Part shown: piece by piece, positions 1 through 64,000 of the stretch
Numbering within the stretch: position 1 is the first letter of the stretch
How the letters are laid out: the number at the start of each line of letters is the position of its first letter
Source of the DNA: Candidatus Abzuiibacterium crystallinum
GTDB lineage: Bacteria; Omnitrophota; Omnitrophia; Omnitrophales; Abzuiibacteriaceae
DNA length: 64,000 bases
Assembly (NCBI GenBank): GCA_002787155.1
Contig: PCVY01000065.1
Span: 65,286-129,285 of the forward strand
Reading direction: 5' to 3'
Notes under the pieces: model-generated
Database searches by the model: none
What the model was told of the DNA's origin: nothing
What the model saw: the letters and a program-made list of their open reading frames with translations, nothing else
Position numbers and translations under genes: made by a program

Positions 1-1088
<1,088 letters not shown>

Positions 1089-1849
1089 TCCGTCGCCTGC
1101 CGCATCGTTTTTTTCGCTCCGCTGCATCATCAATAGGCCGTTTTGATCAAAATAATAAACGTCATCGCTTGAGTACCGCCTGTAAATCCATTTTTCTGAA
1201 GCACCGTACTCTTGGGCATGATATTGGATGCTGTCCGGTTTGCCTTTCGCTATTTTAATTTGCTCACGGTTCATTTGAGGCTGCACGTAGCCTTCAAAAG
1301 CAGCTAAATCTAAAGCGCTCAAATTCTCTTCTCCATTTAATTGACCTTCTTTGACCGTCCATAGAAAACGTTTTCTCTTTTGAATGTAAATCCATTCCTC
1401 CAATACGATACCGCGTGAAGTATCCAGCAGTGTGTTTTTAGCTAAAAAGTCCGGGATTCCGTACTGTTTCACGACATTTAGTTTTTCATCGGAAATAAAA
1501 CCAAATAACGGATCACGGCTGCCTCGCCGTAACAATTTGTCAGCGACGCCTGATACTTTCGCGCTTCGATATCCCCATGGTTCATCAACAGAAGCACATC
1601 CCATGAGCAGCGCCCAAATAATTGCAAATGATAGAAACACCGTAAAGCCGCCTAACCGTTTTGTATTTCTCAGTTCTCGCTCCCAATGGATGGGCTCAAC
1701 TCGCCAATTGATTTGCTGCATGAGGATCTGATAAAAACGGATGGATTTCTCTGGTTTGAAAAAAGAAAGCATCCCGACTCCCAAACCGCTTAAACCAATG
1801 ACCATAACAAGCCATTTGGCAATTTTCATTAAAATATCAAAATCCATCT

Positions 1850-2857
1850 CTACATAACCTCAATGGTGACAGGGGTTTGCAAACTTTTCCTTCTGACAAC
1901 AAATGTCAGCTTTTGATTTTTCTTCTCTGATAAAATAGCCCGATAGTAACTAACCCAGCCGTCTATCTTGATGCCGTTTTCTTCTATGAGAACATCGCCG
2001 ATCTGAAAACCTGCTTTGGCGGCTTTCGAACCGGCGGTAACTTTGATAATTTCAAACTGACCGTTTTTTTCACGGTACTGAACACGCATTCCCAAAGTCG
2101 GAGCAGCATCTAAATGAAAAACACTGACGGGGATATCCAACGTATGTTTGCGACGTTCGACCGTGAAGGTTTTAATTTCTTCGCCTTCCACACGCAAGAA
2201 GAAATCGAAGAAATTCCTGGGCTGCACTTCCATGCCATTTATTCTAATGACAACATCACCGTTTCGTAATCCTTGTTCATATCCTAAAGATCCTTCATGA
2301 ACGTCAACGATCATGTAACGTTCTGTTTCTTCATTTAACTTAAAACGGCATCCGACAATGGTTGATTCCAATCTGGGATAACGCAGTTTAATTAAATGAT
2401 CACTGATCCTGCCCGCTAAGCGCCACTCAAAAACACCGCGCGATTTATCCTGCTTACTGATTCCAAAAAAATGAAGACCGTGCTTCCGCCGGAAAAAAGC
2501 TTGCAGATTGGCTTGTGTTTTATTTTCGGTTTGCTGCCTCAGCTCAATTTTCAGCATGCAATAACCGCTCGGTGCAAAAAAAGGGCGGTGCGCCCACTGG
2601 CGGTATTCTCGCCTGAACAAAGGAAAGGTTTTGGTTTCAATGAGGCCTTGTGCTTGATCGACTTTTAGAATGGGGATGTCTTCGTCCGCCAAGGTTTTGA
2701 TCGTCGCTTCCCAAACCTGTTCATAAGTACCTTGAAAAGTAGTTGTTTCACCGGAAGGATGCGAACGGAAGAAAGTGAAAGACGAACAACCGCATAAAAA
2801 AAGAAAAACGAAATGCAGGAAATAAAATTCAAGGCGGCTAGGTTTTGTGCGCGCCAT
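1850..2857 (-). CDS. Putative lipoprotein with two PDZ domains
   Basis: Hydrophobic N-terminus with an FLCGCSS lipobox-like motif. Two PDZ-like segments (GLRNGDVVIRINGMEV and AGFQIGDVLIEENGIKI). Confidence 0.6.
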   Translation of the reverse strand: MARTKPSRLEFYFLHFVFLFLCGCSSFTFFRSHPSGETTTFQGTYEQVWEATIKTLADEDIPILKVDQAQGLIETKTFPLFRREYRQWAHRPFFAPSGYCMLKIELRQQTENKTQANLQAFFRRKHGLHFFGISKQDKSRGVFEWRLAGRISDHLIKLRYPRLESTIVGCRFKLNEETERYMIVDVHEGSLGYEQGLRNGDVVIRINGMEVQPRNFFDFFLRVEGEEIKTFTVERRKHTLDIPVSVFHLDAAPTLGMRVQYREKNGQFEIIKVTAGSKAAKAGFQIGDVLIEENGIKIDGWVSYYRAILSEKKNQKLTFVVRRKSLQTPVTIEVM

Positions 2858-2865
2858 TTTAACAC

Positions 2866-3237
2866 CTAGCGATCTGAAATAATATTTTCTTTAAGTGATA
2901 CTTCGGGACCTGCCGGCGCATTGACATAGGCGTCTGTGGCGCTCCAAATGTGGTTCAGAATGAAAATCCCAAGTCCCGTCCAAATTTGAGGGTATCCCGC
3001 AATGCCGCCTACCACCGCCGTGGTGACAATGGCGCCTGCTTCAATCACAATCATGGCGCCGGTCTTGACTTTGCCTCCCCGAGTCTCTAGCTCGCCGTTA
3101 ATGTATTGCCCAAGGCCCGGCACCAGCAAAGAGGCTGCGCCCCGCGTCAAGCTCTCCCCGCCCTTTGCCCACAGGACGGGCTGACTGATGAATAAGCAGG
3201 TCGTAACAATAAGCGCGATTGATAGGCTCTTTTTCAC
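2866..3237 (-). CDS. Small exported or membrane protein, Gly-rich
   Basis: 123-aa ORF with a signal peptide (MKKSLSIALIVTTCLFISQPVLWA) followed by a hydrophobic Gly-rich segment. Confidence 0.45.
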   Translation of the reverse strand: MKKSLSIALIVTTCLFISQPVLWAKGGESLTRGAASLLVPGLGQYINGELETRGGKVKTGAMIVIEAGAIVTTAVVGGIAGYPQIWTGLGIFILNHIWSATDAYVNAPAGPEVSLKENIISDR

Positions 3238-3341
3238 AAATTCTCCTTTTATCTGACATGTGAGCGGTGTGATATATTTTATATCGGCTGAATGGGATAA
3301 AAATAAATAACCGACATGAGCGAGAACTCAATTTATCTGAA

Positions 3342-3420
3342 GGGTCGGGGAGTTTCACCGATCCTTCACCCTATACCAGTCATGATCAAGCGGGGCCGGC
3401 ATAGGGTTTTATTGGCTCAT
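3342..3420. repeat. Dispersed ~80-nt element, family C, copy 1
   Basis: GGGTCGGGGAGTTTCACCGATCC...TCACCCTATACCAGTCATGATCAAGCGGGGCCGGCATAGGGTTTTATTGGCTCAT. The ~55-nt core is about 85% identical to 16976-17055. Confidence 0.6.
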
Positions 3421-3490
3421 TTATCTTTATTTTAAAGAAGCTTTCAGCTATACTAACTCCTTTATACAGTAATACTTACGCGGAAATCCA

Positions 3491-4003
3491 ATGCCTGAAA
3501 CAATTCTCTTTTATCTATTTGCTTCTGTCGCGCTCATCAGCGCTTTATACGTCATCTTCTCGAAAGAACCCACCTATGCCGTACTGTCTCTTGTGGTCAC
3601 CATGTTCTCGTTGGCTGCCCTTTACGTGATGCTGCATGCCTATTTTATTGCCATGATTCAAATCTTAATTTATGCAGGTGCTATTTTGGTTCTTTTTCTC
3701 TTTATTTTAATGCTGTTAGGAACCGAGGGCATCTTGCCGTCCGATCAAGCACGTTTAGGAAGAGGGTGGTGCTTCTTCGGCGTTTTATTGGTCAGTATTT
3801 TTACGGCAGAGCTCGCGATGGTTTTTCAGTCAACTCAAAATCTGAAAGATTGGCCATCTGAAATCTTAGGAACGGTTGAGAATATCGGCCGTTCCATTTT
3901 CTCCGAACATTTGCTGGCGTTTGAATTAATTTCTCTTATTCTTCTGATCGGTATCATCGGTGTCGTTAATCTCGCACACAAAAAAGAGGCGGATAACGCA
4001 TGA
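3491..4003 (+). CDS. nuoJ: NADH-quinone oxidoreductase subunit J
   Basis: 170-aa polytopic protein with NuoJ/ND6-like sequence. It is immediately followed by nuoK. Confidence 0.8.
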   Translation: MPETILFYLFASVALISALYVIFSKEPTYAVLSLVVTMFSLAALYVMLHAYFIAMIQILIYAGAILVLFLFILMLLGTEGILPSDQARLGRGWCFFGVLLVSIFTAELAMVFQSTQNLKDWPSEILGTVENIGRSIFSEHLLAFELISLILLIGIIGVVNLAHKKEADNA

Positions 4004-4305
4004 CATTGTCTTTGGAAAATTATCTAATCGTCAGCGGCATGCTATTCGCGATCGGTGCACTGGGCGTGATGACAAGACGCAATTTAATTATGATTCTTTT
4101 ATCCATTGAAATCATGCTGAACGCCGTTAATCTTTCTTTTGTGGCGTTCTCAAGTTACGGCGATAACGTCACGGGCCAAGTCAGCGCTCTTTTTGTCATT
4201 GCCATTGCCGCCTGTGAAGTCGCCATCGGTTTGGCTATTGCTGTTTTGGTATTTCAATCTCAACGAACCATCAGTACAGATGCTGTCAGCCGTTTAAAAG
4301 GATAA
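4000..4305 (+). CDS. nuoK: NADH-quinone oxidoreductase subunit K
   Basis: 101-aa ORF with 3 TM helices and a NuoK/ND4L signature (LSIEIMLNAVNLSFVAFS). Its start overlaps the nuoJ stop. Confidence 0.9.
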   Translation: MTLSLENYLIVSGMLFAIGALGVMTRRNLIMILLSIEIMLNAVNLSFVAFSSYGDNVTGQVSALFVIAIAACEVAIGLAIAVLVFQSQRTISTDAVSRLKG

Positions 4306-4309
4306 AACA

Positions 4310-6154
4310 TTGACTGAATGGCTCATTCTTTTTCTACCCTTCTTCGCTGCTGTCATCATTGCGCTCGGCACGCAGCGTTACGCTAAATTAAGCGCTGCGG
4401 TGGCGCTGACGAGCATCATCGCGTCTTTGATTTTAACCTGCCGGCTCGGTCTTCCTGAACTTTTTGAAGGTCATTTCTCAACCATTGAGAAAAGCCTCTC
4501 TTGGATCACCTTGCCGGGGCTTTCATTTGAGTTTGGTTTATTAATCAACACGCTATCCTTTGCCATGCTTTTAATTGTTCTGGTGGTTGCCCTGTGCATC
4601 TTTTACTATTCCGTCGAATACATGGAAGGTGAGAAGGGATTTGCCCGTTATTTTGCTTATTTAGCTTTTTTTACCTTCTCCATGCTGGGCATTGTGCTGT
4701 CTAATAATTTCCTCCAACTCTTCATCTTTTGGGAATTAGTGGGCGTCAGCTCTTATCTTTTAATCGGTTTCTGGTATGAAAAACATTCGGCGGCTGATGC
4801 CGGCAAAAAAGCTTTTCTCACCAACCGGATCGGTGATTACGGTTTTATTCTGGGCATCATCCTGCTGTGGACCTTGTCTTCAACATGGCAGGTGGAAACG
4901 CTGAACTTTTTACATCTGGCAAATTATTTGGCAGGTGCTCATTCTCATTCGCATGAAACGCTTCTCACCGTCATTTCTCTTTTGATTTTCTGCGGTGTGA
5001 TTGGTAAGTCAGCCCAGTTTCCTTTGCATGTGTGGCTGCCGGACGCCATGGAAGGCCCGACACCTGTGAGTGCTCTCATTCATGCTGCTACGATGGTAGC
5101 TGCCGGCGTTTATTTGCTAGCGCGCGTTTTCTTTTTGTTTCACCAGTCGCCTCTGGCGCTTGAAATGATCGCTTATTTGGGCGGCTTTACGGCCATTTTT
5201 GCCGCAACGCAGGCGTTGGTACAAACCGATCTGAAACGCGTCCTGGCTTACTCGACTTTAAGTCAATTAGGCTACATGGTTTTGGCCATCGGCTTGGGTT
5301 CGGCCGGCATTGCGATGTTTCATTTGACCACCCATGCCTTCTTTAAAGCCCTGCTTTTCCTAGGAGCCGGGTCCGTCATTCACATGACCCACGAGCAAGA
5401 CATGACTCGCTTGGGAAATTTAAGCCAAAGAATGCCAATCACAACCGGTTTATTTATCGTGGGCGCTTTAGCTTTAAGCGGTTTTTTTCCTTTCAGCGGG
5501 TTTTGGAGTAAGGACGAAATCTTAGTGTTGGCGTTACATCAAAATAGTTGGCTTTATGTCATTGCCATGTTGACTGCTTTTCTGACTGCCGTTTATATCA
5601 CCCGTGCCGTCATTTTAACGTTTTTTGGCTCATCTCAGGCAGAACACGGGCATGAACCGAAGCAGTGGATGTTAATTCCAATGATTTTGTTAGCTATTCT
5701 GTCGCTCGTAAGCGGTTTCCGTGTCCCCGAAATCATGCATCAATCCTTGGATCATCCGGTTCACTGGAACTGGCAGGTAGCCATCGTCAGCACACTGATG
5801 ACTTTGTGCGGGATCGCGCTTTCTGTTTGGCTTTATCAATTTCAACCGCAAATCGTGGTCAAAATACGAGGGAAATTTTCCGGAATTTATCAAATATTAA
5901 ACCGGCGCTACTACATGGATGATTTTTACGATTGGGTCATTCAAAAAATTCAAGCGCCCTTTTCACGAACTTGTTCGGCATTTGAATCTCACGTGGTCGT
6001 GCAAGGTTTGGTTAATTCAACTGCGCGATTGACCGGTGCATGCGGTCATTGGCTCAGGAAAATGCAAACGGGCCGTCTGCAAAACTATGTTACCGTCTTT
6101 TTTGCCGGTGTGGTTCTGATCATTTATTGCCTCATGGCACGGGTGATTTCATGA
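4310..6154 (+). CDS. nuoL: NADH-quinone oxidoreductase subunit L
   Basis: 614-aa antiporter-like subunit (Mrp/ND5 family motifs such as WLPDAMEGPTPVSALIHAATMV). Confidence 0.9.
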   Translation: MTEWLILFLPFFAAVIIALGTQRYAKLSAAVALTSIIASLILTCRLGLPELFEGHFSTIEKSLSWITLPGLSFEFGLLINTLSFAMLLIVLVVALCIFYYSVEYMEGEKGFARYFAYLAFFTFSMLGIVLSNNFLQLFIFWELVGVSSYLLIGFWYEKHSAADAGKKAFLTNRIGDYGFILGIILLWTLSSTWQVETLNFLHLANYLAGAHSHSHETLLTVISLLIFCGVIGKSAQFPLHVWLPDAMEGPTPVSALIHAATMVAAGVYLLARVFFLFHQSPLALEMIAYLGGFTAIFAATQALVQTDLKRVLAYSTLSQLGYMVLAIGLGSAGIAMFHLTTHAFFKALLFLGAGSVIHMTHEQDMTRLGNLSQRMPITTGLFIVGALALSGFFPFSGFWSKDEILVLALHQNSWLYVIAMLTAFLTAVYITRAVILTFFGSSQAEHGHEPKQWMLIPMILLAILSLVSGFRVPEIMHQSLDHPVHWNWQVAIVSTLMTLCGIALSVWLYQFQPQIVVKIRGKFSGIYQILNRRYYMDDFYDWVIQKIQAPFSRTCSAFESHVVVQGLVNSTARLTGACGHWLRKMQTGRLQNYVTVFFAGVVLIIYCLMARVIS

Positions 6155-7629
6155 GTTTGGGCGCCTATTTGATTCCGCTTTTAACGCTGTTGCCCTTAAG
6201 CGGTGCTGTGTTGGTTTTACTGCTGCCCGCTCAATGGACTAAATTAATCCGCGCGCTCGCTTGCACGATTACCTGGATAACTTTGATGATCAGTGCCGTC
6301 ATTTGTTTGCATTACGACACCGCAACGCCGGGCTTTCAATTGATAACTAAAATCGTTTGGCTGCCGTCTTTGGGCATTGCTTATCAAACCGGCGTGGACG
6401 GAATCAGTTGTGTGTTAATTCTTTTACATGCGATTTGTTCGTTAACGGCTGTTTTAGTGTCCGGATCAGTTGAAAACCGTGTCAAAGAATACTATGTTTT
6501 ATTGCTCTTCTTGATTGCCAGTATCTTTGGCGTGTTTACCGCGCTCGATTTATTCTTTCTATACGTTTTCTACGAAATGGCCGTGGTACCCCTCTACCCC
6601 ATGATTATTGTTTGGGGCAGTAAAAATAAAGAATACGGTGCCATGAAATTAACGCTCTACGTCACTTTAGGGGCCGTTTTAGCGCTGGTGGGTTTACTGA
6701 GCATCTATCACGCCACCGGGCTTAAAACATTTGATTTAATTGAAATCCAAAGCTTCCTAGCCGCGCATCCGCTGGATCAAACCTTCCAAACATGGGCTGC
6801 GCTGCTGCTCACAGTAGGTTTTGGCGTGGTCGCCTCGTTATGGCCTTTGCACAGCTGGTCGCCCATTGGATATGCTGCCGCACCGACGGCTGTCAGCATG
6901 CTGCACGCAGGTGTTCTGAAGAAAATCGGCATTTACGCCATCATCCGTCTCGTCTTAGGCTTGCTGCCCTTCGGCGCTTCTGTGTGGATGCCTTACGTTG
7001 CCATTTTGGCAGTGATCAATGTGCTTTACGGTGCTTGGGCAGCGATGGCACAAAATGATCTTAAATTTGTCATTGGGTTTGCCAGTGTCAGCCACATGGG
7101 TTATGCCTTGCTGGGCATCTCTGCTATGACGCCTTTGGCTGTTTCCGGTGTGGTCTTTTTTATGTTTGCCCACGGTGTCATGGCCGCTCTTTCTTTCGCT
7201 TTGATCGGCTTCATTTATCACCAAACACATACCAGAGACATTTCAGATTTGGGCGGCCTTATGAAGCCGCTGCCTTTTGTGGGTGCTTGTTTTGTGATGG
7301 CCGCTTTGGCTTCCAGCGGTTTACCCGGCTTTGCCAATTTTGTTTCTGAAATCATTATTTTCTTCGGCAGTTGGCAGGTGCGCCCTTGGCCGACTTTGTT
7401 TGCTATTTTTGGCATTGTCGTAACAGCAACGTATATGCTGCGGCTCGTCAAAAACGTATTCTTTGGACCAGTAAACCGCAAATGGAACAACTTGAAAGAC
7501 GCTGCTTCTTTCTTAGAGCGTTTGCCTTATGGGTTGTTGGTTCTTATTTTATTAATCTTTGGCTGTTGGCCGGCTTGGCTTTTAAACCTGATTCGTCCGA
7601 GTGTTGCATTACTGCCGCTCTTAAGATGA
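6151..7629 (+). CDS. nuoM: NADH-quinone oxidoreductase subunit M
   Basis: ND4-like antiporter subunit. The likely start is ATG at 6151 (MSLGAYLIPLL), giving an ATGA overlap with the nuoL stop. The track ORF has a spurious N-terminal extension. Confidence 0.85.
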   Translation: MSLGAYLIPLLTLLPLSGAVLVLLLPAQWTKLIRALACTITWITLMISAVICLHYDTATPGFQLITKIVWLPSLGIAYQTGVDGISCVLILLHAICSLTAVLVSGSVENRVKEYYVLLLFLIASIFGVFTALDLFFLYVFYEMAVVPLYPMIIVWGSKNKEYGAMKLTLYVTLGAVLALVGLLSIYHATGLKTFDLIEIQSFLAAHPLDQTFQTWAALLLTVGFGVVASLWPLHSWSPIGYAAAPTAVSMLHAGVLKKIGIYAIIRLVLGLLPFGASVWMPYVAILAVINVLYGAWAAMAQNDLKFVIGFASVSHMGYALLGISAMTPLAVSGVVFFMFAHGVMAALSFALIGFIYHQTHTRDISDLGGLMKPLPFVGACFVMAALASSGLPGFANFVSEIIIFFGSWQVRPWPTLFAIFGIVVTATYMLRLVKNVFFGPVNRKWNNLKDAASFLERLPYGLLVLILLIFGCWPAWLLNLIRPSVALLPLLR

Positions 7630-7661
7630 CGAGCTTTTTGATAAATAAGGGAGAATGATAC

Positions 7662-9101
7662 GTGACTATGCTGTCTTTGATATCGAGATCCGCTGAGACC
7701 GGACTGATTATTGTGGTGGTGGCTTTATTTGCGGCAAGGCTTACCCTGCCCCGTCTTAAGTCAGGGGTTGTGTCTAAGCTTGTGATCACTGTCTTCGCCC
7801 TGCTTTTCTTACTGAACATGACGCTCTGGGGAAGTAAAACGCTTTTACTGCAAGATGCGTTCCGGTTGGATCATTTTGCTTTATTTTTTAAAGGCTTTTT
7901 CCTCTTGGCGGGTATTTTCATCTTCATGATTGCCGGTCATTTCCAAGACACACTCGCTAAACGCATCTATGAGTTTTACAGCTTATTTACTTTAGCAACC
8001 TTAGGGGCTTGTTTTCTAGTATCTGCCAACAATTTTCTGGTGCTTTTCTTATCCATTGAGCTGATAACCTTCTCTTTGTATGTCCTCACCACTTATTGGC
8101 GAACGCAAATTACTTCAATTGAAGCCGGCACCAAATATCTTGTGGTAGGCGCTTTTTCATCAGCCATGATGCTTTTTGGCATTAGCTTTATTTATGGTAC
8201 AACCCAAACGATTAATTTTCATGACTGCCGTTCCGCTTTTACCGTTTTATCTGCACAGCCTTCATTCACTTTGTTGCACTTAGGTTTAATTTTAGTGCTG
8301 GCAGGAATTGGATTTAAAATTTCCGCTTTTCCGTTTCAACTATGGGCGCCCGATGTTTACCAAGGCGCGCCGACGCCGGTCACTGCTTTCTTGGCTGTCG
8401 TGTCTAAAAGCGCCGGTTTTGCGGCTCTTATGCGGCTCGTGTTACTTGCTACGGGCGGATGGAATGCCGTTTGGATTTTAATGTTGGCTTTAATTGCTGC
8501 CGCCACGCTTCTTTATGGCAATTTGGGAGCCATTCCGCAATTGGGCGGCAACATGAAACGTTTCTTGGCATTTTCCGGTATCGGGCATGCCGGCTATCTT
8601 TTAATGGCGATGATTTGTCAAAATGCGCAAGGTTACCAGGCTTTGATTTATTACTTGGTTGTTTATGCGATTGCCACTTTAACGATTTTCCTCGGCATTG
8701 TGTTGACCGACCCGTCTCAAAGCGACATGAAGCACAACATGTCTGATTTTCAAGGCTTATTGGCGCGTTCGCCTATGCTTGGTTTTTCTTTTTTTGTGGC
8801 CATTCTTTCTTTAGCGGGCGTGCCGCCGATGGCGGGGTTTTTTGGAAAATTTCTCGTGATTCAAGCAGTGATTGAGAAGGGAATGTGGCTGCTGGCTTTA
8901 ATTGGTGCCGTCACCATTGCTATTTCGCTCTATTATTACCTCAACGTTATTAAATTAATTTATGCCGATCAACCGAACGACACGTCTTCTATCAAGATCG
9001 GCTTTGGTTATCAATTAACGTTTATTTGTTTAAACCTTTCCCTCATTTTCCTCGGCGTCTTTCAAGCACCGCTCTTACATTTGATTGCGAAGACGATCTA
9101 A
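7662..9101 (+). CDS. nuoN: NADH-quinone oxidoreductase subunit N
   Basis: 479-aa ND2-like antiporter subunit. It is the last gene of the nuoJ-N block. Confidence 0.85.
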   Translation: MTMLSLISRSAETGLIIVVVALFAARLTLPRLKSGVVSKLVITVFALLFLLNMTLWGSKTLLLQDAFRLDHFALFFKGFFLLAGIFIFMIAGHFQDTLAKRIYEFYSLFTLATLGACFLVSANNFLVLFLSIELITFSLYVLTTYWRTQITSIEAGTKYLVVGAFSSAMMLFGISFIYGTTQTINFHDCRSAFTVLSAQPSFTLLHLGLILVLAGIGFKISAFPFQLWAPDVYQGAPTPVTAFLAVVSKSAGFAALMRLVLLATGGWNAVWILMLALIAAATLLYGNLGAIPQLGGNMKRFLAFSGIGHAGYLLMAMICQNAQGYQALIYYLVVYAIATLTIFLGIVLTDPSQSDMKHNMSDFQGLLARSPMLGFSFFVAILSLAGVPPMAGFFGKFLVIQAVIEKGMWLLALIGAVTIAISLYYYLNVIKLIYADQPNDTSSIKIGFGYQLTFICLNLSLIFLGVFQAPLLHLIAKTI

Positions 9102-9106
9102 AACAT

Positions 9107-9135
9107 GGGGTCAGACCCGGGAGGGTCTGACCCCT
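9107..9135. repeat. Family A palindromic element (GGGGTCAGACCC / GGGTCTGACCCC hairpin), copy 1
   Basis: GGGGTCAGACCCgggaGGGTCTGACCCC: a 12-bp stem with a 4-nt loop, directly after the nuoN stop. Confidence 0.8.
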
Positions 9136-9167
9136 ATCGTCCACTATCTAACATAACAGAAACGGCT

Positions 9168-9263
9168 CTCGCCCGGCGGGCGAGGCAGAACCAACCCTAA
9201 ATAAAAAAGAGCTCGTCCGAAGTATCAGGGAGGTGAGTACTTCGAACGAGCTCTTATGTTTTA
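9168..9263. terminator. Bidirectional terminator region between the convergent nuoN and porin genes
   Basis: Tight GC hairpin CTCGCCCggcGGGCGAG (9168-9184). A long hairpin AAGAGCTCGTCCGAAGTA...TACTTCGAACGAGCTCTT (9207-9255) flanked by an A-run on one side and a T-run on the other. Confidence 0.7.
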
Positions 9264-9286
9264 AAGAACGCTAAATCTAAACTGCG

Positions 9287-10675
9287 TTAGAACTGATAAA
9301 TCATCTCAGCGCCAAAGGTGCTTTGCGTGCTTGATGCACCAGTACCAGTTGCTGCTGCAGTGCTCAAGTCAAAAATAGAATCTTGGCTCTTATCAAGACG
9401 CCATTCAAGACGGGTGAGTAAGTTATCAGCTACTTTGATATCAGCCGTATAAGTCATACCAAAAAGGTTGACACGCTCTGCGGTTGTGTACGTGCTGATT
9501 GAACCAAGGCGGACACCGTCGTTATCCGAAAACCATTCCAAACGGCCGGCAACTGTTAACCAATCGTTCACAGCATATTGAGCACCACCCATGACACCAA
9601 TCCATTGGGATGCCCCATTACCAACCACGCCGCCTGTGTTGTTTTCTTCCCAACCCCAGTCAAAATTACCGATAAGATTCAAAGCATCGCTGGCTGAGTA
9701 GCTCACAACCAAATCATACAAACCACGGATGTTGCTATCGGTGTTCAAGCCGCCGACTGTGCGGGTTTGTTCAGGACCCCAAAGCAAGCTGTTTGAAATA
9801 TCAATTGAATCCGTTGGGTGCAAGGTAATGTTGTAAAGACCGGTTTTTCCGCGATTGTTATCAACCGTGGTATCCCAGCCGTTGGCAAAACCAATCTTTA
9901 AATCCACCATGTCATTGAGACTGTACTCTGCCAAAATGCCGTTGTGGGTAAAAGGTTGGGCCAGGTTAAACAGATAGCCGCGTGAAGAATTGAAGTTTTC
10001 AGCGCTTTCAATGACTTCAGCGCCGACGATCGTACTAAAACGACCGACTTTGATGTCTAAGCCGTTACCAAGCGGGGCTAAGTATTCAATGTAAGCTTGT
10101 TGAATATAGAGATTATCATCTGCTTCAGCACCAGTCCCTGACACCATCGCAGAATTTAAGATGCGGGCTGTACGGCCGAATTGCCAATCCGTACGGAAAC
10201 CTGCACGGCTGCTTTCACTGACCGGTTTTTCAAACACGAATTCACCGCTGGTTTCAAAGCTGGCTTCATCGCGGTCAAATGCGCGAGTCACAAGCTCAGG
10301 ATTGGTACCACTAGCACCACCGTTATTGAGCGGATTAATGTTACTGACGTTATACAGCGTCGATAAGTAACCGCCCATGTGAATGTCGGACATGGTTTTA
10401 ACTAAACCTTCACCGGTTGGGGGCATATATTCTTTGCCCTTAACAGGTGAAAGGTGTTCTTTCATACCTGTCTTACTCTCAAGCTGTGCAACTTTGGATT
10501 CCAGAGCTTCGATTTTATCCATGAGCTTTTGGACGCTCACGTCAGCTTGGGCTGTGTTGAGACCGGTAAATGTGAATGCCACTAAGAGCACCAGCATCAC
10601 CGATAGCCATTTACAAGTTAGTTTGGATTGCATGATTCCCTCCCTTGTTTTGTTATCTAGTTGACTTTGAATCAA
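9287..10675 (-). CDS. Outer-membrane beta-barrel porin-like protein with an N-terminal coiled-coil segment
   Basis: Signal peptide from the internal Met (MQSKLTCKWLSVMLVLLVAFTFTGLNTAQA; start near 10633). A heptad-like KLMDKIEALESKVAQLESK segment, then alternating amphipathic strands. C-terminal ...MIYQF, an aromatic terminus typical of OMPs. Confidence 0.6.
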   Translation of the reverse strand: MIQSQLDNKTREGIMQSKLTCKWLSVMLVLLVAFTFTGLNTAQADVSVQKLMDKIEALESKVAQLESKTGMKEHLSPVKGKEYMPPTGEGLVKTMSDIHMGGYLSTLYNVSNINPLNNGGASGTNPELVTRAFDRDEASFETSGEFVFEKPVSESSRAGFRTDWQFGRTARILNSAMVSGTGAEADDNLYIQQAYIEYLAPLGNGLDIKVGRFSTIVGAEVIESAENFNSSRGYLFNLAQPFTHNGILAEYSLNDMVDLKIGFANGWDTTVDNNRGKTGLYNITLHPTDSIDISNSLLWGPEQTRTVGGLNTDSNIRGLYDLVVSYSASDALNLIGNFDWGWEENNTGGVVGNGASQWIGVMGGAQYAVNDWLTVAGRLEWFSDNDGVRLGSISTYTTAERVNLFGMTYTADIKVADNLLTRLEWRLDKSQDSIFDLSTAAATGTGASSTQSTFGAEMIYQF

Positions 10676-10940
10676 TAAACCAAGCCTTTTCTCTCAAGAA
10701 TGTTATTTAATATGCAAAATAAAGCCTGATAGCTGCTTCGTTATTAAATAACTTGCTCTGCATTAGAAAAAGCTTTTTGTGGTGCTCCCAGGTTCCCGAT
10801 TCCTGAGAACAACACTATTGTATTTAAAACTTGATTCTTGTACAGCTTTTTTTAAGGGGAGCTCCGCCCTTGTGTCGGCACAGATAGAGCGCACCTTGAA
10901 CTAAAGAACGGCACCTTTTGGCAAACCTTAAGAAAAAAAT

Positions 10941-11309
10941 TCAACTTTTTTCAAAAGCCCCTTGAAATAAGGAAAAATGGGGTTTTCCGCCGCCGTCTAA
11001 AATGATAGAAAGGACGTCAAACCGGGCCGGAGCGTCCAAAAGACGCCTCTCTTTCATGTAATATTCGGCCAATTGGGTCAGTTTTCTTTGTTTGACACGC
11101 CCAACCGCTTCCTCCGGCCTGCCAAAAATGAGGGAACGGCGGGTTTTCACCTCTATAAAGCAAATGATGCCCTTTTGGACAGCAACGACGTCAATCTCAC
11201 CTAAGGGTGTGCGGTAGTTAACTTCTTTTATGCGGTACCCTTGTTTTTTGAGGAATAAAACGGCAAGCGCTTCACCTTTCCTGCCTGTTTCTAAATGTTT
11301 GGCTTTCAT
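10941..11309 (-). CDS. yraN: YraN/UPF0102 family endonuclease
   Basis: 122-aa ORF with the UPF0102 signature (GEIDVVAV...FIEVKTR). Confidence 0.75.
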   Translation of the reverse strand: MKAKHLETGRKGEALAVLFLKKQGYRIKEVNYRTPLGEIDVVAVQKGIICFIEVKTRRSLIFGRPEEAVGRVKQRKLTQLAEYYMKERRLLDAPARFDVLSIILDGGGKPHFSLFQGAFEKS

Positions 11310-11351
11310 ATAGATGTAACAACAAAAAAGTTTTAGAATCCGTGTTTTCTC

Positions 11352-11972
11352 TTACGGAACGGTGTGACACCTGGCCACAGGCTCAAAACTGAACCGGTGA
11401 ATGGGGGAAGGGCCGTAAGCTGCCAATGCAGCTCGATGTAAGGCGGTCGCATAACCTTTGTGCTGAGAAAACCCATATTGAGGGTATAGTTTGTCATAAT
11501 CTTCCATCATTTTATCTCGCGTGACCTTTGCCACAATGGACGCTGCGGCAATGGAAATGCTTTTGCGGTCACCGTCTATAATCGGAACTTGCTCAATCTG
11601 TTTCGGCAAATCGTGAACACCATGAATCCCATCAATCAAAACCGCTTCGGGGGTCACGCTTAGTGTCAGAATGGCGTGGCGCATGGCTAAAAGAGAGGCT
11701 TGAAGAATATTGAGTTCGTCAATCAGCTTGCCGCTGATGACACCAACCCCGACACGGCCATGGGCCAATATTTCCCAATACTTCTCTTGACGTTTTTTGG
11801 GGGTCAGGGACTTTGAATCCCGGATCTTCTCTTCTTGAAAAAAGGGGGAATCGTGGGGAAAAACAACAGCGGCAGCGACAACCGGGCCTGCTAACGGCCC
11901 TCGTCCGGCTTCATCGACACCGGCAATGCGCCTTAGACCATTTTGAACAAACAGCGCTTCAAATGAATGCAT
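11352..11972 (-). CDS. rnhB: Ribonuclease HII
   Basis: GVDEAGRGPLAGPVV catalytic motif. 206 aa. Confidence 0.9.
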   Translation of the reverse strand: MHSFEALFVQNGLRRIAGVDEAGRGPLAGPVVAAAVVFPHDSPFFQEEKIRDSKSLTPKKRQEKYWEILAHGRVGVGVISGKLIDELNILQASLLAMRHAILTLSVTPEAVLIDGIHGVHDLPKQIEQVPIIDGDRKSISIAAASIVAKVTRDKMMEDYDKLYPQYGFSQHKGYATALHRAALAAYGPSPIHRFSFEPVARCHTVP

Positions 11973-12083
11973 TCACGTCCGCTTTCGTCCTTTATCGCGA
12001 CCAACGATATGTTAGGAGAAAGCCCGGCGTGAGTCAACCAAATAACCGATTAAGCATCTGGACATTCAGTCCCGTATGCTCAT

Positions 12084-12113
12084 CCGCCAGAGGACGGATT
12101 CGTCCTCTGGCGG
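12084..12113. repeat. Family B hairpin element, copy 1
   Basis: CCGCCAGAGGACggattcGTCCTCTGGCGG: a perfect 12-bp stem with a 6-nt loop. A second copy at 62805-62838 carries a compensatory change. Confidence 0.7.
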
Positions 12114-12134
12114 AGAGAGTTTTACTTCATACAC

Positions 12135-12166
12135 CTGGGAGTCAGACCCTCCTGGGTCTGACTCCA
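12135..12166. repeat. Family A palindromic element, copy 2 (variant GGGAGTCAGACCC / GGGTCTGACTCC)
   Basis: cctGGGAGTCAGACCCtcctGGGTCTGACTCCacg, about 10 nt downstream of the rplS stop. Confidence 0.8.
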
Positions 12167-12176
12167 CGTCCGTTAA

Positions 12177-12518
12177 TTAAGCAGTTCCTGCTTTTTTCTG
12201 ACGAAGATAATACAAACGTGAGCGCCGCACATTGCCTTTTTTAATAACTTTGATTTTCTCAATGCTGGGTGAATGCAGCGGAAAAATCTTTTCCACAATG
12301 TCACCGCGCGCATCACGCAGGACAGTAAAAGAAGCGCCCATGCCTTGTCCGCGGCGCCGAATGACGATGCCTTCGAATGACTGAAGGCGGGTTTTGTCGC
12401 CTTCTTTCACGCGAATAGATACTTGGACGGTATCTCCCGTTTTAAAATTAGGCAGATCTTTCTTTAAGTATGTTTTTTCAATCAGTTCTATTTTACTCAT
12501 GGTTTTTCCTCCCGACAT
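12177..12518 (-). CDS. rplS: 50S ribosomal protein L19
   Basis: The L19 sequence starts at the internal MSKIELIEK (near 12500), so the track ORF is probably over-extended at its N-terminus. trmD-rplS order is conserved. Confidence 0.9.
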   Translation of the reverse strand: MSGGKTMSKIELIEKTYLKKDLPNFKTGDTVQVSIRVKEGDKTRLQSFEGIVIRRRGQGMGASFTVLRDARGDIVEKIFPLHSPSIEKIKVIKKGNVRRSRLYYLRQKKAGTA

Positions 12519-13198
12519 CGGTCTCGTGATAATTTTAATAAATCTCGGCGGTATTTCTTAGTTAATCGCCATGCTTCCTTTGCCCGCCATGCTGCAATGG
12601 TTTCATGAACACCCGAACGCAACACCTCGGGCACCTTCCAGCCTTGATAGTCATGCGGCCGCGTATATTGCGGGTACTCCAAATGACCTTTATAAAAAGA
12701 CTCTGATTCTAGCGACTCATGATTACCTAAAACACCGGGCAACAACCGAACGGTTGCATCAATCACGCACATGACCGGCAACTCACCGCCGGTTAAAATG
12801 AAATCTCCGATCGAGATCTCTTCGTCTACCAAATGCTGATGAACTCTCTCATCAACCCCTTCATAATGGCCGCAAATAAAAACCAAATGTTTCTTGCGCG
12901 ATAATTTAACGGCTGTTTGGTGATTAAACTGCTTTCCTCTCGGTGAAAGCATCACCACATGGCGTCCCTTCTTCACAGCTTGAAGCGCTTGATGAATGGG
13001 TTCTATTTTCATCACCATGCCCGGCCCGCCGCCGAAAGGTTTGTCGTCGCAAGTCCGGTGTTTGTCATGTGTCCACCGTCTTAAATCATGAACTTTGATT
13101 TTGACCCGTTTTTTTTTCTGGGCCAAACGGATCATGGACTCACTCAGCGGACCATCAAACATTTTGGGAAAGAGCGTTAAGATATCTATTTTAAGCAT
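12497..13198 (-). CDS. trmD: tRNA (guanine37-N1)-methyltransferase
   Basis: 233-aa TrmD (MLKIDILTLFPKMF... with SPOUT-knot motifs) in its conserved position between rpsP and rplS. Confidence 0.9.
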   Translation of the reverse strand: MLKIDILTLFPKMFDGPLSESMIRLAQKKKRVKIKVHDLRRWTHDKHRTCDDKPFGGGPGMVMKIEPIHQALQAVKKGRHVVMLSPRGKQFNHQTAVKLSRKKHLVFICGHYEGVDERVHQHLVDEEISIGDFILTGGELPVMCVIDATVRLLPGVLGNHESLESESFYKGHLEYPQYTRPHDYQGWKVPEVLRSGVHETIAAWRAKEAWRLTKKYRRDLLKLSRDRCREEKP

Positions 13199-13473
13199 TA
13201 ACCAAACCTCTGGGTACCAAAAAGAAGACTGCCTGTCGTTCTCCTGTCATTGCGAACTCCACGAAGTGGAGCGCGGCAATCTTAGATCTTGAGTTTGCAC
13301 GCGCGCTTTTTGCAGGCGCCGATGCGCCAGCACTAATCGTGGGCAACTTGACGTTGCCCTACGATTATGTGCGCGAGTACTTTTCGGGATGAGCTTGTTG
13401 CTCATCTCCGAAAGTGCCACGTCCCCGCCAAGAATCGTGGCGGACTCCCCGCAATGACGAATAAAAACTTTCT
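13199..13473 (-). other. 275-nt non-coding spacer between rpsP and trmD, where rimM is usually found
   Basis: No ORF of 60 aa or more on the operon strand. GC content is visibly higher than the flanks. Several local hairpins are present (CTCCACgaagGTGGAG, GGCGCcgatGCGCC, GGATGAGCttgttGCTCATC). Confidence 0.4.
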
Positions 13474-13725
13474 TTACTTAGCGACTTCGGCAATGCCTTG
13501 TTTTTTAAACAACTGTTTCACAACCGTTGTGGGCTGTGCCCCGACATTGATCCAATACTGAATCCGTTCGGCATTAAACTTAACGGTCGCCGGATTGGTT
13601 TTCGGGTCGTAGTAACCTACTTCCTCGATAAACCGTCCGTCTCTCGGCATTTTGCTGTCTGTTACAACAATCCGCCAAAAAGGACTGTTCTTGCTGCCCA
13701 ATCGTTTTAATCGAATTCTAACCAC
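13474..13725 (-). CDS. rpsP: 30S ribosomal protein S16
   Basis: [21 protein letters not shown]... is the canonical S16 N-terminus. Confidence 0.9.
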
Positions 13726-13747
13726 GTTTACCTCCTCTTCTTCAAAT

Positions 13748-15013
13748 TTACTCTTTGGCGCGGCGAATATCGGCGCCTAAAGATGATAATTTTTCTTCAA
13801 TTCTTTCATAACCGCGGTCAAGGTGATAAATTCTCGAAACATGTGTTTCGCCTTCACCCGCCAAGCCGGCTAAGACCAAAGCCGCGCTGGCTCTTAAATC
13901 GGAAGCCATGACCGGCGCTCCGCTAATTTTCTGAACGCCGTTTACAATCGCGCTCGATCCTTCCAAAAAAATACGACAACCCATTCGGTTGAGTTCGCTG
14001 ACATGCATAAAGCGGTCCGGATAAATCTTTTCGGTAATGACCGATATGCCTGGCGTCACTGCCATGAGTGCCATGATTTGTGCCTGTAAATCCGTTGGAA
14101 AACCCGGGTACGGCAACGCCGTCACATCAATGGGTTTCAAGCGTCCCTTACGGCTGACGCGCACCGAACCTTTGGAGCGCTTTACGCTCACACCGGCTTG
14201 CTGCAATTTATCAATCAGCGCGTTCAGGTGCTCGGGCTCACAATTCTGAACCGTCACATCGCCTTTTGTGATGGCGGCAGCCACCATAAATGTGCCCGCC
14301 TCGATTCGATCGGGGATAATGGTATGATTCGCACCGTGCAACTTACGCACCCCTTGAATTTTAATTAAGTGTGAACCATGCCCTTCAATTTTAGCGCCCA
14401 TTTTGTTGAGGAAGTCCGCTAAATCAACTACCTCCGGTTCGCTGGCTGCATTTTCAATCAAAGTAACACCGTGCGCCAAAGTAGCCGCCATCATCACATT
14501 CGCCGTCGCTAAGACAGACGACCCAAACGCCCCGCCCAAGTAAATTTCCTTGCCTTGCAACTTACCTTTTGTGCCGGCATACACATCGCCGTGTGAAATT
14601 TGAATTTGTGCACCTAATGCTTGAAGGCCTTTTAAATGCAAATCAATCGGCCGTGCGCCGATGACGCATCCGCCCGGCAAAGACACTTGCGCACTGCCTA
14701 AGCGGGCCAAAAGCGGACCTAACACACAAACGGAAGCACGCATGGTGCTGACCAAATGATACGGCGCTACCGGTTTCATTTTAGAAAACGGTGTAATTTC
14801 CAATCGATCATTTTCAAAGATCACACGCGCGCCGATCACGCGCAACAAACGGCACATCGTCTGGACGTCCCTTAAATTCGGCACGCCTTCCAAAACTGAC
14901 TTTTCGCTGCCTAACAAGCAAGCGGCCATAATAGGAAGCGCCGAATTTTTAGCACCTGAAACCCGAACAGTCCCGCTTAATTTTTTGCCGCCCTTAACAA
15001 CAATCTTATCCAT
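13748..15013 (-). CDS. murA: UDP-N-acetylglucosamine 1-carboxyvinyltransferase
   Basis: 421-aa EPSP-synthase-fold MurA. Begins [31 protein letters not shown]. Confidence 0.9.
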
Positions 15014-15017
15014 CTGC

Positions 15018-15869
15018 TCAGGACCGAATGGCTGTCACCACTCGGTCAATTCCCGCTAAATCTTTTGTGATATGAATGTGGGAAAAATAATTTTCCGTTA
15101 ACCATGTGTTGACCGCAGGCGCCTGCCCGATGCCTAATTCAAAAGCAATCAAACCGCCGGGATGCAGGACTTCTTTTGCCTGTTTGATCATAGAACGATA
15201 AGCATCCAAGCCGTCTTGGCCGCCATCCAAGGCTTCGCGCGGCTCATAAGTAATTTCCGGCTGCAATGCTTTTAAATCCTCTGCCGACAAATAAGGCGGA
15301 TTAGATACCAAACAATCGAAAGAACCGCTGATGCCGTTCCAATACCCCGTTCGAATAAATTGAATTTGCGATGCAACTCGATTGATGCGTGCGTTCTTCA
15401 TCGCTACTTGAACAGCTTTTTCGGAAATATCGGTTGCAACCAAGGACGCGTTTGGCAAGCGCCGCGCTAAACTCACGGCCACACAGCCGCTGCCTGTTCC
15501 GACTTCCAAAATTTGAAGGGACGGGACTTTTTTACCGGCCAGTTCCGTTAAAATGCTTTCTACCAAATGCTCGGTTTCAGGCCGCGGGATAAAGACGCCC
15601 TGTTCAACCTCAAAATAGAGGTCATCGAAGGGCACGCGCCCGGTCAGGTACTGAACCGGATAATGCGTACTTCTTTTTTGCAATAAATCAAAGAACAACG
15701 CTTCTGCTTTTTGAGAAACAGTAGACCCAAAGTCAGCTAATAAAGCAGACCTTGGCTTTTGAAGCGAGAAAGACAAAAGCAGTTCGGATGATTGCGCAGC
15801 ATCTTCAATGGCGCGTGTTTTAAGGAATTCAGTCCCTTTTTTAAGGAGATCTGCGACCTGCGCACTCAT
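15018..15869 (-). CDS. prmC: Release factor glutamine N5-methyltransferase (HemK/PrmC)
   Basis: NPPY motif (VSNPPYL) and SAM-binding motif (LEVGTGSG). Its start overlaps the prfA stop, in the conserved prfA-prmC pairing. Confidence 0.85.
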   Translation of the reverse strand: MSAQVADLLKKGTEFLKTRAIEDAAQSSELLLSFSLQKPRSALLADFGSTVSQKAEALFFDLLQKRSTHYPVQYLTGRVPFDDLYFEVEQGVFIPRPETEHLVESILTELAGKKVPSLQILEVGTGSGCVAVSLARRLPNASLVATDISEKAVQVAMKNARINRVASQIQFIRTGYWNGISGSFDCLVSNPPYLSAEDLKALQPEITYEPREALDGGQDGLDAYRSMIKQAKEVLHPGGLIAFELGIGQAPAVNTWLTENYFSHIHITKDLAGIDRVVTAIRS

Positions 15870-16951
15870 TTCGCCTCCGCCTGCTCCTGAAGCTTTCTGG
15901 TACGCTCATCCTTCCTTAAAACATCGATTAAATCATCTAAATGGCCGTTCAAAATATCATCCAATGCATGCAAAGTCAAACCAATTCGATGGTCAGTTAC
16001 CCGGTTATCCGGGAAGTTATAAGTCCTAATTTTACCTGATCTGTCACCGCTGCCTACTTGGCTTTTCCGAGCCTCTGAGATCTTCTTCTCCTGCTCTTCC
16101 TGCTTCATTTTAAGGAGGCGCGCCCTTAAAATACGCATTCCTTTTGCCTTATTTTTAAGCTGGGAACGCTCATCCTGACACCTGACGGTAAGACCCGTCG
16201 GTAAATGGACAATCTGCACGGCTGAATCGGTTGTATTGACACCTTGTCCGCCCGGCCCGCTTGCCCGGCAAACCTCGATCCTGAGCTCCTCAGGCTTAAT
16301 GTTTACTTCAACCTCATCCGGCTCCTGCATAATAGCGACAGTGGCAGCTGAGGTATGAATCCGCCCGGAAGCTTCCGTCTCGGGTACCCGCTGAACGCGG
16401 TGAATACCGCTCTCGTACTTGAAAGCAGAATAAACCTTCTCCCCGCTTATCCCAAACACGATTTCTTTAAAACCGCCTTTGCCCGCTGTGCTCGTACTCA
16501 TGACATCGACGTTAAATTTATGATTAGCGGCAAACCGCGTGTACATCCGAAAAAGATCTCTCGAAAAAAGAGAGGCTTCTTCTCCGCCCGTCCCGGCCCT
16601 GATTTCAATGATCACATTACGGATATCATCATCACCGTCATCACCAAGCAACATTTCTTCGATTTCTGTTTCAAGCGACTTAAGCTTTGCGCTGAGATCA
16701 GCCTTTTCATCCTCATACAACTTTCGCATATCATGATCATTGGTGCCGGCAGCCAGCAAATGTTCCGTTTCTTTCAGATGCTTTTCAGCGGACTGATAAG
16801 CTTGATAACGGCCGAGAACCGGTTCGATTCTGGATAATTCGCGCCCTAACTTTTGCATTTGCTCGGGATTTTGAGAGACCTCGGGCTTTGCCATTTCGGC
16901 ATGTATCTCTTCTACGCGTTTTTTAATTGCTTCAAGCCGTTCTACCAGCAT
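15866..16951 (-). CDS. prfA: Peptide chain release factor 1
   Basis: GGQ motif (SGPGGQGVNTTDSAV) and PxT-type class-I release-factor architecture. 361 aa. Confidence 0.9.
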   Translation of the reverse strand: MLVERLEAIKKRVEEIHAEMAKPEVSQNPEQMQKLGRELSRIEPVLGRYQAYQSAEKHLKETEHLLAAGTNDHDMRKLYEDEKADLSAKLKSLETEIEEMLLGDDGDDDIRNVIIEIRAGTGGEEASLFSRDLFRMYTRFAANHKFNVDVMSTSTAGKGGFKEIVFGISGEKVYSAFKYESGIHRVQRVPETEASGRIHTSAATVAIMQEPDEVEVNIKPEELRIEVCRASGPGGQGVNTTDSAVQIVHLPTGLTVRCQDERSQLKNKAKGMRILRARLLKMKQEEQEKKISEARKSQVGSGDRSGKIRTYNFPDNRVTDHRIGLTLHALDDILNGHLDDLIDVLRKDERTRKLQEQAEAK

Positions 16952-16975
16952 AGGATGCGAGCTTTAAATTATTGA

Positions 16976-17055
16976 GGGGTCGTGGAGTTTTTCCCCAACC
17001 CCTCACCCTATACCAGTCTTGATCAAACGAGGCTGGTATAGCGTTTCATTGGTTA
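16976..17055. repeat. Dispersed ~80-nt element, family C, copy 2
   Basis: GGGGTCGTGGAGTTTTTCCCCAACCCCTCACCCTATACCAGTCTTGATCAAACGAGGCTGGTATAGCGTTTCATTGGTTAT, which contains the hairpin CTATACCAG...CTGGTATAG. It lies between rpmE and prfA. Confidence 0.6.
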
Positions 17056-17373
17056 TTTTTTAATGACCTTCGCTTTTTCTTCTTTTTTAGCGCGCACTTT
17101 GACGGGCTTTTTCTTACCCTTCGATACCACATTGTCTTTGTACTTCTTCTTGAACTTTTCAATGCGGCCTGCGGTATCAATGAGTTTTTGCTGTCCCGTG
17201 AAAAATGGGTGTGATGCCGACGAAATCTCGAGCCGGATCAACGGATAAACTTGGCCGTCTTCCCATTTAATGGTTTCGTTCGATTTGGCCGTCGAGCGTG
17301 TCAGAATGGCAAAATCAGCGCCGGTGTCTTTAAACACGACAAATCGATAATCGGGATGAATGTCTTTTTTCAT
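17053..17373 (-). CDS. rpmE: 50S ribosomal protein L31 with a Lys-rich C-terminal extension
   Basis: MKKDIHPDY... is an L31 N-terminus. The ~30-aa K-rich tail is an extension not found in all lineages. Confidence 0.85.
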
Positions 17374-17470
17374 ATGTTTTTCCTTTCTTTTCGGGGACGG
17401 TTCCTATCTAACTTCTTATCAACAAATAGGTTATAAGGAACCGTCCCTAAGCATTTAAATTACTTGAGCC

Positions 17471-17498
17471 ATCGGGGAGTTTCCCCGACCTCTCAATT
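17471..17498. repeat. Family C-related hairpin, partial copy 3
   Basis: aTCGGGGAgttTCCCCGAcctctcaatt: a perfect 7-bp hairpin matching the 5' module of family C, at the rho stop codon. Confidence 0.5.
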
Positions 17499-18885
17499 AC
17501 TTATCGTTTTTATTGAGCGACATCAAGAACTCTGCGTTCGATTTTGTCTTGGACAAACGTTCGAGCAAAAGTTCCATCGCTTCGGTCGGATTGAGTTCGT
17601 TCAACACGCGTCTTAGCATCCACACCCGGTTGAGTTCATCCGGATGAAGCAGTAGATCCTCTTTCCGCGTATTGGATTTCTTCACATCAATCGCCGGATA
17701 AATGCGTTTTTGGAAGAGATTGCGGTCCAAAGACAATTCCATGTTGCCCGTTCCTTTAAACTCTTCAAAAATGACTTCGTCCATGCGTGAACCGGTATCA
17801 ACGAGAGCAGTCGCCACAATGGTTAAACTGCCGCCTTCGTCAATGTTACGGGCTGCGCCAAAAAAGCGTTTCGGTTTATGCAGCGCGCTTGAATCTACGC
17901 CGCCCGTTAAGATTTTGCCTGAATGCGGGGCTACCGTGTTATACGCACGCGCCAGACGTGTAATGCTGTCCAGCAGAATGACGACATCGCGGCGATGTTC
18001 CACCAGTCGTTTCGCTTTCTCAAGCACCATTTCGGCCACTTGCACATGCCGTTCGGCCGGTTCGTCAAAAGTAGAAGCGATAACTTCACCTTTGACGGAA
18101 CGCGACATATCCGTCACTTCTTCCGGACGCTCATCGATCAAAAGAATGATCATATAAACTTCCGGATTGTTTTTGGTGATGCTGTTGGCAATCTTTTGAA
18201 GCAAGATCGTTTTACCGCTGTAAGGCGGTGCAACCACCAAGCCGCGCTGGCCTTTACCGACTGGTGATAAAAGATCCATGACACGCATGGAAAGTTCTGT
18301 CGGTTCTGTTTCCAGAATAATCCGCTCCTGCGGATAAAGCGGCGTTAAATTATCGAAAGGAATCTTGTCACGAACCGCCTCTGGTGATTCGTAATTGACC
18401 GCTTCCACTTTGAGCAGGGCAAAATACCGCTCGCCTTCTTTCGGCGGGCGAATTTGGCCGCTCACGGTGTCTCCTGTTCTCAAATTGAATTTACGAATTT
18501 GAGACGGCGACACATAAATATCATCCGGTGAGGGTAAATAATTGTAATTGGGTGAGCGGAGGAACCCAAATCCATCCTGTAAAATTTCAAGCACCCCTTC
18601 CCCAAACATCAAACCTGATTGTTCGGCTTGGGCTTGAAGGATCTTAAAAATGAGATCCTGTTTTTTAACACCAATCACTTGCTCAATTTTGAATTTATGA
18701 GCCAGTTCGTGGAGCTCCGCTACCTTCATCTTGCGGAGACCGGCCACATTGAGCAGACCTTCTCTGTTTTTGAGCTGATCCGCTTCCGGCTGAACCGGGG
18801 CAGGCTTAAACGGCCTGTTGTTGTTTTGATCACGGTCCTTGCGGTGATTGATTCTAGGTTGACTTTCTTTTGTTTCTTTTGGCAT
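17497..18885 (-). CDS. rho: Transcription termination factor Rho with an N-terminal insertion
   Basis: 462 aa with an RNA-binding domain and a RecA-like ATPase. Walker A/B motifs are present. There is a basic N-terminal extension before the Rho N-domain. Confidence 0.9.
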
Positions 18886-18940
18886 TGTTAACTCTCCTTT
18901 TAATTAATTTCTTTAAACTGTTAAATCACTACTTTTTTAA

Positions 18941-19564
18941 TTAAGATTGATCGATAAAGTCCCTCCACCATTTTGTCACTTGCTGCCGAAGCGCCTGTGA
19001 GTTACCGGCATTATGAATGATAAAGTCGGCATGTTTCATTTTGCGTCTGACAGGCCACTGGGCACGCCACCGAGCGGTCATTGTTTGAGCCGTCAAGCCT
19101 TTGCGTTTGAGTCTTTGCCGGATCAGGCGTTTTGGCGCTGTCACCACCATCACATGATCCACTTTTTTCTCATAACCTGTTTCAAGTAAAAGCGGCATCT
19201 CAATGACGATGACATTGGCGTGGGAACGTTTTAAAATGCGCTGAATCCGTTTAAAAACGTAAGGATGAACCAAACGCTCCAGCTGTCGGCGCTTTTTTCT
19301 ATTTTGAAATACCACCGCTGCAATGTCTGCCGGTTTTGCTTTTTTTAATTTTAAAGAGCGCGCGATTTTCTTCTGAAGCGGGTGGTACTTTTTATAAATT
19401 TCTCTTACCAAGGCATCACAATCGATGACCAGAGCGCCCCGCTCTTTTAATATGGCGGCAACCGAACTCTTACCGCTTCCAAAAATACCTGTTAAACCAA
19501 TGATAGAACGTTTTTGTTTGGATGCCATGTCAGGCTTTGAACCAGCTTCCTCCGTGAACCACAT
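18941..19564 (-). CDS. coaE: Dephospho-CoA kinase
   Basis: P-loop GLTGIFGSGKSS. The likely true start is the internal MASKQ (near 19528), which removes the overlap with polA. Confidence 0.85.
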   Translation of the reverse strand: MWFTEEAGSKPDMASKQKRSIIGLTGIFGSGKSSVAAILKERGALVIDCDALVREIYKKYHPLQKKIARSLKLKKAKPADIAAVVFQNRKKRRQLERLVHPYVFKRIQRILKRSHANVIVIEMPLLLETGYEKKVDHVMVVTAPKRLIRQRLKRKGLTAQTMTARWRAQWPVRRKMKHADFIIHNAGNSQALRQQVTKWWRDFIDQS

Positions 19565-22202
19565 CGACTTTTAAAGGCACTTTGAGTTTGGCGGCGCCTT
19601 CCATTTTGTCTTTCACCATTTTGGTTAAGTCCGTCAATTCGCTATCCGGAGCGTCAAAAACCAATTCGTCATGAACTTGAATCGCCATTAAACTTTCCCA
19701 TTTTCCCTGATCCAATGTTTTTTGAATTTCGATCATGGCTACTTTAATTAAATCTGCCGCCGAGCCTTGAATGGGTGCGTTGATGGCAGCCCGTTCTGCA
19801 AACTGTTTGAGCGACGGATTTGAAGAATTGATATCGGGAAAAAGCGAACGGCGGCCAAACATGGTGGTGAGGTAACCGTTTTTCCGGGCCAGTGTTTTTT
19901 GTGCTTCTAAGTAATCTTTAATTTGTGCATACCTCATAAAATAAGAATCGATGAAATGCTGTGCTTCCGGAATCGAAACCTTCAACTCCTGCGCTAACCC
20001 AAAAGCGCTCACGCCGTAAACAATGCTGAAGTTAATGGTTTTAGCAACATTGCGCATTTCCCGGGTGACGTCTTTTTCTTTCACACCGTAAAGCAGCGTG
20101 GCCGTAAAAGAATGAATATCTAAATCTTCTTTAAAAGCGCGCGTTAAATTCTTATCTTCGGATAAATGAGCCAGAATGCGCAACTCAATCTGTGAATAAT
20201 CAGCCGATACAATTTTTCGTTCCTTGCCGCGCGGGACAAATGCCCGCCTGATTTCACGCCCCGTTTCCGTTCGAATGGGAATGTTTTGCAAATTAGGATC
20301 AGAGCTCGAAAGCCTGCCCGTGGATGTCACCGTCTGATTAAAGGAGGCGTGAATCAAACCTGTTTCAGGATTAATCAATTCGGGAAAAGCATCTAAATAA
20401 GTAGACTTTAACTTCGATTTTTCTCGGTATGCCAGCAGCAACTTGGGAAGATCGTAAGTCTGAGCCAGTTTTTCGAGCACCCCGACATCCGTTGAATAAC
20501 CTGTTTTCGTCCGCTTGATGATGGGGAGTTTAAGTTTGTTAAATAAAATATCGGAAAGTTGCTTCGTAGAATTAATGTTAAATTCCTCACCGGCTTCTTT
20601 GTAAATTTGGCTGGTGAGACTGGCAAGATCTTTTTCCGCTTTTTGAGACAACTGCTTTAAGAAAGCCGTGTCAATGGCGACGCCGTTTTGTTCCATTTGA
20701 GCCAGTACCAGCAAAAGGGGCATTTCGATTTCCGCATATAACGCCTCCAGCTGATGCACCTGGAGCAATTTCCGGAGAATCGGAATCAATCGGGCCACAC
20801 AATCGGCGTCTTCACAAGCATATTCACTCACTTGATCAAGCGGCACGGCATCCATGCCAATTTGTTTTTTCCCGCTTCCCAATAAGTCTTTGGTGGCAAT
20901 TTTCCTGACTCCGATATATTCAAACGTCACATCATCCAAATTATGATTCAGTTTAATGGGGTTGATGAGATAAGAGGCGATCATGGTATCGAAGAATGGC
21001 CCTTGAAGCTCGATGCCGTGCCTTCTCAGGACCAGAAAATCATATTTGATGTTGTGTCCCCATTTGCTCTTTGATGACTGTTCAAGCAGGGATTTTATTT
21101 TTTTTTGTATGTTTTTCCATGCCAAACCGCCGCCTTGATGCTCAGGCTGCGAAACAGGGATGTAATAAGCCGTAAACGGCTCCCAGGAAAAACTAAGTCC
21201 CACCAAGCGGGCCGTCATCGGATCAACCGAGGTGGTTTCGGTATCAACCGCAAACCCTTTGGTTTTTTCTAACTTTTGAATTAATTGATCTAAATCTGAT
21301 TCTGTTTGAATGGTATGATAATTTCTCTTCTCTGTTTCAGCGACGCTCGCCGGGGCTAGTTCGTTTAATAAGCTGCGAAATTCGAAACGTTTGTAAAATT
21401 CTCCTAACTTATGCTGGTCTGCCGGATGGGGTTTCAACGCCTCCATATCCGTTTCAACAGGCACCTGACAATCAATGACAGCCAAATCTTTTGACAACAA
21501 TGCAATTTGTTGGTTTTCTTTCAATTTGGTTTGCCGCGAAGCGCCTTTAATTTTTCCTAAGTGCTCATAAATTTTTTCAACAGATCCATGTTCCTTAATC
21601 AATTCGAGCGCCGTTTTTTCTCCGATGCCCGGCACGCCGGGAATGTTATCAGAAGCGTCCCCCATGAGCCCCAACACATCAATAATTTGTGTCGGCCTCA
21701 GTCCCGAGAAAAGCGCTGAAACTTCTTTGGGCCCCATGATTTGTTCTTTGTGCGTATGAAAAATAGAAATGTGATCATCCACCAATTGAAAAGCATCTTT
21801 GTCACTTGTCACAATCAAGACTTTGTAATCTTCTTCTTTTGCCCGCTTGGCTAAGGTGCCAATGATATCGTCCGCTTCATAGCCCGCTAATTCAAAAGCC
21901 GCAATGCCATAAATGTGAAGAAACTCTTTGATATGAGGCATTTGCTCAATGAGCGGTTCCGGCATGGGTTTGCGATGTGCTTTATACTGTTCAAATTTTT
22001 TATGCCGAAAAGTAGGTTCTTTACGGTCAAAACAAACAGCCACAAGATCCGGCTTCAAATCCTGCAGGAGTTTCTTGAAGATGGTAATGAATCCATAAAT
22101 CGCATTCGTCGGCTCGCCTTTCGAACTGGTCAGCTCACGGATTGCATAAAAAGCCCGATAGCATAAGGACTGGCCGTCTACGAGCATTAGTTTTTGTGAC
22201 AT
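19530..22202 (-). CDS. polA: DNA polymerase I
   Basis: 890 aa with a 5'-3' exonuclease N-terminus and Klenow-like polymerase motifs (motif A DYSQIELR, motif B RRAFVPRGK-type). Confidence 0.9.
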   Translation of the reverse strand: MSQKLMLVDGQSLCYRAFYAIRELTSSKGEPTNAIYGFITIFKKLLQDLKPDLVAVCFDRKEPTFRHKKFEQYKAHRKPMPEPLIEQMPHIKEFLHIYGIAAFELAGYEADDIIGTLAKRAKEEDYKVLIVTSDKDAFQLVDDHISIFHTHKEQIMGPKEVSALFSGLRPTQIIDVLGLMGDASDNIPGVPGIGEKTALELIKEHGSVEKIYEHLGKIKGASRQTKLKENQQIALLSKDLAVIDCQVPVETDMEALKPHPADQHKLGEFYKRFEFRSLLNELAPASVAETEKRNYHTIQTESDLDQLIQKLEKTKGFAVDTETTSVDPMTARLVGLSFSWEPFTAYYIPVSQPEHQGGGLAWKNIQKKIKSLLEQSSKSKWGHNIKYDFLVLRRHGIELQGPFFDTMIASYLINPIKLNHNLDDVTFEYIGVRKIATKDLLGSGKKQIGMDAVPLDQVSEYACEDADCVARLIPILRKLLQVHQLEALYAEIEMPLLLVLAQMEQNGVAIDTAFLKQLSQKAEKDLASLTSQIYKEAGEEFNINSTKQLSDILFNKLKLPIIKRTKTGYSTDVGVLEKLAQTYDLPKLLLAYREKSKLKSTYLDAFPELINPETGLIHASFNQTVTSTGRLSSSDPNLQNIPIRTETGREIRRAFVPRGKERKIVSADYSQIELRILAHLSEDKNLTRAFKEDLDIHSFTATLLYGVKEKDVTREMRNVAKTINFSIVYGVSAFGLAQELKVSIPEAQHFIDSYFMRYAQIKDYLEAQKTLARKNGYLTTMFGRRSLFPDINSSNPSLKQFAERAAINAPIQGSAADLIKVAMIEIQKTLDQGKWESLMAIQVHDELVFDAPDSELTDLTKMVKDKMEGAAKLKVPLKVDVVHGGSWFKA

Positions 22203-22532
22203 AAATAAACGCTTTTGGATTCCCTTCTAGAAAAAGATTTTGATCAGGAATTGAATACTTTGTGGGTAACTGACTTGCAAGATGCTAAATTTTAGGATTA
22301 TTATAGGCTTATTAGATGATTCAGGTTAGTTTGAACACCGACAGGCATTGCCTGGCGATTCACTTTATTTTATGTAAAAACTTAATCTTCCGAAAGAACC
22401 TTTGTCTGCCACTTTATTTTAGGGAAACTCGGTAATGATGATGGGATCTTCGACAGGACTTCTTTCGATGTCAATATCGGTAATATAACGAATGTATGAA
22501 TAAAGTGCAAGTATTTTTTGCTGTTGATCAGC

Positions 22533-23645
22533 TTACCGGCCCCAACGCTTTTTAGGTGTTGGTGTGGTACTAACCGGTCCAAGAACATTGGATTTAGCAG
22601 CCTGCTGAATAAACTGGCCCTGATCATATGCGGTTTCTAAGGCTGACTCGTAGCTGATAATCCCTTTGGCGTAAAGATCTATTAAATGGCTGTCCAAGGT
22701 CCGCATGCCGAATTTGTGTCCGGTTTGAATTTCCGAAAAGATCTGAAAGGTTTTATTTTCCCGGATTAAGTTTGAAATCGCGGGTGTTTGGATCATGATT
22801 TCAAAAGCCGCGACACGTCCATCCTGATCAATGCGCGGAATCAGCGCTTGAGACACAACCGCGATTAAAGTGACTGAAAGCTGAACGCGAATTTGCGCCT
22901 GCTGGTGCGAAGGAAAAACGTCAATCACACGATCAACGGTTCTGGCAGCACCGGTGGTATGGAGTGTTGCAAATACCAAGTGCCCCGTTTCAGCTGCGGT
23001 GATGGCAGCTTCCATGGTCGCTAAGTCTCTCATTTCTCCGATCAGCAGAACGTCGGGGTCTTGACGCAGTGACTTGACGACCGCCTCAGAAAAAGATGGG
23101 ACGTCGACACCGACTTCGCGCTGAACAATGATGCCGCGTTTGTGTTCATGGACAAATTCGATCGGATCTTCAATGGTCACAATGTGTGCCGGATGATTCG
23201 CATTGATGTAATCAATCATGGTAGCCAATGTGGTTGATTTACCGCTGCCTGTCGGACCCGTCACCAAAATGAGACCGCGCGGCCGGTTGAGCAGCTGCAC
23301 CACCTTTTCCGGGATACCAATGGCATCAAAATCAAAAAATCGGTTCGGCAATAAACGAAGCACCATGCCGATGTAACTCTTTTGTCTGAAAGCAGAAACA
23401 CGCAACCGAGAGGTCTTCGCATAAGCAAAGCCAAAATCAACGCCGCCGACACGGTCTATTTTCTGCCGATGCGATTCATCGGTAATTGCGCGCATGTATT
23501 CTTCGGTATCCTGCTCGCTCAGTTCTTTGTCGCTAATGGAAACCAAATCCCCATTCAACCGAAAAGTAATTGGACGGCCTACTTCCAAATGAATATCAGA
23601 GGCACGTTTTTCAAAGGCGAGTTCGATGATTTCACGAATGTTCAT
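22533..23645 (-). CDS. pilT: Type IV pilus retraction ATPase PilT
   Basis: Walker A GPTGSGKST, Asp box, His box and the PilT-specific AISNLIRENK motif. Confidence 0.85.
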   Translation of the reverse strand: MNIREIIELAFEKRASDIHLEVGRPITFRLNGDLVSISDKELSEQDTEEYMRAITDESHRQKIDRVGGVDFGFAYAKTSRLRVSAFRQKSYIGMVLRLLPNRFFDFDAIGIPEKVVQLLNRPRGLILVTGPTGSGKSTTLATMIDYINANHPAHIVTIEDPIEFVHEHKRGIIVQREVGVDVPSFSEAVVKSLRQDPDVLLIGEMRDLATMEAAITAAETGHLVFATLHTTGAARTVDRVIDVFPSHQQAQIRVQLSVTLIAVVSQALIPRIDQDGRVAAFEIMIQTPAISNLIRENKTFQIFSEIQTGHKFGMRTLDSHLIDLYAKGIISYESALETAYDQGQFIQQAAKSNVLGPVSTTPTPKKRWGR

Positions 23646-23878
23646 TCAAACCAACTTTCTATAGTTAAAAGAAATCAATAATGTCTCGTTAAGGTGATAA
23701 CGGCTTAATTTAAAAAATCTTCACCCAAACCTTCTTACTAAAAGCTACCCGATAAAAAATCGGCTGTCTAGAACCGTTAGACAGATATCATATTATATTA
23801 CCGGGCAAGTCTTCCGGTGGCACCTGAAAAATAGTCATTTTTTACCCATAAGGCCGCTAATTTCATTGTCTAACGGCA

Positions 23879-24424
23879 CTAGGGCAAGTGAATAAACCGC
23901 AATCCGTAGAGCGTCATCAGATAAATAGCCGCTGTCATGAGCAGAATTGGCAGGCCTCTCCACAATCGAGGAACGTCCGATAATCTTATCCGCTCACTCA
24001 GCGCTATCACCGCCATGGAAAAGAAAATGCTGACAAAGGAAATCAACAGAATTTTGATGTGCTGTATTTCCCAGGAATCCCATTCGGATACTTGCAGCCA
24101 TGTCATTGTTAGAAATAAAACGGAAAATGTAGACAGGGATGGAAACGACTGCTTTTGTTTTTCAATGGATTTCCCTTCCATTTGAAATAACGTCATCAAT
24201 CCCTCCCCGACCGCACAGCTTAAAAAAGCAACAACGACCGCGGTCCACCAATCAAGCCCGATATCGAGAAAGAAACGGCGTATGATTTCTGTGACAATCA
24301 AAGCGATATAAATCATGACCCACAAACCGCCAATTGTGCGCATCAAAGTTCTCATTGATAAACCATAGAAAACTCTTTGAATCAGCGCAAGTACCAACAG
24401 GATTGCAAACCAATGCATGCTCAT
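23879..24424 (-). CDS. Small polytopic membrane protein, possibly a very divergent RnfA/RnfE (NqrDE-family)-like subunit
   Basis: 181-aa ORF with about 5 TM helices. The C-terminal ALSERIRLSDVPRLWRGLPILLMTAAIYL resembles the RnfA/RnfE C-terminus ([30 protein letters not shown]). The canonical LGLCP and TTNC motifs are absent. Confidence 0.35.
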   Translation of the reverse strand: MSMHWFAILLVLALIQRVFYGLSMRTLMRTIGGLWVMIYIALIVTEIIRRFFLDIGLDWWTAVVVAFLSCAVGEGLMTLFQMEGKSIEKQKQSFPSLSTFSVLFLTMTWLQVSEWDSWEIQHIKILLISFVSIFFSMAVIALSERIRLSDVPRLWRGLPILLMTAAIYLMTLYGLRFIHLP

Positions 24425-24894
24425 CGGTGCCGCCTCGCTAAATGCAGGATGCTTTGCACCCCCAGAAATGCCACAGCCATCACAAAAAAATAAGCCGGAT
24501 AAAATAAAGAAAATGCCAAACGCGTCTGGGTTTGGAGCGCTGCTGCCAAGAAAACAAACACCAAAAACAGAAGCCCCGCTTCCAAGCGCTCCACGGCTTT
24601 ACTTGACGTTTGAAGCAAGATAACAATTGAAATGATGCAAAAACTTAATTGAATGTCTGCCAACGGGAGAAAAATTCGGCGCAGTGTTTCAAGTAAGGTA
24701 AGACCTACGATGAGCGCTGCCAGTAAATGAAAGCCCGGCGCCAAAAACCGTTTTAAAAACGTTAAAAATAAATGCGTCAACAATAAAACCAAAAAGACAC
24801 TCAAACTTGCCCAAATTTTGTCATAGGCACTGCCATAAAGAATGACAAATGCAAGCGCGCTTAAAGCAATTCGTTCTAACTGATTTGATTTCAT
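24421..24894 (-). CDS. Small polytopic membrane protein, unknown, in the Rnf-like cluster
   Basis: 157-aa ORF with 4-5 TM helices and a 4-nt overlap with the downstream membrane protein gene. No recognisable motifs. Confidence 0.4.
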   Translation of the reverse strand: MKSNQLERIALSALAFVILYGSAYDKIWASLSVFLVLLLTHLFLTFLKRFLAPGFHLLAALIVGLTLLETLRRIFLPLADIQLSFCIISIVILLQTSSKAVERLEAGLLFLVFVFLAAALQTQTRLAFSLFYPAYFFVMAVAFLGVQSILHLARRHR

Positions 24895-24904
24895 CTTGAT
24901 CCGC

Positions 24905-25009
24905 TCACATGGTTATAAAATCAAGCCACCAATAACTCAATAAAAACAATAAAACTAACACCAAAATACTTTGTCTCATTCGTCTGGTTCTGATGGCAGT
25001 CTTTGTCAT
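24905..25009 (-). CDS. Unannotated 34-aa single-TM peptide (MTKTAIRTRRMRQSILVLVLLFLLSYWWLDFITM)
   Basis: ATG preceded by AGGAGA at -8. It starts 12 nt after the rnfD stop. Basic N-terminus followed by one hydrophobic helix. It falls below the 60-aa cut-off of the ORF track. Confidence 0.45.
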   Translation of the reverse strand: MTKTAIRTRRMRQSILVLVLLFLLSYWWLDFITM

Positions 25010-25020
25010 TTATTTTTCTC

Positions 25021-25917
25021 CTACGATCTCACAAACCGCGCGTACCGGTCCAGGAGAGGCGTTAAACCATTGATGATCAGCACCGAATAAGCCAGCGCTT
25101 CTATTCCGGTCAACCAGCTTTTGAAAAATAAGAAAAATAATGCGCATGCAATCCCCGCCCATATTCTGCCGCGTGATGTAATGGGACTCGTGCTTGAGTC
25201 CGGCAAAATGAAAAAAGCAAACAGAGCAATCGGGTGGCTCAGAAACAAACGGTCGATACGTATGCCGATGAGAAGCGCAAGTATCAGTAACGCGGCAAGG
25301 AAAGTGGCGGGTGTCCGTGGATCAATGCGCCGATGCCAAGCAAGCACCATACCGCCGATTAAAACCGCGATGGGACTCATGTTACCAAGCGTCGGTGCAT
25401 CGACTTGGAAAAACCACGCATAAAACGGAATGACTGCCTGCTGGGTACCATACTCATAAGCTCTGAGGTAAGGTGTGATTTCACCGGCAAAACAAGTCGC
25501 TAAAAAAATAAGACCGGCCAATGACGGATGAAAAATATACTGTCCCCAGCCGCCAAAACAAGCTTTCCCCGCCGCGATAACAAAGAAGACACCGAGCATC
25601 ACTGCCCACCAAGGCGTGTAGCGCGGTATCACCAGAATAAACAAAAGACACAACAAGAAACTGCTGCCGTCATCGATGGTAATTTCTTCCCGGTGAAAAA
25701 AAGCAAATAAATAGTCGCACATCAAGCCGCTTAAAACCGCAAAAATCAAAAGCCGTAGCGTATCCTGAAAATCAATGATGACGTTTAATAAAATGAGAGG
25801 CAATAAACCCAACGTAATTTGCCATGCCCAATAGGATGAAGAAAAACGGGAATGCCAATGCGGTGAAGTGGTCTTAGGAAACGTTTTTTTTAAGCGCTCC
25901 TTAGGGGACAACGGCAT
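25021..25917 (-). CDS. rnfD: RnfD/NqrB-family membrane subunit (short form)
   Basis: DGSSFLLCLLFILVIPRYTPWWAVMLGVFFVIAAGKACFGGWGQYIFHPSLAGL aligns to the E. coli RnfD block DNSALLTGLL...PWWMVVLG...GGLGQNPFNPAMIG. ILPDSSTSPITSRGRIWAG aligns to ILTDPVTASTTNRGRLIFG. It is about 55 aa shorter than typical RnfD. Confidence 0.75.
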   Translation of the reverse strand: MPLSPKERLKKTFPKTTSPHWHSRFSSSYWAWQITLGLLPLILLNVIIDFQDTLRLLIFAVLSGLMCDYLFAFFHREEITIDDGSSFLLCLLFILVIPRYTPWWAVMLGVFFVIAAGKACFGGWGQYIFHPSLAGLIFLATCFAGEITPYLRAYEYGTQQAVIPFYAWFFQVDAPTLGNMSPIAVLIGGMVLAWHRRIDPRTPATFLAALLILALLIGIRIDRLFLSHPIALFAFFILPDSSTSPITSRGRIWAGIACALFFLFFKSWLTGIEALAYSVLIINGLTPLLDRYARFVRS

Positions 25918-27235
25918 AAATTAAATCCTTTTCCGAATGCATGGATTCATATGGCGCGCCAAAATATGTTTGCTTGCCTTCTTTTAAAATATCTAATAAC
26001 GGGATGTTAGACGGGCACACAAAAGCGCAGTTGCCGCATTCGATACAATTTTGAAGTTGAAATGCCCGGACGACGGCACGGTCTTTTAGTCGAATACCCT
26101 TAATTAAAGTCTCCGGTACAAGATGTTCTGGGCAAGTTTCAACACATAATCCGCACCGGATGCAGGGCTTTTCCTTACCTTCATCAATAAATTCCTGCGC
26201 CAGTGCCACAATGCCGTTTACAGGTTTGGTGAGCGGTGTATTGAGATGAGAAAGAGAAACGCCCGTCATCGGACCGCCAAAAATCACGCGGACGGGATCT
26301 CGCAAAAACCCTTTGCAAGTTTTAATGGCATCATAAGCGCTGGTACCGATTCGAAACATCAAATTTTGAGGTTCCACAATGCAGTGGCCGGTGATTGTCA
26401 CCACGCGTTCAATCAGCGGTTTATGATACTTCACGGCCTCGTAGACCGCATAAGCGGTTGCCACATTATGAATTAACACTTTTACGTCATCGCGGTTCTT
26501 GGAAGGAATGCACGTTCGTTTTAACTCTGAATCACTGCCTTGCGGATAGCGAGCCGGCACTTGCTTGACCTCAATATCTTTGAAACCCAGCAGCCTGATT
26601 TTGCTAAGGATGATTTCGATACATTCTAATTTGTTATCTTCAATAGCGATTAAACATTTCTTGGCACCCGAAACGCACATGAGGAATCTTGCCCCATGCA
26701 AAATTTCAACGGCTTTATTGAACATCAGAATAAAGTCAGCCGTTAGAAACGGCTCTGATTCACAGCCATTCAAGATTAATAAATCACACGCCCCTTTGGT
26801 AGTTTGGTCTAACTTCAAGTGAGTCGGAAAACCCTTTCCGCCTAAGCCGACCAAACCAGCATTAAAAATACACTGCCGGATCTTATCACGTTCTGTATTT
26901 TTCCAATCCGGCTGCTCGACAATTTCTGCCTCCCACTCATCTTTTCCGTCACTTTCAAGGCGAATATAATCCGGCGTCACTTCCCGAACCGTACCGGAAA
27001 CACTGGCATGAATATGAGCCGAGAAATCGCCTTGTGCAGCTGCAATTTTAGCACCAGTTTTGACGGCTTCGCCGGAACGGACTAAAGGAATAGCCGGCAA
27101 ACCCTGGTGCTGTTTGAGCGGAAGTGTGACAAAAGCCGGGAGCGGCGCTTTCTTAAAATGGGGTGTTAAAAGACTGAGGGCTTTGTAATCCGGAAGTTTG
27201 ATGCCTCGGCGAAAAATCTTCATGCCAAAAATCAC
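25901..27235 (-). CDS. rnfC: RnfC-family electron transport complex subunit C
   Basis: PLKQH, GLVGLGGKGFPTHLKL, LILNGCESEPFLTAD, LIAIEDNK and VPARYPQGSDSEL motifs. Two 4Fe-4S motifs (CIRCGLCVETCP and CIECGNCAFVCPSNIPL). These match RnfC block by block. Confidence 0.85.
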   Translation of the reverse strand: MIFGMKIFRRGIKLPDYKALSLLTPHFKKAPLPAFVTLPLKQHQGLPAIPLVRSGEAVKTGAKIAAAQGDFSAHIHASVSGTVREVTPDYIRLESDGKDEWEAEIVEQPDWKNTERDKIRQCIFNAGLVGLGGKGFPTHLKLDQTTKGACDLLILNGCESEPFLTADFILMFNKAVEILHGARFLMCVSGAKKCLIAIEDNKLECIEIILSKIRLLGFKDIEVKQVPARYPQGSDSELKRTCIPSKNRDDVKVLIHNVATAYAVYEAVKYHKPLIERVVTITGHCIVEPQNLMFRIGTSAYDAIKTCKGFLRDPVRVIFGGPMTGVSLSHLNTPLTKPVNGIVALAQEFIDEGKEKPCIRCGLCVETCPEHLVPETLIKGIRLKDRAVVRAFQLQNCIECGNCAFVCPSNIPLLDILKEGKQTYFGAPYESMHSEKDLIYAVVP

Positions 27236-27260
27236 CTTTCAAAGGTTGTCATGAAGCTAT

Positions 27261-28463
27261 TTAAGCAAACAATAACTCTCTCATTCTGGTGCGGATGTGA
27301 GCAGAGCTTGCTTTCCCTTGTTCTGTTGAACGGCCGATCCAGCCGCCGCCTAAGACGATATCACCGTCGTAAAGAACGCATGCTTGACCGGGTGTAATGG
27401 CGTCTTGCGGTTCACGAAAGTTCACCTGCACATGATCATTCGAAAGAAATGAAAGCGTGGCTTCAGCTTTTTGATGCCGCGAACGAATTTTAGCTTGAAC
27501 GTGGTTAGGATTAATTTGTTCCAACGGGACAAACCAATTGATTCTTTCAACTTCACACCGTTGACTATAAACATCCTCTTTGGGACCGACAATGACCAGA
27601 TTTTCTTCGGGCAGGATATCAATCACATAAAGTGCGTGCGGATGCGCAATGTTAAGTCCTTTGCGTTGACCAATCGTAAAATGATAATAGCCTGGGTGCG
27701 TTCCTAACACGCTGCCTTCTTTGTCTCTGACTTGACCGACGTCCTCAGAAGCAGCGGCAGAAACCGCGCCCTGTTTTTCAAGAAAAGCACCGTAATCATT
27801 GCTGGGGATAAAACAAATTTCCTGCGAGTCGGGTTTATTGGCAACGCACAAGCCGATCCGGCCGGCAATTTCGCGAATCGTTTGTTTGGTATATTGACCA
27901 ACCGGCAGTTCGAGATGACTTAAGACATCTTGTGATAGCGGGAATAAAACATATGATTGGTCTTTGGCCGCATCTAACCCCTGGGAAACGACAAAATGTT
28001 GTTTGTGTTTGTCATATTTCAATTGCGCGTAATGCCCTGTTGCAATTTTGTCGTATCCAAGTTCGCGGGCTCTTTGTAAAAACAATTTAAATTTGATGTG
28101 CTCGTTACAAGCAATGCAAGGATTAGGCGTGTTTCCCTTCATATATTCATCGGTAAAGTAATCGACCACGTGGGTTTTGAATTCTTTCTCAAAATTAAAT
28201 ACGTGATAAGGAATCTCGAGGCGTTCTGCTACATCGCGCGCATCTTCAACACCAATTACCCCGCAGCACGATTTGGTATTTTTTTCTTCACAGTCGCCGC
28301 TTGCCCACGTGCGAATGGTAGCGCCGCCCACTTCCCAGCCTGCTTGCTGCAGTAAGTAAGCTGCGACTGACGAATCAACGCCTCCGCTCATGGCAACCAA
28401 TATTTTCTTTTTCATAATAACAATCCTGAATCCTGGGGTCAGGTTAGGGTCTGACCCCATCAA
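27261..28463 (-). CDS. mnmA: tRNA-specific 2-thiouridylase MnmA
   Basis: PP-loop ILVAMSGGVDSSVAAYLL. The likely true start is the internal MKKKIL (near 28415). The track ORF extends into the family A repeat, translating it as GSDPNLTP. Confidence 0.85.
   Translation of the reverse strand: MMGSDPNLTPGFRIVIMKKKILVAMSGGVDSSVAAYLLQQAGWEVGGATIRTWASGDCEEKNTKSCCGVIGVEDARDVAERLEIPYHVFNFEKEFKTHVVDYFTDEYMKGNTPNPCIACNEHIKFKLFLQRARELGYDKIATGHYAQLKYDKHKQHFVVSQGLDAAKDQSYVLFPLSQDVLSHLELPVGQYTKQTIREIAGRIGLCVANKPDSQEICFIPSNDYGAFLEKQGAVSAAASEDVGQVRDKEGSVLGTHPGYYHFTIGQRKGLNIAHPHALYVIDILPEENLVIVGPKEDVYSQRCEVERINWFVPLEQINPNHVQAKIRSRHQKAEATLSFLSNDHVQVNFREPQDAITPGQACVLYDGDIVLGGGWIGRSTEQGKASSAHIRTRMRELLFA
28435..28458. 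repeat. Family A palindromic element, copy 3
   Basis: cctGGGGTCAGgttaGGGTCTGACCCC, between bioD and mnmA. Confidence 0.8.
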
Positions 28464-28479
28464 TACTAACTAAGTTCAC

Positions 28480-29259
28480 TTAATAACCAAGTACCAGTGT
28501 TGGTTCTGGTTTTAATAAAGCATCAATATTAATACGATCTTTAAACACTTGGCCCAACTTGCCAAACTTACAATTTTCAACATCCAAATCTTCAAGCTCA
28601 GGCAACGAGCCCAAAATCGGTAGTCCGGTTAACTCATGCACCACTTTTGGGTTGGTGAGTTCCGCCAATGAAAAATTGACCAGGGGCGCCCGATTAAAAA
28701 TAATGCCTTTGATAATGAGTCCGCGGATAATCGCCGAATCAACCGTGAGTAAAGTATGATTGATGGCGCCCAAACCAATGGGTGACACAATTAAAATGGG
28801 CAATCCCAAATCACGGATCAAATTAGCCACGTAATACTTTTTTTGGATCGGGACCATTAAACCGCCGATGCCTTCCACAATCACATAATCATAATGATGA
28901 CAAAGTTGCTGATACGCATTCTTAATCGTTTGGACATCAACTTTGGTTTGTTCATAAATTTCCGCCACACTCGGCGCAACCGGGTTACGAAATCGAAACG
29001 GGCTGGTTAAAGGTGCATATTCATTTTCAGCCGCTTCAAACAAGTAAACAGCATCATGACTCACCAAGCGCTGATCAGATCCAATACAGCCTGTCGCAAC
29101 CGGCTTCATGACACCTACTTTTAATCCGCGCGCTTTCAGTGTCATGGCGAGACCCGCAGAAACGATGGTTTTACCTACACCTGTATCCGTGCCGACAACA
29201 AAAATTCCTTTGCCCATTCTATCGTCTCCCAAATTTCGCATCTTCTTTACGCCGCACAC
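28480..29259 (-). CDS. bioD: Dethiobiotin synthetase
   Basis: P-loop GTDTGVGKT and the MKPVATGC motif. The probable start is the internal MGKGIFV. Confidence 0.85.
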   Translation of the reverse strand: MCGVKKMRNLGDDRMGKGIFVVGTDTGVGKTIVSAGLAMTLKARGLKVGVMKPVATGCIGSDQRLVSHDAVYLFEAAENEYAPLTSPFRFRNPVAPSVAEIYEQTKVDVQTIKNAYQQLCHHYDYVIVEGIGGLMVPIQKKYYVANLIRDLGLPILIVSPIGLGAINHTLLTVDSAIIRGLIIKGIIFNRAPLVNFSLAELTNPKVVHELTGLPILGSLPELEDLDVENCKFGKLGQVFKDRINIDALLKPEPTLVLGY

Positions 29260-29277
29260 AGCGGCAAAAAGCGGAAA

Positions 29278-30636
29278 TTATTCCGTGACTTCCCGAATCG
29301 ATTGATAAACAACTTTTAATAATTGATTTAATTCTTGGTGCGTGATGGAAAGTGGCGGCATTAAAACCACCACGTTGCCTAACGGACGAATAATCACGCC
29401 CTTCTCACGTGCCCGCATGGTGACTGCTGCCCCGGCACGCCGGTTCAATTCAAATGGCTTTTTGGTTCGGCGGTCTGCTACCAACTCAATGCCGGCCATC
29501 AAACCTTTTTGTCTAATATCACCCACATGCCGAAGGTTTTCGAACTGCTTCAGGCCTTGTGCCAACAGCTTGATTTTCAGCTGCAACTTCGACAGTGTTT
29601 TTTGTTTCTTGAAAACTGTTAAATTTGCAAGGGCGGCACGGCAAGCCAAAGGATTGGCTGTGAACGTGTGGCCGTGAAAGAAAGTTTTAAAACGCGTATA
29701 ATCACCTAGGAAGGCGTTGTAAATATTCTCTGTCGTGAGCGTTGCTGCCAGCGGTAAATACCCGCCGCTTAAACCTTTTGCCACACAAAAAATATCGGGC
29801 GTCACTCTTTCATGATCGCAGGCAAACCATTTTCCTGTCCGGCCGAAACCAGTTGCGACTTCGTCAAAGATCAAGAGCGTATTATACTTTTTCGTCAACT
29901 GTCTTGCACGTGAAATATAACCTTTTGGCTGATCAATCATGCCGGCAGCCCCTTGCATAAGGGGTTCCATCACCAAAGCAGCTGTCACATTTGCGTGACG
30001 CTTTAAAACAGCTTCCAGCCGAGCGGTGCAATAATCCAGATAATCTGCCTCTGAACCTTTAAAAGAATCCCGGTATCGATAAGGAGATGAGACAGGAATG
30101 GTGTTGAACAACAGAGGGCGATACATTTGGTGGAAAAGATCAATGCCGCCTACTGAGACAGAACCGAGCGTGTCGCCGTGGTAAGCATTGGTAAGACGGA
30201 TAAATTTTTTACGTTTCTTCCCGCCTCTATTCTGCCAATATTGAAAAGCGATTTTGAGTGCGATTTCAACGGCTTCCGATCCGGAATCGGAATAAAAAAC
30301 CCGCTTGAGACCTTTGGGGGCAATCCGAATCAGTTCTCTGGAAAGTTCAATGGCCGGTACGTTGGAAAGTCCTAAGAAAGTTGAGTGAGCAATTTGCCGC
30401 AATTGTTTCTCGACAGCACGGTCAATGTCTTTGACGCGGTGGCCATGTACGTTGCACCACAAAGATGACACACCGTCCAAGTAACGTTTACCGTCGGTAT
30501 CTTTTAAGTAGTTCCCGCTGCCCGACTCAATAATCAAAATATCTTCAGCCTCCCACTCCTGCTGCTGCGTAAAAGGATGCCAAATATATTCTTTGTCAAG
30601 CTTGGCCAATTGTTTGGTTTTATTTGATTGACGCAC
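29278..30636 (-). CDS. bioA: Adenosylmethionine-8-amino-7-oxononanoate aminotransferase
   Basis: 452-aa class-III PLP aminotransferase. It sits upstream of bioD in a bioA-bioD operon. Confidence 0.85.
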   Translation of the reverse strand: MRQSNKTKQLAKLDKEYIWHPFTQQQEWEAEDILIIESGSGNYLKDTDGKRYLDGVSSLWCNVHGHRVKDIDRAVEKQLRQIAHSTFLGLSNVPAIELSRELIRIAPKGLKRVFYSDSGSEAVEIALKIAFQYWQNRGGKKRKKFIRLTNAYHGDTLGSVSVGGIDLFHQMYRPLLFNTIPVSSPYRYRDSFKGSEADYLDYCTARLEAVLKRHANVTAALVMEPLMQGAAGMIDQPKGYISRARQLTKKYNTLLIFDEVATGFGRTGKWFACDHERVTPDIFCVAKGLSGGYLPLAATLTTENIYNAFLGDYTRFKTFFHGHTFTANPLACRAALANLTVFKKQKTLSKLQLKIKLLAQGLKQFENLRHVGDIRQKGLMAGIELVADRRTKKPFELNRRAGAAVTMRAREKGVIIRPLGNVVVLMPPLSITHQELNQLLKVVYQSIREVTE

Positions 30637-30669
30637 TTTGCCTCCAAAAGCCGTTATTATAATTGGATA

Positions 30670-30739
30670 GTCACAAAGTCACAAGGATGCAAGTGATGAC
30701 TTATGATATTGTAACGTTGTAACGTTATAACTTTGTGAC
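30670..30739. promoter_or_regulatory. Composite symmetric operator-like element upstream of bioA (candidate biotin-operon operator)
   Basis: Outer inverted repeat GTCACAAAG (30670-78) / CTTTGTGAC (30731-39), flanking a 22-bp near-palindrome TTGTAACGTTGTAACGTTATAA (18 of 22 self-complementary). It lies 34-103 nt upstream of the bioA start. Confidence 0.4.
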
Positions 30740-30766
30740 CCTATAATTTTAAACATAAAATTATGA

Positions 30767-31945
30767 TTGATTTGCCGTGCGCTTCCTTTTATATATAGAC
30801 GCATGAAAACAATCAAATCGTTTCCCCAAGCGGCGTTTCAGAAGAAGCTGCTCAAATGGTATCAAACCTCAAAGCGCCCACTGCCATGGCGGCAGAAGAA
30901 AAGTGCTTATGGAACCCTGGTCTCAGAAATCATGCTCCAGCAAACGCAAATCAAAACCGTGATTCCTTATTACGGGCGCTGGCTTAAAACTTTTCCGACC
31001 ATTCAAAAACTGGCAAAAGCACCGCTTAGGAAAGTGCTTAAATTATGGGAAGGCCTGGGTTATTACTCGCGCGCTCGCAATCTTCACCGAACGGCTCAAA
31101 CAATTGACCGCCGATTCCAAGGACAAATTCCATCCGATCCGGAAATCCTGATGATGCTCCCCGGCATCGGACGCTACACAGCCGGCGCCATCGCAAGCAT
31201 TGCCTATGATCAACCGGTGCCTTTGGTAGATGGGAATGTCGCACGCGTATTTTCACGCATTTTTTTAATCAAACAAGATATTTTGAAACCGGAAACGCAG
31301 AAACTGCTTTACACGTATGCTTCCTCACTGGTTTCTTCAAAACAAGCAGGCAATTTCAATCAAGCTTTGATGGAATTAGGTGCTTTAATCTGTACACCTG
31401 CATTACCGGAGTGCTCGCTCTGCCCGGTTCGTTCCCTCTGCTGCGCTTATCAAAACGGCGTGCAAGAAACACTTCCTGTTCGATCAAAAGGTCCTCAAAA
31501 AAAGAAGGTGTTTTTGCAAGCAGCACTTCTGACACACCAAAACAAAATATTAGTTCAGGAACGTCCGGCAAAAGGTATTTGGGGTGGTTTGTGGGAGTTG
31601 CCTAACAGGCGCGTGAATGGCGAGCATGAACCCAGAAAATTTAAACGTTATTTAGAAAAACAATATCGTGTTTCTTTGGCGCCGACTTTTAAACGTTTAT
31701 CTTTAATGAAACGTGAACTCACGCATTTGTCCGTTGTGATTGAACCTTTTCAATTTCTGGTTAAAAAAACTGCTTTAAAACAAAGCGAAAAGCTGCGTTG
31801 GATATTGAAGCCTCATTTAAAATCCATTTCTTGTCCGGTCCCTTATCAGCAAATCCTTCAAAATCATTTTGAATCTAAAGTCTTGGGGTCAGACCCTGAC
31901 CTGACCCCAAGCAAAGGGTCTGACCCCGCGCAACCAAATGGATAA
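30767..31945 (+). CDS. mutY: A/G-specific adenine DNA glycosylase MutY
   Basis: HhH-GPD fold, 4Fe-4S loop CTPALPECSLCPVRSLC and a NUDIX-like C-domain. The last ~20 codons run through two family A repeats (…GSDPDLTPSKGSDPAQPNG). Confidence 0.85.
   Translation: MICRALPFIYRRMKTIKSFPQAAFQKKLLKWYQTSKRPLPWRQKKSAYGTLVSEIMLQQTQIKTVIPYYGRWLKTFPTIQKLAKAPLRKVLKLWEGLGYYSRARNLHRTAQTIDRRFQGQIPSDPEILMMLPGIGRYTAGAIASIAYDQPVPLVDGNVARVFSRIFLIKQDILKPETQKLLYTYASSLVSSKQAGNFNQALMELGALICTPALPECSLCPVRSLCCAYQNGVQETLPVRSKGPQKKKVFLQAALLTHQNKILVQERPAKGIWGGLWELPNRRVNGEHEPRKFKRYLEKQYRVSLAPTFKRLSLMKRELTHLSVVIEPFQFLVKKTALKQSEKLRWILKPHLKSISCPVPYQQILQNHFESKVLGSDPDLTPSKGSDPAQPNG
31883..31928. repeat. Family A palindromic elements, copy 4 (a full hairpin plus a half-site)
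   Basis: CTTGGGGTCAGaccctgaCTGACCCCAAG hairpin, then GGGTCTGACCCCgcgc. Located inside the 3' end of mutY and overlapping the ygfZ-like start. Confidence 0.8.
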
Positions 31946-32924
31946 ATTACTCCTGGAACAATATGACAACACGGCCAAGCATGGCGCTATTTTTGATGTC
32001 TCCGCACGAGGGAAAATAGAACTGTCAGGCGAAGACGCAGTTTCTTTTCTGCATCGGATGATCACCAATGACATTGAGCATTTAGGTGCTGGCAGCGGCT
32101 GTTACGCTTGCTTTCTCACCAATCAAGCCAAAGTGATTGCCGACATGAATGTTTTTGTCTTAGAGAAAACCGTTTGGCTTGACGTTGAGCCGGGTTATCG
32201 AACCAAAGCCATCCAAGCCCTCGAAAAATTCGTTTTAATGGATAACGTTAAAATCGAAGACAAAACTGAAGCCTTTTCAAGCCGCTTACTATTTGGCCCC
32301 AAAGCACAGGTCTTTTTGCAGATGATGACCAAAACAACCGGTTATCCTGATCAGCCTTTTCGGCATCTTTGCTCTAAAATCAAAGACATGGGCTGCCATA
32401 TTATTTGCTTACCCGTGTTTGGCAGCCGCGGATGGCTTCTTGTTTTCCCGAAGGAAAGTTCTGATTCCTTTCATCAAATGCTCGCTCAGGCCGCCGCTTC
32501 ATTTGACATTCAACCGATGCCAGGCGAAATAGCTGAGATTTTGCGGGTGGAAAACGGAGTGCCCCGGTTTGGCGTTGATTTTGATGAAACCACGATCGTA
32601 ATGGAAGCTGGGATTGAGGATCGGGCAATCAGTTTTGATAAAGGCTGTTACCCCGGTCAGGAGTTGGTCGCACGGATGGACAGCCGGGTTAAGTTTGCCA
32701 AGAAATTAACCATGCTTGTTTTAAATGATGAGCAAATACCTCGCGCCAATGACCCGATTCAAAAAGAAGGCAAACACATCGGTAGAATCACCAGTGCTGT
32801 CTTTTCGCCCAAACTGATGAAACCTGTTGCACTTGGTTTTGTCATGCGGGATTATTTAATTAATGGTAACGAAGTGGAAATCATTTCTGACGGTAAGCCT
32901 TGCCGTGCCAAATTAAAAATCTAG
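31938..32924 (+). CDS. ygfZ: Folate-binding GcvT/YgfZ-family protein
   Basis: 328-aa aminomethyltransferase-fold protein (…ARGKIELSGEDAVSFLHRMITND…), matching tRNA-modifying YgfZ-like proteins. Confidence 0.7.
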   Translation: MDKLLLEQYDNTAKHGAIFDVSARGKIELSGEDAVSFLHRMITNDIEHLGAGSGCYACFLTNQAKVIADMNVFVLEKTVWLDVEPGYRTKAIQALEKFVLMDNVKIEDKTEAFSSRLLFGPKAQVFLQMMTKTTGYPDQPFRHLCSKIKDMGCHIICLPVFGSRGWLLVFPKESSDSFHQMLAQAAASFDIQPMPGEIAEILRVENGVPRFGVDFDETTIVMEAGIEDRAISFDKGCYPGQELVARMDSRVKFAKKLTMLVLNDEQIPRANDPIQKEGKHIGRITSAVFSPKLMKPVALGFVMRDYLINGNEVEIISDGKPCRAKLKI

Positions 32925-32944
32925 GGGTCAGACCCCGCGCCGCG
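32924..32944. repeat. Family A element, copy 5 (GGGGTCAGACCCC followed by GCGCCGCG)
   Basis: Palindromic GGGGTCaGACCCC between the convergent ygfZ-like and giant-protein stops. Like the copy-4 half-site, it shares the GACCCCGCGC extension. Confidence 0.7.
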
Positions 32945-32946
32945 AC

Positions 32947-35900
32947 TTAAGCCATTTCGGCAATCCGGCTCCATGATCGGATCTCCCGATCGAGAATATC
33001 AGCCAAACCGGCAATGCCTGATCTTAAATTTTTGATGGTGTTGTCTGAAAGTGTAATAATGCGATCGTAAAACTCGGACAACCGGGAATTGGCAAGTGTT
33101 GTTCTGGTCAATAGAGTGAGTCGCTTAGCACCACTCGCACGTAACTTGACGGCCAAAGCTTGAGGTGTTTTGGCAAAAACGATTTTTCGGTCTTCCGGAA
33201 GCATCGCATTGGCATTTTGAATCAATTCTAATTCGGAACCGGTCGTATAAACCACGCCTATCAATGTGCCGCTGTGTGCTGCTTCGGTTGCTAAAGCAAA
33301 AAGCCCGTCCCCAAAAGCAACGCTCCAGTCAAAAACAGTTGCTTGTGATTGGTCAAGCGTGGCACTGATGCCAAGTCGATCATAAAAATAAGATTTGGCA
33401 CTTGGATTTTGGTCAAACAAAGCATGAGCTTGTTCTACCGCGCGGGCAAATTGTGTTCTATCATTGGCGGATTCCGGCAATGCGATTCTTAACTCAGCTC
33501 GTTCATCAACATTCGATGCCGCGCGTGCTAGCTGGTGTGTAACGGTTGCAATGAGCCGGTCACCTTCATTTGGCGCATTTGTAATGGCTTTTGACACTGC
33601 TTGCACGAAACGCGCGGGCACTCTTCTCTCAATAAGGGCGGCCGCCCATTCGCCGATCGCAAACGCCCAAGCACGCCAATCATCGGCAGGAATGGTTGTC
33701 AAAGCATCAACCAATGTGCGCTTTCCGGCATCTTTCATGATTTCAGATTGAATGATTTGGAAAGTAATTTTGTCACCCACTGAAGCTGCTGCCGCTAATT
33801 GCAGCACCCACGCCCAAAGGCGGTTGGTAATATCGCCAGGCGTTTGGTTGGGAAGTTCTTTGGTGCGGATAATTCCAAACTCTTTCCATTCATTGTAATC
33901 GATAGAACCATCTTCGCTCATGGCATATAAAATAAGCAAATAACCAAACGCCCATATTTCAAATTCAGTTTTCGGCATATCCGCTCTCGCCATCACGTCT
34001 TCTATTTGATAAAGCCAAGGACCAAATAAGTTTTCTCGTAAAGGCGCCCGGCCTCTGGCTTGGAATTCGGCCAAAGCCATTCTGCCGATTAACCATCGCC
34101 GCCAACTTTGGAACGATTCTTCAGTCAGTCTTTCAATATCCTGTTTCATAAAATCTTTGATTTGAGAATAAATTCGGTTGCCATTCCCGGCAGCAACCAA
34201 TAAAGCAACGCTTGCGCTGTAAGCACGCAGTTTAATTTCCTCTTGCGTGTTACCCGGCATCGCTTTCATTGCTTCAAAAAACCGCCACACTTGCTTAGAC
34301 ACTTCTTTCTTATCGGTGTAATCGATCTCGCGCAGATTGATTACAAATTTTCCGCGCAGCTCAGAATGACCGGATCTTTTATTTCGTTTCATACGAAGCT
34401 TATATTGGAGATCGGTTTGAATACCGATGGATACATACAATCTGTTTAATTCTTCTTTTGCCTTTTTAATTCTTACTTCGTCTTGATCAACTTCGGCTTG
34501 TACACGTTCTTCCATTAACGCCAACCACATTTTAACGACAATTGGAATGCCTGCTAAATAGCGTTCTCCAGTATGGACGTCATGTTCTAAATCAAGAATG
34601 ATTTCTTCATCCGCATCATCAGTGATGCTATTAATAAAGGCGCCCATCCGGGCATCTTCGATTTGCCTATCAAGACTCAGGTTGGTACGAAGAATTAAAA
34701 CTTGAACAATATTAAATTCATCCAAAATAGATTCGGCTAAATTTTCCTTGCTTGCCATTGTTCTTAAAGTTGCTAGTTTGGGCAAGATGCGATTTCTGGA
34801 TGTTTCGATAAGCTGCATCAAAGAAATTTGAGATTGAATGCGTAATTCTGCATGGCCGGAAGAACTTTCTTTTGATTCCGCGAGTTTGATACTGATACCA
34901 ACAATGCGGCCGGCGCCTGCAAAATCTCCCAAAAGAAGGACGGTTGGTTCTTTGCTGCCATTTTCTTTGACAACCAAACTGGTTAGTTCTTCATCCTGAA
35001 AGGATACGAATGTGCCATAAATGACACGATTCGTCGTTTGTCCATGCGCACGATAAAGCAATCGGATTGAATCGCCCGGTTTGAGCGAGTTCGCCAATAA
35101 AAATTCGGCATTAAGCGTTTGTTCGATATTCAGTCGAATTTTCTGATTTGACCGTATTTCAAAACGACGCACCTCGCCATCTTGACTGACAAAAGTGATT
35201 AGCACTTCTAAACCGGTTACTTTGTTCCGGTAATGCATCGCAGAACCGGGATTAAAATATGTTTGGCGGCCAGGGTCGACCAATGTTTCATTTTTGCCGT
35301 GATTGATATAAATTACTTCTAAATTGCGGGGTCGTACGCCTCGGTAGGGTTTGGGGAACTGAAAAACATTTTTATTGGCTCTGTTCTGAACAACGCCTAT
35401 GGGTAACAAAAAGTCTTGGTTAAAATTAATGGTCATCCATCGGTACGGCAAGGCAATGGTGGTTGAAAATTTTAATTCTGTTTGTTCTTTTTCATCTGAT
35501 TTTGTTTCAATTTCATCTTCAGCAGGTTTTTGACGCAATTCTGAATGAGTCGAAGCTGAGACGATTTTAGCAAGCACAATACCTAAGGCCCGAATTTCAC
35601 CGGTACCCTCAAAATCCTCCAAGGGGAATACGGTTGGAACGAGCTTATCATTTTCTTGAACCACTAAGTGATTGACCGTATCACCGATTTCGTAACTCAC
35701 AAAATGACCTTTAACGGGCCGGCCTTTGTTTTCTCCGTGCAAACGATAGAAGAAGTGAATTTCATCTCCCGATTTTAATGAATCAGCAAGCATGAAATCA
35801 ATATGCCGTGCTCTTTTAAATGTCAGGCGAATTTTTTTGTTAGATTTTATTTCAAAACGCCGGCCGGTATCGTTTTTTGAAACATATTCGATTGAAACAA

Positions 35901-37128
35901 CTAATCCTGTTGTTTTGTTTTCAATTCGTGCAGACTTGCCAACATTCACATAAACTTGCTCACCTAAAGCAGCGGGAATTTCTTTTCCCTCTACATTAAC
36001 ATAGATTAATTGAAGATCGGACCCAGGTCGGCGGTTTTTGGGATAGTTAAACAGCGTGACGGCTGTTTTCTTTGACTGGACAATGCCAAACGGTAATGTA
36101 AACTCGTCGCCGAAATTCACGCCTACCCATTCATGCGGAATGGTAATAAAAGCCGAAAAAGGTAACTGTATTTGGTCTGCAATGATTTCTTTATCCTTTT
36201 CTATGAAACGTAATTCTTGACGACTTAAGAGTTTTTGTTCGGCTGATTTTGCAGCTTTATTCACATCCTGATCAAAGAGGCCAAAGACACTTATTGTTTT
36301 TATCCAATCCCGCAACTCTGAACGTTCAAAAGTAACTTCAAAATCACCCATCATGAGCCGCCCGTCTGTAGCGGCAAAGCGCAAGCGATTACCGTTAATA
36401 TGTTTGAGAAGAATCGAAACACCCGCTTTCGAATCAACGGGTTGCTGGCGGCCTTTTAAATCAGCCAATTTTGAATCTCTTGAAGTAGTTATAAACGCTT
36501 CTGCCGCGGAAATTAACCAAGCCAATGCTGCTTGATTATCATCACGATCAACATCCAATAAAGTATAAAGCTGCGGATGTGGATTAAAACTTCCGGGAAT
36601 AAGCGCAAGTTTAAAAGGATACCTTTTCCTGGGCGGTAGATTTTGAGGCGGCGCTGTTTCTAGCGGAAGAAGTTCTTTTAAGATATCAAGAACAGTTCTC
36701 GGAATTCTTCCTTCAGAATTAATGATACCGGCTTTTTTCCAAGCTTTCCCTGCTGTTTGTACCTCTGAATCTTGAGGGGTAAGTTTATTGTGTACAAGAC
36801 CTCTTAGAATGCTGCGCTCTTCTTGTGTCAGCCCCACGAGCATCTGGTTGACTTGATTTTTTAAAGTCTCGCCTTCTCTTAATTCTGCTCTTAATTCAGG
36901 TGCCGTTTGTAAACGTGAAAGCGCTTCCATTGACCCTGTTTGTTGCAACCACCCATTGTTAATGAGCGTTTGCTGTCTGGCATGCGAAAATTCTTCACGA
37001 ATGGTTTGTGTAACGGTAGTAGGAACGTCGGAATATGCGATTGTCTCCGTCCAGCTAAAAGCCGCTACGAGCACAATGGCAATGGTTTTAAGAAGAATTG
37101 GGTTTGACTTCGTTTTTAGAAAGGACAT
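32947..37128 (-). CDS. Giant secreted protein (1393 aa) with two tandem ~210-aa internal repeats, function unknown
   Basis: Sec-type signal peptide. Repeats at about aa 322-532 and aa 553-763 (nt ~35533-36165 and ~34840-35472) share LP(F/I)G(I/V)VQ…(I/V)Y(V/I)N…KTTGL/KVTGL…RRFEI(K/R)SN(K/Q)KIRL…SLK(S/P)GD…HG…V(K/I)YGTFVS… at about 35-40% identity. The long C-terminal half is predicted to be helical. Confidence 0.7.
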   Translation of the reverse strand: MSFLKTKSNPILLKTIAIVLVAAFSWTETIAYSDVPTTVTQTIREEFSHARQQTLINNGWLQQTGSMEALSRLQTAPELRAELREGETLKNQVNQMLVGLTQEERSILRGLVHNKLTPQDSEVQTAGKAWKKAGIINSEGRIPRTVLDILKELLPLETAPPQNLPPRKRYPFKLALIPGSFNPHPQLYTLLDVDRDDNQAALAWLISAAEAFITTSRDSKLADLKGRQQPVDSKAGVSILLKHINGNRLRFAATDGRLMMGDFEVTFERSELRDWIKTISVFGLFDQDVNKAAKSAEQKLLSRQELRFIEKDKEIIADQIQLPFSAFITIPHEWVGVNFGDEFTLPFGIVQSKKTAVTLFNYPKNRRPGSDLQLIYVNVEGKEIPAALGEQVYVNVGKSARIENKTTGLVVSIEYVSKNDTGRRFEIKSNKKIRLTFKRARHIDFMLADSLKSGDEIHFFYRLHGENKGRPVKGHFVSYEIGDTVNHLVVQENDKLVPTVFPLEDFEGTGEIRALGIVLAKIVSASTHSELRQKPAEDEIETKSDEKEQTELKFSTTIALPYRWMTINFNQDFLLPIGVVQNRANKNVFQFPKPYRGVRPRNLEVIYINHGKNETLVDPGRQTYFNPGSAMHYRNKVTGLEVLITFVSQDGEVRRFEIRSNQKIRLNIEQTLNAEFLLANSLKPGDSIRLLYRAHGQTTNRVIYGTFVSFQDEELTSLVVKENGSKEPTVLLLGDFAGAGRIVGISIKLAESKESSSGHAELRIQSQISLMQLIETSRNRILPKLATLRTMASKENLAESILDEFNIVQVLILRTNLSLDRQIEDARMGAFINSITDDADEEIILDLEHDVHTGERYLAGIPIVVKMWLALMEERVQAEVDQDEVRIKKAKEELNRLYVSIGIQTDLQYKLRMKRNKRSGHSELRGKFVINLREIDYTDKKEVSKQVWRFFEAMKAMPGNTQEEIKLRAYSASVALLVAAGNGNRIYSQIKDFMKQDIERLTEESFQSWRRWLIGRMALAEFQARGRAPLRENLFGPWLYQIEDVMARADMPKTEFEIWAFGYLLILYAMSEDGSIDYNEWKEFGIIRTKELPNQTPGDITNRLWAWVLQLAAAASVGDKITFQIIQSEIMKDAGKRTLVDALTTIPADDWRAWAFAIGEWAAALIERRVPARFVQAVSKAITNAPNEGDRLIATVTHQLARAASNVDERAELRIALPESANDRTQFARAVEQAHALFDQNPSAKSYFYDRLGISATLDQSQATVFDWSVAFGDGLFALATEAAHSGTLIGVVYTTGSELELIQNANAMLPEDRKIVFAKTPQALAVKLRASGAKRLTLLTRTTLANSRLSEFYDRIITLSDNTIKNLRSGIAGLADILDREIRSWSRIAEMA

Positions 37129-37227
37129 GCGTCAACCATTCAAAAGCTGAAATAACTGGATCAAGCTTAACTGCTATGCCTCCTATTGTCAATATAAAAT
37201 GTTATAAAAGAATAATAAATGGAATTA

Positions 37228-37249
37228 TATAGAACCATTTGGTTCTATA
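37228..37249. promoter_or_regulatory. Perfect 10-bp inverted repeat TATAGAACCA-tt-TGGTTCTATA upstream of the giant-protein gene
   Basis: Seen directly in sequence, about 100 nt upstream of the start at 37128 and 12 nt downstream of the preceding gene's stop. An AT-rich palindrome typical of dimeric HTH operator sites. Confidence 0.4.
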
Positions 37250-37260
37250 AAAAGGCTGAT

Positions 37261-38838
37261 TCAGTGGGAATATTTTCGCTTGAAGAGAACGCTCCGTCCA
37301 AACCGTTGATCCAAAACCCAACGACCGCCTCGGGAAATAGAATCGACGGTATTTCGATAATCATCCTCGCTTAATGGGTAAGTACTTGCAGCGGGATTAA
37401 GGAATAAATATTGCGCCTCATCGGCACACTCAGGAAAAATAGAGAAATCACCTTTGGGGATTAAATGAGGGAATAAAGATGATTGCACGCAGATAGCTTT
37501 CTCTCTTTTGAGAGAATTTGCATGCTCAGAAAGCAGGAATGATTCGGGTTGAGGCCAATAGATCCAGTAACGACCAATGCCGACAATCAGCAAAAGACAC
37601 GCCAGTAGAACAGTCAACCGGTCAAGCCCTTTATTCTTTAGAAACCGAAGCGCTTCAACGCATCCCACATAAGTAAGTGTGACTGGTATGAGACCATAAT
37701 GAATGCTTAAATGGCGGATGAGCGGAAATGATGAAACCGTATTTAAAAAAAGAGGTGGTAAAATATAAATGAGTGTCAAAGGACTCACCAAAGGAAGAAA
37801 TAAACATTTGACTCCAAAATTAAATAGCGTGCGGCCGGAAAGATTTTGAATAACGCTGATGGGATGACTGATAACCGTTGCCATCACTTCTGAAAAACCA
37901 TGCCCGAGATGCCCCCACGAACCTAAATAGGCATATCCGCCGCTCTTGCCTGCCAATCCATAGAAATAGGGAATTAAAACCCGAAAAGCGAGCCAACTAT
38001 ATACCATCCCCGCCATAACCAGCCAGAGGCCCTGACGCCGATTTTTGTGAGTCAAAATAAAATAAATACCGATCGGAATAAGATAAAGAGCATAATCTTC
38101 TTTCAGGGATAAAACAGCTAGGGTTGATAAGAATAATAAAATATTATTTTGACGATCAATACTGAGAAATAAGGCAAAGAAAAAAAACGGCGCAAAGAAA
38201 TCAGGGTGAAATTCATGCAAAAAAGCACCCCAGACATAACGATTGAGTAAAAAAGCTGCTCCCAAAATAAAAGCGACCGACCGATCACCAATCCGCGCTT
38301 CAGCTAACCGGCTCAAGATAACGGCGGTAGCTGCAAATGCGACGGCAGTTAGCAGAAACAGCGTTCCGACTCCGGCATGTATTTTGTAAAAGGGTGCTAA
38401 TAACGCCAAAAAGAAGATGAGATGATCTGAAAAATAAATCTGATGCTTAAAAGCATCCACAAAGCCATTGCCATTCGCTGCATTCCACAGAATGCTGTGA
38501 AAAAGACCGAGATCATGTGAATGGGTGTGAAACGAAAGATGCTGCCCCCATTTGGTTAAAAGCATCCAAATAAATGACGCCGCAATGATGATCCAAAAAA
38601 AGCCGCGGTGCCGGGCGAAGAATTGACCACGGGACATACCATAGATTAGGTAAGCAAGAATCGTTAAGCGCAGCCAAATCAGTGTTGCAGATGAAAACCT
38701 AAAAGCCGATTTGTGAATGAGCCGAGCATCAAAAAAGACGTAGCAGAAAAAAACAATCGAGCATAAAACAAGGAAAGTTTTCAGAATAAGCGGTAGAAAA
38801 TTTCTTTTTACCGTCAGTTGCATACGTGAAGATGACAA
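37261..38838 (-). CDS. Polytopic membrane protein, GT-C/DUF2079-like (putative membrane glycosyltransferase-like)
   Basis: 525 aa with 10 or more predicted TM helices, a His-rich loop (SFHTHSHDLGLFHSILWN) and a C-terminal soluble domain. The family assignment rests on general architecture only. Confidence 0.45.
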   Translation of the reverse strand: MSSSRMQLTVKRNFLPLILKTFLVLCSIVFFCYVFFDARLIHKSAFRFSSATLIWLRLTILAYLIYGMSRGQFFARHRGFFWIIIAASFIWMLLTKWGQHLSFHTHSHDLGLFHSILWNAANGNGFVDAFKHQIYFSDHLIFFLALLAPFYKIHAGVGTLFLLTAVAFAATAVILSRLAEARIGDRSVAFILGAAFLLNRYVWGAFLHEFHPDFFAPFFFFALFLSIDRQNNILLFLSTLAVLSLKEDYALYLIPIGIYFILTHKNRRQGLWLVMAGMVYSWLAFRVLIPYFYGLAGKSGGYAYLGSWGHLGHGFSEVMATVISHPISVIQNLSGRTLFNFGVKCLFLPLVSPLTLIYILPPLFLNTVSSFPLIRHLSIHYGLIPVTLTYVGCVEALRFLKNKGLDRLTVLLACLLLIVGIGRYWIYWPQPESFLLSEHANSLKREKAICVQSSLFPHLIPKGDFSIFPECADEAQYLFLNPAASTYPLSEDDYRNTVDSISRGGRWVLDQRFGRSVLFKRKYSH

Positions 38839-38918
38839 GCGGCCGGAAGTTGTTTTGTGAGCTGCATAAGGACTTTGCCTTCGAGTATTCGTCTAGTGCA
38901 CAGCGGCATATTCTGGTG

Positions 38919-39569
38919 TTATTTTTTTTGTCTCAGTTTCGTGATTTGGTCATCTTCGCCTACGACAATCATAACATCATCCGGTTGAAACTGATACTTA
39001 GGTTCCGGCACAACTTTCAAGTTGCCCTTAAGCGGGTTTTTGACGGCCAAAACATGAAATCCATAACGGTTTCTGAGATCCAATGCCTCGATGGATTTCC
39101 CGATAAATTCCTGCGGCACCGCTACTTCTACTACGCTTTTATCCTCGCTCAACCGCACAACATCAAGCACATCGGGAGAAACGAGGCTTGAAACCAGCCG
39201 GATGGCTTCATCCCGTTCGGGAAAAACCACTTGATGCGCCCCGATAATTTTTAAAATTTTACCGTGGTCATCGCTAATGGCTTTCGCAATGATCCGCTTA
39301 GTACCGAGATCTTTCAAATGATGTGTTACCAAAACACTGGCATCAACAATATCACCCAAAGAAACCACCACTACGTCCATATCCCGCGCAAACTTCTCCA
39401 ACAAATCACGGTCCTTGGCATTCCCGATAACTACTTGCCCAACGTTGTCTTTCAGATCATCCAGCTTTTCCTGATCGATGTCGATTAAGACCACTTCGCA
39501 TTCTTTTGCCGCCATCTCCACAGCAACCGTCGCTCCGAAATTACCCGCACCAATCACCAATGCTTTCAT
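38919..39569 (-). CDS. trkA: Potassium uptake protein TrkA/KtrA (NAD-binding RCK domain)
   Basis: Rossmann motif VIGAGNFG plus a C-terminal RCK_C domain. It is adjacent to trkH. Confidence 0.8.
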   Translation of the reverse strand: MKALVIGAGNFGATVAVEMAAKECEVVLIDIDQEKLDDLKDNVGQVVIGNAKDRDLLEKFARDMDVVVVSLGDIVDASVLVTHHLKDLGTKRIIAKAISDDHGKILKIIGAHQVVFPERDEAIRLVSSLVSPDVLDVVRLSEDKSVVEVAVPQEFIGKSIEALDLRNRYGFHVLAVKNPLKGNLKVVPEPKYQFQPDDVMIVVGEDDQITKLRQKK

Positions 39570-39594
39570 ATTGCTTCTCCTCTCATCATTGATC

Positions 39595-40950
39595 TTATCC
39601 GATTACCACTTCTTCTTCCGCATATTCATAACTGGGTCCCCGTTTACGAGCCCAAAAAGCCAGCCCTAAGGTAAGCGGCCCGATACGTCCGACAAACATC
39701 AAAAAAATCGTCAATAACTTGCCCGGCGCAGACAGAACAGGCGTCACGCCGGTTGACAAACCGACGGTACCAAAAGCTGAGGTTGCCTCAAAAAAAAGAT
39801 CCAGAAAACCTCCTTTCGAAGCGGTATGAGAAATGCCGATGTGCTCTGTCACCTGATAAAGAAGGGTAGCGATACTAATTAAAACCAAAGCACTTGCAAA
39901 AACAGCTACCGCCCGCCCTACATTTTCTCTTGCAACATTGCGCCGAAAAATGGAAGCGGTGACTTTGCCCCGCATGTGGTTACGCACAAGTGCCGCTAAC
40001 ACCGCAAAGGTCGATACCTTGATACCGCCCGCGGTAGAACTGGGACAGCCTCCGATAAACATATAAAACACGATAAAGAAAAGGGTAGCGTTGGTCAAAG
40101 AAGCCGTGTGGATCGTGTTCAGACCTGCCGTGCGTGAAGTAACGGAAAGGAAAAAAGCGTTTATAATCTGTTCGTGCATCTTTAAGCCCAATAATAAATT
40201 TTGTCTTTCAAACAACCAAACTACCAAAGCACCCAATACAATTAAAACCGCACTGGTTACAAGGCAAATCCGTGTGTGTAAGCTGAGGCGCATGCGTTCT
40301 CCGTGCATGCGTTTGAACATCCACACCCGAAGCTCGTCAACTAGCATAAAACCAAGACCGCCCAGCACAATTAAGATCATAATGACCGACGGCAGATAAA
40401 TTTCTTTTTGAAAATGCATTAAACTATCTTCATACAAACTAAATCCTGCGTTACAAAAGGCGGATACCGCATGAAAAATAGACGAATAAAGTGCATAGGG
40501 CGCCGCATGGATCTCTTGAAGCCGAATATAAAGCAATGCTGCGCCCAATGTTTCAAAAGAGATCGTCATAAGAAAAACTGCTACTAAGACTGCTAATAAA
40601 TTACGTTTGTCGCCACGGTGAGGCTGGAATCCGACAGCATAGCGCGACGTCAATGTGACGCTGCGCCTTGCGACCAGCATGAAGAAAACGGAAAATGTCA
40701 TGATACCGAGTCCGCCGGCTTGCATCAAAGCAAGAATAATCAGCTGGCCGAATCGCGTCAGTTCCGTTCCAATATTAACAACACTCAAGCCGGTCACGCA
40801 AACCGCCGAGGTCGCCATAAAAAAAGCGTCTAGCCAACTAAGCGGCGCCTCGGCACTTGCATTTGGAAACATCAAAAGCAACGTGCCAAAGGCAATCACA
40901 CCTAAAAAGCTGAATGCAATCGTTTTGGCTGGGTTTAAGGTTGCTGTCAT
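39595..40950 (-). CDS. trkH: Potassium transporter TrkH/KtrB family
   Basis: 451-aa polytopic protein with repeated M1PM2 selectivity-filter-like GxG segments (TGLS, AGGL, GGCPSSTAGG, VGLSTG). Confidence 0.8.
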   Translation of the reverse strand: MTATLNPAKTIAFSFLGVIAFGTLLLMFPNASAEAPLSWLDAFFMATSAVCVTGLSVVNIGTELTRFGQLIILALMQAGGLGIMTFSVFFMLVARRSVTLTSRYAVGFQPHRGDKRNLLAVLVAVFLMTISFETLGAALLYIRLQEIHAAPYALYSSIFHAVSAFCNAGFSLYEDSLMHFQKEIYLPSVIMILIVLGGLGFMLVDELRVWMFKRMHGERMRLSLHTRICLVTSAVLIVLGALVVWLFERQNLLLGLKMHEQIINAFFLSVTSRTAGLNTIHTASLTNATLFFIVFYMFIGGCPSSTAGGIKVSTFAVLAALVRNHMRGKVTASIFRRNVARENVGRAVAVFASALVLISIATLLYQVTEHIGISHTASKGGFLDLFFEATSAFGTVGLSTGVTPVLSAPGKLLTIFLMFVGRIGPLTLGLAFWARKRGPSYEYAEEEVVIG

Positions 40951-41054
40951 AAAAAGACCATGGAATAAAGATGAGGGACGGTTTTTTTCAGGAACCGTCC
41001 CTATTTTTCTTTTACACCATTAAGTGATGACTTATGTTCTGGTGCACTTGTCAT

Positions 41055-43160
41055 TTAAAACAAATGATTCTGAGCAACAAATGATGCCAAGACAATGGCA
41101 ACCATCGACATCAATTTAATCAAGATGTTGAGAGAAGGCCCGGCTGTGTCTTTAAAAGGATCTCCTACCGTGTCACCCACGACCGCAGCTTTATGCGCGG
41201 AGGATCCTTTGCCGCCAAAATTACCTGCTTCAATATGCTTTTTCGCATTATCCCATGCGCCGCCGGCACTGGCCATCATGATGGCCAGTACAAATCCGCA
41301 CACGATACTCCCTAAAAGTAATCCGATGGTTGCTTCCACACCAAACAACCATCCAATAACAGCAGGCGCCAACAACGCTAGAATAGAAGGCAGCACCATT
41401 TCTTTTTGAGCTGCTTTGGTCACAATATCAACGCAGCGTCCGTTATCGGCCTCGGCTTTACCTTCAAGCAATCCTTTGATTTCTTTGAATTGGCGCCTGA
41501 CTTCTACGACCACCTGCTGAGCCGCGCGCCCCACCGCATCCATGGTTAAAGCACAAAAAACAAAGGGCAGCATGGCGCCGATAAAAAGCCCTACGATAAA
41601 ATTTGGATTTGTAATCGATAAACTCACCTGAAAACCCATTTTGATCACGAGATCTCGATAAGCAACCACTAATGCCAAAGCAGTCAAAGCAGCAGAACCG
41701 ATGGCAAAACCTTTTCCGGTAGCGGCTGTCGTATTGCCCAAACTATCAAGCGCGTCTGTTCGTTCCCTGACCTTCGGATCTAAATTCGCCATTTGTGCAT
41801 TGCCGCCGGCATTATCGGCAATCGGCCCATAAGCATCGGACGCTAATGTAATACCGAGTGTCGAAAGCATCCCCACTGCTGCGATCGCAATGCCGTAAAG
41901 ACCTTTTTCAAATTCCAGCTTGCCTCCTGAAAAATAGAAAGCAGCTAAAATACCAACAGCCACAAAAATAACAACCGGTGCTGTTGAAAGAAATCCGACG
42001 CCCAAACCGCGAATAATAACGGTAGCCGGTCCGGTTTGTGCACTTTCGGAAATAGAACGCGTCGGCCCATAAGTGTCCGAGGTAAAATACTCAGTGGCGA
42101 AACTAATGAGAAGCCCGACTACAAGACCCGTCACAATAGCCCAGAAGATTCCAATATTTTCCGCACCCATGACGTGGCGAACCATAAAAAATGAAAATAA
42201 AACGATAAACCCGCTGCTCGCAATAACACCGCTTCTGAGCGCTTTCAACAACTCGCCTTGATTGACGGTTTCTTTTGTTCTCACAAAGAAAAATCCGATG
42301 ATGGAAGCTAAAATGCCGCAAGCGGCAATACCGATCGGAAGCAGCATGCCGCTCAAACCAAAACCAGCGCTAACAGAAAGTGCTACCGCTGCAATAATAG
42401 AACCGATGTAGGATTCAAATAAGTCAGCGCCCATACCAGCCACATCACCAACGCAATCTCCGACGTTATCGGCAATGACCGCAGGGTTTCGGGGATCGTC
42501 TTCCGGAATGCCGGCTTCTACTTTCCCTACCAGATCGGCGCCAACATCCGCCGCTTTGGTAAAAATACCGCCGCCCACACGCGCAAAAAGTGCTTGAGAG
42601 CTAGCGCCGATTCCAAACGGCAGGATGGTTTGCGAAAGAAGAAGCAGGCGATCAGCTTCGGTTAATTCGCCGCTGCCCATGAAATAATGATTTAATGCGA
42701 AATACCAACCCGTCACATAAATGACCCCGAGGCCTACAACGGTAAAACCCATCACGGCACCGCCTGAGAAAGCGACGCGGAGGGCTTGATTTAAGCTGGT
42801 AATCGCCGCATGCGCTGTCCGGCTGCTGGAACTGGTTGCGATAGTCATTCCAATATATCCGGCTAAAGCCGAAAATAAACCGCCGATTAAAAACGCAAAT
42901 GGGACAAAAATAAGGAAGTATCCTTGTGAAGACAAATAAAGCAGGATAATAAAAACAACCGTGAAAAAAACAGACACCCCGATATATTGGCGGCGTAAAT
43001 ACGCGCGTGCACCCACTTTTACCGCATTGGCAATATGGCGCATTCGCTCATTGCCATCCGGACTCCAAAAAATGCGCATCATGAGATAAACTGAAAAACC
43101 CAGCGCCAAAAACCCGCTCAATAAGCCGCTCACGGCGAGCCAATCGGTTGTTATTTGCAT
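41055..43160 (-). CDS. hppA: Membrane-bound proton/sodium-translocating pyrophosphatase
   Basis: Diagnostic H+-PPase motifs GGG(I)[16 protein letters not shown] and DNVGDCVGD(V)[11 protein letters not shown]. 701 aa. Confidence 0.9.
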
Positions 43161-43179
43161 ACGACTCTCCCTGTCATTA

Positions 43180-43209
43180 GGGGGCCAGACCCTAACCTGA
43201 CCCTCAGGT
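43180..43209. repeat. Family A palindromic element, copy 6 (variant)
   Basis: GGGGGCCAGACCCTAACCTGACCCTCAGG. Its reverse complement contains GGGTCAGGTTAGGGTCTG, identical to the core of copy 3. It lies downstream of cysK. Confidence 0.7.
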
Positions 43210-43256
43210 TACGAATTAAATTGGATTGATAAGAAAATTGTGGAACTCAGAAAAGT

Positions 43257-44210
43257 TCATGAAGCGCTAGCTTGCGCGATCTCCCGTACATCATCTGTTA
43301 AAGCTGTGCTCAGGTAACGTTCGCCAAAGCTGGGGATAATGACCACGATTAATTTACCTTTATTTTCGGCACGCTTTGCGACTTGTACAGCTGCGCAGAC
43401 GGCTGCTCCGGATGAAATGCCGACCAATAGACCTTCTTCTTTGGCAAGACGTCTTGCCCAAGCAATCGCATCCTCATTGGATATTTGGATAACTTCATCA
43501 ATGATTTTCGTATTCAAAATGTCGGGCACAAAACCGGCACCAATGCCTTGAATTTTATGCGGACCCGGAGCACCGCCCGACAAAACAGGAGAATCTTTCG
43601 GTTCTACTGCAATTGCCTTAAATGCGGGTTTCTTAAGTTTGATGACCTCCGAGACACCCGTAATGGTTCCACCCGTTCCGACTCCCGAAATCAGGATATC
43701 AACTTTACCGTCTGTGTCGTTCCAGATTTCATTCGCAGTGGTTTTTTTATGGATGTCAACGTTCGCAGGGTTTTTAAACTGCTGCGGCATAAATGAATTA
43801 GCTGTTTTAGAAACTAACTCTTCTGCCTTTTCAATAGCCCCCCTCATCCCCTTCGGCCCCGGTGTGAGGATTAATTCGGCGCCCAACAAACGGAGCAGGA
43901 CGCGTCTTTCAATACTCATCGTTTCAGGCATGGTCAAAATCAGACGATAGCCCTTCGCAGCACAAACAAAAGCAAGCGCAATACCCGTGTTGCCGCTGGT
44001 GGGCTCAATGACCACAAAACCTTTTTTAAGGATGCCCTTTTTTTCGGCGTCCTCAATCATATTAACGCCGATTCTGTCTTTGACGCTTGCCAAGGGATTA
44101 AAGAATTCGAGTTTGGCGGCTATGGTTGCCGCACAACCTTCGGTGACCCGGTTTAACCGGACCAATGGTGTGTTGCCTATGGTTTTGGTAATATCATCGT
44201 AAATCTTCAT
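43257..44210 (-). CDS. cysK: Cysteine synthase A (O-acetylserine sulfhydrylase)
   Basis: PLP-lysine motif ([10 protein letters not shown]) and the GTGGT(I)TG glycine loop. 317 aa. Confidence 0.9.
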
Positions 44211-44263
44211 CGCTTACCTTTCTGTTATGAGACCAGACAGCCTTAAACACGGGAAATCAAATT

Positions 44264-44896
44264 TTATCGCTGATTAGAATGTTCGTCAATTAATTGCTTT
44301 AACACCTTCAGATGCTCCGCCATCAGCGGTTTTTTACGCGGGTCACGCAGAATATAAGCAGGATGATAAAGGACGATTAATTGAACTTGCGGAAAATGAG
44401 GGTGCGTAAAAGGTTTACCGACCGCTTCTGCCATTCCCGTTTGCGGCTTGCCCGAAATCATGTGTTTAAGCGACGTGGCACCTAAAAGACCGATCACCGT
44501 CGGGTTTAAAAGTGCAATTTGTTTGCGGAGAAAAGGCAAACATTGATCAACTTCTTCTTGCTTGGGAGCACGGTTTTCAGGTGGACGGCATTTGATGATA
44601 TTAGCAATGAGGGTATCCTGATTCGTATCAATGCCGGCTTCCAGCATCATTTGATCCATTAACTGACCTGCGCGCCCGACAAAAGCTCTTCCTTGTTTGT
44701 CCTCATTTTCACCGGGCGCTTCACCAATCAGAAGTGTGGCAGCTTGGGAATTGCCGCGATCAATAACGATATGCTGTCTGCCCTGTGATAAAGGACATTT
44801 TTGACAGTTAGAAGCAATCAGGGCCTGTTTGAATGCCTGGTAGGTTTTAGCTTCTAAGATTTGATTGGAAGTAGAGTCAAATAAATCAAACTGCAT
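44264..44896 (-). CDS. Uracil-DNA glycosylase, family 4 (Fe-S type)
   Basis: GEAPGENED and GRAGQLMD motifs, and HPAYILR near the C-terminus. Confidence 0.8.
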   Translation of the reverse strand: MQFDLFDSTSNQILEAKTYQAFKQALIASNCQKCPLSQGRQHIVIDRGNSQAATLLIGEAPGENEDKQGRAFVGRAGQLMDQMMLEAGIDTNQDTLIANIIKCRPPENRAPKQEEVDQCLPFLRKQIALLNPTVIGLLGATSLKHMISGKPQTGMAEAVGKPFTHPHFPQVQLIVLYHPAYILRDPRKKPLMAEHLKVLKQLIDEHSNQR

Positions 44897-44904
44897 CTTT
44901 TTTT

Positions 44905-44963
44905 AAGGGGACAACTCCCTTTTTCACTTTTCCATCTTTTTCAGAAAAAGGGAGTTGTCCCCT
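44905..44963. promoter_or_regulatory. 20-bp perfect inverted repeat AAGGGGACAACTCCCTTTTT (19-nt spacer) AAAAAGGGAGTTGTCCCCTT
   Basis: Seen directly in sequence. It lies between the stop of the small basic ORF and the UDG start codon, on the same strand, with T-rich flanks and a T-rich loop. Confidence 0.55.
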
Positions 44964-44975
44964 TACCCTTCACGA

Positions 44976-45149
44976 ATTATTTCAACAAAAGGCCCTGCCT
45001 TTTCAAAGCTTTCTTAATACGTGCCACCGCTTGGATGATGCTGTTGCCTTCTGTTAAGTTGTTCCGGCAGATGGCTGCATAACCGCGCCGATTTTTAATT
45101 TTGAAAGTTTTGACTTCCCGTTTTGAAATGGAGCGTAATGTTTTTGCCA
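44976..45149 (-). CDS. Unannotated 57-aa highly basic protein (MAKTLRSISKREVKTFKIKNRRGYAAICRNNLTEGNSIIQAVARIKKALKRQGLLLK)
   Basis: ATG with a strong SD (AAAGGAGG, 5-nt spacer). 16 Lys/Arg against 2 acidic residues. Not in the ORF track because it is under 60 aa. Likely a ribosome- or nucleic-acid-associated small protein. I could not confidently match it to bS20 or bS21. Confidence 0.55.
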
Positions 45150-45180
45150 TGGCGGCCTCCTTTTTAGTTTGGAAACAGAT

Positions 45181-46296
45181 CTAATTACCGAGAATCTTTT
45201 TGGAACTTTCTCCTCCGCCGAACTGAATCCCTTTCATGCTGAGCGATAACTCATGAGGTCTGTCACTGGCACGGTACATTTCAATTTCCGAAATTAATCC
45301 TTCATTTTTTAACCCAACCAAACTTTGATTGAGGGATTGCATACCGTCAGCTGCACCGCTTTGCATCACTTGTGTGAGTTTATCTAAACGCTGTTGACGA
45401 ACCATGTCGGCTACCATTTGTGTCATCGTCAAGATTTCAAAAGCAGGCACGTAACCATGCCCCCTGGCAATCGGAACAAGACGCTGGGTAGCAATCAGGT
45501 TTAAATTGTAAGAAATATCTACCAAGACCCGTGAACGTTCATCGGGCGGGAAGAAACTCAACAAGCGTTCAAACACATGCATGATACTTCTGGCATGGAC
45601 CGTTGAAATCACCAAACGGCCGATTTCGGCAGCTGCCATGGCGCTGATAAAGGTTTCCGCATCCCGAATTTCGCCGATAAAAATGACGTCCGGTGCCTGA
45701 CGCGTCGCAAAACGAAGCGCGCTCGCAAAGCCCGGCGTATCTTGGCCGACTTCGCGCTGATTGATCAAACTCCGTTTATTCACGTGCAAAAACTCAACCG
45801 GGTCTTCAATGGTGATAATATGCTTTTCAACATTTTGGTTGATTTGATTGATCATGGCATTCGCGGTTGTGCTTTTACCAGATGAGGCGGCGCCAGCAAT
45901 TAAAATTAAGCCGCGTTCTGCCAAAGCCCATTTTTTCAAAATGGGCGGGATGCGCAATGCTTCAAACGAGGGGATTTCCCGCCAAGCTACCCGAATCACA
46001 CAACTTAGTTGCCCTTGTTGATAAAAAAGATTGGCGCGCAAGCGCCCATGGCCTTCGATGGCAAATGACAAATCAACGCTTTTATCATGTTCTAATTGAT
46101 TCTTGTGATGCGCCTGCATTAAAAATTCTGCGATGCGGGTCATTTCTTCGTGCGTGGTTGTGTTGAGACCTTCAAACAAACGCAATTGGTTGGCCGAACG
46201 GAAGCAGGGCTTGGCATCTGTTTTAAGATACAAATCCGTCCCCTTATGGGTTTCCATATAATCCAAGCATTTCTTCAAATAATCATGCGCATTCAT
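45181..46296 (-). CDS. PilT/PilU-family hexameric ATPase (second paralog, atypical P-loop)
   Basis: Walker A GAASSGKST, Asp box ITIEDPVEF, Walker B VIFIGEIRD and His box LVISTVHA. It lacks the PilT-specific AIRNLIRE motif. Confidence 0.7.
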   Translation of the reverse strand: MNAHDYLKKCLDYMETHKGTDLYLKTDAKPCFRSANQLRLFEGLNTTTHEEMTRIAEFLMQAHHKNQLEHDKSVDLSFAIEGHGRLRANLFYQQGQLSCVIRVAWREIPSFEALRIPPILKKWALAERGLILIAGAASSGKSTTANAMINQINQNVEKHIITIEDPVEFLHVNKRSLINQREVGQDTPGFASALRFATRQAPDVIFIGEIRDAETFISAMAAAEIGRLVISTVHARSIMHVFERLLSFFPPDERSRVLVDISYNLNLIATQRLVPIARGHGYVPAFEILTMTQMVADMVRQQRLDKLTQVMQSGAADGMQSLNQSLVGLKNEGLISEIEMYRASDRPHELSLSMKGIQFGGGESSKKILGN

Positions 46297-46326
46297 GAGA
46301 AGGTATTCCGGTTTTTGGGATGAACT

Positions 46327-46560
46327 TTAAATTTCATAATCTGTGGGCTCTTCTTTTATCAAGCCGAACTTAATTCGATTCCAAATACGTTCGTGAACAA
46401 AATAGCCAAAGATCTTTGCGAGCGAATCTATGATACCAATGGTAGCGGAAAGTTTAAGTTCGCCCGTTACTATGAAGACCACGCCAAAAGTAAAAAGCGT
46501 GCCCATCGCTCTGTATGTAATGGCTTTGACAATGCTTCGTTTGTGCGTTTCGATAACCAC
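46327..46560 (-). CDS. DUF2061-family small membrane protein
   Basis: 77 aa with a KAITYR…TG motif and two TM helices. Confidence 0.5.
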   Translation of the reverse strand: MVIETHKRSIVKAITYRAMGTLFTFGVVFIVTGELKLSATIGIIDSLAKIFGYFVHERIWNRIKFGLIKEEPTDYEI

Positions 46561-46590
46561 GGGTTTTCTTTCCTATATACAACGTCACTT

Positions 46591-46851
46591 TTAGGAGATT
46601 CCTAACTTTTTATCCAACTGGCCGGATTCATCCAGCGCTTGTAACTCTTGAAATCCGCCGACAAAATCATCACCAATAAAAATTTGAGGCACGGTTTGGT
46701 GATTGGTTTTCTTAATCACAGCCGTCAAGGCAGAAGGATCCTTTGATGCGTTAATCTCCTCGAAAGCAACTTGTTTGTCTTCTAGAAGACGTTTAGCGGC
46801 TTGGCAGTACGGACAATAGTCTTTTGTATAAATTGTAACTTTAGGCATCAT
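46591..46851 (-). CDS. grxC: Glutaredoxin (Grx3-type)
   Basis: CPYC active site (YTKDYCPYCQAAK) and a TVPQIFI…GG glutathione-binding region. Confidence 0.85.
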   Translation of the reverse strand: MMPKVTIYTKDYCPYCQAAKRLLEDKQVAFEEINASKDPSALTAVIKKTNHQTVPQIFIGDDFVGGFQELQALDESGQLDKKLGIS

Positions 46852-46861
46852 TTCTATTATA

Positions 46862-48172
46862 TTACAAATACTGCCTCATGTAACGAAAAGGCGGCGTGAA
46901 GCGGCCATTCTGGGTAATCACAGCCCGCCGCAGTTCTCCCGGCAATGCCGCATGCTCTGTTATATCCAAAGCACCGTGCGCTGCAACCTGATAAACATAA
47001 TCCCTGATAAGAGCGCTGAAATCAACGCTGGCATCTTTGGGTAACTCACAGGGAAGGTTGTCCACGGCTAATACCGCGATACCTCTTCTCCAAAACCCGT
47101 CTTGAATTTGTCCGGTCTCGGGATGATAAGTATAAATGGGGTTTCCCGGTGTCGTGGTTTTCTTCGTGATTTCGATGGTACCGCTGACATCACAGGATAA
47201 ATCACCGATAAATACCAGCCTGGGCTTCTTTTTCTGACGAGTTAACTTTTTTATCATTTTTTCCGAAACCAGCCGCGGATAACGTTTAGTCCAATAGCTG
47301 GCATTGATTAACATATTGATGTGGGGCAAATATTGATCTAAGTTTGATTCAAATCGGTCGGGATATTCTAAATATTCTTCAAAATAAAACCCTTTTCGTT
47401 TTTTTGATCTTAATTTTTCTTCACGGTTAAAAACAATTTTATAAATTTGTTTGTTTCGTTTCTTTTGGTGTCGAATAAAAACCATGATATCTTTGGGATG
47501 AATTTCGATCGGCCTAAAGATATCTAATACTTCTTGCGCGCCTTGCGACACATTGCCGTGCCCTGTAATCCCTACGATAAAAGGCGTGATGGGAAGAGGA
47601 AATCCTTTCTTTCTGGTTTCACGGGCTACCCAACGCAAATGACGTCTCGCTTGTTTGTAGTCTTTGTAGTCCAATGCACGCCTCACATGCAGCAAGGGTG
47701 TTTCGATGCCTTGTGCTTCGTAACGTCTGCCCAAAAAATGCAAGCCGTCAATCATGCCGCAAATACCGGCAAATCGGCCAAAATAAACCAAACGTTGACG
47801 GCGCAGATCGACAATGTGTTCGTAGTCTATCAAGGTGATGCGTTGACGAAGGGCTTCGCGCAATAAGGGCCGATTCGCGGGTTGGCCTTTTGTGGTATGA
47901 GAAAAAACCATGTAAATCTTGCGGTTTAGAAGTTCTGCGGGAAGCGGTTCTTTAACGCCGATGAGTAATTTAGCTTGCTTAAAACGCGTCACGATTTTAG
48001 CGCCGGCCCGTTTGAATTCATGATCACGAAAAATTCTTAAAGAACTCGAAAGCACTTCAACCGGAATATGCCGTTCGACAAGCCATTTGACATCATGCGG
48101 TGTCAGGGGAGCTCGCCTTTCCCATCTATTTTTTGATTCGGCCAAAATACCAACGGTTAAAACTTGCCTCAC
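46862..48172 (-). CDS. LOR/SDH-family protein (AlaDH/PNT-like N-domain; saccharopine-dehydrogenase-like)
   Basis: The N-terminus (VGILAESKNRWERRAPLTP…VKEPLPAEL…VFSHTTKGQ…LIDYEHIVD) matches the AlaDH/PNT N-terminal domain pattern used by lysine-oxoglutarate reductase/saccharopine dehydrogenase-like proteins. The substrate is unknown. Confidence 0.5.
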   Translation of the reverse strand: MRQVLTVGILAESKNRWERRAPLTPHDVKWLVERHIPVEVLSSSLRIFRDHEFKRAGAKIVTRFKQAKLLIGVKEPLPAELLNRKIYMVFSHTTKGQPANRPLLREALRQRITLIDYEHIVDLRRQRLVYFGRFAGICGMIDGLHFLGRRYEAQGIETPLLHVRRALDYKDYKQARRHLRWVARETRKKGFPLPITPFIVGITGHGNVSQGAQEVLDIFRPIEIHPKDIMVFIRHQKKRNKQIYKIVFNREEKLRSKKRKGFYFEEYLEYPDRFESNLDQYLPHINMLINASYWTKRYPRLVSEKMIKKLTRQKKKPRLVFIGDLSCDVSGTIEITKKTTTPGNPIYTYHPETGQIQDGFWRRGIAVLAVDNLPCELPKDASVDFSALIRDYVYQVAAHGALDITEHAALPGELRRAVITQNGRFTPPFRYMRQYL

Positions 48173-48191
48173 AAATCACTCGACAATTTAA

Positions 48192-49676
48192 TTATTCGTG
48201 ATGCCATCCCAATGAACGTATGACGGCTCGTTTCCATTGAACATATAATCGTTGACTAACTGTCTGGTTGACTCTGGGTTTAAAAACGCGATCCACGGAA
48301 CGATTTTTTAGAAACGCTTCTTTGGACGGCCAAAAATGAACAGCTAAACCGGCCAGGCCGGCTGCTCCCAGTGCTGTCGTTTCGATGATGCGCGGGCGTT
48401 CGACGCAGCTCCCCAGTAAATCAGCTTGAAATTGCATTAAAAAATTATTCGCTGCTGCACCGCCGTCTACTTGTAGTTTTTTAAGCGAGCGCCCAAGACC
48501 CTTTTCCATTTCAACCACAACATCTTTGGTTTGATAAGCAATAGATTCCAGTGCCGCGCGCGCTAAATGTTCCACTTGAGTACCGCGAGTAATCCCCAGA
48601 ATGGTGCCTCGCGCGCTTGAATCCCAATAAGGAGCCCCCAATCCCACCAATGCCGGCACAAAGTAAACACCTTCGTTTGAGGCAAGGTTTTGGGCAAGAC
48701 GGGCTGTTTCTTTGGCGTGATGAATCACTTTTAGTCCGTCACGCAGCCATTGAATCACTGCACCGCCTATAAAAACACTCCCTTCTAAAGCATAATCGAC
48801 CTGTCGCCCGATTTTCCAGGCAACGGTACTAAGCAGGTTTTTTTCGAAAATAAGTTTGTGACGCGTGTTGGTTTGTAAAAAAAGCCCCGTGCCGTAAGTA
48901 TTTTTGACAACACCGGGTTCAAAACAGCCCTGGGCAAACATGGCTCCCTGTTGATCGCCGATAATCCCTGCGATTGGAATTTCTGTGCGGAGTCCCGCGC
49001 AAGAAAGTGTGCCGATAACCCCGCTTGAATCAACCAGTTGAGGCAGCATAGAAAACGGAATGCCAAATTTTCGGCAAAGCATTTTATCCCACCGAAGTGA
49101 TTTGATATTGAGCAGCATGGTCCGGGAGGCATTGCTGTAATCAGTGACATGACATTTACCCTCGGTCATTTTCCAAATGATCCACGAATCAATGGTGCCG
49201 AATGCTAACCGTCCTTGCTTCGCTTTCTGCCGCACCCCGGAGACGTGATCTAGAATCCACTTGATTTTGGTTGCCGAAAAGTAAGAATCAATCACCAACC
49301 CTGTTTTTTGTTTAATGCGTTTAGACCATCCAGCACGCTTGAGTGCTTCGCATTCTTTTTGTGTCCGGCGGCATTGCCACACGATGGCGTTAAAAACAGG
49401 CCGGCCTGTTTTTTTGTCCCACACAACGGCTGTTTCTCTTTGATTGGTAACGCCAACGGCAGCAACCTCTTCGAGCCGCACACCGGAAAGGACTTTTTTC
49501 ATGACCCCAAATGTCGTTCGCCAAATTTCATTTGGGTCGTGTTCTACCCAGCCCGGTTTTGGAAAAATTTGGCGGAACTCTTGATAAGCTTTCTTGATGA
49601 TCCTCTGCTGGCGGTCAAAAAGAATGGCGCGGTTTCCGGTGGTTCCTAAATCAAGGGCTAAAATGTATTTTTTCAT
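48192..49676 (-). CDS. glpK: Glycerol kinase
   Basis: 494-aa FGGY kinase (ALDLGTTGNRAILFD…; GGGAAN-type C-terminal ATPase motifs). Confidence 0.85.
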   Translation of the reverse strand: MKKYILALDLGTTGNRAILFDRQQRIIKKAYQEFRQIFPKPGWVEHDPNEIWRTTFGVMKKVLSGVRLEEVAAVGVTNQRETAVVWDKKTGRPVFNAIVWQCRRTQKECEALKRAGWSKRIKQKTGLVIDSYFSATKIKWILDHVSGVRQKAKQGRLAFGTIDSWIIWKMTEGKCHVTDYSNASRTMLLNIKSLRWDKMLCRKFGIPFSMLPQLVDSSGVIGTLSCAGLRTEIPIAGIIGDQQGAMFAQGCFEPGVVKNTYGTGLFLQTNTRHKLIFEKNLLSTVAWKIGRQVDYALEGSVFIGGAVIQWLRDGLKVIHHAKETARLAQNLASNEGVYFVPALVGLGAPYWDSSARGTILGITRGTQVEHLARAALESIAYQTKDVVVEMEKGLGRSLKKLQVDGGAAANNFLMQFQADLLGSCVERPRIIETTALGAAGLAGLAVHFWPSKEAFLKNRSVDRVFKPRVNQTVSQRLYVQWKRAVIRSLGWHHE

Positions 49677-49769
49677 CTAAAACTCCTATGGTAATATCGG
49701 CTAGATGACTTTCCTGGTGCACAATCATATTTTCTGTATTAAAATAAACAAGTCTCAAAAAGAGGTCCC

Positions 49770-50144
49770 GTGAAAATCAAATTACTGATTCTACTCATTT
49801 TAATTTGTGCACTTGCCAAACCGGCATTGGCAATTGAATTTCGTGAAGTTGCTCCACAAGCTCATTACGACTCCGGTCTTTGGTATCAAGAAGAACTTTA
49901 TATTGACCGAATGTTTGGCAAGTTGCTTTTTGGTGCGTGGAATTTCTTTCTGGGCCCGTTTGAACTCATTAAAGAACCCTATGAATCAGCTTTGGTAGGA
50001 GATAACTTGATCATCGGCTTAGGGCGCGGTCTTTATTATGCCGTTGCTAATACCCTGGGCGGCTTCGCAAATGCTGTCACCTTTCCCATTACACCGCTTC
50101 GAATTCCGCTGCCTGAAGGCGGCGTCGATCACAACCGCTTCTAG
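49770..50144 (+). CDS. Small secreted protein, unknown
   Basis: 124 aa with a signal peptide (MKIKLLILLILICALAKPALA). Shares a loose Gly-rich pattern with the 62033-62716 product. Confidence 0.5.
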   Translation: MKIKLLILLILICALAKPALAIEFREVAPQAHYDSGLWYQEELYIDRMFGKLLFGAWNFFLGPFELIKEPYESALVGDNLIIGLGRGLYYAVANTLGGFANAVTFPITPLRIPLPEGGVDHNRF

Positions 50145-50154
50145 TGCGCTTTGA

Positions 50155-50192
50155 CACTTGAAATTGACAGTGTTAAGTTTCAATTTCAAGTG
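50155..50192. terminator. Hairpin between the convergent genes (49770-50144 + and metF -)
   Basis: CACTTGAAATTGA-cagtgttaagt-TCAATTTCAAGTG: a perfect 13-bp stem, with outer AGTGC/GCACT extensions. Confidence 0.6.
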
Positions 50193-50240
50193 AGCACTCC
50201 TGCCGCCTTCCCATCAAATCAATCGCCAGGCGGTACTAGT

Positions 50241-51107
50241 TCACTTCTGATTTAAATTCGACAGGATTGTTTTAACGGAACGAGACCGGTTAAGACAGTA
50301 AAAATGAATTCCGGGCACACCCTGCTTGATTAAATCTTGGCACTGTTGAGTGGCCAGTTCAATCCCATATTGTGTGGCGGCTTCGCTGTCATTTTCATAT
50401 TTTGCGAGCATCCGTCCAACAGCAGGCGGAATTTGAGATCGGCACAATGCGGTAAAACGCTTGACTTGTTGGGTGGATAAAATAGGAAGAATGCCGGGAA
50501 TCACCGGGACTTGAACACCTGCTCGGCGAACTTTGTCTAAATAGCCGTAATAGAATCGATTGTCAAAAAAAAGCTGCGTAATCACGGCATCAGCGCCTGC
50601 ATCTACTTTTTCTTTGAGATGTTGAATATCACTTTCCAAAGTCGGTGCATCCGGATGTTTTTCGGGGAAACCAGCAACCGCTACGGAAAAAAAATTGTCC
50701 CTTTTAGCTTCGCGCACCAAATCGACTGCGTGCCGGAACCCATTCGGATGCGGTTGAAATTTCTCTGTACCTTGCGGTGGGTCCCCGCGAAGCGCGATGA
50801 GATTATAAACTCCCTTTTCCTTTAAAAAATTGAGGACATTGCGGACATCTGCTTTTGATTGGCTGACAACGGTCAAATGACACATGGTCTCAACGCCGAT
50901 TTTATTTTTAAGCTCGTCAACCAATTCAAGCGTTAAATCGCGTGTTGATCCGCCGGCCCCATAAGTCATCGAAAAAAAGGTGGGATGAAATTGATTTAAA
51001 ATTTTCACCTCTTCAAAGATTTTATCCGTTCCTTCTTTTGTCTTGGGAGGAAAAAGTTCGACGGAAATATCAGGTTTTTGTGATCGGTATAATTTGCTTA
51101 AACGCAT
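50241..51107 (-). CDS. metF: 5,10-methylenetetrahydrofolate reductase
   Basis: 288-aa TIM-barrel MTHFR (…ISVELFPPKT…; FAD-binding motifs). Confidence 0.85.
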   Translation of the reverse strand: MRLSKLYRSQKPDISVELFPPKTKEGTDKIFEEVKILNQFHPTFFSMTYGAGGSTRDLTLELVDELKNKIGVETMCHLTVVSQSKADVRNVLNFLKEKGVYNLIALRGDPPQGTEKFQPHPNGFRHAVDLVREAKRDNFFSVAVAGFPEKHPDAPTLESDIQHLKEKVDAGADAVITQLFFDNRFYYGYLDKVRRAGVQVPVIPGILPILSTQQVKRFTALCRSQIPPAVGRMLAKYENDSEAATQYGIELATQQCQDLIKQGVPGIHFYCLNRSRSVKTILSNLNQK

Positions 51108-51185
51108 CAGGATGCCTGTGATTGATAATAAGGTGAATTATATCAAATGAAGCGATGTCTCGTCATATGAAAAACAAGGCCGTCA

Positions 51186-51908
51186 ATGTTCCGGCCAGAT
51201 CTTCCGATAATACAGGATATGAAATTGTCTATTGTGATTCCTTGTTACAACGAAAAAAATACCATTGAACGGCTCATTCGAGCCGTTTTGGCCGCACCTT
51301 TTCCTGATAAAGAAATCATTGTCGTTGATGATGGCTCAGCGGACGGTACCCGGGACATTTTAAAATCCACGATTGCTCCGCTCGTCTCTCAAGTCATCTA
51401 CCACGAAAAAAACCAAGGTAAGGGAGCTGCGCTTCGGACCGGTTTTCAGCAAGCAACGGGCGATATTGTTTTGGTGCAAGATGCTGATTTAGAATATGAC
51501 CCTCAGGAATACACCAAATTAGTTGAACCCATTGTGGAGGGTCGTGCAGATGCCGTTTTTGGCTCGCGATTCATTGGCGGTGATTCACATCGGGTTGTTT
51601 ATTTTTGGCACTTTGTCGGAAATAAAGTCGTGACGTTTTTATCAAACATGTTTACTAATATTAATTTAACGGATATGGAAGCCTGTTACAAAGTTTTTAG
51701 ACGGGAATTGCTCCAAAAAATTACGATTGAAGAAAATTCGTTTGGATTTGAACCTGAAGTCACAGCTAAAATTGCTAAACTCAAGTGCCGCATTTATGAA
51801 GTCGGTATTTCTTACGCGGGAAGAACTTACAGTGAGGGCAAAAAGATCAATTGGCAAGACGGTTTTTGGGCCATTTGGTGTATTTTAAAGTACAATATCC
51901 TGCGTTGA
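51186..51908 (+). CDS. Family 2 glycosyltransferase (polyprenyl-phosphate sugar transferase-like)
   Basis: [10 protein letters not shown]…[10 protein letters not shown]…[10 protein letters not shown] are the GT2 DXD/ED motifs. The probable start is the internal MKLSIV (near 51222). Confidence 0.8.
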
Positions 51909-51924
51909 ATTCGTACCTGCCATA

Positions 51925-52884
51925 TCACTTCTTTCGAAGGCAGGCCAAATAAAAACCTTCCATATAGTTATTAGGTAAAATCCGGACGCTTTGCCGCACG
52001 CCAGGCAAAAATGGTTTCCCCTGCCAACCCATCAAACCCGCGACATGATTAGGGAAAGAAAGCTTAATCGGCATCATTTCAAGCATATCCGTAAATTTCT
52101 TAAGCGCCCAATCAATCACGCCTTCATTTTCTTCGGGCGCAAAAGTACAAGTGGAATACAATAAAAGACCGCCCGGCCGGAGTGCTGAGAGCGCCGCATG
52201 CAAAAGTTTTTTCTGCTTCTGCTGCATTTCTTTCACTTTGCGCGGTTTCCAGTATTTGAAACTTGCCGGGTCGCTCACTAAAAATCTGCCTTCCGAACTG
52301 CATGGCACATCTAACAAAACACGGTCAAAATAATTCGGATATTTCCGGCCAAATGATTCACCATAACTTAAAGTGGTTTTAACAAAATCACAGCCTTGTG
52401 TTTTTAAATTGGCCTTCAACTTGAAAAACCGCACTTGATTGTTGTCGTTGGCGACTAATTCGCCATCCCCTTGCATCATGGCCGCCATTTGTGTGGTTTT
52501 ACTGCCCGGTGCAGCAGCCAAATCCAGCACCTTTTCTCCCGGTTGCGGATTTAAAATTAATGGCGGCACCATGCTGGAAAGTGCTTGCACATAAATCTGG
52601 CCGTTTTCGTAAACGGCTGTTTTTTGTAAATCCCGAAGCCGTCCTTTCTGAAGCACAAAAGCCCCCGGGCACCAAGACACGGGATGAATCTGAAAACCAT
52701 CCGCATTTAATTTTTCTCGGACAATTTCAACCGATGGTGCTTTCAGCGGATTGATACGAAAAGTGGTAGGCCTTTCTACTGCAAATAAATTAACTAATTC
52801 ATGATATTTGTGTGCAGGGAAAACCTGTTTTAAACGTCCAAGAAATTCTTCGGGAAGTCTATTAATTTCGGATCGCATGGGCAA
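51925..52884 (-). CDS. NOL1/NOP2/Sun-family RNA m5C methyltransferase (RsmB/RsmF-like)
   Basis: SAM motif LDLAAAPGSKTT, motif IV DRVLLDVPCSSEG and catalytic Cys TCT. 319 aa. Confidence 0.8.
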   Translation of the reverse strand: MPMRSEINRLPEEFLGRLKQVFPAHKYHELVNLFAVERPTTFRINPLKAPSVEIVREKLNADGFQIHPVSWCPGAFVLQKGRLRDLQKTAVYENGQIYVQALSSMVPPLILNPQPGEKVLDLAAAPGSKTTQMAAMMQGDGELVANDNNQVRFFKLKANLKTQGCDFVKTTLSYGESFGRKYPNYFDRVLLDVPCSSEGRFLVSDPASFKYWKPRKVKEMQQKQKKLLHAALSALRPGGLLLYSTCTFAPEENEGVIDWALKKFTDMLEMMPIKLSFPNHVAGLMGWQGKPFLPGVRQSVRILPNNYMEGFYLACLRKK

Positions 52885-52890
52885 GGCAAA

Positions 52891-55800
52891 TCACGAATGA
52901 CTCTTGCTGCGAAGGGCTGATTGCATCAATTTGTCCCATTGTGTTTGCCAAAAAGAAATGGTTAAAAGTTTACGGCGTTTAACAGGATTTTCCAATGGCA
53001 CAAGTCCTTCATAAGCGCAAGGCACCACAATGAGTGTCAGAATGGTCGACACCAACACGCCGCCAATCACTGCCACCGCCATCGGAATACGGGTTTCGGC
53101 GCCCGGCCCCAAGGCCAAAGCCGGCGGAATAGCGGCGGCAATGGTTGAAATGGATGTCATCATAATTGGTCTGAACCGAATGGGGCATGCTTTCATCAGA
53201 GCCTCATGCGGCGGTAAACCTTCTTCACGTAATTGATTGGTAAATTCCACCAACAAGATAGAATTCTTTTTCACAATTCCCATTAAAAGCAAAAGACCGA
53301 TCATGCTAAATACATTCAACGAGAAATTCCCCATCCAAAGTGCAATCAATGCCCCCGAAATACTAAACGGTAACGCCAATAAAACGGTAAACGGATGAAT
53401 CACGTGATTAAATTGAGATGCCAACACCATGTAAGCAATCACAATGCCAAGCCACAAAGCAAAAAATAAACTTGAGAAAGATTCTTGAAATGTTTGGCTG
53501 CTGCCGCTAAAAATAATTCTGTAATCTTCGGACAGGATTCGTTTCCCAATTTGACGTGCAAGCGCAATGGCATCTGCCTGTGATTTTCCGTCCCCAACAT
53601 TGGCGAAAACACCGAAGGCCCGTTCCCTGTCCCTTCTTGTAATCGTTAAAAGACTAAGCTGTTCCTTGATTTGAATAACTTCTGAAAGTCTGACAAGTTC
53701 GCCGCGATTATTGCGCACCAATAAATTTTCGATGTCCTCAGGTGTTTGCCGCCCTTCTTTGCGGACACTCACCCGCACATCATAACGTCTTCCCCCGCGC
53801 GTGTACTTAGAAACGCGCTCGCCTGCAATCAACGTATTAATAGTCCGTGCAATTGCGTTCACGGAAACGCCCCGGCTGGTGGCAGCATCCCGGTCGGGAT
53901 AAATGCGAACTTCAGGCATTCCTTCGATATAATCCGTATCCACATCCTGGAACAAATCACTTTTTTTCATCTCGGTTTGAATTTGTTCGGCATAAGTGAC
54001 TAACTTTTCCCAGTCCGGCCCTCGTACCGTAAATTCAATCGGAAAACCGCGCTGGGCGGCAAACCCTCGGGTGGAAAGATCCTGCAACACTGCTTTGAGA
54101 TCAGGTACGGCATTTAAATCTTTGCGAGCACGCGCCATAATCTCCTGTTGGGTTAGCCGGCGATGTGTTTTAGGATCGCGCGGTCTGTCTTTTGGCTGCT
54201 TGAGCGTTATAAAAATGACTCCCTGGTTGGCTCCGCCGCCGCCAAATCCGCCAACAGCCGCAAAATAACGCTCAATTTCAGGATATTGGCTGACAATCTC
54301 TTCGGCATTCTTAAAACGCTCGTTCGTGAACTCGATAGAGGATCCGATGGGTGTTTTAAGGCGAGCCATAAACATGCTTTGATCCTGAACAGGAACAAAT
54401 TCGCGGCGGATGCGCGGAATAAGGGTCAGCGTTGCCAAGAAAAAGAGAAAAGCCAATACAATAACTTTTTTCTTACGAACCAATACAAATCTAAGCACGC
54501 GCTCATAGACTTGGCCCGAATATTTAACGCTGCTTTCAAACCACCGGCCGAAATGAGTTTTACGCTTACTGATTTCTAGAAATTGCGAACAACGCATGGG
54601 CGCAAACGTAACAGCTTCCAATAAAGAAAGCATCACTGCTACTGAAATCGTAATTCCAAATTGTAAGAAAAATTTTCCGATGATGCCTTTCATAAAAACA
54701 ACAGGTAAAAAAATAGCCACAAGCGCAGTGGTGGCAACAAGCGCCGCCATATAAATTTGTTGAGCTCCGTTTAAGGCCGCATCGTGTTGTGACTCGCCCA
54801 TTTCTCGATGGCGGACAATATTCTCCAATACCATGATGGCGTCATCCACCACAATACCAATCGCAAGCGTTAACCCCAATAGCGTAAACGTGTTGAGCGT
54901 AAAACCGGCAAATTTCAGACAGATAAAAGCGCCGAGCAACGAAGTGGGAATGGCGAGCAGAATATTAACGGTGCTGCTCCATGAGCCCAAGAAAAGCCAA
55001 CAAACAAGCGAGGTAAGTGCGGCGGAGAGTATCATCGTAAAAATCAATTCGTTAACGGCATCTTCGATAAAGCGGGTGCTGTCAAAATTAATCCCGATCG
55101 CCATATCTTTAGGCAAAGTCTCTTGTAGTTCACGAACTCGCTGCTTCACTTCATGAGCAACTTTAACGGTATTAGCACCTCTTTGTTTCCGAATACCTAA
55201 TCCAACAGAGGTTTTGCCGTTGACACGGGAGATACGCCTCACATCTGCCATACCATCCTCAATGCTAGCGACTGCCTGGAGCGGGATCGATTTATACATG
55301 GGCTGGCCACCACGAAAATTAATCGTGATATTTCTAAAATCTTCCACAGTTCTGACCTCGCCCATGACTCGAACGTTTGACTCTTTTTTCTTCGTTTCAA
55401 GCTGACCGGCCGGTATTTCCAAATGCTCTGTTTGGATGGAATTAACAATATCGTCTACCGTCAGTTCATAAGCCGCTAATTTCTTGGGGTCGATCCACAC
55501 TCTTAGGTTAGGCTCCGTATAACCGCCCAGAAAAACTTCTCCAACACCAGGAACTGTTTTAAACCTGTCTTCCACTTGACGATCAATAAACTGCATGAGC
55601 TCTGAAAGCGGCCTGTCTCCGGAAACACCCACCCACATGATGGGCTGATCCTCAGGGTTGCTTTTGCGAATCACGGGCGGGTCAATATCTTCGGGTAAAC
55701 GTCTTTGAACTTCTGAAAGCTTACTTTGCGCTTCTTGAAGCGCAGCATCAATGTCACGCTCCAATTCAAACTCGAGTGTAATGCTGGCTGATCCATGGCG

Positions 55801-56052
55801 AGATGAAGATGAGATGTCGCGCAGGCCTTCGATTCCCATCATGGCATCTTCCACCACATCAACCACATCAATTTCCATGACTTCAGGAGAAGCCCCTTCC
55901 CAAGAAACACTGATACTGAGAATTGGAAAATCAACGTCCGGCATTTGGCTGATGCCCATGCCGCGAAAACACAGATAACCAAAAAGCATCATGCCCAGCA
56001 TGAGCATCCAGGCAAAAACTGGTTTTTTAATCGATAGTTCAGGCAGTGTCAC
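52891..56052 (-). CDS. RND (HAE1-type) multidrug efflux transporter, AcrB-like
   Basis: 1053 aa with 12 TM helices and two large periplasmic loops. Canonical AcrB N-terminus and motif regions. Confidence 0.9.
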   Translation of the reverse strand: MTLPELSIKKPVFAWMLMLGMMLFGYLCFRGMGISQMPDVDFPILSISVSWEGASPEVMEIDVVDVVEDAMMGIEGLRDISSSSRHGSASITLEFELERDIDAALQEAQSKLSEVQRRLPEDIDPPVIRKSNPEDQPIMWVGVSGDRPLSELMQFIDRQVEDRFKTVPGVGEVFLGGYTEPNLRVWIDPKKLAAYELTVDDIVNSIQTEHLEIPAGQLETKKKESNVRVMGEVRTVEDFRNITINFRGGQPMYKSIPLQAVASIEDGMADVRRISRVNGKTSVGLGIRKQRGANTVKVAHEVKQRVRELQETLPKDMAIGINFDSTRFIEDAVNELIFTMILSAALTSLVCWLFLGSWSSTVNILLAIPTSLLGAFICLKFAGFTLNTFTLLGLTLAIGIVVDDAIMVLENIVRHREMGESQHDAALNGAQQIYMAALVATTALVAIFLPVVFMKGIIGKFFLQFGITISVAVMLSLLEAVTFAPMRCSQFLEISKRKTHFGRWFESSVKYSGQVYERVLRFVLVRKKKVIVLAFLFFLATLTLIPRIRREFVPVQDQSMFMARLKTPIGSSIEFTNERFKNAEEIVSQYPEIERYFAAVGGFGGGGANQGVIFITLKQPKDRPRDPKTHRRLTQQEIMARARKDLNAVPDLKAVLQDLSTRGFAAQRGFPIEFTVRGPDWEKLVTYAEQIQTEMKKSDLFQDVDTDYIEGMPEVRIYPDRDAATSRGVSVNAIARTINTLIAGERVSKYTRGGRRYDVRVSVRKEGRQTPEDIENLLVRNNRGELVRLSEVIQIKEQLSLLTITRRDRERAFGVFANVGDGKSQADAIALARQIGKRILSEDYRIIFSGSSQTFQESFSSLFFALWLGIVIAYMVLASQFNHVIHPFTVLLALPFSISGALIALWMGNFSLNVFSMIGLLLLMGIVKKNSILLVEFTNQLREEGLPPHEALMKACPIRFRPIMMTSISTIAAAIPPALALGPGAETRIPMAVAVIGGVLVSTILTLIVVPCAYEGLVPLENPVKRRKLLTISFWQTQWDKLMQSALRSKSHS

Positions 56053-57388
56053 AGCAATCCCCGGATGACATCTTAAAATCCCAATAATTGGTATTCATTT
56101 CCGAATAAGCACGGCTAACATTCAGCCGCGCATCACTGAAAGACTCAAGCGCCTCTAACACATCAAGATTGTTGACCAAGTTATGCTCGTAATCCTCTTT
56201 TTGAAGTTTGTAGTTCTCCTCTGAAGCGCTTTGAGCATCTTGTAACGCTTTTAATTCTTCAAAAGAACTATTCCACAAATCCCATGCTTGCTTAAGTTCA
56301 AGTTCGGCTTGCCGTTTGGCTTCCGAATAAGTATGTTCGGCAGTTTTCAGGTCACTCACAGCTGCTTTAATGGCACTCATGGTCGTACCGCCTTTAAAAA
56401 GCGGAATATCAAATGTCAGCAAGAGGTCCCAATCAATACCGGATTGAAACCCTTCCCGCTTTTCATATAAATTACCATCAACAGAAATTTCCGGCCACAA
56501 ATCGCTTTGGGCTTTGGTAATATTGCGTTTGGCAATTTGAAGCGCCAGGAAAGCGGCTTTGACATCCGCTCTTTCTTCGATGTTCTCCAAAGCGGTTTCA
56601 ATCTGGCTGGATGGCACTTGTGGTTCCTGGGTTTCGATGAGCGTTCGGTGATCAAGCGAAACACCTGTTAGAAATTCCATCACGCGTTTTTCGGCCGAGA
56701 GCATGCCGCGTGAACGTGCCAAATCTGCTTGTTTTGTTTTAATACGTGTCATTGCTGTCGCCACCTCACTAGGTCTTGAACGGCCGATGGCTTCGCGTTC
56801 ATGGAGTTCTTTGATGCGTTCATCCAAATAAGTGACGATTTCTTCAGTAATGACAATGTCCTTTTGATAATGAACAATATTATAAAATGATTCTGCCACG
56901 TCATAAAAAAGGAGTTGTTCTGCCCTTAAACGTTCATAAGTACGTTCTTTTCTGAGATTCCCCGCAGCACGAACAGCAGCTAAAGCTTTAAAACCTCTAA
57001 ACAGAGGTTGGCTAAAAGTAAAATAACGCGAACGCCGGCTAGACCGTGTGGCGGTTGAAGTTGCGCCCGCATCTCCTGCGGCGCCATGCTGAACTTCCTG
57101 ATAAAAGTGCGTGAGCTTAAAATCCGCGTCCCCGATGGTATCACCTGCTGCTGCTAAAAAATCAGCCCAGGTTTTCTCGATGGCAATATCTTGCATGGCT
57201 AAATTGTCACTGTGTTTAAGCGCAAGACGATAACAATCGCCCAAGCTAAGCGGCGGTTCCGCTTTAAAAGCAGTTCTTTTTTGCTCTCGATATTCATCCG
57301 GCACACGGCCTGCCATAGGCCATCCCGGCGTTGGGATGCTCGTAGAAAACACGATGAAGGCGGCGATTATTTGGTTAAGTTTTCTCAT
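56039..57388 (-). CDS. TolC-family outer membrane efflux protein
   Basis: 449 aa with a signal peptide and a duplicated helical/beta OEP architecture. Its stop overlaps the RND start by 14 nt. Confidence 0.8.
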   Translation of the reverse strand: MRKLNQIIAAFIVFSTSIPTPGWPMAGRVPDEYREQKRTAFKAEPPLSLGDCYRLALKHSDNLAMQDIAIEKTWADFLAAAGDTIGDADFKLTHFYQEVQHGAAGDAGATSTATRSSRRSRYFTFSQPLFRGFKALAAVRAAGNLRKERTYERLRAEQLLFYDVAESFYNIVHYQKDIVITEEIVTYLDERIKELHEREAIGRSRPSEVATAMTRIKTKQADLARSRGMLSAEKRVMEFLTGVSLDHRTLIETQEPQVPSSQIETALENIEERADVKAAFLALQIAKRNITKAQSDLWPEISVDGNLYEKREGFQSGIDWDLLLTFDIPLFKGGTTMSAIKAAVSDLKTAEHTYSEAKRQAELELKQAWDLWNSSFEELKALQDAQSASEENYKLQKEDYEHNLVNNLDVLEALESFSDARLNVSRAYSEMNTNYWDFKMSSGDCCDTA

Positions 57389-57840
57389 CGAAATTTAAAA
57401 TAGTTCCGGCTTTGAAGTGCTTTTGCCACGCGTAAAGACAAATTTTGTTGATATTTTAGGATCACTTTCCGTTCCCGTACACTCATGTCGTTTAATACAC
57501 GAATTCTAAATTGAAAAACTTGGTTTTGAATACGTTTAACCGCTGACTTACCTTTGGGTGTGACTTGAATAAAATAGGAACGTTTGTCGGTGCGGCTATT
57601 TTCTTTCCTAATCCAATCATGTCGAATGAGCCGTTTGATCATAGGCGTCAAACATGGCTTTGAAATATAAAGGCGTTTAGCAAGTTCGGTAAATGACATA
57701 GGGCCCAATTCTACCAGTTGATTTAATAAAACATATTGGGGAAGTGTGATGCCGGCCTGCCTAAAAGCGCAAGCATACATACGCGAAACATGCAAATGTA
57801 AATCACGCATGCCGTTGATTGAAGTTGTGTATTGTTTCAT
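57385..57840 (-). CDS. MarR-family transcriptional regulator
   Basis: Winged helix (…LPQYVLLNQLVELGPMSFTELAKRLYISKPCLTPMIKRL…DKRSYFIQVTPKGK…). It overlaps the OMF start by 4 nt. Confidence 0.8.
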   Translation of the reverse strand: MKQYTTSINGMRDLHLHVSRMYACAFRQAGITLPQYVLLNQLVELGPMSFTELAKRLYISKPCLTPMIKRLIRHDWIRKENSRTDKRSYFIQVTPKGKSAVKRIQNQVFQFRIRVLNDMSVRERKVILKYQQNLSLRVAKALQSRNYFKFR

Positions 57841-57862
57841 TATTGATGTGTTTCTGTATATT

Positions 57863-57881
57863 TAGTTAACTAAGTTAACTA
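57863..57881. promoter_or_regulatory. Candidate MarR operator: tandem palindromes TAGTTAACT-A-AGTTAACTA just upstream of marR
   Basis: Seen directly in sequence. The AGTTAACT palindrome occurs twice, 23-41 nt upstream of the marR start codon. Confidence 0.45.
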
Positions 57882-57963
57882 TATCACGGGGAGATATCCT
57901 AACGAAGGATGTTTTGGAAAGCAAGCAGGAAAAGCGTCAAAGAAAATAAAAGGACCTCCCGGC

Positions 57964-58302
57964 TTATAAACTCATGGTTTTACTATGATGTTTCTCCATG
58001 AATTTAACAAGCTGGCGTTCGGCAGCATCAAAACTTTCCCGCACCAATTTGGGAAGCACGCTTGCACCATCAGCCCCGATGGCTTCACGTGTCACATCAA
58101 GCTCATGGCCTTTGGGAATATGTAAATCGATTCGGATTCGATAAGGATTGCCCTTTTTATGATGATGCTGGGTCATTTCAACTGCGACACGGCAGCTCAT
58201 GATATAACTGCAAAACCGCTCTAACTTGGCTGCTCTTTCTTCGATCAGCGCATCTAAAGCGAGGTCTTTATCAAGATGCCGATAAACGGATTGTGGTTTC
58301 AT
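57964..58302 (-). CDS. hpf: Ribosome hibernation promoting factor / RaiA (S30AE family)
   Basis: The S30AE core starts at the internal MKPQSVYRHLDKDLAL… The track ORF carries an N-terminal extension overlapping the GH1 gene. Confidence 0.7.
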   Translation of the reverse strand: MKPQSVYRHLDKDLALDALIEERAAKLERFCSYIMSCRVAVEMTQHHHKKGNPYRIRIDLHIPKGHELDVTREAIGADGASVLPKLVRESFDAAERQLVKFMEKHHSKTMSL

Positions 58303-58355
58303 TGCTATTAGTCTACAAGATTTGAAAGCTTTTTTCCAGTGCCAAAGAATGAGGC

Positions 58356-59627
58356 TCAATTTTCTATTTGACCGGTTTCACAGATACGGCTAAGCATTTG
58401 GCCGCTTAATTTGATCCGGCGTTTTTGCGTTTGATAATCGACTGCCACTAGCCCAAATCGGGGGCCAAACCCCCAATGCCATTCAAAATTATCTAAAAGC
58501 GACCAATGCAGATACCCGATGACAGAGGCTCCCTCCATCACGGCACGAGCCACCATGAAAAGGTGCGTTTGGATAAACCGCTCTCTTTGATGATCATCGT
58601 CGGTACAGATGCCATTTTCCGTAATTAAAATGGGTAACTTGAACTTAGATAATGCCATCAAACAATCATAAAGACCTGCCGGGTAAATTTCCCATCCCAT
58701 CATGTTCCGTTCCCCAGTTTCCCGGTGATGTGTTTGTGTGCATACTTCGCCGAATAATTCCCTCGAAAAGGAAGGTTTAAAATGAATAAAGTCCCGTGTG
58801 TAATAATTGAGTCCCCAAAAATCGAGGTAGCGCTTGGAAAATACCCACGGAAATGGAATCATCCGTCCAATCAAGAAAGCATCCGACAAAGAATGGTTAA
58901 AAAGAAAATTGCGCATCCACGTGACAAAACGGTCCTGCCAAGATTGGGGCCGACAGGGTGAAAAGATAAGCATGTGTTTGGCCAAACCGACCAATGGATG
59001 TTTGTTGAGTGGCTGATAAATTTGGTGGATCGTTTTATAAGCTTCAACGTGTGCGCGAAGCAGCGAACGAAAAGCGCGGAAAGCAGAGACGATTGATTTT
59101 TCGCCGGGAGGCCAGACACCTATTACGAAACCTTGATAAAGATAAACCATGGGTTCATTAATCGTTATCCAATAGCGCACGCCGAGAGGCGCCAAGGCAG
59201 TGACAACTTCGGTTACAAAACGGTTAAAAAAATAAACGGCTTGCTTTTGCTTCCAACCGCCTTTGCTGCTAAACCAAATGGGATTGGTAAAATGATGAAG
59301 TGTGATGACAGGCTCAAGATTTCTTGCTTGGAGTGCGCGCACCACCTCTTGATAATGCTGAATAGCTTCTTGATTAAATTTACCTTCTTCCGGCTCAATT
59401 CGGCTCCATTCGATAGAAAAACGGTGTGCTTTGTGATTAAGCACTTTCGCAATATCAAAATCTTCCTGAAACCGCACATAATGATCACAAGCAGCGCCGG
59501 AAACATTTTTGGTTTTCCCTGCCTGCTCCCACTGCCACCAATCGTTCAATTGATTATTGCCTTCTACTTGATGAGCAGATGTGGCAGCCCCCCACAAAAA
59601 ATCACTTGGGAACTTCATTGAGTTCAT
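58356..59627 (-). CDS. Glycoside hydrolase family 1 beta-glucosidase
   Basis: N-terminal FPSDFLWGAATSAHQVEG, acid/base TINEP-type motif (ITINEPMV) and nucleophile motif ITENG. Confidence 0.85.
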   Translation of the reverse strand: MNSMKFPSDFLWGAATSAHQVEGNNQLNDWWQWEQAGKTKNVSGAACDHYVRFQEDFDIAKVLNHKAHRFSIEWSRIEPEEGKFNQEAIQHYQEVVRALQARNLEPVITLHHFTNPIWFSSKGGWKQKQAVYFFNRFVTEVVTALAPLGVRYWITINEPMVYLYQGFVIGVWPPGEKSIVSAFRAFRSLLRAHVEAYKTIHQIYQPLNKHPLVGLAKHMLIFSPCRPQSWQDRFVTWMRNFLFNHSLSDAFLIGRMIPFPWVFSKRYLDFWGLNYYTRDFIHFKPSFSRELFGEVCTQTHHRETGERNMMGWEIYPAGLYDCLMALSKFKLPILITENGICTDDDHQRERFIQTHLFMVARAVMEGASVIGYLHWSLLDNFEWHWGFGPRFGLVAVDYQTQKRRIKLSGQMLSRICETGQIEN

Positions 59628-59647
59628 GTTGTTTAACTATCCGGAAA

Positions 59648-61867
59648 TTAAGATTTCTGTATTATTTTTAATAACATCTTTGGCCATTGTACAGTTGTGA
59701 TAAAAATAAAAACGACTAGCGCAGCTAAAGGTGTGGTGACGGCTCCAAGCAAGACCATCACACCGAACCGTTGCGTGGGTGGAAATTGAGAAAGCGCAAA
59801 AATGCCAAACCCGGCGCCAATGATAACTGAAGTATAAAGAATTGGACGCCAAAGATGCGCTGAGGCTTCTCTCCAACTTAACCACGCCGTTATTTGGTTT
59901 CGGTAATTTCTCCTGACATAAAGAAGCAGGTGGATCATGGCGTCCACCGCAATGCCTATTGAAATATTCACGGCTGGTGCCGCAATAACATCAAGCGGTA
60001 TATGACAATACCCCAGAAAACCTAAAACGGTTGCGGGGATCATCGCTAAACTAAAGAACATGGCGAACGATATTTTGACGGATCGACTCAAGAACCAACT
60101 CATACAGATAAACAACCCGAGCAATAGAATCATTCCCGAGATAAGACTCGATGTCACTAGCTTTGCCATGCGTCCTTGCAAACTGTAAACCCCGCCCAAT
60201 AAAAATGGTTTGAGCTTATGCTCCGTTACAATATTTTCAAGTCGTTTAATGATTTCGGTTCTGCGCCCCTGACGTCCTGTCTCCCGCATCCGAAGCATTA
60301 AAAGTGCTTTTTCACGATCCTCTGTCACAAAATATTTAGCTGCTTTACCAAATCTTTCGGTCTCCAACAAGTCAATAAGCCATTCCATGGTCAACACGCG
60401 TGCAATCACATTGGTTTGAGCTTGGGCCAAGAGAATAGGAAGTGAAACAGCGCTTCCAACCTCTTGATCTTCTTCTAACGCTTCAGTGACATCCCAGAGT
60501 TTTTCGTATGCTTTCCGCTGGTTAAATTTAAGCTGCTCGGAATCTTCTACCGCTATAAATAAGGGACTGCTTCCTCCATTTTGATCGATGTATTCTAGAC
60601 CTTCTCTCATGGGTGTGCCGACTTTAAAGTAAGCCAATAAACTCGGATCTGTATTTAAACGAAAAAGACCGAACGCAAGAAAGAAAGCAACCACCGTTAA
60701 GCCGAAGAAGATGTTCGTGTGGCGGCGATAAAAAAAGGGTTCAAGATTTTTTTCTACCGGCACCACGTTTTTATGTGTCTCATTGGTATGACGTGCCACC
60801 AAAAACATTGGGAAAATAAGATAGGCGCAAAGAAATGAGATCGCCGTCCCTATAGCACCGGCAGCGCCTAATTGTCTTAGTGGTTCTGCCTTAACTAATT
60901 GCAGACTCCAAAAACCTAAGAAAGTGGTCAGCATGCTCCAAAACGATGCTTGAAATGTCATTTGAATCGCTTGCAGAACCAATGAAGAGGGGTGAGCGCG
61001 GCCTGCTGAATGACATTGTTTCCAATTAAAAGTTAAGAAGATCATGTGTGATAGCGTTAATACAAACACGATGGTAGAAAGATTGGCGGTTAAAGGCCCT
61101 GTTGCAATTCCGCTTACCTGAGAAATGATCAGCGTAATCATGCCGGCATTTAAACAAGTTAATAACGTGCCGAATAAAATACGAATTGAACGAAAAACAA
61201 AAATAAGAATGGCGCCAAAAACCACAAATGCCGCTAAAGTGAACACTTTTAGATCTTGAAATAAGCTGCGGCGGAGCAGTTCTGTGATGTACGGCTCTCC
61301 CGAAATCATTAATTCGAAATCATCGGCGTTATTTTGTTTAACTATATTTTCAATTTTGGGAATCAACTCTTCAGAAGAAACTTTCTTAATAAACAAAATG
61401 ATTAAAGTCGACTTTCCATCTTTTGACACCAGAACACGCGACCAAAGGGGCCCTTCTTGGGCCTTTTCCATATTGCCGGGACCGTTTGAAATCGATTGCA
61501 CACTAATCACCTCCTCCAGACTAATCAACTGATCTGAAAGAGTTTTGACTTTGCTTAAATAAGGGTCTGATTCGACGGGGCCCTTGGCGCTGATGATTAA
61601 CTGCGGTTGCTGGGCAAAAAGTTTCTGAATCTCCTTTTCTTCCTGCATTTGAGGATCATGACTCGAAAAAAAGAAGTTTTCTCCGATTTGTGGTTTTAAA
61701 TTAACAATACTGACAAAGAGCGTGAAGCTGATAATCGTAAAAAGACTGCCAACTAATATGGGCGCTGAAAACTTGATGGAATGCCGTTTCAGAGGGATAA
61801 GAAATTCTTGTTCTAGGAAATGGGATATGCGAAGTTGTGCTTCTTTTTTAAATCGGCTTAAATTCAT
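59648..61867 (-). CDS. MMPL/RND-superfamily exporter-like membrane protein
   Basis: 739 aa with two 6-TM bundles, each preceded by a large extracytoplasmic loop. No RND signature more specific than this architecture. Confidence 0.55.
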   Translation of the reverse strand: MNLSRFKKEAQLRISHFLEQEFLIPLKRHSIKFSAPILVGSLFTIISFTLFVSIVNLKPQIGENFFFSSHDPQMQEEKEIQKLFAQQPQLIISAKGPVESDPYLSKVKTLSDQLISLEEVISVQSISNGPGNMEKAQEGPLWSRVLVSKDGKSTLIILFIKKVSSEELIPKIENIVKQNNADDFELMISGEPYITELLRRSLFQDLKVFTLAAFVVFGAILIFVFRSIRILFGTLLTCLNAGMITLIISQVSGIATGPLTANLSTIVFVLTLSHMIFLTFNWKQCHSAGRAHPSSLVLQAIQMTFQASFWSMLTTFLGFWSLQLVKAEPLRQLGAAGAIGTAISFLCAYLIFPMFLVARHTNETHKNVVPVEKNLEPFFYRRHTNIFFGLTVVAFFLAFGLFRLNTDPSLLAYFKVGTPMREGLEYIDQNGGSSPLFIAVEDSEQLKFNQRKAYEKLWDVTEALEEDQEVGSAVSLPILLAQAQTNVIARVLTMEWLIDLLETERFGKAAKYFVTEDREKALLMLRMRETGRQGRRTEIIKRLENIVTEHKLKPFLLGGVYSLQGRMAKLVTSSLISGMILLLGLFICMSWFLSRSVKISFAMFFSLAMIPATVLGFLGYCHIPLDVIAAPAVNISIGIAVDAMIHLLLYVRRNYRNQITAWLSWREASAHLWRPILYTSVIIGAGFGIFALSQFPPTQRFGVMVLLGAVTTPLAALVVFIFITTVQWPKMLLKIIQKS

Positions 61868-61970
61868 ATTAAAACGTATAGTATCCTGATCGGGTTTTAA
61901 GCGCCATTCAATATTTTACTCATGAAACCTTTCTTTTAAATGAATACTTTGTACCTATTTAGCCTACTCA

Positions 61971-62006
61971 AAAAAAGTGCCAAGCAAAGTTTGCCTGGCA
62001 CTTTTA
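61971..62006 (-). terminator. Rho-independent terminator for the 62033-62716 gene
   Basis: On the minus strand: AGTGCCAGGCAAActTTGCTTGGCACT followed by TTTTTTT. Confidence 0.65.
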
Positions 62007-62032
62007 AAAAACCATCTTAAATAATGAACGAT

Positions 62033-62716
62033 TTATTCGACTAAGGCAGACCAAGCCCAAGTGCCGTTCATCGGATACCCCGGATTGTCCGGAGGATTCG
62101 GAACTAAACAAGTATATACGCTTCCGAAACCATAAATTTCCCGGCTCCACCAAAACCAAAAACCTTTCCCGAGACCCGCTAAAACATTGCCTTCGCGCGC
62201 GCCTTTTAAGGTTTGCCCAGGCAATTCGGCAATGCCTAAAAGCCCGTCTGAGAATCCGTGAAGCAGCTTGCGTCCGATAGGCTTCACACCTTCAGCCAAG
62301 GAAGGTTTGAAAAGATCATATTGTTCGCCCATTTGCCAAGGATATTCGGCATCAAACGGAATACCAACGCCTTCATTATCAGCCGGGTTTGCCATCCAAA
62401 AGCCAACAAGTTCCAATCCGCCCCAACCCACACGACCAGCAGCATGACCTATCCCGCGAAAGAACCCTAGGATAGTGCCAACGGTTTTTGACCCTACGTT
62501 ATTTTTAATCAAACCGAATCCTTTGTCATATCCCTTGTAAATTTGCATGGGAATTTCGACAACTCCTGTCACCATGTTGACACCGCCACGCACGGCTTTA
62601 TGTACCATTCCTGACGGAATGTTGTCGGTGGCAGCATAGAGAGGCGGTGCAACGAGCAGTAGAGCAAGAATTGCTCCGATCAATTTTTGCATAAATCCTC
62701 CTTTGGCATCTAACAC
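62033..62716 (-). CDS. Secreted Gly/Trp-rich protein, unknown
   Basis: Signal peptide from the internal MQKLIGAILALLLVAPPLYAA. No known motifs. Confidence 0.5.
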   Translation of the reverse strand: MLDAKGGFMQKLIGAILALLLVAPPLYAATDNIPSGMVHKAVRGGVNMVTGVVEIPMQIYKGYDKGFGLIKNNVGSKTVGTILGFFRGIGHAAGRVGWGGLELVGFWMANPADNEGVGIPFDAEYPWQMGEQYDLFKPSLAEGVKPIGRKLLHGFSDGLLGIAELPGQTLKGAREGNVLAGLGKGFWFWWSREIYGFGSVYTCLVPNPPDNPGYPMNGTWAWSALVE

Positions 62717-62804
62717 GTTAAGCTATACACCTCATCGTTAGTTTGTCATTAATACTTTAGGTAATTATAGATGTAATCTCAGCGGGGATTGTTTCGGCCA
62801 AAGG

Positions 62805-62838
62805 CCGTCAGCCAGAGGACTGATTCGTCCTCTGACGG
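62805..62838. repeat. Family B hairpin element, copy 2
   Basis: CCGTCAG(cc)AGAGGACtgattcGTCCTCTGACGG. Relative to copy 1, the C-G pair is replaced by T-A at the same stem position, a compensatory change. The downstream flank (…AAAGTTAACTCCACG) also resembles the copy-1 flank (…GAGAGTTTTACTTCATACACC). Confidence 0.65.
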
Positions 62839-63217
62839 AAAAGTTAACTCCACGATGGCAATTATATGAAATTGAAAGGCGCCAATGCTTGTGGCCGAAT
62901 TTCTTAAGATTGCCTGTCCTATTTTCTCCTATACAAAATCTCCTTTTCTTTGTTCTCAATCAACCCCATTGACTTTTGACCCGCCCGGTATATACTTCTT
63001 CCATTCACGGAGGATGTTAATCCGAAATATTCCTATCAAGATGTTTTAACGATGACCGTTAGAATATCGAAAATCAGGTAGCAGATTGAAACATTAAGTT
63101 TCTCTCTGACGGAAACAAGCCAAAGCCTTTTAATTTTGAGTTGCTGGTCCCTTATCCAAGGGAGTGGTGGCATAAAATTAAGAGGCTTTTTTTATGTGAA
63201 CAGAAAGGAAGAATAAA

Positions 63218-63496
63218 ATGAAGAAGTTTAAATTAATAGCTTTGACATTGCTCTTGGTATTGGTGGCCTTACAAACCGCTGCCATGGCTGAAACCATTGA
63301 GGGTAAAGTGGCGTCTGTTAATGCTGAAACAAGCGAAATAGAAGTCATCGCCAATGGGGACAGTTATTGGGTCGCGTATGACAGCAGCACCAAATGGCCG
63401 GAAGGTGTTACAAAGCCGGATGAGTTGGTTGATTCAATGGTTAAAATTGATGCCGATGATATCAGCTACATCGCATCAAGCGTTGAAAAGATGTAA
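63218..63496 (+). CDS. Small secreted protein, unknown
   Basis: 92 aa with a signal peptide (MKKFKLIALTLLLVLVALQTAAMA) and a good SD (AAAGGAAG). Confidence 0.55.
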   Translation: MKKFKLIALTLLLVLVALQTAAMAETIEGKVASVNAETSEIEVIANGDSYWVAYDSSTKWPEGVTKPDELVDSMVKIDADDISYIASSVEKM

Positions 63497-63683
63497 TGAT
63501 TGAAACGAAGCGTTCTTTAAAAACCCTTTCGAAGGGTCGCCTAATTCTGTTGCTTCACGGAAATGGGGGGGCTAATTTGCGAACTCTCTTAAATGAGAGA
63601 AGGGCTAATCTGCGGCCCGAGCGTTTAATAGCCGCCCCATAGGCGTTGCAGATTGTTTTACTTGCTCATTCAAAAATTTTTAA

Positions 63684-64000
63684 ATGTTAACCATCGCGCT
63701 TCTTACTTTATCTAACTTTTTCATGACATTTGCCTGGTACGGCCATTTACGTTATAAACAAGCCGCCTTGTGGAAAGTCATCATTATTTGTTGGTTAATC
63801 GCATTTATCGAATATTGTTTTCAGGTGCCGGCGAATCGCATCGGTTCTTATCAATTCACCACCGTCCAGTTAAAAACCATTCAAGAAATCATTTCGCTTG
63901 TGGTTTTTTCTATCTTTTCGGTTTGTTATCTTCGTGAAGAAATGAGACTCAACACGTTGGTTGGATTTTGCTTCTTGGCAGCTGCGGCATTCTTTATTTT
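63684..64000 (+). CDS. DMT-superfamily membrane protein, DUF486-like (3' end outside the window)
   Basis: The N-terminus MLTIALLTLSNFFMTFAWYGHLRYK… resembles the DUF486 N-terminal signature (…SN.FMTFAWYGHL). Open to the window end. Absent from the track because there is no stop codon in the window. Confidence 0.5.
   Translation, partial: MLTIALLTLSNFFMTFAWYGHLRYKQAALWKVIIICWLIAFIEYCFQVPANRIGSYQFTTVQLKTIQEIISLVVFSIFSVCYLREEMRLNTLVGFCFLAAAAFFI

Follow-up and report, generated by a model that had tools for sequence, protein, structure and literature searches.

An ELR-punctuated, cysteine-free mosaic protein of Omnitrophota and a possible role for its recurring pentapeptide

Introduction

Omnitrophota, ultra-small and probably host-dependent bacteria, are known for predicted proteins longer than those of all other organisms. 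Elsewhere, polymorphic toxins and effectors (CdiA with its VENN peptide, Rhs proteins with PxxxxDPxGL) join a conserved N-terminal trafficking part to variable modules through a short junction peptide, and in viral polyproteins, oomycete RxLR effectors and Plasmodium PEXEL proteins a short motif follows the signal peptide by a few tens of residues or stands between protein-sized units. The giant Omnitrophota proteins of the Archaeovorin type have been delimited by genes of >90 kb (West-Roberts et al.) or by a length of at least 10,000 aa (2026 catalogue, bioRxiv 10.64898/2026.06.07.730766), and their cleavage into pieces has been hypothesised (bioRxiv 10.1101/2023.11.21.568195, bioRxiv 10.64898/2026.06.07.730766, PMC10066038). 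The main study of long Omnitrophota proteins could not address whether they act as single chains or as pieces, the cleavage points being unknown.

Here we analyse a much smaller protein of the same phylum, encoded in a window of 64,000 nucleotides (the whole stretch of DNA studied) from Candidatus Abzuiibacterium crystallinum.

Results

The large ORF and its export

The largest ORF of the window, already recognised as such in a preliminary description of this DNA, occupies 32947-37128 on the minus strand, as do all features below unless noted, and specifies 1393 aa without a single Cys (NCBI COV74_08640, Candidatus Omnitrophica bacterium CG11, GCA_002781965.1). Searches of Pfam, NCBIfam and PDB sequences returned no match, in agreement with the earlier failure to assign a family, and Pfam searches with isolated modules gave sub-threshold noise only. 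No relative of aa 200-928 was found among 1.84 billion representative proteins, the sole match of the full protein in a word-index search was the query itself, and there is no paralogue elsewhere within the window. Relatives do exist for the C-terminal 470 aa. By sequence comparison, most of the length of the protein is orphan, and the earlier impression that nothing here is housekeeping is supported for this protein. The lack of Cys, the recurring ELR motif and the relatives of the C-terminal 470 aa had all been absent from that description.

A signal peptide was called from hydropathy and by analogy. The leader (aa 1-33; 37030-37128) has a K-rich n-region and the only hydrophobic segment of the protein (aa 8-30, orientation N-in/C-out), and it ends in the box AFSWTETIAYS↓D, the arrow marking the predicted signal-peptidase I site. 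This box (AFSWTETIAYSD at aa 23-34) conforms to AFS[FW]T..IAYS↓D and to the broader pattern F-[ST]-[FW]-T-x-x-[IV]-[AG]-Y-[ST]↓D of the class described below. Because an unrelated FlgI precursor (L016) has the same junction, ...SSVAYS↓DRIKD, we read the A-Y-S↓D box as a signal-peptidase I site, and the Sec signal peptide proposed earlier holds up as one N-terminal hydrophobic leader. Since the protein has this leader, lacks Cys, and contains a penultimate module (C1) about half of whose free-standing homologues (54 of 111) begin with a hydrophobic, signal-peptide-like N-terminus, it is very probably exported. Its membership of the ELR-punctuated class is also very probable. Sec would export the protein, with a cut after A-Y-S.

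Six modules

Beyond the leader the protein comprises six folded or orphan modules, termed B, R1, R2, F, C1 and C2. No relatives were found for module B (aa 85-268; 36325-36876), the exhaustive search having begun at aa 200, and module F (aa 764-920; 34369-34839) is an orphan. Between them lie the repeat modules R1 (aa 308-527; 35548-36207), which is all-beta, and R2 (aa 533-758; 34855-35532), which has a weak, sub-threshold Pfam B3 match (E=0.003). The tandem duplication noted earlier is real, with an identity slightly above the 35-40% first given: aa 318-532 and 548-763 are 42% identical over 219 columns (E=3e-53). In an AF2 model of moderate confidence (pLDDT 66), a single copy forms an all-beta fold of 16 strands; for R1, pLDDT falls below 50 at both ends, and the model tentatively pairs an FHA-like sandwich with a small SH3/Sm-like barrel. 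Binding or targeting roles may be envisaged for these beta-rich modules and for C2.

The C-terminal half of roughly 600 aa had been described as helical. That is borne out for aa 926-1203, which are predicted to be all-alpha; aa 1215-1393 are instead alpha/beta. Module C1 (aa 926-1209; 33502-34353) belongs to a family of free-standing proteins of about 260-360 aa, without a Pfam or PDB sequence match, and its modelled fold is an (alpha/alpha)6 toroid as in six-hairpin glycosidases such as GH76. The residues W1012, G1015, R1016, W1059, Y1063, W1105, D1150 and W1154 are near-invariant. We compared C1 with GH76 alpha-mannanases, GH88/GH105, N-acylglucosamine 2-epimerase, squalene-cyclase-like proteins and the C3d/A2M thioester domain. 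Identity to these toroids is only 5-10%, C1 is shorter (about 280 aa versus 330-400 aa), and, unlike them, its family has no obvious conserved catalytic acid pair, D1150 being the sole near-invariant acidic residue. With its six-hairpin toroid and conserved, Trp-rich core, C1 would most likely bind or process a glycan, belonging either to the envelope of the cell itself or to that of a host or prey.

Module C2 (aa 1215-1393; 32950-33486) is modelled as an alpha/beta domain with five strands. It is common to the 1393-aa protein, the 4770-aa class member P0072 and four shorter metagenomic proteins, and occupies the C-terminus in all six known carriers; the match to the P0072 C-terminus has E=8e-9 in the library search and 1.6e-16 locally. 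One single-module relative, P0042, consists of leader, RSELR and C2. A word-index search with the C2 profile returned P0100 as the only match, no relative could be confirmed when GTDB genomes were scanned with a C2 alignment, and PDB sequence and profile searches gave no match.

The large size, the beta-rich internal duplication and the lack of annotated domains could also be read as signs of a surface protein of the classical adhesin or autotransporter-like kind, or of an ORF that is decaying or non-functional. Both are extremely unlikely, however: the C-terminus is modelled as an alpha/beta domain and not as a beta-barrel, Pfam yields no adhesin, autotransporter or Pmp match, the 4.2-kb frame is intact and 11 contigs, which come from several samples, carry the identical protein, and the motif and the absence of Cys have been maintained.

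A pentapeptide at the module boundaries

The sequence [RH][SA]ELR occurs six times in strict form and once as a variant in the 1393-aa protein, at module boundaries. A double motif, PELRAELR (aa 77-84; 36877-36900), follows the leader by about 45 aa. It is succeeded by RSELR (aa 269-273; 36310-36324), the variant RQELR directly before repeat 1 (aa 303-307; 36208-36222), HSELR at the end of R1 (aa 528-532; 35533-35547), where the R1 model has pLDDT below 50, HAELR at the end of R2 (aa 759-763; 34840-34854), HSELR directly before C1 (aa 921-925; 34354-34368) and RAELR in the C1-C2 linker (aa 1210-1214; 33487-33501), where aa 1205-1215 are modelled as coil with pLDDT 37. These positions match boundaries derived independently, namely both repeat-copy ends, the point where C1 homology begins and the junction of C1 with C2. 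From composition, about 0.01 strict motifs and about 0.8 ELR would be expected in 1393 aa, against the six and eight observed; the other ORFs of the window contain no [RH][SA]ELR in 27,613 aa. Three motifs have His for Arg at position 1 and one has Gln at position 2, and by its sequence the protein is a divergent member of its class.

Synonymous codons vary among the motif copies, and selection therefore acts on the motif peptide. A DNA-level repeat or recombination site was rejected for the same reason, the codons varying freely. Glycosylation of the motif Ser by the neighbouring DUF2079 protein was likewise rejected, because 7 of the 52 instances have Ala in its place and there is no linkage between the genes. 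A literature search for "RSELR" found unrelated software names only.

A class of ELR-punctuated proteins

Leader box, motif and cysteine-free composition together define, at the level of sequence, a class of mosaic proteins that belong to a single lineage of Omnitrophota; the 1393-aa protein is a small member of this class. Complete examples from related Omnitrophota MAGs range from 868 to 4770 aa. In L011, a 4770-aa protein (P0072) and a 2595-aa protein share the leader box, have no Cys and carry 17-18 motifs each, and a 4508-aa protein, seen for its 103 N-terminal residues only, has the leader box, no Cys and two motifs. Further members occur in L004, L009, L020, L021 and L025, and the leader box is also present in L020, L021 and L025. 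Pooled ORFs with at least two motifs amount to 16,313 aa with no Cys and 65 motifs, compared with two motifs and 1.17% Cys in the 55,770 aa of the other ORFs. Per 1000 aa, motif density is 4.3 in the 1393-aa protein, 4.0 in the class and 0.036 in the background. Cys is avoided even inside normally cytoplasmic enzyme folds, a second signature of the class.

A logo of 52 motif instances reads R/K/H-S/A-E-L-R with unconserved flanks. In relatives the first R[SA]ELR lies about 25 aa after the leader, and one class protein ends in ...RSELRTLRSA. In the longer members the motif separates whole enzymes (e.g., RidA, UGPase, PGM, GDH) and never splits a multi-domain one: PGM I-III, GDH N + C, UDPGP and RidA each lie between motifs. 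Only the N-terminal cassette is common to the class, the remaining modules being unrelated, and BLAST of the N-terminus of the 1393-aa protein against other members found no homology beyond the leader box. A 524-aa secreted protein encoded between the L011 class genes, a candidate partner, has no homologue in this window. The class appears to be undescribed; text searches of bioRxiv 10.1101/2023.11.21.568195, bioRxiv 10.64898/2026.06.07.730766 and PMC10066038 found no mention of ELR punctuation, the leader box or the absence of Cys.

The neighbouring DUF2079 gene

The gene upstream (37261-38823) encodes 520 aa from an ATG at 38823, or the 525 aa first reported if a TTG at 38838 is used. Its assignment as a DUF2079-like polytopic membrane protein stands, with a match to PF09852 at E=6.2e-48 and 164.5 bits (Pfam gathering threshold 28.2) and a polytopic hydropathy profile with several TM segments. 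It contains the loop HLSFHTHSHDLGLFH; a conserved acidic and His-rich stretch would form the first loop, and D104 (in HSHDLG), H134, H206 and E242 are near-invariant. There is no PDB match by sequence or profile, and a literature search found no papers on the function of DUF2079 or PF09852 and no characterised member; the family presumably belongs to the GT-C clan of membrane glycosyltransferases. Twelve nt after the DUF2079 stop codon lies a perfect 10+10 bp palindrome, TATAGAACCA-nn-TGGTTCTATA (37228-37249, no strand assigned), which confirms the one seen before and is unique in the window, with no matches in shuffles. The best promoter-like site, TTTATA-16-TATAAT (37224-37251, minus strand), overlaps with this palindrome, which as RNA would form a hairpin of -10.8 kcal/mol.

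The preliminary description had suggested that the two genes could form a dedicated module, with the GT-C-like DUF2079 protein as the glycosylating enzyme or the exporter of the large one. Only 132 nt separate the two neighbours, which share a strand, the polytopic protein has the acidic, His-rich loop described above, and one relative has sugar epimerases and a GT2 in the adjoining slot, a hint at a glycan-related role of DUF2079. Against this stand the hairpin and promoter-like site between the genes, the location of other class members at unrelated loci, and the synteny of seven relatives with DUF2079 orthologues (42-50% identity). Shared among them is a conserved backbone of housekeeping genes, Grx-PilT-UDG-PALP-DUF2079-[0 to 5 variable genes]-<GcvT-<MutY-BioA-BioD. 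The DUF2079-gcvT slot is empty in four of the seven and in the other three holds NUDIX or epimerase genes together with polytopic membrane proteins that are unrelated and about 720-810 aa long; in none does a homologue of the 1393-aa protein adjoin DUF2079. The large gene is therefore best seen as a lineage-specific insertion in a variable slot, and a two-gene module, whose pairing the synteny check proposed at the outset does not find conserved, is very unlikely. DUF2079 would be a backbone gene, a neighbour without a specific link to the 1393-aa protein.

Discussion

We suggest that the 1393-aa protein is a Sec-exported mosaic in which the motif serves as a recognition site, probably for processing. 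We hold this reading at even confidence, a compromise between class membership with export, which we consider very probable, and cleavage at the motifs, to which the sequences lend somewhat less than even chances. In the periplasm or on the surface of a diderm cell, motifs in exposed, disordered linkers would be recognised by a dedicated factor, most likely an Arg-directed protease releasing the modules, which would in effect make the 1393-aa chain a small bacterial polyprotein.

An alternative, whose probability we place well short of even, is that the multi-domain chain stays uncut and that the pentapeptide is conserved as a linker, as a helix cap or for docking. Its binding partner might then be a scaffold, a chaperone, the translocon or an envelope polymer, or the pentapeptide might be left over from the shuffling of modules between genes. 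C2 homologues have one conserved RSELR inside the folded domain, at a strand-to-helix cap (GSELE in the 1393-aa protein, aa 1297), and the pentapeptide is therefore not confined to linkers and may have a structural or binding role. No candidate protease for the motif was identified, and a common N-terminal cassette followed by unrelated modules is a mosaic pattern typical of domain shuffling. However, the motif flanks are unconserved and the linkers modelled as disordered, the variable codons speak against a DNA recombination site, and the units between motifs are the size of proteins, not domains. Moreover, the motif also stands five residues from a C-terminus and between a leader and a single module, where no linking is needed.

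Processing at the motif may be extended to the whole class, with [RK/H][SA]ELR as the signal at which a dedicated processing system cuts and the genes encoding true bacterial polyproteins, a proposition that we regard as rather unlikely. If it is true, Omnitrophota proteins from 1393 aa to several thousand residues, possibly including giant ones, are exported and then cut into independent proteins, and the gene in this window gives rise to about six products, among them a protein with the six-hairpin fold that binds or processes glycans. As a small and tractable model, the 1393-aa protein lends itself to testing this idea, and where such proteins are to be split for structure prediction and annotation, the motif offers a simple rule.

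Among known systems, polymorphic toxins resemble the class in their N-terminal trafficking part, variable modules and junction peptide. Unlike them, the class repeats its motif up to 18 times per protein, between whole enzymes, and has no toxin-immunity pair, no T5SS, T6SS or T7SS context and no sequence relation. The placement of the motif is shared with polyproteins, RxLR effectors and PEXEL proteins, although the latter two belong to another domain of life and use RxLR or RxLxE instead of R-S-E-L-R, and cleavage is here only proposed. With the giant Omnitrophota proteins of the Archaeovorin type the 1393-aa protein shares the phylum, an N-terminal signal peptide, a mosaic of poorly conserved modules and a glycan-related module. 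It falls below their size, and it has one hydrophobic segment and no Pfam domain, in contrast to their many TM helices and GT, GH, methyltransferase, peptidase and NUDIX domains. Its longer siblings, P0072 among them, carry TM segments and the sugar enzymes listed for giant proteins (PGM, PGI-like, HAD). Because it is selected as a peptide, lies in disordered linkers, separates whole enzymes and is enriched about 100-fold in cysteine-free leader proteins, the pentapeptide is a concrete and testable candidate for the cleavage points of the very long proteins of Omnitrophota.

The largest gene of the window and its punctuated product

The longest ORF of the window (32947-37128, minus strand) encodes 1393 aa and is COV74_08640 of Candidatus Omnitrophica bacterium CG11 (GCA_002781965.1, contig PFGO01000092.1); its upstream neighbor is COV74_08645 in the same assembly. 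The features that a preliminary description had read from 32947-38838, namely the largest ORF, its internal duplication, an upstream DUF2079 gene and a palindrome, were confirmed. The only hydrophobic stretch of the protein (aa 8-30) has Lys residues before it and TETIAYS/DVPT after it, and the two repeat copies, R1 and R2 (aa 318-532 and 548-763), are 42% identical (E=3e-53). No obvious Shine-Dalgarno sequence lies immediately 5' of the ATG, AGGAGG being found ~50 nt upstream (37180-37185, minus strand), and a stop codon closes the in-frame upstream sequence. The large gene is somewhat AT-richer than the window (GC 0.41-0.42, over 34000-38000, against an average of ~0.45), which is compatible with recent acquisition or fast evolution without being decisive.

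Two features had been overlooked. The protein contains no cysteine, and a short motif recurs along it: ELR occurs 8 times against ~0.8 expected, and [RH][SA]ELR 6 times against ~0.01 expected from composition, with no copy in the other ORFs of the window (27,613 aa scanned). The first copy (aa 80-84) forms part of a double motif, PELRAELR, at aa 77-84, and a second (aa 269-273) is followed by a variant, RQELR, at aa 303-307. The remaining four lie at the ends of repeat copies 1 and 2 (aa 528-532 and 759-763) and at module boundaries (aa 921-925 and 1210-1214), so that motifs coincide with both repeat-copy ends and with boundaries derived independently from homology. Synonymous codons differ among the copies, and conservation therefore acts on the peptide and not on the DNA.

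Modules and their relatives

The protein had been called an orphan, and for the most part it is one. Neither the entire protein nor its isolated modules matched anything in Pfam, NCBIfam or PDB sequence searches, and an exhaustive HMMER search of 1.84 billion representative proteins with aa 200-1393 found no relative of aa 200-928, both repeats included. The two C-terminal modules, however, do have relatives. C1 (aa ~929-1209) has about 110 free-standing ones of 260-360 aa; 54 of 111 such homologues have a hydrophobic N-terminus, and none of the eight family members scanned matched Pfam. C2 (aa ~1204-1393) has five, in every one of which the domain is C-terminal; in one of them, P0072 (4770 aa), it makes up the final 200 residues.

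An AF2 model of aa 926-1393 (114-sequence alignment, mean pLDDT 85) gives C1 as 12 long helices with pLDDT >90 and C2 as a five-stranded alpha/beta domain, the linker between them (aa 1205-1215), which bears ERAELR, being coil with pLDDT 37. Across the C1 family, W1012, G1015, R1016, W1059, Y1063, W1105, D1150 and W1154 are near-invariant. The R1 model, built on a 2-sequence alignment (pLDDT 66), is all-beta with disordered, motif-bearing ends; tentatively, it can be assigned as an FHA-like sandwich joined to a small SH3/Sm-like barrel, both of which it resembles weakly.

A class of cysteine-free leader proteins

P0072 comes from a MAG (GCA_964387845.1) that also carries one DUF2079 orthologue, and its gene adjoins genes for proteins of 2595 and 4508 aa. 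All three share the leader box F[ST]FT..[VI][AG]Y[ST]D. Over their full length, P0072 and the 2595-aa protein have no cysteine and 17-18 [RK][SA]ELR motifs each; the 4508-aa protein has 2 motifs and no cysteine in its first 103 residues, the part read. Among GTDB species representatives, the leader DNA pattern occurred only in this MAG and in one chance match, a FlgI signal peptide with an identical AYS/D junction, and metagenomes yielded more members, of 868, 1675, 3203 and >734 aa. The C-terminal parts of a 2383-aa and a 1591-aa protein, at two loci of relatives (L004 and L009), are likewise motif-bearing and without cysteine. Pooled, motif-bearing ORFs hold 65 motifs and no cysteine in 16,313 aa, against 2 motifs and 1.17% cysteine in 55,770 aa of other ORFs of the same loci. 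All that members have in common is an N-terminal stretch of ~100 residues, with the leader and the first two motifs; their remaining modules are unrelated. Within this lineage-specific class of mosaic, cysteine-free proteins with a predicted Sec leader, the 1393-aa protein is small and divergent.

Three further observations concern these loci. PGM, UDPGP, GDH and RidA folds, normally cytoplasmic, occur without a cysteine across 7365 aa of the long proteins at the P0072 locus (L011, 324-22712). The gene between the 2595-aa and 4508-aa genes there (22751-24325) encodes a protein of 524 aa whose N-terminus resembles a signal peptide; this protein has no Pfam match and no homologue within the window, and is possibly an accessory factor. 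On metagenome contig Ga0268299_1000036 (L020, 5450-5452), an in-frame TGA separates 868-aa and 1675-aa segments of one reading frame (NEITEAL-stop-VLEDTKEGY), both cysteine-free and motif-bearing, the second without its own leader; possible explanations are recoding or read-through, an error in the sequencing, or a pair of genes.

The DUF2079 neighbor

The upstream gene encodes a polytopic DUF2079 protein (E=6.2e-48) of 520 aa from its ATG, with the His-rich loop HLSFHTHSHDLG. Between the two genes lies the palindrome TATAGAACCA-nn-TGGTTCTATA (37228-37249), the only copy in the window. Its RNA folds into a hairpin (-10.8 kcal/mol; z=-3.7), and the region's best promoter-like site overlaps it. 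The suggestion that the two genes form an envelope module was not supported. Twelve DUF2079 orthologues were found at 42-50% identity, and in all seven covered by our synteny count the backbone glutaredoxin-PilT-like ATPase-UDG-PALP-DUF2079-slot-<GcvT-like-<MutY-BioA-BioD is kept, with a homologue of the large protein in the slot in none. The slot is empty in four (L006, L007, L008, L010), and in three (L004, L005, L009) it is occupied by genes for NUDIX proteins or epimerases and for polytopic proteins (about 720-810 aa), the latter related among themselves and unrelated to the 1393-aa protein. DUF2079 is therefore a conserved housekeeping backbone gene, and the large gene, in a slot so variable among relatives, a lineage-specific insertion.

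The slot polytopic proteins (L004 10092-15061; L005 10433-12697 and 15224-17269; L009 10121-12487) share 50-61% identity and the motif HDTFHFFSLQYYYLNH, without a Pfam match. Those of L005 adjoin sugar epimerases and a GT2, a neighborhood that suggests a glycan pathway around DUF2079. In the window, genes for H+-pyrophosphatase, TrkH and TrkA (38919-43160, minus strand) separate the PALP enzyme gene from DUF2079, two genes that are adjacent or nearly so in 7/7 relatives; together with the insertion of the large gene, this makes both flanks of DUF2079 insertion-prone in this genome. The remaining window genes are housekeeping, with AcrB, a TolC-like OEP and an OmpL-like porin indicating a diderm envelope.

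The motif as a proposed processing site

We suggest that the likeliest role of the ELR motif would be to mark where processing takes place, as a recognition site. Its five positions are sharply defined (52 instances: R45/K4/H3 - S44/A7/Q1 - E52 - L51/F1 - R52), its flanks are unconserved, and it is set in disordered linkers. It parts protein-sized units: by Pfam coordinates, multi-domain enzymes in the long proteins are never cut by it, and consecutive motifs enclose two RidA domains, UDPGP, a HEAT region, PGM domains I-III, or the N and C domains of GDH. It stands between the leader and the single module of P0042, another C2 protein, and five residues before the C-terminus of the 2595-aa protein. 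The main caveat is that RSELR is also conserved inside the folded C2 of homologues, at a strand-to-helix junction (P0039 aa 392, P0042 aa 166, P0072 aa 4670), an instance that would be more in keeping with a role in structure or docking; the large protein has GSELE there (aa 1297-1301; nt 33226-33240).

The class passes gradually into the 'very long proteins' of Omnitrophota, for which enzymes of sugar metabolism, signal peptides and TM helices have been reported and cleavage has been hypothesized, at points described as unknown (bioRxiv 10.1101/2023.11.21.568195; bioRxiv 10.64898/2026.06.07.730766; PMC10066038). Text searches of these three papers found no mention of the ELR motif or of cysteine absence. 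The interest of the locus lies not in a gene pairing but in the signature of motif, leader and missing cysteine that connects its large ORF with the long Omnitrophota proteins.

Follow-up and report, generated by a model that had tools for sequence, protein, structure and literature searches.

A small basic protein family of Candidatus Omnitrophota that shares a short motif with HU/IHF of the same phylum, and a species-specific palindrome downstream of one of its genes

The locus described here has its closest described counterparts in two areas, chromosomal DNA-binding proteins and intercistronic RNA stem-loops. Proteins of the HU/IHF class (DNABII, PF00216) are small and basic, with an N-terminal helical dimerisation half, a basic strand (F-x-V-[KR]-x-R-x-x-R) that precedes the DNA-binding arm, an arm tip reading GRNPxTG, and a return strand; the basic strand of HU holds the conserved DNA-contact arginine at the base of the arm. 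Among RNA elements, the REP hairpins of E. coli malE-malF, the RNase III sites of T7 early mRNA and the inverted repeats of plastid 3’ UTRs all have, behind a stop codon within an operon, a long and stable stem of about two helical turns that lacks a U tract. We compare with these systems a 57-amino-acid protein and the palindrome beside its gene in a member of the Omnitrophota, which are little-studied, very small and probably predatory or parasitic bacteria.

The window, the whole stretch of DNA that we analysed, spans 64 kb of Candidatus Abzuiibacterium crystallinum, the species to which exact matches of the proteins flanking the small gene also assign it. A gene for a small basic protein lies on its minus strand at 44977–45150, stop codon included, and the translation is exactly the 57 residues reported by the first-pass annotation. 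Lysine and arginine make up 16 of the 57 residues (28%) against two aspartates and glutamates, for a net charge of +14. A Shine-Dalgarno sequence, AAAGGAGG (45156–45163, minus strand), is separated from the ATG (45150–45148) by the 5-nt spacer CCGCC, and AAGGAGG or GGAGG stands at the matching position in most family members of other genomes. The gene for a PilT-type ATPase (45181–46296; Pfam T2SSE, E = 2.2e-33) lies 30 nt upstream, and that for a family-4 uracil-DNA glycosylase (UDG; 44264–44896; Pfam UDG, E = 1.7e-31) lies 80 nt downstream; all three genes share the minus strand. The first-pass annotation had described an uncalled ORF with a strong ribosome binding site that was lost to a length cut-off. 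Our analysis bears this out in full: the reading frame, the translation and the AAAGGAGG-N5-ATG arrangement are as described, and the ORF falls under the 60-aa default of the ORF lister. Its description of the gene as un-annotated also agrees with the database record. The exact 57-mer was found in JGI, Logan and ENA only, with no NCBI source, and the flanking UDG and PilT proteins carry the consecutive NCBI accessions PIQ85554 and PIQ85555, so the gene appears to be missing from the GenBank record of this species.

The same numbering touches two other small genes in the window. DUF2061 (77 aa) and glutaredoxin (86 aa) are encoded at 46327–46851, between the PilT gene and a gene for an AlaDH-like protein. 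The PilT and AlaDH-like proteins are numbered PIQ85555 and PIQ85557 at NCBI, which leaves room for PIQ85556 only, so that, to judge by the numbering alone, GenBank may lack a call for one of these two small genes as well.

Homology searches returned 183 homologues of the 57-mer at E <= 0.01, mostly of 57–72 aa, and the organism was Omnitrophota for every homologue whose source names one. When 1.84 billion representatives were searched exhaustively by profile, only 40 clusters were returned, with no distant members belonging to other families. Across GTDB, sampled at one genome for each species, a scan identified 84 loci, almost all labelled Omnitrophota, and the family motif occurs in about 84 to 158 GTDB species representatives; the family looks to be present in part of the phylum and not in the whole of it. 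The family core reads FKIKNRRGYA..NLTEG..R(M)xKAxKRxG, and the invariant positions of alignment A1 are F16-K-I-K-N-R-R-G23, A25, N31-L-T-E-G35, R44, R51 and G53. Pfam, NCBIfam, PHROG, PADLOC and PDB gave no meaningful family match for the protein, and NCBIfam returned nothing for the 57-mer even at E up to 10. This is an uncharacterised small basic protein family, without a known family to join and essentially confined to Candidatus Omnitrophota. Two extended members from the representatives search, P0151 and P0150, share the C-terminus ...EKALRRKTKRTK; in P0151, the family core is preceded by the opening ~47 residues of a YgjP-like metallopeptidase domain (Pfam E = 2.6e-7), perhaps through a further fusion or an assembly error.

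The gene is a genuine one, conserved and subject to purifying selection. Its ORF is in frame and intact in all 83 loci analysed, which answers for the conservation in relatives on which the first-pass annotation had made its proposal depend. Variability at the third codon position is roughly double that at the first and second (entropies of 0.88, 0.68 and 1.57 bits at positions 1, 2 and 3), and dN is 0.19–0.36 with dS saturated. The ORF is short and uncalled in the GenBank record, features that would also suit a chance reading frame within what is only a long PilT-UDG spacer. Such a reading is refuted by the conservation of the family, the purifying selection and a frame kept intact at every locus; homologues are, moreover, called as hypothetical proteins in some NCBI MAG annotations, and we give a chance frame practically no credence. 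A conserved gene family has thus been dropped from some MAG annotations by length filters.

Genomic context gave no functional hint. The family gene occurs as one copy per locus, standing alone amid varied housekeeping genes, with no conserved neighbourhood across the 83 loci; the commonest neighbour family is present in 13 of them. The order PilT, ORF, UDG, CysK is kept in close relatives, and the pairing of the ORF with UDG is not conserved across the phylum. A search of the literature on Omnitrophota ribosomal or small proteins found nothing relevant.

A short motif is common, at the level of sequence, to the 57-aa family and to the HU/IHF proteins of the same phylum. The Omnitrophota HU/IHF-beta sequences were found by searching with the HU-like half of P0134, a hybrid ORF described below; they are canonical 90-aa proteins that read ...ELRNFGVFKVKNRRGRxGRNPRTG.... 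FKVKNRRG is the commonest variant among them (39/116), and FKIKNRRG is found in 114 of 117 members of the 57-aa family, so that the basic strand FK[IV]KNRRG is common to both. Alignment of the family profile with the Omnitrophota HU profile by hhalign gave a probability of 68% and E = 4.7e-5 over 13 columns, and alignment with the C-terminal half of HU gave a probability of 77% and a score of 28.4, against 10.1 +/- 2.2 for a column-shuffle null in which none of 200 shuffles reached the real score; the E values for the shared strand were 4.7e-5 and 2e-5. The window protein matched P0168 by BLASTP at 33% identity over 51 residues (E = 4e-4), and Smith-Waterman scores for the comparison with Omnitrophota HU averaged 43, versus 25 +/- 4 for shuffled sequences (p about 0.001). 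The similarity is confident over ~13 residues only, which makes it a motif, and the tails beyond it show no significant similarity between the two groups (p = 0.19). Classical HUs (E. coli, Bacillus, Thermotoga) scored at chance level by Smith-Waterman, the classical HU profile gave no signal, and none of 37 family members matched PF00216 (Bac_DNA_binding).

Measured against the architecture of DNABII proteins, the family has the basic strand and departs from HU on both sides of it. The distance from the shared strand to the C-terminus is 42 residues in Omnitrophota HU and in the 57-aa family alike. The 57-mer starts ~13 residues before the strand, and lacks the whole N-terminal helical dimerisation body. 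Beyond the strand, the arm tip GRNPxTG and the return strand are absent; the family has (C)xNNLTEG, or RNNLTEG where HU has its tip, followed by a predicted helix of 14 residues where HU has the return strand. The fold predicted for the 57-mer differs from that of HU.

One ORF joins the two sequences. P0134 (L100:163–441) is a 92-aa hybrid in which residues 1–59 match Pfam Bac_DNA_binding (E = 1e-15) and residues 45–90 are the family core, with hhalign probabilities of 98% for the HU-like half and 99.4% for the family core. The halves are fused in register, NFGVFKVKNRR being common to both. P0134 is the only hybrid among all sequences retrieved and lies on a single 537-nt contig, and so may have come from true recombination or from chimeric assembly. 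The HU genes of Omnitrophota have a setting of their own: in loci L101–L104 they stand in a conserved block of DnaE (DNA polymerase III alpha), HU, a cold-shock-domain protein (CspA) and an RsmE-type methyltransferase, followed by a radical-SAM MiaB/RimO-like enzyme. No HU gene linked to the family gene was found in the window or in the family loci.

AlphaFold2 confidently predicts a compact four-strand, helix, strand fold for the 57-mer (pLDDT 91.9), with strands at residues 6–8, 14–17, 24–28 and 31–35, a helix at 38–51 and a last strand at 54–56. Foldseek returned no significant neighbour of the model from the PDB (best E = 0.2) and, from BFVD, only small uncharacterised phage proteins (TM 0.6–0.69, E >= 0.087). 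To the eye, the topology resembles that of Sso7d/Sul7d, the AP2/ERF domain and the arm-binding domain of lambda integrase, with a single helix that comes after a sheet of three or four short antiparallel strands bearing basic residues. AP2/ERF and the lambda integrase domain were dropped as candidates at hhalign probabilities of 0.03–0.14%, and none of the three groups was among the top Foldseek matches in the PDB.

What does the protein do? Our best guess is that it binds nucleic acid, most likely DNA, and is of the nucleoid type; we infer this from the match of its strand to the lead-in of the HU DNA-binding arm together with the basic hairpin in the model. Contact with DNA would be made through that beta-hairpin, formed by the strand FKIK, the tip NRRG and the strand YAAIC, whose sequence matches the strand that runs into the DNA-binding arm of the phylum’s HU/IHF-beta (FGVFKVKNRRGRxGRNPRTG). 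The family may have originated from the DNA-binding half of HU, or have exchanged a segment with it, with a new helix taking the place of the long arm of HU; the motif stops short of demonstrating membership. On this view the 57-aa protein would be a small DNA binder associated with the nucleoid. We are more reserved about a bolder form of this proposal, in which a “half-HU” constitutes a new nucleoid-associated class that arose from a truncated Omnitrophota HU/IHF, refolded with its basic strand retained, and works alongside canonical HU in ultra-small cells; as a whole we rate it unlikely. If it does bind DNA and descend from the arm half of HU, the protein would belong to the chromatin of the Omnitrophota as a component specific to that phylum, and would offer a case of a new fold growing from a fragment of an old one.

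A different function fits several of the same features. The protein could be a lineage-specific ribosomal, ribosome-associated or other RNA-binding protein and not a DNA binder: it is small, strongly conserved and highly charged (+14), its gene has a strong Shine-Dalgarno sequence and stands by itself, once per locus, among housekeeping genes of various kinds, and lineage-specific small ribosomal proteins exist in other phyla. The first-pass annotation had seen a resemblance to a small ribosomal or nucleic-acid-binding protein, naming bS20 and bS21 without a confident match. The look of a small nucleic-acid-binding protein stands. The two named proteins, which are like the 57-mer in size and charge, do not: bS20 was rejected at an hhalign probability of 0.22% with no Pfam or NCBIfam match, and bS21 (PF01165) at 0.35% against the E. 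coli protein. In the latter case, a single family member of 37 weakly touched Pfam Ribosomal_S21 (E = 0.011, below the cutoff), the window protein itself had no match, and no member reached the curated cutoff. The hhalign alignment sets residues 34–54, the helix, on the first helix of bS21, and a weak resemblance of pattern can be seen between that helix and helix 38–53 of the 57-mer; bS21 has a mainly helical fold, whereas the model has five strands and one helix. More generally, the profile search that the first-pass annotation had proposed gave no placement in a known ribosomal-protein family, and the cutoffs of ribosomal-protein models were reached by no family member. The only ribosomal chain that the PDB profile search turned up was bL17 (E = 3.5), and the Foldseek search of the PDB turned up none. 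The compact globular model is unlike extended or helical small ribosomal proteins, linkage to translation genes over the 83 loci was absent except for TrpRS (5/83), and the limited spread of the motif among GTDB species representatives looks like part of a phylum. A ribosomal or RNA-binding role is on these grounds improbable, and we retain DNA binding as the preferred reading of the protein.

Between the small gene and UDG lies a perfect palindrome of 62 nt (44904–44965, both strands), for which the sequence that would identify further copies is GGGGACAACTCCC. Its arms (44904–44925 and 44944–44965) are 22 nt each and 100% complementary, around an 18-nt loop (44926–44943). The first-pass annotation had reported a perfect inverted repeat with arms of 20 bp in the leader of UDG; the repeat is indeed real and perfect and its position was correctly given, and only the arm length needs amending. 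The palindrome starts 11 nt past the stop codon of the small ORF, ends 7 nt before the UDG ATG, and reads TA...TA at its ends. Its RNA folds at -38 to -39.5 kcal/mol on either strand (minus-strand z = -6.7, plus-strand z = -9.2; 0/200 shuffles as stable), and no other intergenic hairpin in the 64 kb is as stable. The window contains it once, with no match expected by chance, and the fetched loci have no further copy; a metagenome scan, leaving aside this genome, gave only five unrelated, chance-level matches.

Taken alone, each arm folds into a mini-hairpin of 7 bp with U5 at its end. The 5’ arm as transcribed (44945–44964, minus strand), AAGGGGA-CAAC-UCCCUUU, has a folding energy of -6.8 kcal/mol and resembles a weak intrinsic terminator, and the terminator scan flagged its mirror-image copy on the plus strand. 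The full palindrome was rejected as a canonical intrinsic terminator: its loop spans 18 nt, and beyond the stem the sequence is A7 (minus strand) or ACCCTTCACG (plus strand), with no U tract in either case. No Rfam family was found in the window at gathering thresholds. The best sub-threshold match, to a generic hairpin, scored 27.9 bits versus a threshold of 55.2, and the weak matches to the palindrome, far below gathering thresholds, included the plastid psbJ/psbA 3’-UTR stem-loops and other generic hairpins. Set against the REP, T7 and plastid stem-loops, the palindrome differs in its perfect stem, in its unusually large loop of 18 nt, and in having been found as a single copy and not as a repeated family. 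The 22-bp perfect stem reaches the length of double-stranded RNA (~20 bp or more) that RNase III takes as substrate.

Six contigs of this species, recovered from different samples, show no difference anywhere in the region and are thus uninformative on constraint. In all three close relatives (L012, L105 and L106; 72–78% protein identity), the order PilT, ORF, UDG is kept and the palindrome is missing, the gap between the ORF and UDG being 15 nt in L012, 12 nt in L106 and -1 nt in L105. The overlap in L105 (L105:253–258) joins the stop codon of the small ORF to the UDG start as TAATG, a classic arrangement for translational coupling, which suggests that the small protein and UDG are tightly co-expressed in the clade of close relatives. 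With the palindrome absent from relatives that have short ORF-UDG gaps, it is, by the evidence of gene order and spacing, a recent, species-specific insertion into a junction that appears to be translationally coupled in those relatives. The first-pass annotation had put it forward as a conserved processing, attenuation or protein-binding element, a proposal that fails on its absence from every close relative with the same gene order. In this one species, it may act as an RNA stem-loop.

The palindrome is most likely an intercistronic 3’ stem-loop that ends or protects the upstream message and uncouples UDG. On the polycistronic mRNA, a 22-bp stem would form directly after the small gene; it would end the upstream message or protect its 3’ end, either through the U-tailed mini-hairpin of the first arm or as a barrier to exonucleases, and would be long enough to serve as a substrate for RNase III. 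Folding of the mRNA places positions -25 to -9, relative to the UDG start, entirely within the stem (probability of being unpaired 0.01) and keeps positions -8 to +12 mostly open (0.63 unpaired); no Shine-Dalgarno sequence is left near the UDG ATG. The insertion would break translational coupling, with UDG made below the level of the small protein. Joined to the protein, this gives our best overall explanation of the locus, a small DNA-binding protein with an HU motif whose gene has recently gained an uncoupling 3’ stem-loop; we hold it tentatively, with confidence a little short of even. The palindrome matters less than the protein family. Its interest is as a clean case, provided by nature, in which a recent insertion splits a coupled gene pair, and it could serve in studies of the retuning of operon stoichiometry.

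The insertion may also be viewed as a neutral accident, whether an inverted duplication, a template switch that perfected a small hairpin, or the footprint of a tiny mobile element flanked by TA, and tolerated because UDG can still be translated. Its absence from all close relatives, the young age implied by perfect arms, the mostly unpaired start of UDG and the TA...TA ends are all in keeping with this, and each arm is by itself a low-complexity mini-hairpin of a common kind, met singly in unrelated organisms. Specifically, the 20-mer arm is found as a lone terminator-like hairpin in the unrelated contigs L015, L017/L019 and L018. In L016, an unrelated high-GC soil contig, the 20-mer arm AAGGGGACAACTCCCTTTTT (L016:147–166 and flanks) sits within a near-perfect palindrome of ~27 bp right after a stop codon. 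The recurrence in L015–L019 is probably the chance return of a low-complexity terminator-like hairpin, and the likely origin of the palindrome itself is the inverted duplication of such a small hairpin. Mobility is unsupported, since neither the 64-kb window nor the fetched loci contain a second copy. The palindrome is also the most stable intergenic hairpin of the window, and unrelated strong hairpins recur after the gene in other lineages, which hints at selection: a strong hairpin directly follows the family gene at 13 of 33 loci, versus 26 of 151 control genes (Fisher p = 0.007). The sequences of these hairpins are unrelated to one another, which suggests that they were gained repeatedly and independently, and their enrichment agrees with selection for a 3’ stem-loop behind a small gene that is well expressed. 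A purely neutral origin is a rather unlikely account, though one to be taken seriously. Far more doubtful is a role at the level of DNA, as a protein-binding site or cruciform, for example as an operator for the small protein itself. The dyad symmetry and the location, adjoining the gene of a putative DNA-binding protein and just upstream of UDG, lend themselves to such a role, but the protein is kept in 83 loci and the palindrome in one species, with no related sequence after the gene elsewhere. Its 22-bp arms and 18-bp spacer far exceed typical operators and no promoter-like site overlaps it, so we consider this reading very improbable. The uncoupling 3’ stem-loop remains our preferred reading of the palindrome.

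Other hairpins and repeats in these genomes bear individual description. Downstream of the family gene of an Omnitrophota single-cell genome stands a hairpin (L055:3166–3235) with a perfect 12-bp stem (GGGGACAGGTCC) and a 28-nt loop. It is like that of the window in style, with a long stem, a large loop and no U tract, and begins with the same GGGGACA as the window hairpin; the remaining sequence differs. In the relative L042, GGGGUCAGAC lies beside the downstream hairpin of the family gene. The window also contains a short recurrent palindromic motif, GGGTCAGACCC / GGGTCTGACCC, whose sequence is unrelated to that of the focal palindrome. It has 15 strand-matches at <=1 mismatch versus 0.36 expected in the window, with sites at 9108–9133, 12139–12164, 28447–28457, 31886–31926, 32925–32935 and 43182–43192. 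The copies lie mostly at gene ends or in intergenic hairpins, and the motif looks like a genome-wide REP-like repeat.
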